Shown here in pieces: positions 1 through 64,000 of a stretch of 64,000 nt of DNA (its first letter is position 1; each line of letters starts with the position of its first letter). Position numbers and translations under genes: made by a program. Origin of the DNA: Octopus sinensis. Its lineage: Eukaryota. A model generated the notes under the pieces. That model was not told the DNA's origin. It searched no databases and saw only the letters and a list, made by a program, of their open reading frames with translations. The stretch spans positions 62,372,001-62,436,000 of the forward strand of contig NC_043003.1 of assembly GCF_006345805.1 (NCBI RefSeq). Reading direction: 5' to 3'.

Positions 1-207
1 AAAAGTTCCTGGCTTTAAGAGTATCGGGGAAAGTCCTGGTTAGAGGCCCAGCCTTCCAAGTATTTTATCAGGGCTTAAGAAAATAAAAAGACTGCTGCAG
101 TAAGTGTGTGAATCTGAGAGGGAAATATGTTGAATAAAATCATAATAAACTGATTCTCCTGTATTTTCTTTTACCAAAAGCCAGAAACTCTTCAGCGCCC
201 TTTTGTA
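1..207 (+). mobile_element. mariner-derived MITE (left end cut by window start)
   Basis: Window starts inside a TIR (aaaagttcctggcttt) that matches the reverse complement of 177-207 (aaagccagaaactcttcagcgcccttttgta). The interior encodes CSKCVNLRGKYVE*, the typical mariner transposase C-terminus. Confidence 0.75.
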
Positions 208-1081
208 CATATGCATGCGTGTACAGTATACACCTATGTAATTGTGTCAATTAAGTCAAACCTTTTCTTGTTATCACATGATGATTGTAATTAGATGTCA
301 ATGTTACACAAGTGACATCTTCCATTTCAAATCCGCAAAAAACATGTCTGACCATGAAGAAATATTTTCTTGCTTAGAAACAGGCAATAACGACAGATAT
401 TTGACCATAGAAATTTGACTCAATATACTTTGATTGCCCCATGCAAGCATGGAAAGTGGATATTGAAATGATGTTAATGATGATGATAAAGTTCTAATCT
501 TTTATGGTAATTTCCACGAAATTTTCACAAGGGGCACGAGTCAATGCCCATATCTAAAAAGAAAGCACATACTAGAAGAGATAGTGCAGGCAAATATTGA
601 TAACAAATCACTGCACAAAATTAGCTTCTATTTGCTTAATGTAAGCTCTCGTTTTGTGATGTTTTTCGATTTTCTACTCCAAAATATGAGAAAGGTTTTT
701 TCTTCTGAAACCTTATTCTGTGAAAAAGCAAGCTGCTTTACAAGTTTGGAATAACTGCAGTAGATGAATGCAATATGAAAAATTCATAAAACTGAGTGCA
801 AAAAGCATTGCATACAAACCATCTATTACTACAAAGAGTAAAAAAAAAGAAAAAACTTTCTTTCAGTAAGAAAGCACATACTTTAAAGTCTATGAACATG
901 TTGCAAGTGAGAAATGTTATTTACAAATTAGATTTTCACTTTGAAAGGTGTAAAGTAATAAAGCCACTACTCTAGTAACCATATTGGTCATACAACTATA
1001 AGTGTCCTTGTGGCCTACTATATATGCACACATTACACACACACATGCACGTGTGTACACACACACACACACATGCATGCA

Positions 1082-1388
1082 TATGGCTCAGCAGTTAGAG
1101 GGTCACGCTCACAATCATGGGGTAGTGAGTTTGATTCCTTAACTGGGTTGTGTGTTGTGTTCTTAAGCAAGACGCTTCATTTCACATTGCTCCAGTTCAT
1201 TCAGCTGTAGAAATGGCTTACAAGGTCACTGGTACCAAGCTGCATCAGCCCCTTTGCCTTTCCCTTGGATAACATCTGTGGCATGGAGAGGAGAGGCTGA
1301 TATGCATGGGCAGCTGTTGGTCTTGTGCCTCAGAGGGTAATTTTCTAGGTGCAATCTCATGGTCATTCATGACTAAAGGGAGTCTTTA
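1082..1388 (+). mobile_element. tRNA-derived CORE-type SINE, family A
   Basis: tRNA-like head with A/B-box-like motifs, then gtgttcttaagcaagacgcttcatttcacattgctccagttcattcagctgtagaaatgg, which resembles the MIR/CORE domain. A second copy lies inverted at 20490-20820. Confidence 0.8.
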
Positions 1389-1390
1389 CT

Positions 1391-1392
<2 letters not shown>

Positions 1393-1444
<52 letters not shown>

Positions 1445-1535
1445 GTGTGTGTGTGCACGCATGTGTGTATACATACACATATATTTACATACATATATAT
1501 ATGCACACATACTTATGCATATATATATATATATA
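1393..1535. repeat. (TA)n/(TG)n compound microsatellite
   Basis: Directly visible. Confidence 0.95.
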
Positions 1536-2631
1536 CCAGATTCTATTTTCACATTTCAAGCTTTGATAAATGGTTCCAACAAATGACATGCAAAAGTATA
1601 TCCCATCAAATTCTTATTGTCTGCTGCCATCATTGTGCCAGAAGCTCAAATCCACACTTATACCATTTGGCTGGTTTGGAAGTAAAATCTCCATGCACCC
1701 ATTTTTAACCTCATCCACATTGCTGAACCTCTGTCCTTGCAAGAAATGAGCCATGGCTTAGAAAAGGTGGTTATCTGATGTTGCAAGGTCTGGACTATAA
1801 ACAGGGTGAAGTAGCACTTCCAGCTTCTCAAGTTTGTGCATAATCACATTGGCTGTGTGTGCTGGGGCTTTGTCATGCTGTAAGAGTGCATGTCTTTGAC
1901 CAATGCCAGGTAGCCAGCTTTCAAAGCATCATATATTCACTACAGTCGTTGGACGTAAAGGTTAGCGCTCACAGCATTACCACCTAGGACAAGCTCAAAG
2001 TACAACAACCTCCAAAATTCCATCAAACATGCATGACTTTCTTTGACAACAGGTTCTGAAGCCTGACAAGAAAGAAGCTACTGATTTCTCTTATAAGGAT
2101 TACAAAAATAGATCCATTTTCCATCCCCAGTTACAATGCAGTTCCTAAGTATTTGCCAACAGTTGTTTGCTAAATTTTATACATTGTTGAGCTTGGTCAT
2201 TGGACAGTTCATGAGGAGCTTCTATACAGCATCTGTTCCCAAGGCTTATGGAAATATCAATTAATGGTACTTTGTAAAGGACCAAGTTCTGCCAACAATG
2301 TATGAGTGCTTGTGTTTGGCTGTTACCTTCCTTGAGACATCTGACCCAGTTTTGGACCACATGCTCATTTACAGTTCCTGGGCCTTCCACATCATTAAAT
2401 TTCTTTTGCTGTTTCCCTTGCGCTCAGTCACTGTTTTCACAAGTTGCATAAAATGACTATTTTCAATTCTTTCACCACGCATTATCAGAGCTGTAAAATA
2501 ATTAATAAACAATTAACGTTTATATCTTGATAAACAATTCAGCAACAATTTGACTAGTTGTATCAAATTTATGATATAACATAAAGATACAAGTTCAGTG
2601 TAAATCTGAAAAAACTTTTGACTCAACCTGG
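1536..2631 (-). mobile_element. decayed mariner (DD34D) transposon
   Basis: Minus-strand fragments: GTVNEHVVQNWVRCLKEGN (HTH region), LLQHDKAP, WEVLLHPVYSPDLATSDNHLF, MAHFLQGQRFSNVDEVKN. Ends are TA-CCAG...CTGG-TA. Multiple stops and frameshifts. Confidence 0.85.
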
Positions 2632-2649
2632 TATACATATTTGTAGATG

Positions 2650-3440
2650 TATTCATATACAAAATAATGGAAACACCTTAAAATTTCAAACAAATTATTT
2701 TAATATAGGGTAGGACTACCTTTGGAAGTAATTACAGCTTGAATTCTATGAGGTATGGACTTGTACAAAGTTTGAGTTTTTTCCAAAGGAATTTTTATCT
2801 ATTCTTCAGCTAAAACAGTCTCCAGTTCTTATAGTGATGATGGTGAAGGATATCGACTCCTTACCTGTTTTTCTAAAATGCACCATAAATGTTCAATAAT
2901 ACTGAGATCTAAGGACTGTGGTGGCCAGATAAGATGTTCAACTTCACTAGAATGTTCCTCGTGCCATTCAGTGACAATTTTAGCTGTGTGAATTGGTGCA
3001 TGATATTTGGTTTTGTGCAGCTCCTGACAAACAGTTTTTGTGGAAATTAGGAAGCTGAGGGGTTCATTAAGGTCTGCAGTAATTTTGGGAGCAGTACTTT
3101 TGTGTTCCTTTCAAACAATTCGCATAAGAGTCCGACTGTCCCTATCTAAAAGTTTTGACTTTCTTCTGGAGTTTTGTTTTGATGAGGCAGTTTTTTCCTC
3201 TTTTTCAAAGGCTGTCATTACTTTTGAGGCAGTACTTCTTGATACACCAAACAGTTTGGCTGCTTTCATTATGCTAGCACCTGCCATACGAGCACCAACA
3301 ATTTGACCTCTTTGAAAGTCCGATAGAGCTGTCATTTTAATGAATTTTAATTACCTTTTTCTTTCTTTTCTACTATTTTATTCTCTTCTATTTACTCTAT
3401 ATCGTTTCAACATTTCTCCCAGGTGTTACCTATTACAATG
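2650..3440 (-). mobile_element. internally deleted Tc1 (DD34E) transposon
   Basis: N-terminus MTALSDFQRGQIVGARMAGASIMKAAKLFGVSRSTASKV (3335-3111). C-terminus IWPPQSLDLSIIEHLWCILEKQVRSRYP...IQAVITSKGSPTLY*. The two are fused at ...ELHKTKYH|APIHTAK near 3000, removing both catalytic Asp. Degenerate TIR aataatggaaacacc / aataggtaacacc. Confidence 0.9.
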
Positions 3441-3801
3441 CATCTTGGCCTAATGGTCATTAATGTTTGTCTTTATTGTTTACTCTGTGCATCCACTCTG
3501 TCATTTTTTGTTCTTTCAAAGCTCTAACTCTCCACAAATTTTATATTTAAAAATTTCTGGATGCTGTTGTTTTATGAGAGTTTCCTATCTTGTCGTTGAA
3601 AGCTCAAAATGGGAAGTAATTAATAGTCGGCAACTGAGGAAGGGGTTAGGCTTCTTTTTGTATTTTGTCCCGTACTTGTCTCTCATTATGTGTTTATGTA
3701 AGTTTCACTCATTGGTGATGTCCTGTACTTGATGTATGTTATATTTATTTATTTATTTATAATCAAACCCCATGCAGCCTTGTCCACGTCAAGTTTTTAC
3801 T

Positions 3802-3802
<1 letters not shown>

Positions 3803-3872
<70 letters not shown>
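3803..3872. repeat. (TA)n microsatellite
   Basis: Directly visible. Confidence 0.95.
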
Positions 3873-4352
3873 GGTAAGAAGCTTATTACCCAACCACATG
3901 GTTCTGAGTTTGGTCTTGCTGCATGGAATCTTGGGCAAGTGTCTTCTACTATAGCCTCAGGCCAACCACAGCCATGTGAGTGGATTTGGTAGATGGAATC
4001 TGAAACAAGCCTGTCATATATATATATATATATATATATATAAATCTTTTATCTTGTACAAGTTTCAGTCATTAGATTGTAGCCATGTTGGGGCACTACC
4101 TTGATATGTGATATATGTATATATTTATGTGTGTGTGTCTTTGTGTCTGTGTTTGTCCTCCATCACCACTTGACAACTGGTGTTGGTGCATTTACAGCCC
4201 CATAACTTAGCAGCTCAGCAAAAGAGACTGATAGTATAAGTGTCAGGTTTTAAAAAAGAAAGTCCTGGTATTGAATTGTTCAATCAAAACCTCTCAAATC
4301 AGTGCCTCAGCATGACTGTAGTCAAAATGTCTGAAAGAAGTAAAAGATAAAA
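3873..4352 (+). mobile_element. tRNA-derived SINE, family B (~450 bp, internal TA/TG microsatellite)
   Basis: Head ggtaagaagcttattacccaaccacatggttctgagtt, CORE-like ttgggcaagtgtcttctactatagcc, tail ...gaagtaaaagataaaag. Homologous to 7786-8170, 33295-33430 and 36900-37085. Confidence 0.8.
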
Positions 4353-4368
4353 GTTATATATATATGTA

Positions 4369-5190
4369 CAAGGTGCAGTGGATAAATTGACACCATTTTA
4401 TATTTCTAATTTCATGCATGTGCATTGTTTGTTTTTGTTTTGTCAACTACACAGTATAATGGGTTGGTTGGGCATCGTCTATGAAGAAAACAGCACCATG
4501 ACACAATTCTGCCAGAAATTTGGAAGCAGCATGCTGTACTGCTTGACATTCACATTGGAAACTCGGTACATGTCTGAGGACATGTATCGAGAGTGATAAA
4601 AATCAAACATCCATGGTGTTTGGAGTGATCACCAGTAGTGATGATGTTATGTCTCCATTCATCTTCCCACATGGCTTCACACAGAGGCCTACATCAAGTG
4701 CTTGGAGGAAGTAGTACTGCCCTGGGTGAAGAGAGTGGCTGCTGGAAGATCCTATATCTGGCAACAAGACTCTGCACCATGCTACACAAGTACGAGAACC
4801 CAATCATGGCTGTCAAACAATTTCTGCGACCACATCATCCTTGACATCTGGCCACCTAACTCCTCATATTGCAACCCTATTGATTATTATGTGTGGGTCA
4901 CAATTGAGCAAGAGCCCAATAAAACTCCTTGTAACATCAAAGATTAACTAAAGGCAAGGATTGTGGCAGCATTTACCAACTTAAACAATACCGTCCCGAA
5001 GATTTGCAGGAGATTCCAAAGTTGTCTGTAGGCCCTGATTGAAGCCAATGGCAATTTTGTTGAACAAATTTACTCTTTAGTATTTCAAGTTATTTTTATG
5101 TAGTTTTGGTAAATATATCTTTTAAAATGAGATGTCAGTGTTACTTTCATTTTTGTGTAATTTAGATGACAGTTTATACACTACACCCTG
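4369..5190 (+). mobile_element. internally deleted maT (DD37D) transposon
   Basis: TA-flanked ~26-bp TIRs (caaggtgcagtggataaattgacacc versus reverse complement cagggtgtagtgtataaactgtcatc). Residual transposase ...LEEVVLPWVKRVAAGRSYIWQQDSAP...WPPNSSYCNPIDY, with 37 residues counted between the last two Asp. Confidence 0.88.
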
Positions 5191-6299
5191 TATATACCTT
5201 CATTCAGTTTATGTACACAAAAAGTGAATATTAATTGACTCACTACATCTGAAACTGAATATGGTTGACATCTCTTCTGATAAAATTTAAAGTTGTTATC
5301 AGAAAAATACATATACATAAACACACTCAATTTGATTTTTTGAAAATTGAAGTTGTCAGGCACTCAACGTTGGCCATCTTTGTTTCAGTTAAATTTGGCT
5401 GTATTTTTTTATGCCAATTAGTATAATGATTGTTTTGCCAAGGTTTCTATCAGCCAAAGACCTATTTCATATAGTGAAACAAATCATACATGTAAGTTTC
5501 TGATAAATTTAGCACTATAGATGTTCACTAAGAAGGGGAAAAAATCTGAAAGTAATCGGAATATTATTCTTTTAGATGTTAAAGGATTGAAAGATCTGAT
5601 ACAGCGATTAAAAAGTAAAAGGATTTGAAATCTATTAAGATGCTGACCAAGAAAGAAAATTATTAATAGCTCTCTACCTCTCTAAACAGACAACTTTATA
5701 GACATTTCGTTGAACAAATTGGCTGAATAAATACTGTTATCTGATTAATAGTTGTCATGGTAAAAACAGATTAAACAAGTTGGTAGACAGAGCAGTATCA
5801 GCAAACTAACGAGAAGGAAGATAACACTAAATACTATTACATCTACTTTTGATATTTTCATATTTTTGTCTGGCTCTTTTAGTTCTATCAGATACACTTT
5901 GATTTGCAAGTAATAATTATTGTATATATAATAAATATACATTTAAATGTACTAAAATGAAAATAATTTACTAGCTGAATATATCTTGTATATAGTCTTC
6001 TATATCTATATTCAAACATCAATTATCTTTATTCTTTCATTCTCAGTATGTTGGGACTTTTAAATATGTATTTTCAATACTTGCATTTGACATGAAATGC
6101 ACTTCATATTTAATTTTTATCTTTAGGGTCAACAGAACAAGAAGTAGGGTTTTTTACTCATATTAAATATTCATTCTTGCTTATAAAGACATGATTATAA
6201 TATAGTTATTGGAGAGAATTAAATGAATATTGAAAGACATCCCTTTCAGAAATGTTATCTTAAAGCTTAAAGATATTATTTATAAGCTCATAACTTGCA

Positions 6300-6720
6300 T
6301 CACATCATTGGCACTTTGAACATAATACAATTTACACTTTTGTTATATTGATGCCTGTCATAATATTCTCACAGCATTGTAATTCTAATTTTAGTTCTTG
6401 TGTTTATAGCATCAATGATACCTAACATATTCATTGATGATCAACTACACTATGTAGAACCCTATCAAAATCTTTTGCCAGGTCAGTATACAACCAGCTG
6501 ATTATTATTTGTATGTCTGCATCATTGTGAATACACCTTTCTAGAAGGAATCTTTATTAAAGTGTATAGCAAAAGTTATCTTAGTCATCACCTTGTCAAT
6601 AACTTCTACAGTTGTTTCTAGAGAAAACAAATTACCTACATAGTGAATATTGTACTTATTCTTGCATGTTATTTTTTTTTATATAACTTGTCTGTAATAT
6701 CATTATTTGGCTTAATCTTT
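6300..6720 (-). mobile_element. very old LINE reverse-transcriptase remnant (CR1/Jockey group)
   Basis: Minus-strand translation ...YTDLAKDFDRVLH resembles the RT motif YTDFSKAFDRVxH. The rest is heavily decayed and the boundaries are uncertain. Confidence 0.4.
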
Positions 6721-7785
6721 AATCTTTAAAACATGAAATAGTTACTAATTTTGATGACATGCTCAGTGGGAACATCTTACCTAATGTTTTAGCTTCATAA
6801 CATTTGTAACTAGATTTATATCCAGTGGAATCATTTTTGAAATTCTGCAACTATGCCCCTAGAAACCTGTCAGTTATGCTATATTCATATTAGTAATTGT
6901 AATATTCACATATGCTTTACCACTTTGGGTCAACAGTTTTTGTTGGAAAGTATGACTTATATGAATGTTTATGATCTTAGTGTTATTCTTTATATGTCAG
7001 CATTATAATGAATAAACTTTTCCTGAATGACATCTTATTAAATTATCACTCTACATAGCAAAATTTCTTTGGTTATCTCTAAAATATTTCCCAACTTAAC
7101 TCTTATAGTTTTTTTTCCAGCTAACTTAATTTACTATGTCTTCCATTGAAGACTTTCTTAATTCCAACACTGTTCTCTTTATCATAATATCCTATCATGA
7201 TTTTTATTGCATTGCAGAGCCTTTAATCTCATCATATTTTATTATTGTCTTGTTCTTTTTAAGTTGGTTTTTCCCTACCCCAAACTGAGATTGTTTTAAA
7301 ATTTCAAACTTTTCTGTTTCTCTTCTATACTTTTTCACAGAACCCACCACATCTCACACTTGGATTCTTTTGTATTCTTCACCATTTGTTTATTTTGTAT
7401 CATAGCAGAGTCAGAAATATATTTCTTGTCTTTATTTTTAGCAGTGTCATGTTGCCAATAACTGCATTTTTCAATTCACTCATTCTACATTCCTATCGAA
7501 TAGACTAAACAAAGTTTCATTTCTTCAAAATATGCGGAAGACATTGTAAGTGAGAAGTGTCAATTATTTTAATGAAAACACGATTAGAACCTAGTTAATC
7601 TAATTTCATTTGTATCTAACTATTAGGTCACTCATTAATCAACTGCTTTTCTTAATTATTTGTTACAACCCATGGCTGTGGGGCTAAGAAGTTTATTTTA
7701 CTACTGCATTGTCTAAAGTTCAACCTCTCCACAGTTAACTTCTAGCATACTGGTTGAAAGCCCATTGCTTTTATATATATGTGTT

Positions 7786-8170
7786 GCAGTGTGGTAAGAA
7801 ACTTGCTTCTCAGCAACATAGTTCTGGGTTCAATCCCATCATGTAGCACTCAGAACAAAAGCCTTCTGCTGTTTTCTCAGGCTGAATAAAGCCTTGTAAG
7901 TGGATTTGGTAGATGAAAACTGAAAGTAGCCCAGTATGTGTGTGTGTGTGCCTTTGTGTCTGTGTTTGTCACCAACCACTGCTTGACATCCAGTGTTCGT
8001 GTGTTTACATCCCTGTAATGTAGTGGTTCAGCAAAAGGAATCAATAGAGTAAGTACCAGGCTTAAAATAAAAAGTACTGGGGTCAATTAATTCGACTAAA
8101 AATGACTTCAGGGTGGTGCACCAGCTTGGCCATAGTCTGGTGACTGAAACAAGTAAAAGATAAAGGATAA
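7786..8170 (+). mobile_element. SINE family B
   Basis: Homologous to 3873-4352 over head, body and the gactgaaacaagtaaaagataaa tail. Confidence 0.8.
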
Positions 8171-9144
8171 AAATATATGTAATATATATATGTAATTGAG
8201 AATGCAAGGGCACATATATGTGTGTGCTTTTAGCTGATATATAATGATTAAGACAAGATACATTAATGAAAAATTTGAAAACATTTTGCTCGAAAGAAAT
8301 GTCCTATATTTGTTCTACATGAAGGTACATACACTTCCTTGTCCCTTTCACTGCCAGAAAGAAACAATAATTGCCCCATTGGAAAACCTGCAACTAATGG
8401 CACCGTTGTAAACTAATTGTGCTATAAATGATTTTAAAAATTGAATAAAACTTGTAATTCAGCTACAATTTCCAGTAATATATGCATTTCAAGCCAATCT
8501 ATGTATAACTATAGAACAATGAAGCTTATGCCCTTCATTGCAAAATTAATAATGCAAAGAGTTTTAAAATAATAACTGCTTAATATTTCACCTAATAAAA
8601 TATTTACAATGTGCTATGCTTGCTCGTACAGTAGTTGGTCAAATGATTTCTGACACAATAAATCATATATAGGAAGAATATCTACACACGTGCATGATGC
8701 AAGTAAAAATAACATGATTATACAGCAAGAAGCCATGTCCATACACATATCAAAATACACAATATAAAATGGATTTTCTAACAAGTGCACATTATGTGTG
8801 TTTGTGTATATACATATGTATATGTATGCATGTATGTATGTATGTATGTATGCGTATATAAATATATATATATGAATATGCGCATATTTTTTTATGTACA
8901 CACAAAGGTAGAAAAAAATATTGCAAGATCATTATTAAGAATTCCTATCAAAACTACACATATGTATAACTTTCTTTCTGTCCAAAATGATAAAAGGAAA
9001 ACCTTATACATGCAAAATATGACACCTGAAGGCAATGAGGGAAATCACTGATAAAAAAAAATTATAGAAAAAGCATCTCCAATTAAGATAACTCCAAGAA
9101 CCAACCTATTGATATATATATATATATATATATCATCATGATAT

Positions 9145-9193
<49 letters not shown>

Positions 9194-9469
9194 AAGTTTA
9201 TTCATCATAAGGATCAATGGAAGTGGAGTTTTTTCCCCTTTATTTTTAACATATTTACTTGATTTATTCATCTTTTGTGAAGCTTCTTTCTAACCTGCTG
9301 AAAGTATGCATATTTTTCTCATTTTCAATAACGAGAAGATTTCAAATGGAATTAGTCGCCATCCAACCTTTTTCCCATTAACTCATAAAAACAGTTATTT
9401 ACAAACAATGTTTTTAACAAGTGTACTATTGTTTACCACACTAACAAAATAACAGATTGTCGATGAGCT

Positions 9470-9620
9470 GACAGAATCATTAGAGTCTCAGAAAAAATGC
9501 TTTATAGCATCCATTTCAACCCTTTATGATTTGAGTTCAATTCCTGACAAGTTCAGCTGTGTCTTTCATCCTTTCAGGACTTCATAAAATAGATACCAGT
9601 CAAGAACTGGAACTGAGGTA
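9470..9620 (+). mobile_element. SINE family C (decayed)
   Basis: gagctgacagaatcattag...tgagttcaattcct...ctttcatcctttcagg...ataccag matches the well-preserved copy at 52570-52781. Confidence 0.65.
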
Positions 9621-9644
9621 ATTTGTTAAACTCCATAACAATCA

Positions 9645-9900
9645 TCATCATCATCATCATCATTTAATGTCTGTTTTTCATGCTGGCTTGGGATGGACAG
9701 TTTGACAAGAGCTGGCAACACAGAAGACTGCCCTAGGCTTCACTGTTTGTTTTGGCAGGGGTTTTACAGGTTGATGCCCTTCCTAACACTAACCACTTTA
9801 CAAAACGAACTGAGTGCTTTTTACAGCACCAGCGAGGCTTGTTTTAGCATGGTTTCTACAGCTGGATGTCTTTCCAAACACCATGTAGATTAGATGCACC
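9645..9900 (-). mobile_element. RTE LINE 3' tail (5'-truncated copy or tail-sharing SINE)
   Basis: (CAT)n followed by ttaatgtctgtttttcatgctggcttgggatggac...gatgcccttcctaacac. Same sequence as the 3' UTR of the RTE at 43802-44315. Confidence 0.75.
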
Positions 9901-10084
9901 AGCACTGGTGGGGTCACCAAGTAACTTGGTGAGAGGGGTGGGGCATTGGAATTAGTGGCTTTGTGCCAGGTAATGAGAAATTAGAGTGTGACAGAGGGAC
10001 AGGAACAGGTGTCTTGCTATGGAGGAGATACATGGTTACCCAGTCAGAGGAAGAGAACAAGAGAGAGTAATGTAGGGTAGTGGA

Positions 10085-10515
10085 TAGTGCTAGACAAAAT
10101 GCCTCACTGTATGGTCCTTCACAGACTCATTTCAAATCCCACTAGGATCTACTTTGTCTTTCACACCCCACTCCCTGAGTTCATCATCATCATCATCATC
10201 GTTTAACGTCCGTTTTCCATGCTAGCATGGGTTGGACGGTTCAACTGGGGTCTGGGGAGCCAGTAGGCTGTGCCAGGCCCAGTCTGATCTGGCAGTGTTT
10301 CTACAACTGGATGCCCTTCCTAACGCCAACCACTCTGTGAGTGTAGTGGGTGCTTTTTACGTGCCACCTGCACAGGTGCCAGACGAGGCTGGCAAACGGC
10401 CACGATTGAATGGTGCCTTTTACGTGCCACCGGCACAGGTACTGGTATTGATTTAATGAACCATCTCCCTCCTCTAAATATCTAGACTTGTACCTATGTG
10501 AGAGACAATTATTAT
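10085..10515 (+). mobile_element. SINE family C interrupted by an RTE tail
   Basis: Head ttcaaatcccactaggatctactttgtctttca (10133-10165). The SINE resumes at tactggtattgatttaatg...cttgtacctatgtgagagacaattatt after the insert. Confidence 0.6.
10180..10440 (-). mobile_element. RTE LINE 3' tail, relatively young
   Basis: (CAT)n cgtttaacgtccgttttccatgctagcatgggttggacgg... with the repeated tttacgtgccacc(t/g)gcac subunit. CpGs are retained. Confidence 0.85.
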
Positions 10516-10789
10516 TCCAATAATGGTATTGATGTGACTTGGAATTCCAAGCACCAGACTAAATGCATCTCTGTAGGTTTGTGCCTTCAGGGTCTTAGTT
10601 TGAATCTACTCTGGCTAGGATTTTATCTGTCTGTGATTTTGTCTTTTATTTGATTGATAAAACAAATGTCAGTCACCAGGAAGATCAGTTTTATTGACAA
10701 TAATTTTTCACTCCAAAGGTTTGATTTATGCCAGTGTTAGAAATCCATACTTTTACTAATGTAATCAAGAAAAATATGTGCACTTTTAC

Positions 10790-10980
10790 AGGGCTGCTTA
10801 ACTTTCTTGAAATAGCAGCCAAATTCTCTCCTACTCTTCTACTGTCCTAAAAAAACTATATATTAGATAATGTAGTCCTACTTTCTTCTAAAAAGACAAG
10901 ATTACCAAAGCTGTAATGCCTTTGATATAACCTATATCTGATCAACAACAAAAAGAAAAGGTCTGTTGGGTCAAAATTAG
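10790..10980 (-). repeat. unclassified interspersed repeat
   Basis: aaatagcagccaaattctc...ggataatgtagtcc-like block...tgcctttgat. Related to 23950-24140 and 50085-50275 in opposite orientation. Confidence 0.5.
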
Positions 10981-13900
10981 GATTCCTACTTTAAGAATAA
11001 TTAAATGAAATCGTGCCAAAAGCTTTACACAATATCAAAGTTCTATACCTATTTAAAACACTTTTGAAAGGGTAAAACTGGCAAAATATTTAATTTCTAA
11101 CTGTTTTGGCCTCTTCAAGATCCAGGTTTTGACGTTACATTGCTGCTTAATTTTCAAACAATCTAATAAGATATTTTTCAGACATTTACCTCCTTTATCA
11201 AAATTTATAGGTGTACAAAACTTTGAACTCATGTTGAAGTAGATAATTATGGATAAACCCCTACATTTATATTAAATTATGGGCAGTTTAATGTAATTTC
11301 AATACATAAATGTTGTGCATTGATTTGTGATATTCGTATGTCTATGCCAAATGAATTGCATGCTGGAAAATGATTTATAAGTTGATATAAATCACACATC
11401 TTACATAATTACAAAATAGATCCTTCCCAGGTACTGTTCAGTATAAAATTATATAAAATTATCAACATTTCTTACATTATCAATAAAGAAAGAAACCCGA
11501 TTTAAACATAAAATCCATAAAAAGTGATAATTAAAAATTATTTTACAAGTTCTAAGGCAAGCATACTCTAACATGACAACCTTGAAAATTCTTAGATATG
11601 TACACACTTCACTGTGATATTTATAAAGCTTTCCATTGGCTGGTGTTTTGTTTGAGTAACACCTACAACAAAAGTGTATATTAACTCTTTTGGTCAAGCT
11701 ACTGCATACTACATGGTCTCTGTCCATTGCGCCATCTAAGAGAAGATGGGTCCTTTATTCTTTCTAAAGGATGTCTTTATCATGGCTATCCTGAAATCTC
11801 TGAGATCTTGTGCTCATGTGGTCAAATAACAAGAAAACTTTGACTCATTCAATGCTGAAGGTTGTTAAAACATTGGGCTCTCAAAGTTTCTTCCTTGTAG
11901 TAATATTTCTGACAGGAATGAATGTCCTTCAAACTCATAAACTTTAATAATCACTTAGTCTATTATATTTTAATAATCTTCATAAACAAAATAACAAACA
12001 TGCTTATTTACACTCATAGAAAGTCAAACAAACAATAATAAAAAAAAGAAGCTGCTTCACCTCTATAACATTTGTGTATGGTATAAGACATTAATAAAAA
12101 TGCAATAAGGCTGTGTTGCTTCTGTTTGTTCAGGGAAATACATTCTGATGCTATATGTGGCACCTAATCATGTAAGAGTTAATTAGAAAAAGGTCTTTTC
12201 TTAACATCGTAGTCTCTGTTTGATTTTGTTTTCTTTGTTTTTTTTTATAATTCAGTGAGAGAATGAAGGGCAGTGCCTAATGACTCAACCTGATTAACAT
12301 AAGATTTATTGTGTCACAAAGCTTTAACTACCACACACAGCAGATTGTAATTATTTTACTATGTGGTATTTTAAGCTGATTTCATTGCAAAACCCTTTGT
12401 GTGCTAAATTTTACAATAATGGACATAATTTTCATTCCTACCAATGGCTTGACTTGAAATGCATGCATCATTGGAAACTGTAATTGAATTACCAGTTTCA
12501 TCAATTTTTTTTTTATGACAAAGTGGTCTCTGCTAAAATCACCTAAAGACAAAGTGATGGTAGTGTTAAAGCAGGAGACAAATATGTCTGCAGCCAACAT
12601 CTTTCCTCATTGTAATAGTGAATCTTTCAAGCATAGTACAATATTTCACAAATAAAAGAAAATGACAAAGACACCATTGCACATTGTAGTTGTAGCTTGG
12701 TTTCTATGGGCGGATGTCCTTCCTAATAACAATCACTTTACAGAGTGTATTGAATACATCTTATAGTGGAACCAAAGGCAAAAAACTATCAGGCTTTTGA
12801 AATGACCAGAGAGTTGAAAGACCTTCTAATCTTATCAAAATCATAGTGTCTTCCTTCTCTCATGGCAGCATGACCAAGATAGAATAAATAGTAGGATCCT
12901 TTAGCTGATGAAAACTTTAAATTTTATTCCTTTCTAAAATGACTAAATAAGAATTGAATGATTAATGTATGTTTAACTGTTATGTGTGAAATAAAAATAC
13001 CAAAATACTGAATAAAATGTGAATGGTCAGTGAAATATTTCTCTGTTTTTTGTTGTTTTGAAACTTAGATATATTGTCCAGGAAATAGCTTTTAGAATAA
13101 ATTATTCTGACTTGAGATACTCTACTGCTGATCAATAAGAAGAACATTCTATTTATAATAAAAGTACTATATTATTTTACTTTTCAATATTAGTGTTACA
13201 AATAGCTTACACAGGTAAATCTGAACAAACTCTTTTAGTACTTCCCATAAATTTATCACAGTTAAATTTTGGAAATGAAATTTTATTGTAGATCTAAATA
13301 ATGGTTTATTATGTTATATCATTACAAGTATGTGTATTTAATGGTTCAAAGTTAATTGACAGAATTCTTTGATAATGGTCAATATAAATCTTATAGACAG
13401 ACAAAAGTACAAGATTAAAAGATTCCAATAGACTTTTGAAGTTTGCTTTCTTCTATATATAATTCTCTTGTATTAAGCACCTATCTATTATTCTCAGATA
13501 TTTACTATCATTGATTTATGGTATTGATATTTTTCAATGAATATTTTGAGTATTTCTTTAGCTATGTATCTTCTTTGTCTAAATCTTTTTTAAGGCTGTA
13601 AAACCTTTTTAATCTGTTTGACAGAGTGGGATAATGTATTATATATTTTTAATAGTTATGATAAACCATTTATCTGTTTTCAAGTTATTTGTAGTATACA
13701 GAATTAAAAAAAAACATGCAGAAATTTCTTCAGATTACAAATAATAAACTATATTATCATATGTTTACTAATTATTTTTCAGTTCCTTGCATAATACTAG
13801 AAAAATGAAATTTAAATTACTTTTCCACTACTGTAGTATTTTGCATCTTTTTTTTTATTAATAAATAATCTTTTAGATTTTTCATATCAGACCATTGATT

Positions 13901-14280
13901 CAAGTTTAAAATTGGAAATAACTTCTTACTATAAATTGTCTTTTCTATCAAAACATAAATGCAAACAGCATTTAATTTTTAGTGAAAGAAAAAGTCAAAT
14001 TTCAAAATAACTTATAATTTGTTTGAATGCTAGTATGAAAAAAGAAATGTTAACATTCTTTTTTTAAATTATATCTATTTTTATCTCTTCAGGAATAGAT
14101 ATAATGTATTTCTATGTACATTTCTTCTCTGTGTGTGTGTGTGTCTGTGTCTCTGTGTGCCTCTGTGTATGCTTGTATATGTAATATTTCTTAATATATT
14201 TCTAACATTCAAGAAACATTTCTTCATGCTTGTAATAGCTTTAATAAAAGGATTTATTATTTTATGATAATAATAATAAT

Positions 14281-14313
<33 letters not shown>

Positions 14314-14659
14314 AGTAAGAAGAAGATGAAGTAAAAGAATATAAAGTTCTTGTTTGTACACCCTTCAGAAGAAATTGTTTATATTAGATGTGAGTTCTCT
14401 TTTCATTTTTTCATCCAACCAGAGCAACAACATCACTTTCTAATTCTTTCTCACTTTCTGATGTATAACAAGATCTTCTTTCCCTCCACACATTCTGGAA
14501 CTTTTCTATGAATTCTCTTATTGACAAGTGTTGCTAATGCAGATTATCACCTCAGTTCTTGGGTTTTCCATCTTTTCTCCTTTTAATCATTGCTCTTTGC
14601 ATGTAAGGATTATAATTCAATTAATTGAAAGTTTGAAATAATGGAGGTTAATACGATGC

Positions 14660-14693
<34 letters not shown>

Positions 14694-14889
14694 TGAAGAA
14701 CTGTGCATATGGTTTGTTTAAAATTTAGGGGAATGTTCAGTGTATAAGTAATGAAAAAAATAGCAAAATATATCCCGTAAACTTTGAATGTAAAAGCATT
14801 ATTACAATGGTGGCAAGAAATCATCATCCAATATCATCAAGGGCTGTTGACATCTTGAATAATGAAGAGTCTGGATTAATGATAGTCTG

Positions 14890-15030
14890 CAAGGAACCAG
14901 GCTGCAGTAGACTCATCTATTTTGCACCTAAATGAACTGGAGTAACATGAACTGAAGTGCTTTACTCAAGGGCACATTGTCACCTAGTTTAAGAATCGAA
15001 CCCATGGACTAATAACTGTAAGTCCAACAC
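14890..15030 (-). mobile_element. CORE-type SINE head fragment
   Basis: gaactggagtaacatgaactgaagtgctttactcaagggcaca...gaatcgaaccc is the reverse complement of the CORE/B-box region. Confidence 0.6.
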
Positions 15031-15198
15031 GGTTATGTGCCTTCCCAGCAGTAAAAATAGAAGCCTGAAAATGCTCCTGGATTGAGGAGCTTTCAGTTAA
15101 ACAGAGAGCGTTTGTGGAATGTGTTCTAAAATGTAAAGGATCAAAAGCAGGTAGCAAGGAATGTTCATGAGATCATTATTCCAAAATACCGCTTGACT

Positions 15199-15396
15199 GG
15201 CCCTCGTGCCGGTGGCACGTAAAAGCACCTGCTACACTCTCAGAGTGGTTGGCGTTAGGAAGGGCATCCAGCTGTAAAAACCCTGCCAGATCAGATTGGA
15301 GTCTGGTGCAGTCATCTGGTTCGCCAGACCTCAGTCAAATCGTCCAACTCATGCTAGCATGGAAAGCGGACGTTAAACGATGGTGATGATGATGAA
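15199..15396 (+). mobile_element. RTE LINE 3' tail, young
   Basis: gccctcgtgccggtggcacgtaaaagcacc...catgctagcatggaaagcggacgttaaacgatggtgatgatgatga. Matches the reverse complement of 43802-44000. Confidence 0.88.
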
Positions 15397-16639
15397 GATA
15401 TGCATTTTGTGGATATTGAATTTTTTTTTTTTAGAATTTATTGCAGCAAAAATAGTTTTGTTTCAAGTTTGATGTTTATAACCAAAGTGGAGGCCTATTA
15501 GTGTAATTTAGCAACATTGTATCTAATGTTTTAACAAGTATCAGATACAATGTCTGGCGGTATTTATTCTAACTCACTGCATTCTAACTTGAGAGTATTA
15601 GAGTTGAAGTGGACGTTTCAACAATTTGTAAAAAGTTTCATTTATTGTATACTGTTCATTTTATATGTCAGAGATTTTAATTTACTTTATTTCTTAAATT
15701 ATAGAAATATTTTTTAAGAACTAATTTTCAAGGTTTCTTTACGAATTCATTTAAAATTTTATTCAAATTTTTATTTTAGTTCTGACATTAAGTGTTGTTC
15801 TAAGATAAGTCTGTATTGAAACTTAGAGATATGAAACTGCAGTAAGAAAATTAATGCATTATGCTCTAGTTGCTATCCATTGGTCTATGATGTTTCTGCA
15901 TCATTACAGACTTTGTTTTATCTTTGTTGCTTCCTCTTACAAAAACTATGTAAACCAAGGGGAAATGAGAAGAAAAAAAAGAAAACTTACTTGTATTTTC
16001 TAAAACAAATTTTCATGTTTTTATAAGTGATCAGTATGACTTCGTTTTTAAAATTAGGGCTGAAACATAAACGTAGAAAACTGAATATTCTGTTTGAAGA
16101 TGAGGTTTATATAAATCAGGACTCAAGGGGTTAAGTATAGACAAATTACTTGCCCCTAGTGTTAAAGCAAACACTGTGGAAATGACATTACTAATGGTTG
16201 ATGAACAAAGTACATGAGTGCCATACAGAGTTATTTTTATTAAACTAAGTTGTACAAAATAATATAAACCATGTTTAAGAGAGTGGTCATAATATGGAAG
16301 AAAGAAAGTTGCTGGTCCTTTTTTACTGAGATGCTGTATGCATTGAGCTAGGTTGATTCTACACTAGTTGCTTTTTTTTTGATATTCGGATTGCCTTTAT
16401 TGACTGGTATAGTAACCTCATCAAACACTTTCTATAAGGTAAAAGGAAATATTCAAAAGAGGGAAAAATTCAAATTCCTCAAGTTAATCCCTAAACTTTA
16501 GATCCATTAGTCATGATTTATTTTGCATTGAAAAATCTAATGAAGAATTTTTGTAAAATTTTCATCTGGGAGGAATAGTCAGAGAATAAGCTACAGTTCT
16601 ATATGGCAAAGATCAAATTAGGAGATAATAATACATAGC

Positions 16640-17100
16640 ACAAAATTGCAGTTGTTCAATTCATGGAAAGATACTTGAGAAGAATTCAATGCATATTCAC
16701 CATAATAAGAAAAAGTGCTCAAGAGAGGGAGCCATAATGTTTAACACTCCAAATGTGTAAGAGTAATTAGCAGGCAGGACAGCCATAATATAAACACATA
16801 GACTGGTTAGATTGGCTCATTGGAAACTGTAAAAGAGAAATAACCTGATCAAGTACTTAGGGGATTTAAGTACAAGTAGGATGGAAAATTTCAAGGAGCT
16901 GAGGGTTGTTGATAATAAAGATTTTCTCAGACTGTATGGGCATGATTAAGGAGTGTGAGGCTGTAAATTAGTAAAATATAAATAGAACACCTGGATTAGC
17001 AAAATAGAAATAAATGATGGTGCTTGTAATTTTGGGTATTATTTTACAAGAAAAGCTGAGCATAACTAAATTGAGAAAGTAGTTTGGTGTCAATAATATT
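16640..17100 (-). mobile_element. decayed CR1-type LINE 3' fragment
   Basis: Minus strand shows eroded similarity to the RP.MEYCSHIW region and to 28150-28700. Weak. Confidence 0.3.
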
Positions 17101-18404
17101 GGTTGATTAGTGTTAGAGGAGCATATACTGGATTATGTAATGCAAATGGAGGAGACATGCTGAGTAAAAATTGGTGAACAATAGTGCCAAAGTCAGTAGT
17201 GATAATAGTGATGTCATTGATGACAACAGTGATAAGGTAAATTCTAATAATGTTGGTAATAATAACATGATGATAACAGTAGTGATGATGGCATTAATAT
17301 CATACACTCTATGGATTTCTTCATTTATAGAACAGTAACTATAAAATACACAAGCATATTTGCAAGATAAGTTAATGGATTTTTTAATGATTTAAAAAAT
17401 TTTATTTTGTCTTTTTGTTCATACTTTCCTTGTTGAAAATACTAACAAAATTCTAATTATGAAATTTATTAGAATCTGTCTACTAGTTCGGAAATCAATA
17501 ATCAAAATTTCAAAATTCTTTTTGCTTTAGCTTGTTATATAAATTAATTTATGAATACAAGATAACAGAAATATATTCTCATCTAACATTGTCTTGAAAT
17601 TAAAATATTTTATTATAAATGTAGAAAGGTTCTAATTGCATTAAGTGTTTTGTTGATCACATGCTTTAAGCTTATGGTCTTTTGAACATTGAGAGAAATG
17701 AAATCAACTATATACAAAAACAAATCAACTGTAATGACAAACGTCTAAAAGCTATAATGATATATTTTTGCTTATATTTATCAAATGTCAAAAACTTCAG
17801 ATTGATTAAAATGTAATGTGTTAAATGGCTTCACCACTTCTCTGGAAGATGAATATTTGATTAGCATTGCTTTTGTGTTCTTATATACACTGAGATTTAT
17901 TTATCAAAAGTTGTTATGATTACATTTTCATAAATGTAACTAATAACATCTAAAAATAAATGGATTTCATTTATTAAATTGAACCACATTTCTTTTATCT
18001 CCACCACAATTATGACAATCTTCATGTTAGCCTAATTGCTTCTTGCAGCTGATAAACACGATGAACTTATTACGTTCCACTTTGTGAACTATATGCTTCA
18101 CAAATGCTACTATAATATTTATGAATATTTATGCTTGCTCTTTTTCTGAAGAAGGTATACAATTATGCTAGCAGTGCTTAGATTTCTTTTGCATTTAAAT
18201 AAGAGGACTGTTTTTATTTTACCAATAGGTCATAAGTCTTTCACAATAATAAATAATTTATTTTAGTCTTCTCAGACTTCACTACTTGAAAGCTTCATTC
18301 CTATAAAACTATTCATCATTGTAATAATTCATGGGATGCATGCAGAACAGTGAGAATCCAAATAGTAATGTATCTAATCATCCTTACTACACTCTAGGAG
18401 ATAT

Positions 18405-18700
18405 CACTTAGCGTCCGTTTTCTATGCTGGCATGGGTTAGACAGTTTAGCTGGAACTGGTAAGCTGGAGAGCTACACCAGTCTCTTTTGGTTTGGTTTCT
18501 ACAGCTAGATGCCCTTCCTAATGCCAAACACTCCATAGAGTGTAGTGGGTATCTTTTACATGTCACTGGCTTGTGTACATTTCATGTATCATTGACACAA
18601 GTGCCTTTTATGTGTCACTGGCATAGGTGCCTTTTACAAGGCACTGGCCACAACTATGATTTCACTTGGTTTGACATGTCTTCTCAAGTACAACAAATAT
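18405..18700 (-). mobile_element. RTE LINE 3' tail (older)
   Basis: ttagcgtccgttttctatgctgggcatgggttagac...gatgcccttcctaatgcc, with repeated gtgccttttta subunits. Confidence 0.7.
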
Positions 18701-19379
18701 CTGAATACTATTGTCATCTGAATACTTTGTCATCAGAGAACACCTCCTCCCTCCCCTTGGACAATGTGTGTTCATAACACACATGAGCTACCAGTGTAAG
18801 GGGACTCTGAAACACTGCAGGATTTCAAACATACTGTATGTCTCCCCAGTGAAAGCTACCCTGTCAGACTGATCACTCTCACAAGAGCACAAGCTGTTGT
18901 TTATAGAAAACAGCAAACAAATTATTTGCTGATGCATGACAATGTCTGCAAAACAGATAATGATACATCTGGTGCATGCAGAACAGTGGAATCCAAACAA
19001 ATCTGGTAGATTTGAATGTGAATATTTGTTCACTGTTGCTTTTGTCATCAAAGAGTACCCCTACCTTTCAGATGGTGTATGTCACAACAGGTTTGTGGGT
19101 CACTGTGGCATTTCGACCTTTTTGTGTGTCTCTTCACTGAAAGCTACCCTGTTTATTGTTTTTTGCCAATAACTATTTCATAATATAAGCAACAACACTG
19201 CTACCAACACCACCACTATCACCATCACTGCCATCACCACCACTACCTTCATGGATACCACCATCATTATCACCATTTCTACTTTCCATGTTCACCTTCA
19301 ATAATCCAGATCCCTTAGCTGATGTAGCCTGTTATTGGGGTGCCACTCTAAATGCTTTCATAGTCAGCCATTGCCACTG

Positions 19380-19780
19380 GTTTCTGTTCTATGATATAGG
19401 TGACAGATTTGCAGTGTTGTGACTTGTCCAGTTCTTGATCTAGTGAAACCAGAATTTTCTCTCTTTTGTCCCCACCTCACTTGTGCTCTGAAGAATGATT
19501 TTAGACAAGGAATTGTGGAAGGATATATGACCATACCAGGCAAGCTTTTGTCTTCTTACCTGGTCAGGAGTGGTATCTGCCAGTGTATTTGTTGACCTGC
19601 TGTCTGATAAAGTTGCTCATTCGGTGCTTTGTATACAGGTTGTGTAACAGCCTTCTGAAGTATATGTGTTCAAATACCTGGATCCTTCACTTCATGTCAG
19701 TTGTATAAGTCCAGCTCTCACATCCATACAGACAAGTGGACATTCTCATTCTTGTAGTTCTATATTTATTCAAGGCAGCA
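19380..19780 (-). mobile_element. RTE-group LINE ORF 3' fragment
   Basis: Minus-strand LYGCESWTYTTDMK*RIQVFEHIYFRRLL...KAWYGHI...LSKIILQ matches the C-terminal RT-thumb motifs LLYGxESWT...AFE...WFGH...ILQG. Confidence 0.65.
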
Positions 19781-20489
19781 TGATCGAGATGGAGTGAATG
19801 AAAAGGTGAAAAGAAGTACAGTGACAGAGGGACGAGTGTGAGTGGGTGAAAGGAGTGAGAGATAATGGGTAAAAACAAGATGATTGGAGTGTGAGAGTAG
19901 TAGAGTGTAGAGTTACAGAAGAATGACTGTGTTTGGTCAGGTAATGAAAAAGAGACAATAATGGTAACTGAATGTTTGTTGATGTCAAAGAGAGGTCATG
20001 TTATAAATTGTAACAGAAGTAGGTGACAGAAAGAATATCAATAACAAATGTCCTGGGGGAGAGTGAATGATGGCTGGCTGCATATAAAAAGTTATGGTAA
20101 AGTATATCAGCTAATAACAGATCTGATGTTATCCCTTTTACCTATGTGTTGGGAGAGAAAGGTGGAACTGGAGAGAGAGAGAGAGGTGAAGTGAATAGGG
20201 TAGTGGTAGAATACACACAGATTCAATATTGTCCTTCAGTACAGAAGTGGCATGTTGCAGTGAGAAGAAGTATGTGTTAGAAAGATGAGTGGATTGGATA
20301 GATTCAATACCATTCTTAGTTCAGTGGCTGGCATAGTATAGTGAATAGGAGAGAGGGTAGAGGTGACAGGGTGTCAAAAAGGCAAGGATCAGCAGACAGA
20401 GGCTTAACAGGGATATATTTTGGAAGAGACACAAATATAGGCATGCATGCATGCATACATACATATATATGTGTGTGTATATATATATA

Positions 20490-20820
20490 GACCCCCTTTG
20501 GTCATGAATGACTATGGTATTGCACCTAGAAAGTTACCCTCCGAGGCACAAGTCTGGGCAAGGTTGCTTGTGGAAGGCCAGCAGTTGGCCATGCATACCA
20601 GCCTCCCTTCTCCACACCACTGATGTTATCCAAGGGAAATGCAAAGGCTGATACAGCTTGGCACCAGTGATGTCACAACTCATTTCTACAGGTGAGTTAA
20701 CTGGAACAACACGAAATAAAGTGTCTTGCTCAAGAACACAACACGCAACCCGGTCCAGGAGTTGAACTTACAACCTCACGATCGTAAGCTCAACACCCTA
20801 ACTACTGAGCCATGCACCTT
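20490..20820 (-). mobile_element. CORE-type SINE family A
   Basis: Full-length inverted homologue of 1082-1388. Confidence 0.85.
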
Positions 20821-20823
20821 CAC

Positions 20824-20861
<38 letters not shown>

Positions 20862-20917
20862 ATATTCACATATATACATATATATGTATATACATACATA
20901 TATATATATATACACAC

Positions 20918-20948
<31 letters not shown>

Positions 20949-20959
20949 ATATATATATA

Positions 20960-22420
20960 TTAGTTGAATTGGCCGGTAACACCCAGAAAAGCAGGGGTTA
21001 TTTTCACTTCCCATTACACTGTTTCATGTCCTATCCCACTTCCTGTTCAGTTCCTGTTTTAGTTCTGCTCCCATTCCTATCCCCAATCCTATGTCAATAT
21101 ATAAATTTTAGAATCAGTGTGGTGTAATTAAGCCATAAATATTTTATTAACCTTTATGATAATAGTTTATTGCTAAAAATAGGTATTACAAACTATTATC
21201 ACGATTAGTGAGAGAATAAGGAATGTCCCTATATTATTTTAACAAACGAATATGCATCTGAGTAAAATAAATGATTTGGTCAGTAATACTAGGAAAGATG
21301 GGGGTTATCCTCAGTTCCTGTTTACCATTACACTGTTCCATGTCCTATCCTGCTTCCTGTTCAGTTCCCATCTTTATGCCCAACTTGTCATTTATGGTAA
21401 TAGTTTATTGCTTAAAATAGGTATTACAAGCTAATAATTTGATTAGTGGGTGAATAAGGAATGTCCCTATATTATTTCAACAAGTGAATATGCATCTGAT
21501 TAAAATAAATTAGATAAATAGATAGATTTACAAATACATTGATAAATAGTCTGTGTATTGTAGCTGGCGTTGTCACTTGTCATAGCTTATTGTAGCTGAT
21601 TTGTAAACATGTGCTACAGCCCCCTCCCTAGGGGGGGGGCCCATTATAGATTTTTATTGATATCCAATTCACCTATAATTCAACTGGATATTAGGAACAA
21701 ATAAATAACAAAATCGGATTTAATGTGGAAAATTATTTCAATATACCAAATTTGAAAATTTTGATGTAATTTTAAAATCTCACCAATATGTGACAGCAAC
21801 AGGGAAGACCCTATAAAAGTAGTGATAGACAGTTATAGGACATGACACACACACACATACACACAGATTTACAAATGTACACACAGGTAATCACAAGTTT
21901 GAAATGGTGTATATTAAACATATGTATGTATGTATATGTGTGTGAGTATTTCTTTGAGATGGACAGCAGAAAAGCCACCTACCCCCTCTCTCCTTAAAGC
22001 TACATATTCCTGACACCCACCTTTCTGTGTGTGTGTGTGTGTGTGTGTGGTATCTATGTATTTACGAAAGTATGTATGCAGCATCGTGTGTATATGACAG
22101 CTATATTAACAATAACATCCCATTGCCACCACTGTTCTTATCTTCTCTGATATAAGTCACCCTCACTCTGCCACTACCTTTCCCTCTGACTAATACTTTT
22201 TGCAACCTTCTCATTTTATCATCTAATTCACTCAACACCCCTGGGAAGGAGGGGCACATTATAGATTTTTATCAAAACTCAATTAGCCTGTTATTGAACT
22301 GGATGTTAGTGTATGCAAAATTTCATGAATGTTGGTTTGCTGTTTTAGACACTATGATGGTAACAGGCACACAGACAGTCAGACAGAAATTGCCATTTAC
22401 ATATTAGATACATGCATACA
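20960..22420 (+). mobile_element. Helitron/Helentron-like non-autonomous element with internal duplications
   Basis: Starts tagttgaattggccggtaacaccc. Ends gcaaaatttcatgaatgttgg...gatggtaacaggcacacagacagtcagacagaaattgccatttacatattagat, resembling Lep1/HINE-type 3' ends. Two internal direct duplications and a C-rich/G-rich hairpin near 21630. Confidence 0.5.
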
Positions 22421-22689
22421 TACCAATCTCCATTTCTACCAAAGTTTTAACAATTATTGTTTTACCATAATATTTCTCCTATACTTCATTACTACTAGTT
22501 GTCTAATCAGTACCATTCCCATATATAACTTTAATAAGATAGACAATGTATATATGAAACAAGCCTTACACACCTCAGTGTTTGATCTAAGTTGATTTTT
22601 GTGATTGCCAAACTGTTGAATTGAATCATTCTATACTAGGTTTTCCATATGAAAGAAACCAAGAATTTTAAACAAAGACTTTTTAATAG

Positions 22690-22890
22690 TGGCACAAAGC
22701 CACACAATTTGTGAGGAACAGTTGAGTGAATTAAATGAAAGTCAGCATTTTATTGCTACTTATTTTGTTGACCCTCTCTACAACCCAGAGAGGATGACGG
22801 GCAAAGTCAGTCACTGAGATTCTAATACTGAACATAGAAGGACATCAATGAATACCAAAAACATTTTGTCCATCGTTCTTCAAATTCTGA
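22690..22890 (-). mobile_element. SINE family C (decayed)
   Basis: tacttattttgttgaccc...gaggatgacgggcaaagtc...gaacatagaaggac is homologous to 52570-52781. Confidence 0.6.
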
Positions 22891-23949
22891 TAATCTACCA
22901 AATAATGGTACTGAATAATCACACACCACTCAGTTTCACCATGGATTTTAAGCTCAGTGTTCTTGCTAACACCAACCACTTTATGGAATGTACTATGTAC
23001 ATTTTTTCATGGCCCTTATGACTAAACAAGTAGTTTTTGTCTTGGCTACAAGGTTCTCTTGTCTGTGTTTTCTCCACTCAATTTGACTATCATTTTATAA
23101 TGTGTCCATGGTGGTGGGGTTTTTTTTATGGCACCAGTGTTAGTGAGGTCACCTTGTTACTCACTCTATAGAGCTCCACAACTGAAAGGAAGAATAGGAA
23201 AAATTGATAACTTTAGGCAAGGTATTGAGTGAAGTTAAAATATGAAAGATAGGAACAGATTTATTGCTGTGATAGGGTTGTATTGAAGTGATTAGCTGAG
23301 GACACTGATGAGAAGTAATGGAAGGAGAAGAGAGGTGTCAGCAGTTAGTGAGTAAGAGAGAGGGACAGGGGTTGTTTCTCATTAACCACTCACATATATT
23401 GGTGAGTGTATGTTTTACACACACACATACACACAATAAATATAAAGGTACAGGATTTGCAAAGTGAGACATATTAAGGATAATGTGAGGTGAAAAAGTA
23501 TTAGATGTGTACAACTAATTTAGAGGAGTGAAAAACCATTAAGGTAGTAGTAGTGGTGGTGGTGGTGGTGGTTGGTGGTTGGTGTAGTAATAGTAGTAAA
23601 AGGAAAACAACACATTTGTGTCAGTGATTTTAGAATGTTGGTGTGTGAGTCTTTGCCAATCAGTCAGATCACCGTTTTTCTTTGAATATGGGTCTAGGTT
23701 TTATATGTGTGTGTGTGTGTGTGTGGTGTGTGTGTGTGTGTAACAGTAATGCTGTCCCAGATATGTGGGGAACAGTGAATTTTACTTAAGCTTTGGAGAA
23801 AGTAATCAACTAATTAGAGTAGAAGTGTTTTTTGAGCTTGAAAGGAAATTTATTCTTTGATGTGCAATTTTCACTTTATTACAGATGTGTGGCCACCATT
23901 GAAGATTGTCAGAGGTTATAAGGCCTAGCATTGTAGAAATCGAAAATTT

Positions 23950-24140
23950 GTTGTTATTGGTTCACCCCAGGTCAATTCCAATTGAGAGACCTTTGATTAA
24001 AGGCATTCAAACTGTGGTCTCCTGTCTTTTAGGAGTATGCAGAAATACAATATCTAATGTGTCAAGTTTGTAGGGTATAATTTGAGAGAGATTTAGCTGA
24101 TATTTTTAGCAAGTTAAGTAGCCCTACAAATGTTTCCTCA
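23950..24140 (+). repeat. unclassified interspersed repeat
   Basis: ttcaccccaggtcaattcc...gatttagctgatatttttagcaag. Homologous to 50085-50275. Confidence 0.55.
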
Positions 24141-24270
24141 TCGATCAAGACTTCTTTTAGCTGTCTAAATTCCCAAGTTGAGAGAGTGATCATTTTCATT
24201 TCTGTGGCTTTTATATGTGTAATGAGGGCTTGATACTGTGGAGGAAATTAGGCTGCCATGTTCTCTTTAA

Positions 24271-24492
24271 CTCTTTTGATACCAACCCGGCTGAAACCGC
24301 CTCTGGCTCTGTAGTACAAATGTCTTGTTTTCATAAGCTTTGAATTAAAATCTTCCACCAAACCTCAGTATCAATTTATTTTCCTAACACTAGCTTAATG
24401 ATTACCTAGTTATTTTACTAAATTCTTAGTTATATTTAAGATTAATTGAAAGAAACACAGAACATCTCAGAAGAAATGCGGTAACGAAAGGG
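24271..24492. mobile_element. piggyBac-like MITE
   Basis: TTAA followed by ctcttttgatacc ... ggtaacgaaaggg (imperfect 13-bp TIR of CCCTTT type). A second copy lies at 58777-58996. Confidence 0.7.
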
Positions 24493-24632
24493 TGTTTCCA
24501 GGGATTATGTTCGTAGAAACTGTGCCAAGTCTGAAACATGATATCTAAGTCATATGAGAATGATGTGAAAGGTTAATGACTGAGTAACATGTAGTGTTAT
24601 ATGTAGAAGAATTTTTGTATGTGTTTAATTAG

Positions 24633-24721
24633 AAGGAACCAGGTCATAAAGTACTGACAAAGTGTATTAAAGACAATAATAAAACCCTGAAACAAGCTTG
24701 GATTTACAAAAGTTGTTTGAA
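24633..24721 (+). CDS. candidate exon of an unidentified host gene (KEPGHKVLTKCIKDNNKTLKQAWIYKSCL)
   Basis: tttaattag acceptor, gtaagt donor, 89 nt, only one open frame (phase 0 in, phase 2 out). No recognised homology. Confidence 0.25.
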
Positions 24722-25239
24722 GTAAGTTCTCTTGACACACATTGCAATGGAGAAGTCTGACTATAAATTTGAACAGGCAACTTTGCTAGGAAGTTATGTC
24801 AGACATCAGATTAGATTTTACCTGTCAAAGCTAATAAAACAGCTCTTACTGAAATTCTCAAGGATCTAAATCACTGGTGCATCATGTTAGAGAACAAATA
24901 TTTGGCAAAACTAAGTCCTCAAAGACTATCTTAGTTTTAGGTGAGAAGAATAAAAGTAGATGATAAAGATGAATCTGGCTGTTTATATCATGGACTATCT
25001 ACAAAAATTTCTTTTAAGGAAGAATCATATATGCAAACAATATCAGTGAGTTTAATATAGCTGAAAGCTAGCCTGAAAGGGATTTAATAAAAAAAACAAA
25101 AACCATAGCTGTCAATGTGTGATTATGACATGGTAGTATGTACCATGCTTTGGCTAATTGTTTTAATTTACTGTATAGCTGTGACCAGACAGAGATATCC
25201 TCTCAGTTCTTTCATCCTTGATAAGCAGAACATTGAGGA

Positions 25240-25415
25240 CATGATGCCTGAAGGGAGTGAGGGCTGTACTAGCAATGGGCTGGTTCTCTTTTCTTGCTGA
25301 GTAGACTGGAGCAATGTGAAATGAAGTGCCTTGCCTCAGGATACAATGTATTTCCTAGTCCAGAAATTGAACCTGTAACCTTGTGATCACATGCCCAACA
25401 CTCTAATCACTTAGC
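25240..25415 (-). mobile_element. CORE-type SINE fragment
   Basis: gctgagtagactggagcaatgtgaaatgaagtgccttgcctcaggataca...gaaattgaacctgtaacc. Confidence 0.7.
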
Positions 25416-26647
25416 CATATTCTGTCAAGGTTTCTACATTATTGATTAGGAAAATACTTTCAAGGTATAAAATTTTGCTATCTTTCAATAATCACTTCAG
25501 TGGTACTATTGATCTTTTGGTTAGGCATGTTCACATATGTTAACTGACCAAAGGGCAAACTGGAGCAACCTGCAAGCCATAGATAACACCTTACATGTGA
25601 TCAAACACATAGAAAAATATACACAATATATATCAAATTTAAAGATGTTGCTCTAAAAGCTTTTCTGCAATGTGAATACAAACAGCCTCACAATAATACT
25701 GTTAAACAGATAAGATATAAATATCCAATTTATTTCATGCTATCTACAAGAATACCAAAAGATGTGATAAATAATGAATTTCAATGTCTTTTTAAGGCCT
25801 TTAAAAACCTACTCTGTATCTACACTGAATGTGAATGTACAGTTACTGCCAAATCTTTTTTTTTTTCATCCATTGTTCCAAGTTAGGTAACATCCCATGG
25901 TTTATTTGCTGGAGCAGTTGTTTTTATTGTAGATTATTCTTTCAATCTCTAATCTGAGTACTAAGAAGTGAAATCTATTTCTTGTTCAGTCAGGCAAACT
26001 GGAGCAAGCAGATTTATGTGCTTTGCTCAAGGGTTTAACACAATGGTGGTTTTAAGATTTAACATTCTGAACACATAAAAGCTTCGTGGTTTTTCAAGCA
26101 TATCAAATTCCAGTTCTATCTATTTCTCACTCACTGATCCCAGAGAGTTTTTATCTCATACCTTATGACTTAACACAACAGGAAAATTGGTCCTTCTAGC
26201 ATACCTAACAAAATCCTGAAACTTTTTTAAAATGAAATATGTAAACTATTGGCCCTAAGCATTATTCTACCGTTTTCAAACAAAGCATTTGCTGTTAATT
26301 TAAAAATAAAGTAATTCCTGGTTTCAAAAAATATTTTCCACCGAAGCACTGCAACTATAAATCTATCTTTCTGTTATTTATCATTGAAAAGATAAGGCAT
26401 TTACATCTAATAGAATTTCTTGAAAAGTTTCAATGGTTTCTTTCTATGCGGTTTTGATAATTGAAGAGCCAACCAGTATTATGTATCTTAATTAACAGCA
26501 CCAAAAACATGCACAAAATTACAAAGCTCTTCACTAGTCAATGTACATCTTGGTCTTTTGTTAAATCAAGGAGGCAAAGGGTATATTCAGGCATCATAGC
26601 ATTATACAACCTACAAGATCTCTCACCCTGCAAAATATTAAAATACC

Positions 26648-26860
26648 ATCATCATCATCATTTAATGTCTGTTTTCCATGCTGACATTGGTTGAATGGCT
26701 TAACTGGAGCTGACAAGCCAGAGTGCTGCACCAGGCTCCAATTGTCTGTTTGGCGTAGTTTCTATGACTGGATGCCCTTCATAATATCAACCACTTTACA
26801 GAGTGTACTGGATGCTTTTTATGTGGCACTAGCATGGGTGCTTTTTACATAGCATCAGCA
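26648..26860 (-). mobile_element. RTE LINE 3' tail
   Basis: (CAT)n ttaatgtctgttttccatgctgacattggttgaatgg...ctggatgcccttc. Confidence 0.75.
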
Positions 26861-27261
26861 TGGGAATTCATGAAGTTTGTGAAATCTTCTTTTCCTCCAT
26901 TTTCTGAACATGATTGATATGTTAGCAGAACTCCAACTGAAAAAGCTTCCACATTTGCAGCCAGCTTTATATCAAACACCAAGCTTGCTACCATGTACAC
27001 ATATGTGCCTAGTAAAAAGAAACTCTTCTAATCGCTTCAAATCAACAAGGCCATCAACTCTGGTAATGTCCCTTCCCTCTCAAACAACACATCCAAAACT
27101 ACCCCTTATCTTCACCAAACTTTTCATTCTCTCTCTCTCTCTGTCTACATGGATCTCTTCTAATCTTTGAAACATGCCACAGAATTTATTATTACAAGAA
27201 GGCGAGGACAACCCTTCTGATCTAGCCAACTATTGTCCAACTGAGAACAATTGTATATCAC

Positions 27262-27339
27262 TTGTTGTTACCATCCCTTTTGAAATGTTGTCCAATTGTT
27301 TTCAATTGTACATCATTTCGAAAGGGATGGTAACAACAA
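27262..27339. repeat. 37-bp-arm palindrome inserted in the CR1
   Basis: ttgttgttaccatcccttttgaaatgttgtccaattg-tttt-caattgtacatcatttcgaaagggatggtaacaacaa; 3 differences between arms. Confidence 0.9.
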
Positions 27340-27562
27340 CATCAATCTTCTATAATAGATTGAAACTCTCTCCCTCTTCAGTGATCACCAGTATGGCTTT
27401 TGTAAAGACAGCTACACAGGAAATCTAATGTGCCATGTTACCAACTAGTGAGCTCTTGCCTTTCGAAAGTTTTATCTTAACAGTGTAGTTGTACTTGACA
27501 CAAGAACATAAGATAAACTCAGTCCCTTAATCAGTTAAGAGTTGCCTCCCTTTCTAGCATTT

Positions 27563-27602
27563 GGTGCTGATGAGAAGATAACCACTTTGAAATGTGTGCA
27601 TC
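27563..27602 (+). ncRNA. degenerate minimal type I hammerhead ribozyme (Penelope-type tail)
   Basis: ggtg CTGATGA gaag-ataacca-cttt GAAA tgtgt g catc. Stem I, the core and stem II are present. Stem III ATGTGT is interpretable as CpG-decayed ACGCGT. The cleavage-site base is G, so it is probably inactive. Confidence 0.55.
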
Positions 27603-28842
27603 CTTTGAGCTGGATAGAGTCTTACTTTGAACTGATCTGTATGTTTACACCTTTTTGTCCTCTGTGAGAATATTTATAGATGACAAAATGTTGTAAATGA
27701 CCTTCTTACAGGTTTGAAAATATTTAAAGCATATTTGAACTGGTAACACGTTCACTATATCTCACCATGTCTAGCACACAAATCTTCTGAAAAACTCACC
27801 ACCAACTGAGTTCCATTCATCTCTTGTCTCTTGGATTGATGTTTTCTTGCCGGACTGCATCATCAGGATCTCTACTGATGGAACTCTCTTTTACCCACAC
27901 TCAGTAACTCTGATGGATTCCAAAGTTTGGTTTTGTCTTCCAGTGTCTCCAGCAATGCCTGCTCCTATGTAAATGACAACCTCCTTAATACACCTCTAAT
28001 CTTCCATGCATAATGATCATTTCCATACAATCTTGATACTCTACACCAGAGCCCAAGTGACTCCATGAACAGAGACCTTAAAAACACCCTCCAGATGGAT
28101 CAAATGGTTAATTCCAATATTGTCTCTTTCTAGTACAGACACTATCACTATGTATATATCAGGAAAACATCACTGCATTTTATATCATCCCTAAATTATG
28201 AGCTGCATACAACTAGAGCCCTTGTGATCTCTCCAAATTCTAGGCCTCAAAACCATTAAGAATCTTGTCTTGTAAATATACTTTGCATGTCAAAAATTGG
28301 CCTTCTTATTTAGGGGCAGAAAATACTTCACCTTTTATCAAATACTTACCCATTACAACCTGGCTGGAAGATGTTGTTATACATAGAGACAATTTAAATT
28401 ACATTTTTCAAAGGCCATCTAACTTTCATTTGCCAAAATACTTCTAACCTTTTAACATGCTACTTTCTTTTCTCTGCCCCTTCTTCTGCTACTGTAGTAG
28501 TAGTCTCTGCTTTTCAGAATTTTCTGGCATTGGACCACTTCCACACCAACACACTTGGCTTACTCATCTCATTTCCTGTCATCACCCATATGATGCATCT
28601 TTCTCTCAGACTACCCACTGTACCATGCCTTTGCCGTAATATTGCTCTCCTATTACAATTCCCTCCTTGCACTTCTTGTGACTTACAACTCGTTCAAGAG
28701 GAATGTTAGCTGTATTGATCTCACTCGTCTCAGCATATTCCCTTTCTCTAGACCAATTCAATAAAAAAACTAAATTATTCTATACTTTCTTCTTTACCAT
28801 TACAACTAATGCAGTTTCTTCTTCTATTCAAATCTTATTTAG

Positions 28843-28915
28843 TCTGGGCAGCCATTTTGAATATATTTTTTATGTTGTAATTTGTGTTACTGTCTCAATG
28901 CTGTTATTTATACCA
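28843..28915 (+). CDS. candidate exon encoding a transmembrane helix (LGSHFEYIFYVVICVTVSMLLFIP)
   Basis: tcttatttag acceptor, gtaagt donor, 73 nt, single open frame (phase 2 in, phase 0 out), phase-compatible with 24633-24721. Confidence 0.25.
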
Positions 28916-30297
28916 GTAAGTTCAACATGTATTAATTAAATATCCAGCGTGGAATATTTAAAGGAAAACATCTTTCCATTCTCTCAAAACTTACTTTATT
29001 ATATTTTTGTTATGCCAATATCATTATTGTTAAAACTACCCAAATACATAAACTTATTCCCATCTTTTTATACTTCTTTGAAATGGTAACTGATGCACAC
29101 ACTTACATATTGAAGAAGCTAATGTTAGTTTCAGTAGTTCAGCCTATTTTCTATTAAATAGAACTGTTTGGTCAATGACATTGCCAGGTAACCCCTCAAA
29201 ATAATTGTCCAGGTATTAAAATGTAAAGGACGTCATTCATTAAATATCCTTTGGATTTTATAGGCAATTATTCTGAGAAATTAATAGGCATGATGAAACT
29301 ACATTCAATGTAGCACTTATATTACTTTGTTAATGTCACAAAATGTTGCAGTATATCATGAAGTTAGTTATATGATCTTCCATATGGGATTTACATGGAA
29401 ATTTAATTAGAAGAGCTTGATATACTAGAGACATGCGTTAATCAGATGTGCTTCTCTACAGATAGTGATCTGCAATATTTTTCATTTGAACATTCTTTAA
29501 TGCTTCCCCCTGTCGTACTGAAACCTGCTTGCTTTTCTTCCTAGATAAGAATTCACATAGCAGTTTCCTAGATTGTGCATCCTGCTGCTGCAAAAAAAAA
29601 AAAAAAAAAAGGAACTTCCCAAACACTTGTAAATTTCTTCGCTATTTATACTAGAACATAAATTCAAAAACAGGAAAATAAAAGGGCTCTTTTTCTCAAG
29701 ATTTTCTTAATTTCATTTCTATGATATTAGCAACACTTGTAATTCAAAGCCAATTAATGTGCCTTTAATTTGTGATTCATATTTTTTCTTGTGTGATGTT
29801 CAACAGATTTAAAGAATTCTTATAATGCATTGCAATAAACCTAGTCCTTTTCCAGATATTGCTCCTTATTGCACGATTGTATGAGATTGTACTGCTGTGA
29901 TAGCCATTATCTGAGCTTCAAGAATTTCCATGTTTATGTTATTTTTTGAAAAATTCAGGTTGCAAATTTTCATATTATTGTCTAAAAGGCAATGGCAATC
30001 TAGTTGTTATAACCAAAACTATTATCTTTTGATGAGAGATTAATAATACTGGTCAACTAAATGAAACTTTTTTTAATCATCAGAGTTGCTGATTGACTTT
30101 TCTGGGTTAATTTTTGATACTGATTATGAATCTGAAGTCCGATTTCCTTTATCAGATCACATTTTCATGTTAATGATACCCGCTGTTTTAACTTATAGGA
30201 TATATAAAGCATGTCTATATAAAGTCTATTGAATACAAGATACGATAATTTCATGGCTTTTTATTGTACAAAATGAAAATTATTGTGTACAAATAAG

Positions 30298-31981
30298 TTA
30301 CAATACACTCAAATGCATAACAACTTGAAATCTTTGGGATTTGGACTTTCTATGGTGTTTTGTCTTGGGTTCAGCCCTGTATAACATCCAACAGTAGTCA
30401 GCTAACATTCCTGCATTCCAAAATCCTTGATATCCTTGTTCCAGCAATGCAATACCTTGATGAAAGCGTTCCCCTTGCTCATCAGACACAGCTCCAAGGT
30501 TCTCTGCAAAAAAGTCCAGATGTGGATCAAGGAAATGGACTTTTAGTAACATCCGACAGCCCATTGCAGCATAGGAGTCTAGAAGACATTTCACTCCATT
30601 TCTAAACTCTAGAGATCTCTTGTTGTCTAGGAAATTTTCACAGAGCCATTTGAAGGATTCCCAGGCTTTAAACTCAATCTCATCCAGTGCTGTGAGGAAG
30701 TGGTTGTCCTTCAGGAGTTCTTTTATCTGCGGACCTATGAATACGGCCTCCTTCAGTTTTGCCTCGGTGATTTTTGGAAATTTGGCCTTTACATATTCAA
30801 AACCTTCTGAACTTTTCCTGGCAAGTGTCTTCACAAATTGTTTCATGAGGCCAAGCTTTATTGAAGAGGGGGAAGAAGAACATTTTTGGGGTTTAAATGT
30901 GGCTTACTCTGGACGCTAGAAACTCCTGGCTCATAGGATTTTTGCATTGGCGACTCTGATTGCACATAGTGCTTGTTAGTTGCACGACTGTCCCATAGGC
31001 ATAAAAAGCAACAATATTTCGTGAACCCAGATTGCATTCCAATCACCTTCAAGTCTCCACATATTTTCCAGCTATAGTTTGTGTACTTTATGGCATTGAG
31101 GAGTACTTGCATGTTTTCATAACACTCCTTCATGTGCTCTGAATGTCCTATGGGAATGGATGGTTTCTTATTGCCGTTGTGTAGTATTACTCCCTTGAGG
31201 CTTCTCTTAGATGAATCAATGAATAAGTGCCATTCAGCTGGAACATGCTCTTGGAACAAACAGCAAACTAACTCATCAGTGTTATTACTGAAACAAAGTG
31301 GTCCATCAACAGAGAAGCATGAAGTCAAATCCCTATTTCTCTTCCTGAAACGAGTAATAAGCAGACACTTTTCTTGTAGGCAAGATGCTAATAGTTCAGC
31401 TTTATCCTTCGACAATGAAAAGTCTCTAACTAAATCATTTAACTCTCCTTGAGAAAATTTCTGTGATATGTCTTCATTTTCAATTGTGAAATCTGCATCC
31501 ACTTTGGTGTCTTCCACAGCAGTAGTATTTTCTTCAGGAAATACATCTTTGTCAGACATCTGAAGACCATTTTCTGGTGGTATTGGAATAGGAAGATCAT
31601 CATCGTTGTGTGATACTGGTTTTCTTGCTGATTCCAAGTTGGGATACACAATCTTATGCTGCTCTTCACAGTAAACCCACATACATTAACATTGCAGAAA
31701 TAACAGTCCATGAAATGATCCTTTGGCTCTCTCCATATCATAGGTATTGCAAATGGCATTGCTCTCTTCCTCTTATTTAACCAATCCCTTATTCCATTTG
31801 AACAAGCTGACCAGATGATGTGCAGGGCCCAACTCTTATCTTGATCCCCAAGAAAGCAGCCAAAGTATAACTGGCAGATCTTCTTGATTTCACTTGTGAT
31901 GACACGTTGCTGAGCTTTGGTGGTAAATGAACCACAGACATGACAAAATATATCAGGACTGTTCTTGCAATGCCTTGACAT
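30298..31981 (-). pseudogene. DDE transposase with N-terminal Cys-rich zinc-binding domain, split by two 1-bp deletions
   Basis: Three track ORFs join: MSRHCKNSPDIFCHVCG...WREPKDHFMDCYFC, (frameshift ~31640) HKIVYPNL...LFIDSSK...ICGDLKV...KYCCFLCLWDSR...LLPPL, (frameshift ~30860) IKLGLMKQFVK...HFLDPHLDFFAENLGAVSDEQGERFHQ...DYCW. Putative triad: D(FIDSS), D(GDLK), E(GERF). Confidence 0.92.
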
Positions 31982-32017
31982 CCTGAGTAGAATTTGATGA
32001 TGATGATGACTTGGTAC

Positions 32018-32114
32018 CTTAAAAAGAAAGTAAAATTTATGAAAAGAAAAGATTATGAAAATTTTAAATGATAAAATTAATACAAATAGTTATAAAACAG
32101 AAGTCAGAATCTAC
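32018..32114 (-). other. predicted 97-nt intron in the transposase 5' UTR
   Basis: Minus strand: cag|gtagat ... long U-rich tract ctttctttttaag|gtacc, ending 36 nt upstream of the ATG at 31981. Confidence 0.6.
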
Positions 32115-32614
32115 CTGTATAAGGCATTTATGTGTAGCAATACTGCTGATGGGAGTTATATATCTCTCTTATCTCATCAGAAAAACTGTGCCTGATAGAA
32201 GGAAACCGATTACATTTTTGAAATCTGCAGACAAAACTACATATAAAACACCATATAATATCCCTGATGAAAATTGGCTGTTGACCAGTGTAATGAGTTA
32301 TGTGGCTTGGTAGGTTGGGTAGATCAGCAGGTGGGTTTTCAGATAGGTTTGTAGAGTGGTATTTGGTAGATTTGGCTGCTATTTCAAGTTGGTCATGTAA
32401 TTTCACTGGCTTTTATGTAGTCTGGGACTTTCTATTCTAAGTCATGTTGATTTCAATAAATAGAGTAGCTGCTTCTATTTTTAAAGTACCTCTATATTTT
32501 TGACATGAAAATATTACTATGCCCCTCCCACTTCACTCTCTTGATTTTAAAGTTGTTCCAGTTGCCTTAATAATGGTTTCAAACTTTGGCATGAGGCCAA
32601 CAATTTTAGTGGGG

Positions 32615-32790
32615 TGGAGTTTGTCAATTATATCAACCCCATTACTAGAATGGTACTTTATTTTATCAGTCCCCAAAAGATGAAAAATAAAGTTGACCTC
32701 AACTGGATTTGAAATCTGAGCATAAAGAATCAGAAGAAATACCACTAAGCATTGTTGCCTGATGCGCTAATGGCTCTGTTAGCTTGATAC
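32615..32790 (-). mobile_element. SINE family C
   Basis: tggtactttattttatcagtccccaaaagatgaaaaataaagttgacctcaactggatttgaaatctgagc is homologous to 52570-52781. Confidence 0.7.
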
Positions 32791-33294
32791 CTTCCTAGTT
32801 GCCTTAATAATGGGATCCTTCAGAATGTTTTACACAAGCGGTCATTGTGATATAAGCCAAAAGTATTGTGATATTTTATCTTGCAGTAGTTGATGCTACA
32901 GTTTGGTTCACTGTTTGCATATTTAATTTGGCTTGACTTTTATTGCTAGATGCCTTTCATATTGAGAACTTCCAACAAATAAGTGCATTTATCAGAGTAT
33001 TAACAGTGAAAAGATTGTCAAGCAGACAAAGAAACCTATCTAACCTGCTAATAGGTCAAACTTATCAATGGCTTCCAAATGATTTCTAAATGGCCAATCT
33101 CCAAGAGTTGTTACTTCTAAACCTGGAAGGATAGTTCAGTCAAAAGTCCCAAAAGACACTATAGCACAAATGACAAATACAGGACTGTTATTCATAAGAA
33201 GTGGATTCTATGTACGTATTAATTACATTGAATTCACAAAATATACTAAGCAGGTCTTCATATGCCTGAGATATATGCAAATAATTAGCAGGAA

Positions 33295-33430
33295 TGGCTG
33301 TGTGGTAAGAAGCTTGCTTCCAAACCAAATGCATCTGGGTTCAGTCTCATTGTGTGGCACCTTGGGCAAGTGCCTTCTATAATAGACTCAGGCAGACTAA
33401 AGCCTTGTGATTGGATTTGGTAGACAACTG
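33295..33430 (+). mobile_element. SINE family B head
   Basis: ggctgtgtggtaagaagcttgcttcc...ggcaccttgggcaagtgcc...ggatttggtagac. Confidence 0.8.
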
Positions 33431-33436
33431 AAAAAA

Positions 33437-33745
33437 CATGTGGCAGACTGGCCAGGTTGCCAGCTTATCCGATGGCAAGTGGGCCCTTCGTCATTAGAAT
33501 CCATATATGGGGGCCGATGTTAGTATCTAAGGGGCCCATCCACTCAAGTTTGAGAATTTTTTATTTACTCTTGGAAGAATGCATTAATTATTTCAGCTTA
33601 GCTCTGTTTGTAGACAGTTGAAAAGAATACTTTTAACAAAATAAATAAATGATAGCATTGTAGTTGTGGGTGGGCACCCTTGTAGTTGTGGGTGGTCCCT
33701 CTTAGTCTCCTGGCAACCAATATTTTTAGATCCAGTCTGCCACTG
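33437..33745. mobile_element. hAT-like MITE
   Basis: TIRs gtggcagactgg / ccagtctgccactg. Internal ttgtagttgtgggtgg tandem duplication. No 8-bp TSD found, so the superfamily is tentative. Confidence 0.55.
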
Positions 33746-33933
33746 TATCAGCCAAGTTATTATTATTCGAATGTGACTTAGTCAGTGAATCTAGGATTTC
33801 CCTCTTCTTTCAATATCTCATTTGCCATATGTATTTCATTTCAATTTCAGCCAGCCTCCCTTTCTCATTACAAAATGTTTATATGATAAATTTGCTGATT
33901 AAAATGTACATGTGTATTAATTTAGTATTAATG

Positions 33934-33936
<3 letters not shown>

Positions 33937-33985
<49 letters not shown>

Positions 33986-33995
33986 TCAATAATAA
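33937..33995. repeat. (AAT)n microsatellite
   Basis: Directly visible. Confidence 0.95.
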
Positions 33996-34905
33996 CAGTT
34001 AGGTATGAAGGAGTATTGAGAGCAGAAAAAAAAGGGAAAACAAAGGAAGAAATACAAAAAGGACATGACGAAGAATTACATAATAAGGGACTACACAATT
34101 AATTCCATGTAACCACAACAGAAGTTGCTGAAAAAAATAGGTGGGATTGGCTGATGAAAGAACCCTAAAAAAAGAGACTAAAAGTACTATGCTGGCAGCA
34201 CAAGAACAAGCTTTGGCCATGAACTGGAGGGTCAACGTTAGGAATGAGTAAGTGTCTCTGCTGTGTTGCACCTGCAAGAGAGTGGATGAAACCATTGCCT
34301 ATATCACAAACAAATGCCCTTGACTCACCCAAAACCACTACACTGGAAACTGTGCATAAAGTGGGAGCTAGAGAGAGGCAAGACGGAATATGGACACAGA
34401 CCACAGAGAATGGCAGATTCGGAGACTAGCAAAATCCTTTAGGATTTCCCAGTCCAAACAGATCAGGTGCTAGAGCATTACAGACCAAACCTAGTGGTGA
34501 TGGATAACGTACACCACATACGCTATATAGTTGATGTTGCATACCCCTTTGACCCACCAATAGGTAAGGATGAAGATAAAAAGGTAGATAGATACAACCC
34601 TCTTAAGTAAGAAATAGCCCGGCTATGGAAAATGAAGAATGTGAAGATAGTGCCAATTATTGTTAGGTCCATGGGAACAATATCAGAAGGCATCAAGAGG
34701 AATGTAAAGGAAATTGGAATAGAATGCCCAGTAGAGCTGTTACAAAAGTTTTGCTTCCTTGGCACAACCAGAATAATCAGGAAAGTATTAGATAGCTGAA
34801 AAGAATGAATAGCATGGTACCATAGGCTGCAGGCAGTAAGCTCACTATGCGTGCAAGGCTCCAGGACCTCCAACAAAACCTGTGATAAAGAGAAAATAAC
34901 AATAA
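33996..34905 (+). mobile_element. R4/Dong-clade non-LTR retrotransposon, 3' fragment
   Basis: Decayed ORF: LKKETKSTMLAAQEQAL, zinc knuckle CCTCKRVDETIAYITNKC, ILxDFPVQTDQVLEHYRPNLVVMD...IVDVAYPFD...DKKVDRY (restriction-like endonuclease), QKFCFLGTTRIIRKVLDS* (stop 34797-99). Confidence 0.85.
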
Positions 34906-34917
34906 AAGCTAAATACT

Positions 34918-36890
34918 ATGGCTTTTCTTTTAAGTCCATCTAGCTATGTGAGGACTAATATTAGTTTGCGCAAGTTCTGTGCACAGCATCCATTTTTGCT
35001 AGCTGACAAGCATTTGCACAGATCTTCTTTTCAGGTGATGAAAAAAGTTCCACAACTGCCTTCTTATCATCACTTCCAAGTACTCAATCTCAGGGCTACT
35101 ACCATCAATGTTGGCACAATGAAAGGAAGGACTGGGGAGATTATTGAAATGTTGGAGTGACGCCATGTTGATGTGTGTGATGTGCAAGAAGTAAGATGGA
35201 GATGAACCATGGGTAAGAGATAGATTCCTGATGGATAGGAGACAGAGATTCAAATTCTTCTCGGTAGGCAGGAGGGATGGAGTGAATGGTGTAGGCATAT
35301 TATTAGCAGAAAAGAGGTTAGATAAGGTAATTGAGGTAATCAGAGTATCTGACAGGGTAGTTAAGATGAGACTTATCAGAGATAAATTAAGTTACATTTA
35401 TCTCTGCCTATGCTCCTCAATCTGGGATGACTGATGAGCAGAGGGATCGATGATATTAGGTCCTTTTGCAGACTCTCTCAACAACAAATGACAGAAACTT
35501 TGTTATTGTAACTGGTGATTTCAGTGGACATGTTAGACAGCATCCCCATGGATTCCAGGTAATGCTTTAGATAGAAACAGCTACAGAGGTATCAAACTGC
35601 TAGACCAAGTCATGAAAGCTCAATTAATTAGGAATAGAATTAAACTAAATGAGATGCAGTTTGGTTTTGTATCTGGTAAGAGTACCACAGATACCACCTT
35701 CCTAGTGAGACAGCTGTAGGAAAAGTACTTGGCCAAATGTAAGTCATTGTACTTAGCCTTCATCGACCTGGAGAAAGCTTTCAACAGAGTTCCCTACTCT
35801 GTTATATGGTGGTTTCTAAGGAAGTTAGGAGTAGAAGAGTGGCATTTTAGAGCTGGACAAGCCATGTACAGTGGTGTTATCAGTAAGGAGAGAGCTGGCC
35901 ACGAATTCAGTGATGAGTTTAGTGTACAAGTAGGGATTCACCAAGGTTCAGTTCTCAGTCCATTCTTATTCATTATAGTTCTCCAGGCCATAACAGAGGA
36001 ATTCAAAACTGGATACCCAATGAAACTGCTGTATGCTGATAACCTTGCTCTTATTGCAGAATCATTAGCAGAACTGCTGAAGAAATTCCTGGTATGGAAA
36101 CAAAACCTGGAATCAAAAGGCCTTAAAGTTAACCTAGCAAAGACCAAAGTTGTCGTTAGTAAGAAAGAAGATAAAACTCTCTTTCCATCAGGTAAATGGC
36201 CTTGCTCAATATGTAGGAAAGGAGTTGAAAGAAATTCCATTCACTGCACCAAGTGTAAGCTATGGATACATAAGTGGTGCAGTAGAATCATAGGTAGATG
36301 AACAGATAAAGTCATCTTTGTATGTGACAGATGTGCAGGAACAATAAGCACTAAGAGCACACAGGACTTAGTTTCTCTCAAATGCCCAGGAAGCTCTCTT
36401 GAGGTTATAGATAGTCTTTGTTACCTAAGTGACTAAATTAGCAATGGTGGAGGATGCTCTAAAAGTATTGTTTCTCAGATTGAAAGATAGACTATATGGT
36501 GCAAATGGTTATACTCCATGGTAGTGAGACATAGGCTCTGAATGCAGAAGGCATGCATAGACTGGAGAGAAATAAAGGCAGTATGCAACATCAGTGCACA
36601 TATACAGCAAAGTGTAAATGTTTTGAGAGAAAAGTTAGGCATAAGAGGAATCAAATGTAGCATGCAAGAGAGAAGACTATGTTGGTTTGGACATGTGAAG
36701 CATATGAATGAGGACAGCTGTATAAAGAAGTGCTAATCCCTGAAAGCGGATAGTACCAGCAGAAGAGGGAGATCCCAGGAAGACATGGGATGAAGTGGCA
36801 AGGACTGATCTCAGGATGATGGGCCTCATGGAGGAAATGACAATGGTCTGAAATATCTGGCAATAAGAGATTCTTGAGAAGACCTGCCAA
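34918..36890 (+). mobile_element. RTE LINE, 5' end present, internally deleted
   Basis: APE endonuclease N-half (TINVGTMKGR, QEVRW, NGVGILL, SAYAPQ, GDFSGHV) joined at ~35557 directly to the RT (ALDRNSYRGIKLL, FIDLEKAFNRV, HQGSVLSPFLF, YADNLAL), then PHD-like finger and C-terminus. Stops and frameshifts throughout. Confidence 0.92.
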
Positions 36891-36899
36891 CATCAGGGA

Positions 36900-37085
36900 A
36901 ACTGTTGTTTTGTGCATGTCTCCATAACCTGGTGGTTTGGCAAAAGAGACTGATAGAATAAGTATCAAGCCTTAAAGAAAAGAAAAATAGTACCAGGGTT
37001 AAGTCATTCAACTAAAAACCTTTCAAGGTGGTGCCCCAGCATGACCATAGTCCAATGACTGAAACAAGTAAGAGATAAAAGGTAA
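36900..37085 (+). mobile_element. SINE family B tail
   Basis: ggcaaaagagactgatagaataagt...aaggtggtgccccagcatgacc...gactgaaacaagtaagagataaaa. Confidence 0.75.
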
Positions 37086-38387
37086 AAGGGATACCCAGGG
37101 AATGAAGTTCAGAAAGAGCCAAGATGAAGTGCTACATTTGGGTTGGATAATTGCCAATCATGAATTAGGACAAGAGAAGTTGAAGGTGCTGCTGCCATGC
37201 CGAAAAAAGTTGACTGTATGAAAAAATATAATGCTGTGTGACAGTAATATTTTAGTAATAGAGGCGGAGTATTTGCAGAGCTTGGAGAAAAATATGTACA
37301 AACTATTTGGATGTGCAATGTAACTCGTATGAAAAATGAACATTAATAAAAAAGGTTGGGCATTAAAGATAGTAGTTGGTGCATTCAGAAGAGGAAACTG
37401 CACTGGAAATGTGATGCAAGTGTATCAGTGTCAAATGGAAATTTAGGAAAAGTACTGAGGAATGATAAACCTCTTGGATGAGATGATGTAGTATCAAGAG
37501 GAATGTTAAAATGCTATACTGTGTTCTTACCCAACCAATGTCTGCATTGAAAAACAAATGTTAAAATGATGATAATGAAGAATATGGCTACAGTAGTGAA
37601 GATGGTGATGGCGGTGGGGGTGGGGGTGGGGGTGAAGGCAGTGATAACATTATGACCCATTGAAATGTACTATTTTATTCATATAGCATAATTTAGTTAT
37701 CTTAAAGTTGTAAGGTTTCAGACAAAATCGACAGTTATAGTGCATCATAAATAGAAAGATATTTGAATTGTGTTATGTAAAATGAAAATAGTGCATTCCA
37801 TTTTCATTTAGATCAATAATATATTTTGTTAAACTCTGTTAAGCATACGGTTACTATAATGAAATTGTTAAAATAAAAAAAAAAATTGTCACCATAACAT
37901 GTAGATAATTCTCAGTTTAACAATATTAGTTTTGGATAGATTCTGAGATGTATACATGAATGAACAAGCTAAGTTATATGAATGTGCTTACTAGTGTTTA
38001 ATGAGTTTTAGGTTATTATGGTTAACAAATTCTATGATAATTGAGATAAGGTGTGAACTTGAAGGTGAATAGACAATTGCTATTAACACATTACAGGGTT
38101 AAATGTCTAACCGAATTGTTTTTAATAAAATTATAATTTTCTGACTAATTAACCTCATCTTTAGAGATAACATTTTTTTAATGCTTACACTAATACTTCA
38201 TTTTCAGCCTGTTTGATCTCCATTTGTCATCAGGTATCTTATTTCTGTATATGTACATTGTACCAGGCTTGATTAAAACTAGGGATCTTTATTTCTAAGC
38301 TAAGAATAACAGCAGCCTTATCTACTAGGCCACTGACACATGTGCAATTAATGTTACATTTTTAGGTTATTTAAATTTATCTTTCAG

Positions 38388-38524
38388 TAAATGCTGCCAT
38401 ATTGAGCTGCTGCCAGCACTGGGGTTTACTGACTGTGTTATCAGCAAGCATTATATGTACTGCTGCTTTGATGTTTCCAAGTTTATACTGGTTCTCTATC
38501 AATTATGGAAAGTTCATTCCATAG
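38388..38524 (+). CDS. candidate terminal exon with hydrophobic helix (VNAAILSCCQHWGLLTVLSASIICTAALMFPSLYWFSINYGKFIP*)
   Basis: tatctttcag acceptor. Phase-compatible with a 26-nt mini-exon at 38208-38233 (ttttcag...cag|gtatct) across a 154-nt intron. Locally higher GC than the flanks. Confidence 0.25.
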
Positions 38525-39465
38525 CATTATATGATTTTCTTTCGTGCATCATATATGTACAGCTATTCTTTCTTAAATGTTTCTCCTCTCATTAAGGTTT
38601 GCCAGTGTTCCTCTATTCTGACCTTTAGTGTAGATGTAAATAGACGTAAACATAGTGTATATGTCAATATTAGAATGTTTCATCTAAAGATGAAATTAAT
38701 AGTCTGAAAAATTATAATCTTATTATGATAGAGGTTTTTCATTACGACACTCTTTCATGTTAAATTAGAAAATTGATAACAAGATATGATAGTTCAAGAA
38801 AGAAAATTAAAAGCATTATTTTGAATATAAGAATTTTTATATCTACTAAACAAATCAGAATATGAGTGCATATGAGTGTATTCAATCATTAGTTTCTTCT
38901 CAATTCTGTATTTGTTCAAGCTGTGTTACAATTATATTGAAGTTGGAAAATTTATTAAATGATACACAAAGATTTTATCCAGTATATGTAGAAGATAGCT
39001 TAGATTTGAAGTGCTAGACATTGGATGTTAAACTAAGTTATGGTACAACTGAATGCTGGTAAACATCAAGCATATCTGGTTCTTTGAACTTGGTTAGATC
39101 AATGATCAAAACTATCATTAAATTTGTAGACAAAATGAAAACTACCGCCATGATGAGCTTGGTATTATCAGTAGAATAAGTGATGTATTCATGAAGAAAA
39201 TCTTTGTAGAAAAAGAAAGTCATATTTAATATTTAGCTATGACTATTCTGTTAGTTTTTATCATAATAAAAACGAGTCTCTCCACTCAATAGAAAGTCGA
39301 AGGTATCTTGGAATTAAATATAATAAGCTTAAATCTTAATTAAACGCATTTTATAATATCCTTATAATTTAACTTTTAATGTATAACATGATGAGGCATG
39401 AGGTTATCACTACAACAGCTACATCTAAGACTTAATTTAATATTTGACTTTAAGTGATACTTCTT

Positions 39466-39765
39466 TGGTTACGACATCAAGGGTTCCGGTAAATCCAGTC
39501 AATGGAACAGCCTGCTTTCAAAATTAACGTGGAAGTGGCTGAGCACTCCATAGACATGTGTACACTTAATGTAATTCTCAGTGTGATTCAACATGTGATA
39601 AGGTTGGCCCTTTGTCAGCTTTGAAATACAGGTACTATTCATTTTTGCCAGCTGAGTGGACTGGAGCAATGTGAAATGAAATGTCTTGCTCAAGGACACA
39701 ACATGTCACCAAGAATCGAACTCATGATCTGAATACCCTAACCACTAAACCACATACCTTCACTA
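39466..39765 (-). mobile_element. CORE-type SINE family D
   Basis: Inverted homologue of 63400-63715. Shares head and CORE with family A but has a different tail. Confidence 0.8.
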
Positions 39766-40495
39766 ACATTTGGCCACTGCCAAAGGGATGATTGTTTCTG
39801 TTTCTTGCTAACACTCATCTGAGTGTTAGCAAGAGAATCTTGAAAGCAATAGAACTTATCAAACTCTGGAACGAAAAGCTTCTAATGCAGACCATTACCA
39901 AGTTCCTTGAATTTGTAAAAATGAATATCCTGTGGAATGCTGTTTTGTTAGTGTTGTATCTTCTAGAAATGTGTCTGCTATAGTAATTGAATTGAAGCTT
40001 TACAGAATATAATTGTATGTGTTTTTATATTGATCATTGGATGAATATCTTCTTCAGATAACGTATTTGAAATTTGAAATTTCATTGAGTTTCTCAGAAT
40101 GAACTGGACTGTATGTTTTGAGACTGCAAAATATTTGTCTATGGTACCAAGAGAGAGGAAATATTTTATAATTGGTATTTTACAACACAGTTATGGTAGA
40201 ATGGAGAATACTTTCTTTTTCAATGCATTCTGAAAGCCAAGTCTAAATAACATATGTAATTGAGTATTCTATTTATGCCCTCCTCCCTAAAAATCCCTCA
40301 AAATTTGTGTTATTGTTTCTTGAATGTTTACTATAAGGTTAGTTTAATACCAGAATTGTACAAATTAGCTATATTTTATGAGATATATTTATAAATTTAT
40401 TATCTGTAAAGAGTCATTAGCCCATGTTTGATCCTTTTCTTTCAAGTTTCAGTAAGATATGCAAACATTCTGTTCATGTTCCTAATATACATATA

Positions 40496-40534
<39 letters not shown>

Positions 40535-41884
40535 TTATGTATTCTGATTCTACATTAAAAAATATTGACTATATCAATTATTATGAAATAGTTTTTCCAT
40601 TTTTATGTATGTCGAATTTTATAAAAACAAATCAATTGTGAATGCAATTTTTGAAATATAATTTAATTCTTCACAATGCTTAATTGCCCTTAAATCAATT
40701 TTTTGATGAAATTATGAGAAACAATTTCTGACATGGCAACATTTATATAGTCTAGGATTAAATCAATAATTTTTCAAACAATATATTTTAGATTTTTATT
40801 TAATTAACTTTTTGCTTATTTTTTTTTAGTTTTCAAAGAAAATGTAATCTTGTTAGATTGAAACTTAATTCAGTTTCCAAATAAACTCTGATATAAAAAT
40901 TTGTAACATTTAAATTATTGTTTTACCTGTTTATAAATAAAATCTAATGGGAGTAAAATTTCTTTAAAATATTGCATTCATTATTTGTTTTCATAATATC
41001 TGCAATTAATTTTACTAATTAAAAACTAAAATATCATCAGGCCTAATTTCCCTTGAATAAAACCATATAATACCTGGTGTATTTTAAATAATGAATTTTA
41101 ATTTTACATTTTATAGTTCGTGGAAATAAAATCTTCAGGAGAAAGTTTGAAACATCATTTTTGTTTTAATATTAAAAAATAATTGGATTTTTTAGATTTT
41201 ATTCTCTTTTGGTCATGAGTCTACTATGTTTGAATAGTAAATACATATTTACATTTCTTCTTTAAACAGATTTGTTCTTTTTTTATGGTTACTTTCACAT
41301 TCCCTTTCTCTTTTAGGAGAAAAAGTGAAAATACATTAGGTCACAAAATGTTCTTTCAAATTTCAATTAGACAGAGAATAATTAATCATTGAAAATTTTG
41401 TTAAAATCATGCTATTTTTCTTTGATGTAAATGAGAAAAATTGACTCTATAAATAAATAAATATTTATCTCTAGTTCAATAATCTATTTTAACCTAAGCA
41501 GTTAACTAGTCGACACACCTCACTGGTTGATTTGGAAACTAGACTTTTCTAGCAGTGTTTCATTTTCTTTTTATTTAGTTTTGCATCATAATTGAAGCAT
41601 ATAGTAAATATACTTCACAGCTAGACAGAAATTACTCTGGCTTTTATATCTAGGAATATAGTATTAGAAGATTATAAATATTTAGCCCAGCTATTTTTCT
41701 TTTTTTTTTTTTTTTGCTATTAATGTATATATTTTTATCTAGAATAATTACGAATATGGCCTTGTTGGCCTGTCTGGCCTATAAAACCATTGAAAACAGA
41801 AGTAAAAAAAAAACAACAAATAATACAAATAACTGTCACAATGAGTATCACCATCTTTAATCAATATTATTATAATCAGGTAGG

Positions 41885-42010
41885 GTAGAGAATTTGTAGA
41901 GTTAGAAAGGTGTCAAGGAAAATGCAGTACAGTATTAGTTTTGACTCTTTGTTCAAATTCAGCCAAATTGACTTTTCTTTTTATCCCTCTTGGGTCGACA
42001 TAAAATAATC
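41885..42010 (+). mobile_element. SINE family C fragment
   Basis: gttcaaattcagccaaattgacttttctttttatccctcttgggtcgacataaaata. Confidence 0.55.
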
Positions 42011-43635
42011 CTCAAACAAATCTTAAGATTGATATAATTGACTATATGCTTCCTGAAAATGTGTGACCATATTAGAAATCTCTATTATTACAAAACATCA
42101 TTGTGTCATTCACTTGGTTGCATAATAGGACTTTACTACTGCATATCTGATGTTGGTTTTATACCATCTGATTGGAATATAACCTGCAAGAAAGAGGATT
42201 TTTACTGGTGGAGAAACACATTTAAATATTATCATAATTAGTCTAATATAGTAGTAATATATTTTAGCTCCTTTTGCTCACTTTAGCAACCAAATATATT
42301 TCAACGAATGTACTACCATCTTCAAAATGGGGAACGCATTTTTGGCTTTGAATCTTTGGACAAGATACGTAGAATAAACATATAGGTTAACTATGAGTAA
42401 ACTAATGATTGGACAATGAGAGTAAATCAAAACTAACACTCTGGAAATGATATAACTTATATATTTATAAGTAACTTTCTACAACAATGGTAGTGGTGAT
42501 GGTAGTGGTGGCAGCAGCACATCAAGCAAACAGACAATAATACCAACAGTTATGACAGCAGCAGCAACACCAAAATTGCAGCAGGAAATGGCTGCTCTGC
42601 CAGCAGCAACAGAACCACCAGAATCACATCCAGGAATATCAGCACTGGTAATTGCTCCAGCAACAACAGCAACATCAAATGCAGAGTCAATGAAAGCAAC
42701 ATCAGTGGTGGTAGCACATCCAATACATGAAAATAAGTTAGTTCAGTTGCACCTCTGTCTAAGCAACGTCTGAACAACCAAAAATCCTCTGTTAAGATAC
42801 TGAAAAAGTACAACATGTATGATTCTTAAAAGAGGAAGGAACACCATACATAATTAAGTGGAAACTCCTTGAATAACTGGGGACTTATATAAATGGGAGC
42901 AAACAACGTAAGCTTTAATTGGCAGAGAGAGTAAGGATCCTAAAGAAACTCACTCGACCCAGGGACCTTTCTAAACATCAGGAAAGAAAATGTTAGTCAA
43001 TGCCCTCATCTAAAACGTTTCCTACTACAGACTTGGAATTCCTCATACTTTGAATAGGCCTGCCACATTCCTTTGAATATCCCCATGATTGGAGCTGATG
43101 CAAGGGAGGTAACCATGTCCTGCTTGCAGTGCCTTGCATGGTCAAATATTTTTTGTTTACAAAACTGACTGTGGCATATCTTTTTCTCCAATTGTAGAGA
43201 GGTTGTGTGCCTGCAGCTATTTGAGTCTGATGAGTGGCATAAACTGCTTAGCACTTTATAGGTGGAAAACTAATGGTCACTCTATGACCAGCCATAACAT
43301 CTAACTTTCTAAATTCGCTTACTACTATATTTGTGAGTGTCTGGAAGTATTTAACCAGTTCTCTAGTAGAGATTTGCTCACCTAGGACTTGTTAACATCA
43401 GTTCCAACAATAAATAGGTTTATCATTAAAATCCTGAATGCAATTAGATTGCTAGCTTCTTAAACTATGTTTTAATGAATCATCATGTCTTCTTTATTTA
43501 TTGCCTTATTTGCAATATATATATATACATATATATACCAGAGTAAACACATAAATGTGAAACAAGGTGGGAAAAAGAGTACTCAAATACCAGTGGAAGA
43601 GTAATATGCTTTATTTAAAGCAACAGAAAATTCAG

Positions 43636-43685
43636 CAAAATCTGTTACTCTGAGTTTCACGTTGCCGTTCGTCGGACAGTTTTTT
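43636..43685 (-). ncRNA. minimal type I hammerhead ribozyme (U4C variant)
   Basis: Minus strand: aaaaactgt CCGACGA acg-gcaa-cgt GAA act-cag-agt A acag. Stem I ctgt/acag, stem II with GCAA tetraloop, short stem III, GUA cleavage triplet. Confidence 0.72.
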
Positions 43686-43690
43686 CTAGT

Positions 43691-43739
43691 AAAAACTGTC
43701 TGACGAATGGCAACGTAAAACTTAGAGTAACAGGTTTTG
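43691..43739 (+). ncRNA. minimal type I hammerhead ribozyme (G12A variant)
   Basis: aaaaactgt CTGACGA atg-gcaa-cgt AAA act-tag-agt A acaggtttt. The CUGANGA core is intact; GAAA is changed to AAAA. Confidence 0.7.
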
Positions 43740-43765
43740 TTGAATTTTCTGCTGCTTTAAATAAA

Positions 43766-43801
<36 letters not shown>

Positions 43802-43805
<4 letters not shown>

Positions 43806-46766
43806 TCATCATCATCATCATCATCGTTTAACATCCACTTTCTATGCTAGCATGGGTTGGACGATTTGATTGAGGTCTGGTGAACCAGATGGCTGCACCA
43901 GGCTCCAATCTTGATCTGGCAATGTTTCTACAGCTGGATGCTCTTCTTAATGCCGACCACTCCAAGAGTGTAGTGGGTGCTTTTACGTTCCACCGGCATG
44001 AGGGCCACTCAGGCAGTACTGGCAACAGCCATGCTCAAATGGTGTTTTTTTTTTACATGCCACCTGCACCCCAGCACAAGTGCAAGTAAGGTGATGCTGG
44101 TAATGATCAAGCTCAAATGGTGCTTTTTATGTGCCACCAGCACGGATGCCAGTTAGCCCCTCTGGCAATGCTCTTAGTGCTCCACTAGCACGGATGCCAG
44201 TCATCGAATTTGATTTCACTTGCCTCAACAGGTCTTTGCAAGCAGTGTCCAATGAAGGAAAGGTACACATAAGTGGGCTGGTTACACCCCTGGCATAGGC
44301 CACGAGGTTATGGTCTCACTTGGCTTGCCAGGTCTTCTCAAGCACAGCATATTTCCAAAGGTCCCGGTCACTAGTCATTGCCCCGGTGAGTCCTAATGTT
44401 CGAAGGTTGTGCTTCACCACTTCATCCCAGGTTTTCCTGGGTCTACCTCTTCCACAGGTTCCCTCAACGGCTAAGGTGTGACACTTTTTCACATGGCTAT
44501 CCTCATCCATTCTTGCCACATGACTATACTAGTGTAGTTGTCTCTCTTGCACACTACATCTGATGCTTCTTAGGTCCAACTTGTCTCTCAAGGTACTTAC
44601 ACTCTGTCGAGTATGCACACTGACATTACATATCCATCGGATCATACTGGCTTCATTCCTTGTGAGCTTACGCATGTCCTCAGCAGTCGTGGCCCATGTT
44701 TCACCACCATGTAGCATGGATGTTGGCACACATGCATCATACAGTCTACCTTTTACTCTGAGCGAGAGACCCTTTGTTACCAGCAGAGGTAAGAGCACTG
44801 AACTTTTCCCAGGCTATTCTTATACTAGCAGCTACACTTTCAGCACACCATCTCCTGCTACTGACTTGGTCACCTAAATAATGGAAGCTATCAACTACTT
44901 CTAGTTTTTCTCCCTTGAGTGTGACGGAAGTTGTTCTCTGCACATTTTCAGAGCTTATTGCTCCTGAGCATCTGCCACATACAAAAACTATCTTCCCAGT
45001 TAGCCTTCCTTTGATATTGCTGCACCTCGTATGTGTCCATAGCTTACACTGGGTACATCTTATAGAGTTTCTACCTACACCTTTTCTACAAATCGAGAAG
45101 GCCATCTACCTGAAGGGATTTTTGGTTTGCCTGCCTTCCTACTTATTAGGACTTTGGTTTTAGCTAGGTTGACTCTAAGGCCCTTCGGTTCTAATCCTTG
45201 TTTCCACATCTGAAACTTCTCCTCTAGTTCTGATAGTGACTCAGCAATTAGAGCAAGGTCATCATCATAGAGGAGCTCGCAGCGGCATCCTGTCTTGAAT
45301 TCCTCTGTTATTGCCTGGAGGACTATGATAAATAGGAGGGGGCTAAGAACTGAACCTTGGTGAACTCCTACCTCCACCCAGAATTCTTCACTGTACTCGT
45401 TGCTAACCCTCACCTTAATGATAGCATTTCTGTACATGGCTTGCACAGCTCTCACTAACCATTCATCTATCCCTAGTTTTCTCATTGACCACTAGATAAG
45501 GGACCTGAGGACCCTGTCAAAGGCTTTCTCTATGTCAACAAAAGCCAGGTACAGATGTTTATCTTTGGCCAGGTATTTCTCCTGCAGCTGTCTTACCAGA
45601 AATATAGCATCGGTGGTGCTTTTCCCTGGCATGAACCCGAACTGCATCTCATCTAAACTGACTCTTTCCCTAATTAGTTGGGTTATGACTCTCTCCATGA
45701 CCTTCATTACCTGATCTAACAACTTGATACCTCTGTAATTATTTGTATCTAAAGCGTCACCTTTACCTTTGTAGCAGTTGACTTTTATGCTGCTACACCA
45801 GTCATTGAGTATGACTCCTTCGTGTATCACCTCATTAACTATATGGGTGGCTAGGCTATAGCTAACACTGCCAGATATTTTGAGCATCTCTGCAGTGATT
45901 CCTGATGGGCTGGGGGCTTTCCCTGTCTTAATACTCTTAATTGTTTTATCTACCAAGGTACTGTCAACTCGGATAACAGGTCCCCATATTGGGTCAACAT
46001 TCAGCAGACTCTCTTTCTCCCATTCATTTTCTTTATTCAGCATCCTTTCATAGTGGCGTCTCCAAACCTCTCTCTTTGCAGCCTCGTCTAGTGCAAGTGA
46101 ACCATCATCCATGCGAACACATTTTTCTCCTACAACATCAAAATTCTCTCTCACACATTGTCTTGCAACACGAAATACCTTTGGTCCTCATGGTGCAGAA
46201 CATTGGCAAATTTTTCTTATCTGCTTCCCCTCTGGCTAAATAAACCTGCTTCCTAGCTTTCCTTCTGGCAGTCTGATACAATTCCCTGCTACCACCGTTC
46301 TTCTAGTCCTTCCAAGCCTGTTTCTTTTCTCTAATAGCCCTGTCAACAACATTATTCCACCACCATTTTATTTTGGGTCGAGAGGGGACTTTGCACCATC
46401 CACAGATCTGGTCAGTGGTCCTCAGCAGATTGTCCCGTAGAAACCTCCAGTTGTCTTCTACATTGTGTGAAGCTATTTTGTGAAAGGCTTCAAGTAATAT
46501 GTCCCTAAATCTCTGTCCATTGGCAGGATCTTTAAGCTTCCAGACCCATCTCCTCCATGCTGGTTGTCTTCTGGGCATCCACTTAGCCCTGATCCTGAAG
46601 TCACTAACTACCAGTCTATGTTGTGGGGTACATTCTTCACCTGGGAAGGTTTTGGCATTTATAAGCAGCCATCTTTCCCTTTTTCTGGTGAGGATGTAGT
46701 CAATTTAGCTAGTGTGTCTGCCAGAACAGTAAGTGACTAGGTGACTGGCAGGTTTTCTGAAGTTGA
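43802..46766 (-). mobile_element. RTE LINE, 5'-truncated within the endonuclease, ~3 kb
   Basis: HLVTYCSG...IDYIL...QHRLVVSD (APE C-half), KWWWNN, NYRGIKLL, MQFGFMPGKST, FVDIEKAFDRV, HQGSVLSPLLF, YDDDLAL, PHD-like finger, LHGGETW, GRGRPRKTW, stop 44316, ~510-bp 3' UTR and (TGA)n tail. Confidence 0.95.
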
Positions 46767-47129
46767 ATAAAATTGGACTGAAGGCCATGAAAGACAGATA
46801 TGATTTTCTTGAAGCCAAGGATTTTAAACTTACGGAGATAATATTCACATATCACCTGAGGAAGCATAACTAGATCTCATAATGCAGGGAAACAATTGCA
46901 TAATCAAGTAACTACACACCTGGAGAACTATGTTGCATGGAAACAATTAAAGTGATTAAAAAATAAATGTCCAACCGCCCTCCTTGTTGACTCCAATCTT
47001 TTCAATTAACTATTCACATATGGCAGCAGTGTAAATCTGAAGGTGGACGAGCCTTATACTGTGCTCTGCTATGTTCTTAACAGAATATACCATAACTATA
47101 CATATATATATATATTTCTTTATTACCCA

Positions 47130-47320
47130 CAGGGGATTAAACATAGAGGGGACAAACAAAGGGATTAAGTCAATTACATCGACCCCAGTGCATAACTGGT
47201 ACTTATTTAATCAATCCCGAAAGGATGAAAGACAAAGTTGACCTCAGCAGAATTTGAACTCAGAACGTAACGGCAGATGAAATACAGTTAAGTATTTCGC
47301 CCAGCGTGCTAATGATTCTG
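47130..47320 (-). mobile_element. SINE family C
   Basis: cgaccccagtgcataactggtacttatttaatcaatcccgaaaggatgaaagacaaagttgacctcagcagaatttgaactcagaacg. Confidence 0.85.
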
Positions 47321-49149
47321 ACATGTATATATATAGCCCTTCCTACTTTAGATTGAAAAAAATAGTGGGAAGTTCCATAATAAATTTTTGAAAACATTTA
47401 ACATTGCTTCACTTCCTTATGTTCCATTTACTTTTGGATACACTATAATGTATGGAATTACAGATTCATATTTTTCTAGCAACAGCTGTCAGAAAAATAA
47501 TTAGCAGTGCTTAACAACTTCAGTTTTAAATATAATGACGGCAGCCATTAACAATGACATTCTCCAACACCTTGAATCTTTCTCCTTAATAGCCACTAGT
47601 ACAGCTTCTATAAAGCCAGATCTAGTCAAATATAAACAAAGCAGTTCTTGCATTATACATCAGCCTGACTGTTGATATAGCAGTGAGTTGCTTGGTGCTT
47701 TTGTTTCTTTATTATCACTAGCCTAATTCATTAGGATAACATATTTTTAATTTAAAAATGATAAGGCCTTATTCAACTCCCTGTGAAAATAGTCTATTAC
47801 ACACTCACCATAATGTAAATAATAATGATATAAAAGTATAGGAGTATACTATGTTAACAGTAAATATATAACATACTAAGTTAAGAAATAAGTATCTTTT
47901 GTTTCTAGTTATGTGCACATCTCACTTGGTATGTTACAGCTTCTTTGCTATGTTCCAACTGCTCTGTTTCCTAGGGTGAAATTTCACTGTTAAAAACATT
48001 TTACTCAATGGGATTGATGATGATAAAATTATAAGCAGATTTATAGAAATCTCTGCCAGAAGGAAAAGAGATGGTATGTTATTCATTACTGTAATTTTCA
48101 GCATAAAATTTATAATCAAATCATCAAATTGCAAAAAAATCATTAAATTGCAAAATTACAATTGTTAGAAAATATGAACTGTTGTATTAAATTTATTAAA
48201 CTTTGTATGAAGCTGATTCAGTTTTCTTCTTTATCTCTATTGTAATTTAAAAGAATTTGTAAACGATAATATTAAAGGAAAAATTTATGTACTGTGAGTT
48301 TCAATATTGAAGAGATACAGTTGAAAAATCAATTCAAATGGTAGGGAAGATGAATATTTGGTTGTATATTTCCTAAGTTTTTACAACAATAATAGTGCTG
48401 TAGCAGAATGCATTTATTGATATTGAATAGGAGGGAGAATCTTTGAACAACTCTAATAATAATGATAAATCAAACACAATTCTGATACTACCTACCAGTG
48501 ACAGTAAAATTACAGTTCATATGGGTTATAGTATATGAACAGCTTATACAATGACATTAATGCACATGATCTACAACAAGTTAATAGGACATATGACTTC
48601 AATGTATACAAATCTTCTTGAATCATTCATTTTTCTGTTTGAGCAAGGCAAACTGTAAAGCAAATTTCTGCATTCAGCAGTGACCAACTGACACAACCAG
48701 CTCTGTTTGCATATTTCCAAGTTGTGTGTCTGACTCTCTGTGAATCTAGGAAGCTTACTTTTCTTTGATACATATCAAAAACTTCATAGCTGCAACTTTG
48801 TTCTCTGTTAAAGCATTTTATTCTAAGAAAATCTTTGATAGAATATAGAAGGTTCAAGGACTTAGAAATGAGTGATGAGAGATCAATACAAATGGAAAAT
48901 AAATAGGTTTTAAATTAGACAATTAAATTTAAAATTCAGGTTTCTCTACATAACTATTATGCTTTTATTGTTATACTCTCTCTTTCCCTCTCTCTCCCCC
49001 TTTTTCTCTCTTTATTTCCCTCTGTTTTCCGTTTTTTCCCCCTCTTTCTCATTAATTTCATATGGCACGGAAGATAATTTGTTAAGCCATTTTTTAAAAA
49101 TTTGTTTTAATGGTTTTCTCTTGAGGAAAGGGCGGTGCCCAAATGGCCT

Positions 49150-49480
49150 TTGAGGGCCCTCTGAAAAATGTAATAACAATACAATGGATATTCCTCTTGA
49201 ACAAGCTAACAAATATCTGAAAAATAAATGGATAAGGAGGTAATTCCAGCTGGTCAATATTTTGGGAAGGAAGAACCAGGTATAGTGGTTAGTGCAGGTT
49301 CTGAGGTAGAGAAAAGACAATATGAAAGGCTTAGAAGAGCAGAGACAAGGGATTCAGAAGTATTTGAATGGAGATGGCATAAGACCAGCAGCTGAGGATC
49401 AGAAGCTCTTGTTGTTGTTGTTGCTGCAAAAAGACAAGAAAAGGAGATGGATCATCTGTGGGTGAATGGTTAGAGTGTTG
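49150..49480 (-). mobile_element. CR1-group LINE 3' fragment
   Basis: Minus strand LRTCTNHYTWFFLPKILTSWNYL matches the terminal RTxxYxxSFxPRTxxLWNxLP motif. Shares gttcaagaggaat with 28690. Confidence 0.6.
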
Positions 49481-49838
49481 TGACAGACATTGTACTTATG
49501 GACTAGACATACATTCCACTTGCTTCAGCTAATTTTACACTGAACAAGTATTAATGAACTATTAATGAAAGTTAACCTATTACAATAGAATATTTGCTTA
49601 AAAAATTCATTAAAGTACCCAATTTTGTTTTCCATCCATTGTATAATTGAGACAATTTATAGTAAAATTCAGGCTTTGAAATCATCAGATTGGGTTTTAA
49701 AAGTAAAAGGAGAATTAGTTTAGTGGCTGTTTCACCAGAAGAATATTATTTAAGCACATTAAGACTCATGACTTTATAGACATATAAGATTTATGACTAA
49801 CTAATTAGCCATATATTTGGTGTTACTTTGCTTCAGTG

Positions 49839-49994
49839 TTATTTATTTTTTACATTAATCTTAATCTTATTTCGGTTAGTAAGGAGAGACACAAATAAGT
49901 GAGAAGAAAACAAAGGACCACTGATGCAGTCACAGGAGTGTGACGAAAGAACTCTGGCCGAAATAAGATTAAGATTAATGTAAAAAATAAATAA
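49839..49994. repeat. perfect 37-bp inverted repeat enclosing an 82-bp spacer
   Basis: 49839-49875 (ttatttattttttacattaatcttaatcttatttcgg) pairs without mismatch with 49958-49994. Confidence 0.9.
49915..49959 (+). ncRNA. degenerate type I hammerhead-like motif
   Basis: ggacca CTGATGcA gtcaca-ggag-tgtgac GAAA gaac TC tggcc. Perfect 6-bp stem II; the core has one extra or substituted base; stem I is imperfect. Confidence 0.5.
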
Positions 49995-50084
49995 TAATTA
50001 GCCATAGATGTGTGTTAACTGTCAGTTGAAGAATATTAGTGACAGGACTGTCAGAAGGAATATGTACACCAGTATGTTGTTTGG

Positions 50085-50275
50085 ATTTAGATTAACCTAA
50101 TTAAGCAGACCTTGGATAAAATGTAGTCTTACCATGACCATTCAATCTTTTTAACAGAATATTGAACTATATTATCCACTGTGTCTTTCTTGTTTGAGAC
50201 AGCAGGGTATAAGTTAAGGGAGATTTATTTTCTATTTCTAGCAGGTCATACAATCATGTAGAGCCTCCCTCATTT
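50085..50275 (+). repeat. unclassified interspersed repeat
   Basis: Homologous to 23950-24140 (ttatccactgtgtc...gggagattt...tatttctagcaggtc...gtagagcctccctc). Confidence 0.55.
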
Positions 50276-52569
50276 CTTGTAAATAAACTATCTCTTGAGG
50301 GCACAAAGAATTGAAAAGTTTATTCAAAAGTTATTTAAGAGACGTTCATAGAGCTATGTCTCAATAAATATCATTCAATGCTTAACAATTCTTAATTATG
50401 AAATCAGTAGGAAAAATTTTGAATTGAATAACTTTATCCTTTTTGATTTCATTTATAATACTTTTTTGTTCATGTATGAAGCTCAATGCTGTTTATTTCA
50501 AGAAGCGTTGTTAAGAAAGAATTTACAATAAAACAAATGGTTCCTCAAAGTAAAATGCAAAGGAAGCAGATTTTTCAATTTTTCTAATTTTCATTATTTA
50601 TTAAACCACACAGGAAAATGTCATGATAAAATATTCATAATGTACAGCTACTGCTCTGTTTCTCAATTTAAGATTGTATTCAGATTATTGTAGACTAGCA
50701 TAATGTAGTCAAAGTTAATTATCACAGGTATTCATTGCCTTTTTGCAAATTTATGGTAGTCTTTTTTATTATTTTATCATTTTGGTCTGGAAAAAGAAGC
50801 TGTGACCATGGCTTCACAAGCTCTTTGAAAGAGATATTTTCTAACAATTGTTTACATTTCCTGGAACACAATCTGTGTAATTTATATATTTTTCAGCTAA
50901 ATGGTACTAGATTATTCTGTTATTTGCATCATTCAGTTTACAGTAATGACAGAAGACTGGTTGTATTCTCCACTTTTATCACTTTCTCTTTTATACTAAC
51001 TTTCTAACTCTTTTACTTGTTACTGTATTGCAATGTCTAGTGAATACATGCAGGGTTGTCTTCTTTTGGTGGTAGGGTATAGGTCAGTTTCCTTTTCCTC
51101 TTTTGGGGGTTAGCGTTTTTGATAGAAGACAAAGTTTGAAAACCTTTAAAAGTGTCAAGTATTTCAGTTCTCTGCCTAAATCAGTTGTATGGTAAAATGA
51201 ACCCATATAGCCTGAGACTTTTTGGTCATATTTGTTCTTTAACTGCTACTTAGCTGACCAATATCTCACACACTTCATTTCTATACAAGACTCCATTGTG
51301 ACAATTTCTCTTTTGTTTTGGATCCAGTTATTTATCATGCTGGAAGACATAAAACTCTAAAATAAAAGATATTAAAGTATTGGTTGGAAAAAATATTGAT
51401 GTGAGTTTTCTTGCAGTACTGAAATTTGATATTAGAATTTTTCTTTCATAGTTTTATGATTCTACACCAAGACATTGGCTGTTTTCACTTTATTAGGCAT
51501 TCTATGGTTTTAGATTAAATTGCTGTTTTTATAATACACTGATACTGTGATTTTGGATTAAGTTTTTTTCTTTGTTTTTTTTTCACATTGCTATGATTTT
51601 TATTAAAAGCTAAATATAAGGATTTGAAGTTTTCTTTCTCAACAGGAACAACCCAAAAACACTTGCAGCTACCATAAATGAGACTCCATATTCACAAGTA
51701 TTTCTAGCTGCATGTTAGATATATCTTAATTTAGATGTATTTTAATTACTATTATATGCACAGTTGATAAATGTCTTGTACACTATGATAAGGTTTAAAA
51801 ATGTTTTGTTATACTTGATTTCTGATAGGTTGAGTTTGCAAAATCAAATGCTTATACTTACTCATTGCATTCAGTAAAGGATACTGGTGCAGTGCAATTG
51901 CTTAATGTGACTTTAAACTTCATGTTTTCACACAAAATTAATGTATTAAGCTACTTAGTAAATTTATCAGGAATTTTGTTATATGATTCAACATTTGGTT
52001 GACATACAATAATTAATGGTCAGTAATTAGTAAATAACACAACAGTTATACTAAATACTACAACTGGAAAGGATGTATCCAAGTAATGATTTTATAAGAC
52101 CTCAAAATATATCTAACGCTGGTTTCATTAAAAAATTTTCTAAATGAGAGGGGTTGCAAGTCACCTCTTCCTAGCAGTAAAATTTTGCTGTTTTTCCTTA
52201 CTCTTCCAACTATACCATATTAGGAGTATAATAATTTTAATCTGATCCCTCAAGAAGAACTATCAGCAATGTCCTTCAATACATGGAAACAGTTACATAT
52301 ACACATATACATGCTGACACATGCACAACAAAAGTATACTTGCCTTCTGTATTGTTTATAGTATACATGTGCATTGGTAAACTAATGTAGACTGATTTTA
52401 TTGATTTTAAAGGTAGTCTAAGATATAATCTGAAGCAATTGTTTCGTAGATTTTGTTTATGATTTGTAAGGTACTAAGGAGAAAAAAGAAGTGCAACGGT
52501 CAACTTTTGAAATATTAGTTTCAAATTTTATCACAATGTCAAAAATTTTGGGGAAGAAGGGCAGTCGAT

Positions 52570-52781
52570 TTTCTACTCTAGGCACTAGACCCAAAATTTT
52601 GGGTGAAGGGAGCCAAGTCAGTTAGATCGACCCCAGTATGCAAATGGTACTTAATTTATCGACCCCGAAAGGATGAAAGCAAAGTTGACCTTAGCGGAAT
52701 TTGAACTCAGAACATAAACACAGACGAAATACCACTAAGCATTTCACCTGGCATGCTAACATTTCTGCCAGCTCGCTGCCT
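52570..52781 (-). mobile_element. SINE family C, best-preserved copy
   Basis: Minus strand: ggcagcgagctggcagaaatgttagc (A-box-like) ... gagttcaaattccgc (B box) ... ctttcatcctttcggggtcgataaattaagtacc ... gtgcctagagtagaaaa. Confidence 0.88.
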
Positions 52782-53189
52782 TATAACTTTTGAAATATTG
52801 AATTGAGAAGAACCTTGGTTGAATAAGTCTAAAGAATTTCCTGTTTGTTTTTCTATTTTTTCTTCTGTATAAGCTAGTGTATAACTAACTGATAAACTGA
52901 CCAATAGATTGGTTGAAAGATATGTATCTGTTGAATTAGTATCAGTGTGTTTGGCTGTTGTGAGAAATAGTTACACTTACAGATATCTTTTAGTAGGACT
53001 GTTATTTTTGTGTGACATTTAGCTGGTTCATGATGACTGGAAAATCAATTTGGAAAGCTTTATATAGCAAAGAAATGATTTAATATTTATCATATTAACT
53101 ATTTATGGGAGAAGTAACAGAATTTAATTATGAACTGGACGAAATATTGAGGTATATCACATGTGACCAGCAGCTCTGATCTTCAACAT

Positions 53190-53481
53190 TACATCACATA
53201 CATGCATGTATATATACATACAAACATGCATGCATACATACATTCATGCATACAGACCAACCTACCTACCTATCTACCTACCCACCAACCAACTTATCTA
53301 CCTGCCTACCTACATTTACCCACCTACCAACCAACCTATCAGTCTACCTACCTACATACATACATACATACTTACATACATACAAACATTTATACATACA
53401 TACATACATCACATACATACATACATACACACACATACATACATACATACATACATACATACATACATACATACATACATA
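53190..53481. repeat. (CATA)n/(CCTA)n compound microsatellite
   Basis: Directly visible. It is the source of the HTYI/TYIH track ORFs. Confidence 0.95.
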
Positions 53482-54130
53482 CGTAGGTTATGCATGCGAA
53501 TAGCAGCTGTCCTAAAATGTTATCATGGTACTACCTCCCTATGTGGCATGATGCTGTTGCTAAAACAATTTACAATGCCATCCACAAAAAAAAAACTGTC
53601 CTAAAATAAACTTAGAAAATCTCTCTGTTATGGAATACATTCATAAACACCAACTCAAGGAATACTGGTGGAATATTCCCATCAAAACGTCTTTCAAGTG
53701 TAAGGATAACAGGCCAGATGTTGTTGTTTGGGACAGAGGGGCAAAGGTATGTACCATCATAGTGGTCAGTTGCCCAGCAGATATAAATATCTCTTTGAAA
53801 AAGAGGATATCTATGGACAACTGCTTCGAAACCTCCAGCTTCTATATCCTGACTATGAATTCATATTCATAGCAATAATAATTGGAGCATTAGGTTTTGT
53901 TAGTAAATGCTTAAAGGAAAATCTGGATAAACTGGGATTTTCAGAAAGAAAAAGTGACCAGCTGATTCATAAATTACAAGTATAATATGTGAGCGGAACA
54001 GTTAAAATATGCAAGACTTTTCTCAAGTTCCAAATGTGAATTTGTTTGTGTTAACTACATTCCAAAGATGGAGCCTTGTATCTTTGTTAGAAATTGGCTC
54101 CCTCCTCAATGGAAGATTTATAATAATTAA
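53482..54130 (+). mobile_element. restriction-like-endonuclease non-LTR retrotransposon 3' fragment (R4-related, distinct family)
   Basis: HANSSCPKM...YYLPMWHDAVAKTIYNAI, EYWWNIPIKTSFKCKDNRPDVVVWD...SCPADINI, EKEDIYGQLLRNLQLLYPDY...IIIGALG...GTVKICKTFLKFQM* (stop ~54039). Confidence 0.8.
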
Positions 54131-56691
54131 AAAATAGAAGAGACAAACATACATGCACACACACACACACACACACACGTGCACATCATTTCAGTTTTGG
54201 TATTAACCTTTATTGTTTGTTTATTGCTTGTCTTTATAAGGTTTTCATAGGGTTCCCATGTTCCAGTTTCATTCCTGTTTACCTGAGGTGATGGTCTTCT
54301 ACTGCAGTGTCAGACCACACTTTGAGATAGAACTGGAGATCATGCAGTAACTGAATGAACTCTATATCAACACAGCCTTGTCCAGAAGTAATGATGAACT
54401 GGTCATACCTGGAATATTTTTGATCAAATGTTTGTTGAAAGTTGATTTAGGGGTTAACCATAACTATAACAGTTAAGGGTAATTATGCTCTTATTCAGTT
54501 CCTGCTGTATGTAGTTTGGATTTAAGTATTTAAAATATGTTCTTATGAGCAATTCTAATGTTCAATACCTATTGCTGACATTTAGATATTTAATATGTAG
54601 GCAGATCTGTCACTAGAATATATCTAATATTTCTTTCCTCTACTCTGACAACCTTGTCTACACTGTCTATTCACTTGATTTCTAAGAATATAGCTATTTT
54701 ATAATTATTGCTCACTCAGAAAAACTTGTTAGATTCCAGAATTGGTTTGCAGTATATGGGGTGGATGCAGTGTGCTGATAGAGGTACTATTAATTTATTT
54801 ATAATTTAGCACCGTCTTTTTGCCAGTTTTAAACTTTGAAATTTTATGAATAAGATAAATAAAAATTTACTTTTATCAGTGGTGTTGTCATTAACAGTTA
54901 TCAGTTCTTGTTTCATATATTTCTCTTGCTACAGCTATTATTATACATAGCAGTATCAACTAAAAGTATGTAGCATAATATTTACCATGAAAGTAAGCTT
55001 TGAGAAAAAGTCTCAAAGACGTGTTGTAAGTATCCTGTTGATTTACAAATCAATATGTGGTCAAAATTAATGAAAGGAAATAAATTATTTATCTGTATTA
55101 ATGATAGCTTATAATTGACATTAAAATTAGGAAAAAATATAACTAAATAAAATTCATACTGATCACAACATTTATAATCCTTTCATGATAAAAATGTAAT
55201 ATAGCCACTTACAAGACAACTAATGTAATGTTTTCTGAGGTTAATATTCTAGGCAGTAGATATTTAGCTTATAATTTCCATTAATTAAGCTTCATAAATT
55301 TGTGTTGTTTGTTTACTTTTTGTTTATTCTGAATGTGTATGTGTGTGAAATATATATGAAATATGTATCATATCTTCTTTTATATTGTGTTTGGTATATG
55401 TTCATAATGTCAATAATTAATGAAAGGTTATGTGTATATATTTTTTAAATATATTTCTAAAATATATAAGTATTGATTTCTAACAGAGTTTTAGAAATAT
55501 ATGAAGAACTGTTTTGTTTTGTTATTCCTCTTCTTAGTGAGTCCACTGGGTAATGGGGAAATAGTAGAGACAGTGCTAGATTATGAATGCTTCTGTGTTT
55601 TAAAAGAAAAATCATATTATATTAAAATATTAAAAGAAGTGAAATAAAAACAGAGTGTGTGTTTATTATTAGTATAATGACCCTCTCAAGATATAACAAA
55701 ATCATATAACAATGCGCTATATAAAAACAGTTTGTCTGATAGTGCAAAACATAGACTCCAAGGAAATTAGTTATGGTTTGAATCAGCAACAGTTTTTCCC
55801 ATGGAGGATTTATAGAAGGGAGATCAATTAATACATTTGCCATGAAGAATAAGGAATCTAACATTCTGGCCCTTTCCTTCTGTTTAAAAGTGAGAGAGAG
55901 AGAGAGAGAGAGAAAGCATTGTTACTTTGTATATAGGCTAATGATAAGTTTATCTTACATGTGTTTAACTTCATTCTTTCTCCTGTTATTAATTCTGCTT
56001 TTCTGTATATTATCTTAGAGAAAAGAAGCTCAGGATACATATTGCTGTACAACCCACACTAAACTTAGTAATACAGTCCCTCTAACTACTGCATCAACTT
56101 TACAATTGAGGCCCCTAGCATTTAAGTGTCCTCATCTTCGTATAGTATGGTAGAGGTAACCTCAAAGTACCAGTGTAAGACTCTCTGATAGTGGAGACAA
56201 CATTACACTCTGTTTGCCTTAAACCTGAAAAAAGGAACAAATTTATGTAGGGCAGAGAGGCTCATGTCAGAGACAACCCTTTTTATATCAGTGACACAAT
56301 AAAATGTCACTTAACCATGCTGTAAAGTGGCTAGTGATAGGAATTTAGTGTTGGCATAAGGTAGAGAGAAGTCTTGAGCATTGTCAAACAGAACTTTTCA
56401 GTGCTGGGGAAATGATAAAATGCACCCAATCCATGTTGCAGAAGTTAGTGTTATGATGGACATTCAGTTATAAAAACCATGCTGAGAAATAAATAAATAA
56501 ACATGGGGCATCATAGAGTAGAAAGAACTCTTGAATTTCGTTGGAAACAACCTCATTAGAGCCAGTGGTACAATAAAATACTTTCCTTAATTCTGTTAAG
56601 TGTTTGATTATATGAAGCGCATCTAGCAGTAAAAATATCAAAGAAAGGGGAAGAACAAATGTAGATGATGAAAAATAAAAGGACTTCTTTA

Positions 56692-57097
56692 GTCTTGTCA
56701 AGGACAACCTCTTTAGTATCTGTGATATGATCAAATGCACTTAAGCTGTTATACTGTGAAGAGGTTGTTGTCAGGAAGAGCATCCTGCTGCAAAAAATAT
56801 GCAAAAAGAAAAAGAAAAGAGCAGGGAAAATGGAAATTCTGTAAGATAGAGGAGAATTATTAGTAAAGTGAAGGGATTTCGTTAGTACAAGACATTGGAA
56901 ATAATCTGTCTTGTACTAATGAATTCTTCACTTTACTAACAAATTTCCTCTATGTTACATTTCCATTTCCCTGCTCTTTTCTTTTTGCATCCTTTTTACA
57001 GCTTGATGCTCTTCTTCACAACAACTTCTTCACAGTAAAATAGTTTAAGTGCATTTGATCATATCACAGATACTAAAGAGGCTGTGCTCCACAGGAC
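56692..57097. mobile_element. 406-bp foldback element / long-TIR MITE
   Basis: Arms of about 200 bp (56692-56894 and 56907-57097) with a 12-nt loop. TA on both flanks (56690-91, 57098-99). Confidence 0.8.
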
Positions 57098-58776
57098 TAT
57101 CGATGCCATTGGGAACAACCTGTCTAGTACCAGTGGCATGTTAAGATGCACCTGTTTCATACTGTAAAACGGTTTTAGAATTATATTAAAGAAGGGAAGA
57201 GGTGAATGAATGAAATGTAGAGCAGAATGTACCCTTTGATCTTGTAGAGGCCATCTCTCTAGTACCAGTAACATAATAAAATACATCCAGCTCAGATTGT
57301 AATGTGATTGGTAATAAATGGGCATCTAATTTTAAAAAACAAATTAAAAATAACATAACATATACAACAGAGTTAGATGGGTTTTTCTTCTCTGTTACTG
57401 TATGTGTGGGTATGTGAGTATCTTATGTGTATGTGAGCATTTTGATTCAAACTTCATGATGATTGGAACCTGCATAGTTACATAGTTGGCAAGGTATAGT
57501 ACCCATTCAGCCACCCTTCCAAGGATATGGTGAATTCATAGAACAGCATCATGGCAGATTGTGAAGAAACAGTGGAAGAGCTCAACTGAACCAACAGTAC
57601 TTCTTAAATTGATGCTGAAGTGGAGGAGGAATCCTAGAAGATTAATGGTCAGGATCATTAAGCTCTATCAAGGCAGTATCTGCAATGCATCCATAGGGGC
57701 AGCATCAATGGCTGTGTAATCAGCTAGTAAAAAATTTATTATTACCCAAACACCCAATCCAAATATGAACAGAGTTGCGTGGTGACAGAGAGTCACAGGA
57801 ATCCATGCAAGCAGTGTGAGCAGATGACTGTGCCAGGTGGCTAATGTCTATTTGGAGATGAGTTGGATGCTGTGAGACCTATCTGTTCTTTTGATTATAT
57901 ACTAAAACGGAAAAAAATGGACATAAAATGATAATGATGATAACAACGTTTATGAAGGAAGATGATGATGTATCAGAAATTTAATTAGTTTATTATACTG
58001 ATTGATAATCTGCTTTCTCTGATTAAATAACTTGATTCTACTCCCAAACAAATCCTTTTATGAGTTAACAAATAATGGGCTCTTTAAAGTGACTTGAAAA
58101 AGGTGGAATTCAGATGTTCTGGAAAAATGTTTATACATTAAAGTAAGAATTGTCAAAGTAGTTCTGTCACATGCAGTAAATTTGAGAATGACCCAATCTT
58201 GAAATTAAAAACAATCATGGTAAATTGAATTGGAAAAAATATTTTAGATATATATTTTTTTTTTCAACAAATCAAGACTGCTAAGTTAACTGATGACAGG
58301 TTTATGTGTTCAGCTACTAACTTCAATTATCAAAAGTAGATTTTAAAATTGATGCTGACAGGAGGAAAAATGTTGATTGAAAAACAGGATAGAGAAATCC
58401 TCATCCTCAGCATTTACTACCACTGCTTCCTCCTCCTCCACTTGCTCCTTCTGCTCCTTCTAAAAGTTATCAATTATTTTGCAATGTATCACTGCAAGAT
58501 ACTTAGGTCAGCTCCAATATCTGCCTGCTATGCATCTCAAGCTTACAGAATTTTGCTTTTTAATTTTATGCAAATCTTATTTAGTTTCTTCTCTCTCTCT
58601 CTCTTTCTTTCATTCTGAATTCTCTATCTCATCAGCTAACAAGCATTCTTTTGCTCAAATATTCTTAGTTCCTCCAGACTGTTGTCAATATATTTTGACT
58701 CTCATTCCGTTTTATGATCTGTCAATATAGATGACAAACATTTAGTTTATAAAAAAATTAATGAAAATAAGATCGA

Positions 58777-58996
58777 CTCTTTCGATACAAGCCTGCCTGA
58801 GAATGCCCTTGGTTCTATGATACAAACACCCTATTAAAAAGTGATGTAAATTAAAACCTTCCATCAATATTTCATATAAATTTCTGTTCTAAACACGAGG
58901 TTAATAAGGACAGTTATTTTACTAAATTCTTCATTATTTTTAAGATTATTTGAAACAATAGCAATGTATTGCAACAGAAATATGGTAACAAAAGAG
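58777..58996. mobile_element. piggyBac-like MITE
   Basis: ctctttcgatac ... ggtaacaaaagag. Homologous along its length to 24271-24492. Confidence 0.7.
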
Positions 58997-61429
58997 TTTT
59001 AATTAGTGAAATAAAATCATTATTGTTATTTTAAATTATTATAAAGAATTGCTCTAAATTCTGTACTTGGTGGATTTGACTAACTTCCTTAAACTCTAGT
59101 GTTCATATTGAAAACATCTAGCATGGTTATATAGAGAGTAGAATTCCTATTTTTTGGCTTTACTTTTTATTTATTTATTCAATGTTTTGTTGCGTTGACT
59201 GTAGAGCAAATGGTACAGTGAAAATTGATGGTAATTGATGAAAGTGAAAAAAGACAGAAACAACAGATCACCTGGATAGCACCATTTCTGTAACAACAGT
59301 TACAAATACTTGCTTGTAGCATCTGGTTTTAGTGAAACAGCAAGATGAATGACTATATATGTTAAAGGTCAGCTGTAGTACTTAGCCGTGTAGCTGAAGT
59401 GCTACAAGAATTTAGATAACAGTATTTGAAATTCTGATATTAGGAGAAAGTATAATTTCATTGTATCTGGGAGTGATGTGTTGATTTGTGTATGTTGGCA
59501 TTGGAAATATCTGAAGTGAAAAACCACCAATTCAAGGTCTCTGAAATTAAGATAGTCGTCTCACATACAGCATTCTGGAGCCGTGATAACAATAATGATA
59601 TTCACAGCTAATTATACTTTTATTCTTTAGAATTCTTGGTAAATTGCAATAATGTAGCTTGTATTTCAATTTCTTTTTCTTGTAAAAGAATTTATATGCT
59701 TTAATTCACAAAACTGTCTCTAGAGAGTGACAAAGAAAGGAAGCTTTATACAGAGTTAGCCACGGGGAAATTTGGCAATACTTGAGATGATAACATGATA
59801 TTATGTAACAAATAAAATTTCCTTCACTATAATTATTTCTGTTCTCAAATCATATTTAAATGCTCGCTGAGAAAATGCACTAAAAAATTCCTTTCTGTGC
59901 AATCTATTTTATCTACCAAATGAAATGTAAATGATCATGTTGTGCAAGGCCTTGTACATTTAGGATGTGTTTTTCAATCTATTTTTTCAGAGTGTAAGTA
60001 GCTGATGATTTAAATATGTTCACTATTTAAGTGTTGTGTCCCACCTAGCTGTAAATAGATATTTCTGGATTGTATAATTCATTATTAAAAACAATGGATT
60101 CATTGCAAAATTGACAACAAGAAGCTGTCCATCAAACCCATATTCCTACAGAACCTTCCACAAGTCCTGTGGAACATGGTTGTGGATTGTATTCTTTTTG
60201 GAGAGAGATGACTAAAAGAATGGTAGTTGAGTAGTTCATTTTTTTCTGATAGCCTGGCATCTTAGTGGTCTGAAAAGCCAGAAATATGCACTATCTCAGT
60301 AGACCAAGGATATCTGCCTAGGGAAGAGAAAAGAATCCACTTTTTATTATAAGTTGCAACTACAATTTATCAGCAATTATGTGAAAATGACTAATTAGAA
60401 AATTAAAGAGTGAAATATTCCTTAAAAATTTTGACTGATATCATCATTAGGTTTATGATGTAAGCATTACTGTTTCAAAGTTGCCTTATCTATTATAAAT
60501 TGCGATAGGGCCCTGAGAAACAGAGAGAGTAAGAGAGTGTTGTGTGTATTTCATTACATTCCACCTACAAATATTTTGACTCTTTGCTAAGCTTGATATA
60601 TTTAAGGTTAGAAAAGTATTAAAATCTAGTTACTACACATAAAAGTTAATCTATATTTAATTTAATTATTTGTCAGTAACTCTACCTGATTCCCAGTCAG
60701 TCACTCCCTGCCTTCTCATCAACCCTTCTATCTACCTGCACACTAACTTACTATATATATCCTTATATGTTAATATGTATGTAAATAAAAGAAAAATGAG
60801 CATTGGAATGGCTCAAATAAAGATGTATTAAATACCATACAAGAAGTACTGAAAATGTTTCTACTTCAAGAGTTAGTATAAGAATTACCTGGAAATTTGT
60901 ATTGACTCCAAATGAAATGGGAAAATAGTCTCAAAAATCAACACTTTTCCAATATAGACATGCAATTATGGAAAAGACAGCTTGATTGTCTAGAGACAAC
61001 TTGACTGTCATCAGTACAGCAGATTTTCTACATTGTGTCCTGTAGACAGACTTGATATACAGGAAAGAGAACACTTGGCAGGTAACTTATCAAGTGCCTG
61101 GTGAAGATTGTCTTCCAGTGAGTTGAGTAGTACCCTATCATTTGCAAATTCCAGCCAACTTATCCTGCACCCATTGGTCTCAATGCCACTTCCAAATCCA
61201 GCTATGCATGTGACTCCTATCTATAAGGATTATTAACTGGAGAGGTGACAGTATGCACAATTGACAGAGTCTGACAGCCACATTGAATGGTTTTGACTAA
61301 GCACCATTTACCCAAACATAAATCTAGGGCATTCATATCAGACTTCAAGACAACAAGAACCCATATTCCCAGAGAACCTTCCACAAGTCCTGTGGAATAT
61401 GGTTGTGGATTGTATTCTTTTTGGAGGGA

Positions 61430-61850
61430 GATGACTAAAAGAATATGATTGCAAATCTAAATGGCCAAGATGGGGTTTCTTCAATGGTCTTTGGAGTAGC
61501 ATTACTTGATAGAGTGCATAGCTTGGAGATCAGAGATGCACTCCAGCTAGAGCTACTTCTTTTCCAGATTAGATCATAACTCCTATACTACAGACATGTG
61601 GTAAGAATGTCTTGGAAAAAAGAATCACTGGGTAGATTTTAGTGGCAAAATAAACAGGCAGGTGACCCAGGGGCGACCATGAGCAAGATGGTTGGATAAC
61701 ATTCATAAAGTTGGCTCATCTCAGGGATCCAGCTGGATAAATTGGTGATGGTTGCTTCTGACTGGACCTGGTTGAAGGCGTGCCTCTTGCCCCATGACAC
61801 TCCAAGGAATAGTGGATGAAGAAGATGAGATGGGATATACAAAATGCATC
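61430..61850 (+). mobile_element. RTE (Expander/Rex3-like) LINE 3' fragment
   Basis: MTKRI.LQI.MAKMGFLQW, GVALLDRV..LEIRDALQLELLL, HVVRM, RPxxRWLDNI match the RTE C-terminus. Confidence 0.6.
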
Positions 61851-63399
61851 AACACATACATTTATGTATGAATTTGTGTATATATGCATAGATTGGACTG
61901 AGGTTATTGATGCAACTTTTCTACTTCTAGATACCCATCCTTTTGCCATCCCTGACTCTTTTTCCAAGCATGGTGGTATTTCAACATAGATGTGTTTTTG
62001 TAGAATATTGAAAAAGAATGACACTGCTTGTGTGACAGTGACACGCATTTACAACTACAATACAATGCTAAAACAAGGACACACACATATACACATACTT
62101 TCATATGCACCTATATCTTCCTTTTCTTTTTGAATTTTACCTGTCTCCTGTTTCTGCAAAACAGTTTTGCTCGAAACATAAAACACCCTTTCTTTCCATC
62201 GTTGAGTGTTTTATTAATACTTTGCGTGTATCATGTCCTCATGTCGTAGTTTTTTCTTGTCTTTTTTTTCCATTTTCTATATTAATTATATATATATACC
62301 AGCATGAATCAGCTGACAGTTTGTTTGCTGAAGTTATAAACAAGAGCCATGAACTCTTGTAAAGATTCATTAGTCTGGGGTGTTTTTGACTGATGAGACA
62401 CAAAAATGTTAAAACACTAGGTATCCCACAGTACCTTGTACAAATGAATCGAATGTGTTATGAACACACTTCATAATAAAAGATAGTTGTTCCCCTGTGA
62501 CAAAATATAACAGGGATTAGCATATTCATATTTGAATCTATTGGAACATATCAAAAATAAATATCCAAGTCATCATATAGAGTCTCACTAGTCACTGTAC
62601 CTGTGATAATTCATTTTATATTTTTATATAATATGCAATCAGATTTTCTTTTAATAAAGTAGTTGTTGATTTATCAGAAATATTTTAGTATCTGTTGGTG
62701 TATAATGGTGATTTAAAGATGTATATCTGTGTAAATTCTCTTTTGGTTGGTTGAATTTCTTGATATTTTTGATTATTGCATATATTTTTAATTGATGTTA
62801 TGTAAATGCTAATGTGATGCTATGCCAATGGGTATTATTGAAAATTCAAACAAATATGTTCCTTTCAATACAATCAACTAAACAAACGAGTTTTGTGTGC
62901 AAGCAGATTTGAGAAGGCAACTGGATATCAAAGGCCTTAACCTATCAATACATGCAATTAAGATTACTATGTGGGAATAGACAGATAATGAAAATGCATA
63001 ATAGATGGTTGATGAAACAGTACCATAGGTTGGTGGGGGCAAATGAGTATGACAGGGTTTCTGTGTTAGTGTAGCAAATATTTAATGTGGCTTGGATGTG
63101 ATATCAACATGTGTAGTCAGGCATTGTAATACTCGCTCAATGTATGCTGGCATGGGGAAAATATCTAAAATACCAGTTGTGCTGTTTGCATGTATGTGCA
63201 TGTGCACATTTACACACACACACACACACACACTAAAGATATGCCAAGAGACCCAATATGGTACCAAAGGCTATGCACATGGTAGATCAGTTCAACACTC
63301 ACTTCCTATATCTGACGTGATCAGACAGTCTTCCTAACTTCTAATTGGCTAGAATGCAGAGTCTGTGTGCCATACATTGACTTGTAGCATTTGTTCGTG

Positions 63400-63715
63400 T
63401 CAGTGAAGTCACGCAGCTTTGTGGTTAGGGTATTCAACTCATGATTATAAAGTTATGAATTTGATTCCTGGTGGTGTATTGTGTCCTTAAGCAAGACACT
63501 TTCTCTTATATTGCTCCAGTTCACTCAGCTGGCAAAAATGAGTAGTACCTGTAATTCAAAGGACCAGCCTTGTCACATTCTGTGTCACAGTGAATCTTCC
63601 TGAGAACTATGTTAATGGTATGTGTACCTGTGGAGTGCACTGCTCCTTGCATGTTAATTTCACAAGCAGGTCCCATTTCATTGATAGAATCAACTGAAAT
63701 ACTCATTGTTGTAAA
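63400..63715 (+). mobile_element. CORE-type SINE family D
   Basis: gtgtccttaagcaagacactttc...ctccagttcactcagctggcaaaaatgagtagtacctgtaattcaaagg. Homologous to 39466-39765. Confidence 0.8.
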
Positions 63716-63885
63716 TGACAGAATGCCAGTTTTCTGTGTTCATGTCACTGGGTTTTATGCTCACATTATTGATGTCTGCTAATCTTATGAAGCACGTTAT
63801 ACAAAACATTAATACTAACTTCATTTTCTGTGTTCCTTTTACACACACACATACACAAACAAATACATACATGCTTATATATATG

Positions 63886-64000
63886 CATCATCATTGACGT
63901 CGTTTAACATCTACTCTTCATGCTGGAATGGGTTGGATGGTTTGACTGAGAACTGGCAAGCCAGAAGGCTGTACCAGACTCCAATTTGATCTGGCAAAGT
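63886..64000 (-). mobile_element. RTE LINE 3' tail (runs off window end)
   Basis: catcatcattgacgtcgtttaacatctactcttcatgctggaatgggttggatgg...ccaatttgatctggca. Confidence 0.75.

Follow-up and report, generated by a model that had tools for sequence, protein, structure and literature searches.

Chapaev3 falls within the CACTA/Mirage/Chapaev group of transposons, the CMCT clade, which also takes in Transib and RAG1. The closest described elements are Merrow, Garfield and Conan (PMC4079192) and Chapaev3-1/2_AC of Anolis (PMC3014272), which have CAC...GTG ends with terminal inverted repeats (TIRs) of the CACTG..AAC type, a 3-bp TWA target site duplication (TSD) set between A and T, and a transposase carrying C(2)C, LH and H(4)H motifs. 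Merrow and Garfield measure 2.2-2.5 kb and encode transposases of 556-562 residues split over two coding exons (78 + 478/484 residues), and the transposase of Chapaev3-2_AC has 561 residues. Horizontal transfer among animals is on record for these elements (PMC4079192, PMC3014272), and Chapaev3 has already been placed near Transib and RAG1 in the literature (PMC4411706, PMC12730594). Within the Chapaev literature surveyed there is no report of a biochemically characterised Chapaev transposase.

The 64,000-nucleotide stretch of Octopus sinensis DNA analysed here, referred to below as the window, very probably contains one full-length copy, no longer functional, of an autonomous DNA transposon of the Chapaev3 kind. 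Its ends, duplication, motifs and size are like those of the elements described above, but it has one coding exon, with a possible 5' UTR intron, where Merrow and Garfield have two. The Chapaev3 hallmarks are present throughout, namely the CAC/GTG ends, the 3-bp TWA duplication, the A/T flanks and the D, D, CxxC, LH, HxxxxH and E motifs of the transposase; the ends, duplication and flanks agree with those published (PMC4079192, PMC3014272), and one published TIR, CACWGSCCAAC, matches that of the element at 10 of 11 positions. The element is a further member of an already known Chapaev3 kind, its placement among the named families resting on these hallmarks and not on a tree. Membership of hAT, P, piggyBac and Tc1 was ruled out, there being no Pfam or structural match to any of them. 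Taken alone, the window copy is a routine transposon fossil whose chief use lies in correct repeat annotation.

Boundaries and terminal regions

The element occupies 2,244 bp on the minus strand, from 30047 to 32290 (Table 1), and its TIRs are 11 bp long (CACTGGTCAAC). Positions 30044-30057 read TAA|TACTGGTCAAC and positions 32280-32293 read GTTGACCAGTG|TAA, so that the two TIRs differ by one substitution, one end now reading TAC; in Oratosquilla copies CAC is present at both ends. The first-pass annotation had described a structurally complete Chapaev3-type element with a TWA duplication, and both points are borne out: the TIRs, the TAA duplication and a gene for a transposase of about 550 residues are all there, and the duplication is 3 bp long in all five copies examined, which are the window copy, three from Oratosquilla (TTA, TAA, TTA) and one from Eleutherodactylus (TAA). 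The same A-TWA...TWA-T flanks surround the window copy and all four of the others. The element lies far beyond chance, because it can be aligned end to end with elements of another animal and the alignment halts at the TIRs and the target site. A search for a paralogous empty site within the 64-kb window gave none.

Table 1. Coordinates of the element's features in the window
Feature	Position	Strand	Remarks
TSD, TAA	30044-30046	.	A at 30043 directly before
3' TIR, TACTGGTCAAC on + strand	30047-30057	-	first base mutated, C to T
3' subterminal region	30079-30155	-	four ATCAG/CTGAT motifs
Transposase piece 3 (IKLG... to end)	30298-30861	-	HxxxxH (KVHFLDPHLDF), SDEQGERFH
Frameshift 2	30862-30863	-	1-bp deletion in the PPLH His codon; CTTCA-ATAAAG against CTTCACATAAAG in relatives
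Transposase piece 2	30864-31661	-	FIDSS (first catalytic D), CGDLK (second D), CCFLC (CxxC)
Frameshift 1	31661-31663	-	1-bp deletion; AAGAGC-AGCAT against AAGACTAAGCAT in relatives
Transposase piece 1	31664-31981	-	N-terminal Cys/His zinc-finger domain, tentatively Chapa type; carries P53L, C57W
Putative 5' UTR intron	32018-32114	-	97 nt, GT...AG; predicted only
5' subterminal region	32146-32268	-	four ATCAG/CTGAT motifs
5' TIR, CACTGGTCAAC on minus strand (32290-32280)	32280-32290	-
TSD, TAA	32291-32293	.	T at 32294 directly after

The subterminal inverted motifs noticed on first pass are real. ATCAG occurs eight times in the terminal 360 nt, where 0.96 occurrences are expected (P = 7.5e-6), and the positions are kept in the mantis-shrimp copies: all four 5' motifs (element positions 23, 95, 111 and 141) are conserved in Oratosquilla, as are those at 37, 78 and 109 nt of the 3' motifs found at 37, 47, 78 and 109 nt from the 3' end. 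The 5' UTR intron proposed at the same time is plausible. Its boundaries in the window copy would be CAG|GTAGAT...TTTTTAAG|GT (32114-32018), and splice-like boundaries stand at the homologous place in Oratosquilla, CAG|GCAAGT...CTTCAG|GT, there of the GC-AG type with a GCAAGT donor; the flanks are conserved and the interior is unalignable, divergent in both sequence and length. Splicing itself stays putative.

Among other observations in the window, LINE reverse transcriptase sequence gave protein-search matches at 50-60% only, ORFs drawn from the window's short repeat gave one meaningless protein match, and the Rfam and tRNA scans were empty. Exact look-ups of four window ORFs returned no record. 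A 29-mer known as an octopus repeat occurs three times in the window, where 0 occurrences are expected, but the CpG counts published for Octopus bimaculoides imply a CpG ratio near 0.55, as against 0.18 in the window.

The transposase gene and its lesions

The transposase gene comprises about 555 codons on the minus strand, now in three reading-frame pieces. The motifs follow one another as FIDSS, CGDLK, CCFLC, PPL[H], HFLDPH and SDEQGERFH and are invariant or nearly so in 32 relatives, with D260, K316, C336, H382, H491, H496, E510 and E513 invariant in the family and D314 and C333 at least 90% conserved. The order D...GDLK...CxxC...PLH...HxxxxH...E read from the window copy on first pass therefore holds across the family. 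Homologues came to 1,727 matches, mostly of 552-566 residues and on contigs of 2-3 kb, and to 24,050 clusters at 50% identity.

Lesions were placed by aligning the DNA with three copies from Oratosquilla and one from a metagenome. Three had been reported in the first-pass annotation: the 1-bp deletion near 30860 (CTT CA- ATA) lies at 30862 and abolishes the His of the LH motif; the in-frame deletion GDLKVIG^MQSG is 12 bp at about 31041 and removes four residues within the D...CxxC spacer; and the frameshift put near 31640 is a true deletion, its position being about 31661, some 20 nt away. Two lesions absent from that list are an in-frame loss of 15 bp near 31360, also in piece 2, and the loss of the ancestral stop (TAA to CAA at 30327-30325), which adds nine codons up to a new stop at 30300-30298. 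Residues that are invariant in the family are changed or lost at 12 of 107 positions, compared with 0-1 in eight intact control relatives, and they include C57, a candidate zinc ligand, which has become W. To call the copy only a few mutations from intact was thus an overstatement. Because it carries two frameshifts, two in-frame deletions and twelve changed or lost invariant residues, the window copy cannot make transposase. If the heptamers of RAG recombination signals are a guide, the C to T change in the terminal CAC probably also blocks mobilisation by transposase supplied from elsewhere.

From what is known of the family, a functional element of this kind would move by cut-and-paste. In its transposase of about 560 residues a two-zinc Cys/His finger at the N-terminus would precede an RNase-H-type DDE core, itself interrupted by a CxxC/HxxxxH zinc module; the protein would recognise the CAC...GTG inverted repeats, and probably also the subterminal ATCAG motifs, excise the element and re-insert it at A|TWA|T targets. 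A 3-bp staggered cut at such a target would give rise to the TAA duplication of the window copy.

Relatives, age and possible horizontal transfer

The nearest relatives are intact copies in the mantis shrimp Oratosquilla oratoria, with 86.7% nucleotide identity to the window copy and a dS of 0.31. Three Oratosquilla copies are 99.3-99.7% identical to one another, and at least five intact 560-residue ORFs occur in that species, XP_076043843.1 being one intact Oratosquilla transposase; since intact family copies exist there, the reconstruction of an active ancestor envisaged on first pass is unnecessary. With the sequences of Oratosquilla and JAAUYL01 set aside, all relatives stay at or below 64% identity in protein and about 71% in nucleotides; a metagenome scan gave relatives at 60-78% only, IMG/VR viral contigs held no relatives, and nothing among the BFVD viral structures matched significantly. 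Measured by the 80% rule against the relatives found in these searches, the element looks like a separate Chapaev3 family.

Horizontal transfer of the element is plausible. A wider reading, in which the window, Oratosquilla and metagenome copies would make up an unnamed Chapaev3 family that has moved horizontally among distantly related animals, probably marine ones, and continues to transpose in Oratosquilla oratoria, is possible, and we put it forward tentatively. If it is true, the Oratosquilla element would be a candidate naturally active Chapaev3 for experiments and would offer a tractable RAG1-fold transposase with 3-bp duplications, useful for studying the evolution of RAG1-type cleavage. 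The apparently active crustacean copies lend themselves to transposition assays and supply a further candidate case of Chapaev3 horizontal transfer.

How long the copy has been in place can be gauged from its decay. Of 16 ancestral CpGs, seven are kept and nine lost, and seven are now TG or CA; together with the changed invariant residues, this loss leads to an estimate of about 4-5% neutral decay. The age estimate is rough because the copy holds no in-frame stop codon, where about three would be expected at that level of decay. The CpG observed/expected ratio is 0.23 in the element, 0.18 in the window, 0.44 in an Oratosquilla copy and 0.46-0.64 in Oratosquilla loci. By this rough measure the copy has been in place long enough for about 4-5% decay and for roughly half its CpGs to go, in a host genome that is itself strongly depleted in CpG.

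These figures also bear on whether the element arrived horizontally only very recently, a few mutations away from its active source. Its structural completeness and the presence of its closest relatives in a mantis shrimp would fit such an arrival, as would the lack of any other repeat common to the window and 51 kb of Oratosquilla DNA, the low CpG ratio of the window against that of the Oratosquilla loci, and the documented record of Chapaev3 horizontal transfer. The estimated decay is, however, more than a few mutations, the CpG ratio of the element has nearly equilibrated with that of the host while the Oratosquilla copy stands at 0.44, and no closer relative appeared in any collection searched, so that so late an arrival seems unlikely.

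Relation to RAG1 and Transib

The first-pass annotation had called the element RAG1/Transib-related, and this holds for the fold and for the order and spacing of the motifs, but not as a significant sequence link. No RAG1 core match was obtained from Pfam among 32 family members, the nearest being RAG1_imp_bd at E = 3.5 in one of the 32, and phmmer and profile searches of the PDB gave no RAG1 match up to E = 10. When aligned by hhalign to residues 481-1010 of mouse RAG1, D314, C333, C336 and H382 of the family pair with D708, C727, C730 and H795, at an E-value (0.41) that is not significant alone; the second D stands 19 residues from the CxxC both in the element family and in mouse RAG1. In an AlphaFold model of the transposase of the closest intact relative (pLDDT 82.7), strand 1 ends at D260 and D314 follows directly on strand 4. 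In a Foldseek search of the PDB the top eight matches to this model are RAG1 core chains (E 8.4e-6 to 2.7e-4, probability 1.00; about 550 aligned columns, TM 0.43-0.48); the next match has E = 0.03, and no other transposase family falls below that value. The relation to RAG1 is therefore a remote one and not Transib membership, because sequence searches miss RAG1 while the model matches only RAG1 core structures. That a full-length Chapaev3 transposase model should match RAG1 alone in the PDB gives independent support to the published, sequence-based grouping of Chapaev3, Transib and RAG1.

The N-terminal domain has a conserved Cys/His pattern of C13-x2-C16, H54-x2-C57-x2-C60 and H89-x3-C93-x2-C96. 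When its model was searched with Foldseek, ZAD zinc fingers took all of the top eight places (probability up to 0.96, rmsd 2.7-3.0 A, E only 0.14-1.5), and neither Chapa nor RAG1 N-terminal zinc domains were among the structures matched; zf-AD of Pfam matches weakly in 12 of the 32 relatives. In agreement with the model, a 2026 preprint dealing with Chapa/NZD domains describes a ZAD-like ZFa, and the finger is tentatively regarded as Chapa-like.

It is very improbable that the element belongs instead to the Transib superfamily proper, which holds the direct ancestors of RAG1. The restriction of structural matches to RAG1 core chains and the CAC...GTG termini are compatible with such a placement, and Kapitonov and Koonin show Chapaev3 as a clade inside a broad 'Transib superfamily'. 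Against it, the duplication measures 3 bp where that of Transib measures 5 bp, neither Pfam nor the PDB gave a significant match to RAG1 or RAG1L, and the element has a tentatively Chapa-type N-terminal finger, a kind that according to the 2026 preprint is undetected in Transib transposases.

Domestication and contamination as unlikely readings

There is next to no likelihood that the host has domesticated a Chapaev3 transposase as a gene of its own at this locus. The absence of in-frame stops and a dN/dS below 1 against relatives (0.24 and 0.21 against two of them, which give 0.13 between themselves and are both intact) are what such a gene would show; the low ratio reflects selection on the active lineage before the window copy inserted. 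The two frameshifts, the lost invariant residues and the intact pair of inverted repeats with their TSD speak against domestication, as does the omega derived from the same comparison, about 0.46 on the window branch alone where the intact lineages have about 0.13. Crustacean contamination or a chimeric assembly, to which a best match in another animal might point, is scarcely credible for an element that lies within 64 kb of continuous sequence, has a precise TSD, is depleted in CpG like its host and shares no more than 86.7% identity with the crustacean copies.

Comparison with known systems

The non-functional Chapaev3 copy of the window and its intact relatives resemble CACTA/EnSpm and Mirage in their CAC termini, 2-3 bp duplications, C(2)C and H(3-4)H motifs (PMC12730594) and subterminal repeated motifs. 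They differ in that the element is compact, has a single gene and occurs in animals, and none of the Pfam families covering plant CACTA transposase domains matched it. With the RAG1 core and Transib it has in common the order of the DDE residues, the CxxC/HxxxxH zinc module, the His of 'ALH/PLH' and termini starting with CAC, and the overall fold of the RAG1 core, over some 550 residues, matches that of the modelled Chapaev3 transposase. The TIR of 11 bp, the shorter duplication and the lack of significant sequence similarity set the element apart from Transib and RAG1, while its N-terminal finger, going by the 2026 preprint, may resemble the N-terminal zinc domain of RAG1 and nothing in Transib.

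Structure of the element and its assignment to Chapaev3

The 2,244-bp element is a structurally complete, dead Chapaev3 transposon with RAG1-like architecture. It lies where the first-pass annotation had placed it, both ends and the flanking TAA being read there: plus strand 30044-30057 is TTAA-TAA/TACTGGTCAAC at the left end and 32280-32293 is GTTGACCAGTG/TAA-TGAG at the right (slashes mark boundaries), with an 11-bp terminal inverted repeat containing one mismatch and a TAA direct repeat on either side. Neither a second copy of the terminal repeat nor a paralogous empty site was found within the window. Chapaev3 elements are recognized by CAC...GTG termini, a 3-bp TWA duplication, insertion between A and T, and the motifs C(2)C, LH and H(4)H (PMC4079192), with terminal inverted repeats such as CACTGRWAAACA and CACWGSCCAAC and open reading frames of 485-561 residues (PMC3014272). 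Every one of these hallmarks is found in the window element or its family, which bears out the original family assignment. The 3-bp duplication recurs, as had been anticipated, in other genomic copies: each of three from the mantis shrimp Oratosquilla oratoria (A-TWA/CACTGGTCAAC...GTTGACTAGTG/TWA-T) and one from the frog Eleutherodactylus coqui (A-TAA/CACCGGCCAAC...GTTGACCTGTG/TAA-T).

Outside the element, the 5' flanks of the window copy (32291-32303, CATAACTCATTA/) and of shrimp loci L004 and L005 (TAACTTCCATTA/ in the latter) are similar beyond the ATWAT core, and BLAST alignments run 11-13 nt beyond the element at this end; the likeness may reflect an extended target preference or chance.

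The transposase gene occupies the minus strand in three reading-frame pieces. Within the terminal 360 nt there are eight ATCAG/CTGAT motifs, where the remaining window would predict 0.96 (P = 7.5e-6); their positions are kept in the shrimp copies and, in part, in that of the frog. The motifs nearest the ends, ~22 nt from one end and ~36 nt from the other, are inverted relative to each other, and these subterminal motifs are likely candidates for transposase binding sites. Conservation between window and shrimp copies extends over the first ~175 nt of the 5' UTR, as far as TACAG/GT (window) or TACAG/GC-AAGT (shrimp), beyond which an unalignable stretch of differing length closes with a pyrimidine run and AG, a pattern that fits a putative intron.

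Features of the window and of the shrimp copies (window coordinates unless a locus is named)
Feature	Position	Strand	Remarks
Chapaev3 element	30047-32290	-	2,244 bp
Transposase gene pieces	31981-31664, 31661-30864, 30861-30298	-	sum ~555 codons
Putative 5' UTR intron	32114-32018	-	
1-bp deletion	~31661		
15-bp in-frame deletion	~31360		
12-bp in-frame deletion	~31041		between GGAATG direct repeats
1-bp deletion	30862		in PPLH His codon
O. oratoria copies (GCA_046742065.1)	L001:2599-4961, L004:9605-11961, L005:9599-11961		intact 560-codon ORFs
Short interspersed repeat	962-1207, 10202-10453, 15171-15383, 18407-18774, 43874-44086, 56867-57040, 63451-63600		
Decayed non-LTR retrotransposon fragments	35720-36298 (+), 44319-46704 (-)		reverse transcriptase then PHD-like Cys/His finger
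Tc1/mariner-type transposase remnants	1761-1928 (-), 2832-3350 (-), 4645-4944 (+)		by eye, motifs WPPQSLDLSIIEHLW, QQDSAPCYTS
Microsatellites	3805-3872, 9112-9183, 20824-20960, 33936-33995, 53190-53482		

Relatives of the transposase

With the three gene pieces joined and an X at each frameshift as query, a search of a 5.8-billion-protein collection returned 1,727 matches, nearly all of 552-566 residues, on 2-3 kb contigs and without a Pfam domain. Among the 50%-identity representatives, 24,050 clusters were matched by a profile search, so the family is very large. Named matches are few: O. oratoria (82%, BLASTP), E. coqui (57%), Mythimna loreyi (51%) and aphids. Neither IMG/VR viral contigs nor BFVD viral structures yielded relatives. 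Animal DNA appears to have contaminated two bacterial records in the clusters of P0008 and P0219: MCV5004110.1, listed under Escherichia coli, is a fragment (87 residues) of a Chapaev3 transposase of the aphid type, and a protein listed under a Herbaspirillum MAG is a LINE reverse transcriptase sharing 76% identity with that of the window.

In Oratosquilla oratoria, at least five transposase paralogues of 560 residues are intact. Because the three genomic copies are 99.3-99.7% identical to one another over ~2,360 bp and have intact reading frames, the family is probably now active in the mantis shrimp, as judged from these sequences. In the L004 copy (protein P0122), Gln replaces the invariant His382 (CAA vs CAC). 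Over its full length the window element aligns with the shrimp copies at 86.7% identity, and the alignment terminates at the element ends and target site. The window, shrimp and metagenome (contig JAAUYL010048738.1) lineages are about equidistant, at 85-87% nucleotide identity and dS 0.31-0.54.

Lesions and age of the window copy

The element had been described as a few mutations from intact and a fairly recent invader; neither description is supported. A five-way DNA alignment places four deletions in the window copy, that at ~31041 shortening by four residues the spacer that separates the second catalytic Asp from CxxC. CAA has replaced the ancestral stop codon, making the frame nine codons longer. 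An apparent 3-bp insertion is also present in the metagenome relative, so it was the shrimp lineage that changed, by a deletion. Of 107 columns invariant in 32 relatives, 12 are changed or lost (Y36C, P53L, C57W, R200C, R256H, L270I, W352S, R355Q, H382 lost, G421A, G461D, S487L), and 13 of 80 nearly invariant columns are changed; eight intact relatives from outside the alignment, serving as control, break 0-1 invariant columns.

The dN/dS of the window copy against its two closest lineages is 0.24 and 0.21, compared with 0.13 between those two intact lineages, and partitioning by branch gives an omega of ~0.46 on the window branch. At 16 CpGs common to the two relatives the window retains seven and has TG or CA at seven, and all seven CpGs common to the window and metagenome copies are kept in the shrimp copy. 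Two calculations agree in suggesting that neutral decay after the copy left selection amounts to roughly 4-5%; in-frame stops number zero, against ~3 expected. This decay and the loss of invariant residues indicate a moderately old copy, whose age would be ~10-20 million years, with wide error, under an assumed 2-4e-9 substitutions per site per year.

Base composition and possible horizontal transfer

At 34% G+C, the window has a CpG observed/expected ratio of 0.18, a very strong, vertebrate-like depletion, where published counts for Octopus bimaculoides imply ~0.55. The ratio is 0.23 in the window element and 0.44 in the shrimp element; the three shrimp loci reach 0.46-0.58 overall, and the L001 flanks alone 0.64. 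The window and 51 kb of shrimp DNA have no repeats in common besides the element, so O. oratoria is excluded as host and a near relative of it is unlikely to be one. If the host lies outside Stomatopoda, the dS of 0.31 would be far too low for vertical descent, and with such a host horizontal transfer would fit, consistent with the Chapaev3 transfers documented in the literature.

Other repeats in the window

At least 6-7 copies of a short interspersed repeat lie in the window, and three of them match, with at most three mismatches (0 expected), a 29-mer that may be an octopus repeat, a tentative lead given the CpG ratio implied for O. bimaculoides; ARAGORN found no tRNA-like head in the repeat. 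The best database matches of the non-LTR fragments reach just 50-60% identity and are mostly unnamed. The microsatellites comprise three (AT)n tracts, (TAA)20 ~1.6 kb from the element and (TACA)35 beside 24-42-bp repeats.

Relationship to RAG1

C(2)C and H(3-4)H motifs are common to Chapaev, CACTA, Mirage, Transib and RAG1 (CMC/CMCT literature; PMC12730594), and Kapitonov and Koonin place Chapaev3 within a broad Transib superfamily with the N-terminal "Chapa" finger in common (PMC4411706). Membership of Transib itself was rejected, since the duplication is 3 bp and sequence-level homology was not found. Phmmer and profile searches did not match RAG1 in the PDB. The sole hhalign alignment to mouse RAG1 481-1010 (verified sequence), at E = 0.41, pairs D314 with D708, C333/C336 with C727/C730 and H382 with H795, the D-to-C spacing being 19 residues in both proteins.

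The RAG1 analogy drawn at first reading is supported by structure. An AlphaFold2 model of the shrimp transposase (pLDDT 82.7, pTM 0.62) places D260 and D314 at canonical RNase-H-fold positions, and its top eight PDB matches are mouse RAG1 core chains (E 8.4e-6 to 2.7e-4, probability 1.00, ~550 aligned columns, TM 0.43-0.48). The next matches, at E >= 0.03, are generic RNase-H-fold proteins, and hAT, P, piggyBac and mariner transposases are absent from the PDB structure matches.

A Pfam scan gave no match for the window gene pieces and only weak zf-AD matches, in 12 of 32 relatives. When the window's own N-terminal 106 residues were modelled (pLDDT 79.6), the top eight matches were all ZAD zinc fingers, weak by E-value, with probability up to 0.96 and rmsd 2.7-3.0 A. 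This agrees with a 2026 preprint in which the Chapa and RAG1 N-terminal domains are ZAD-like.
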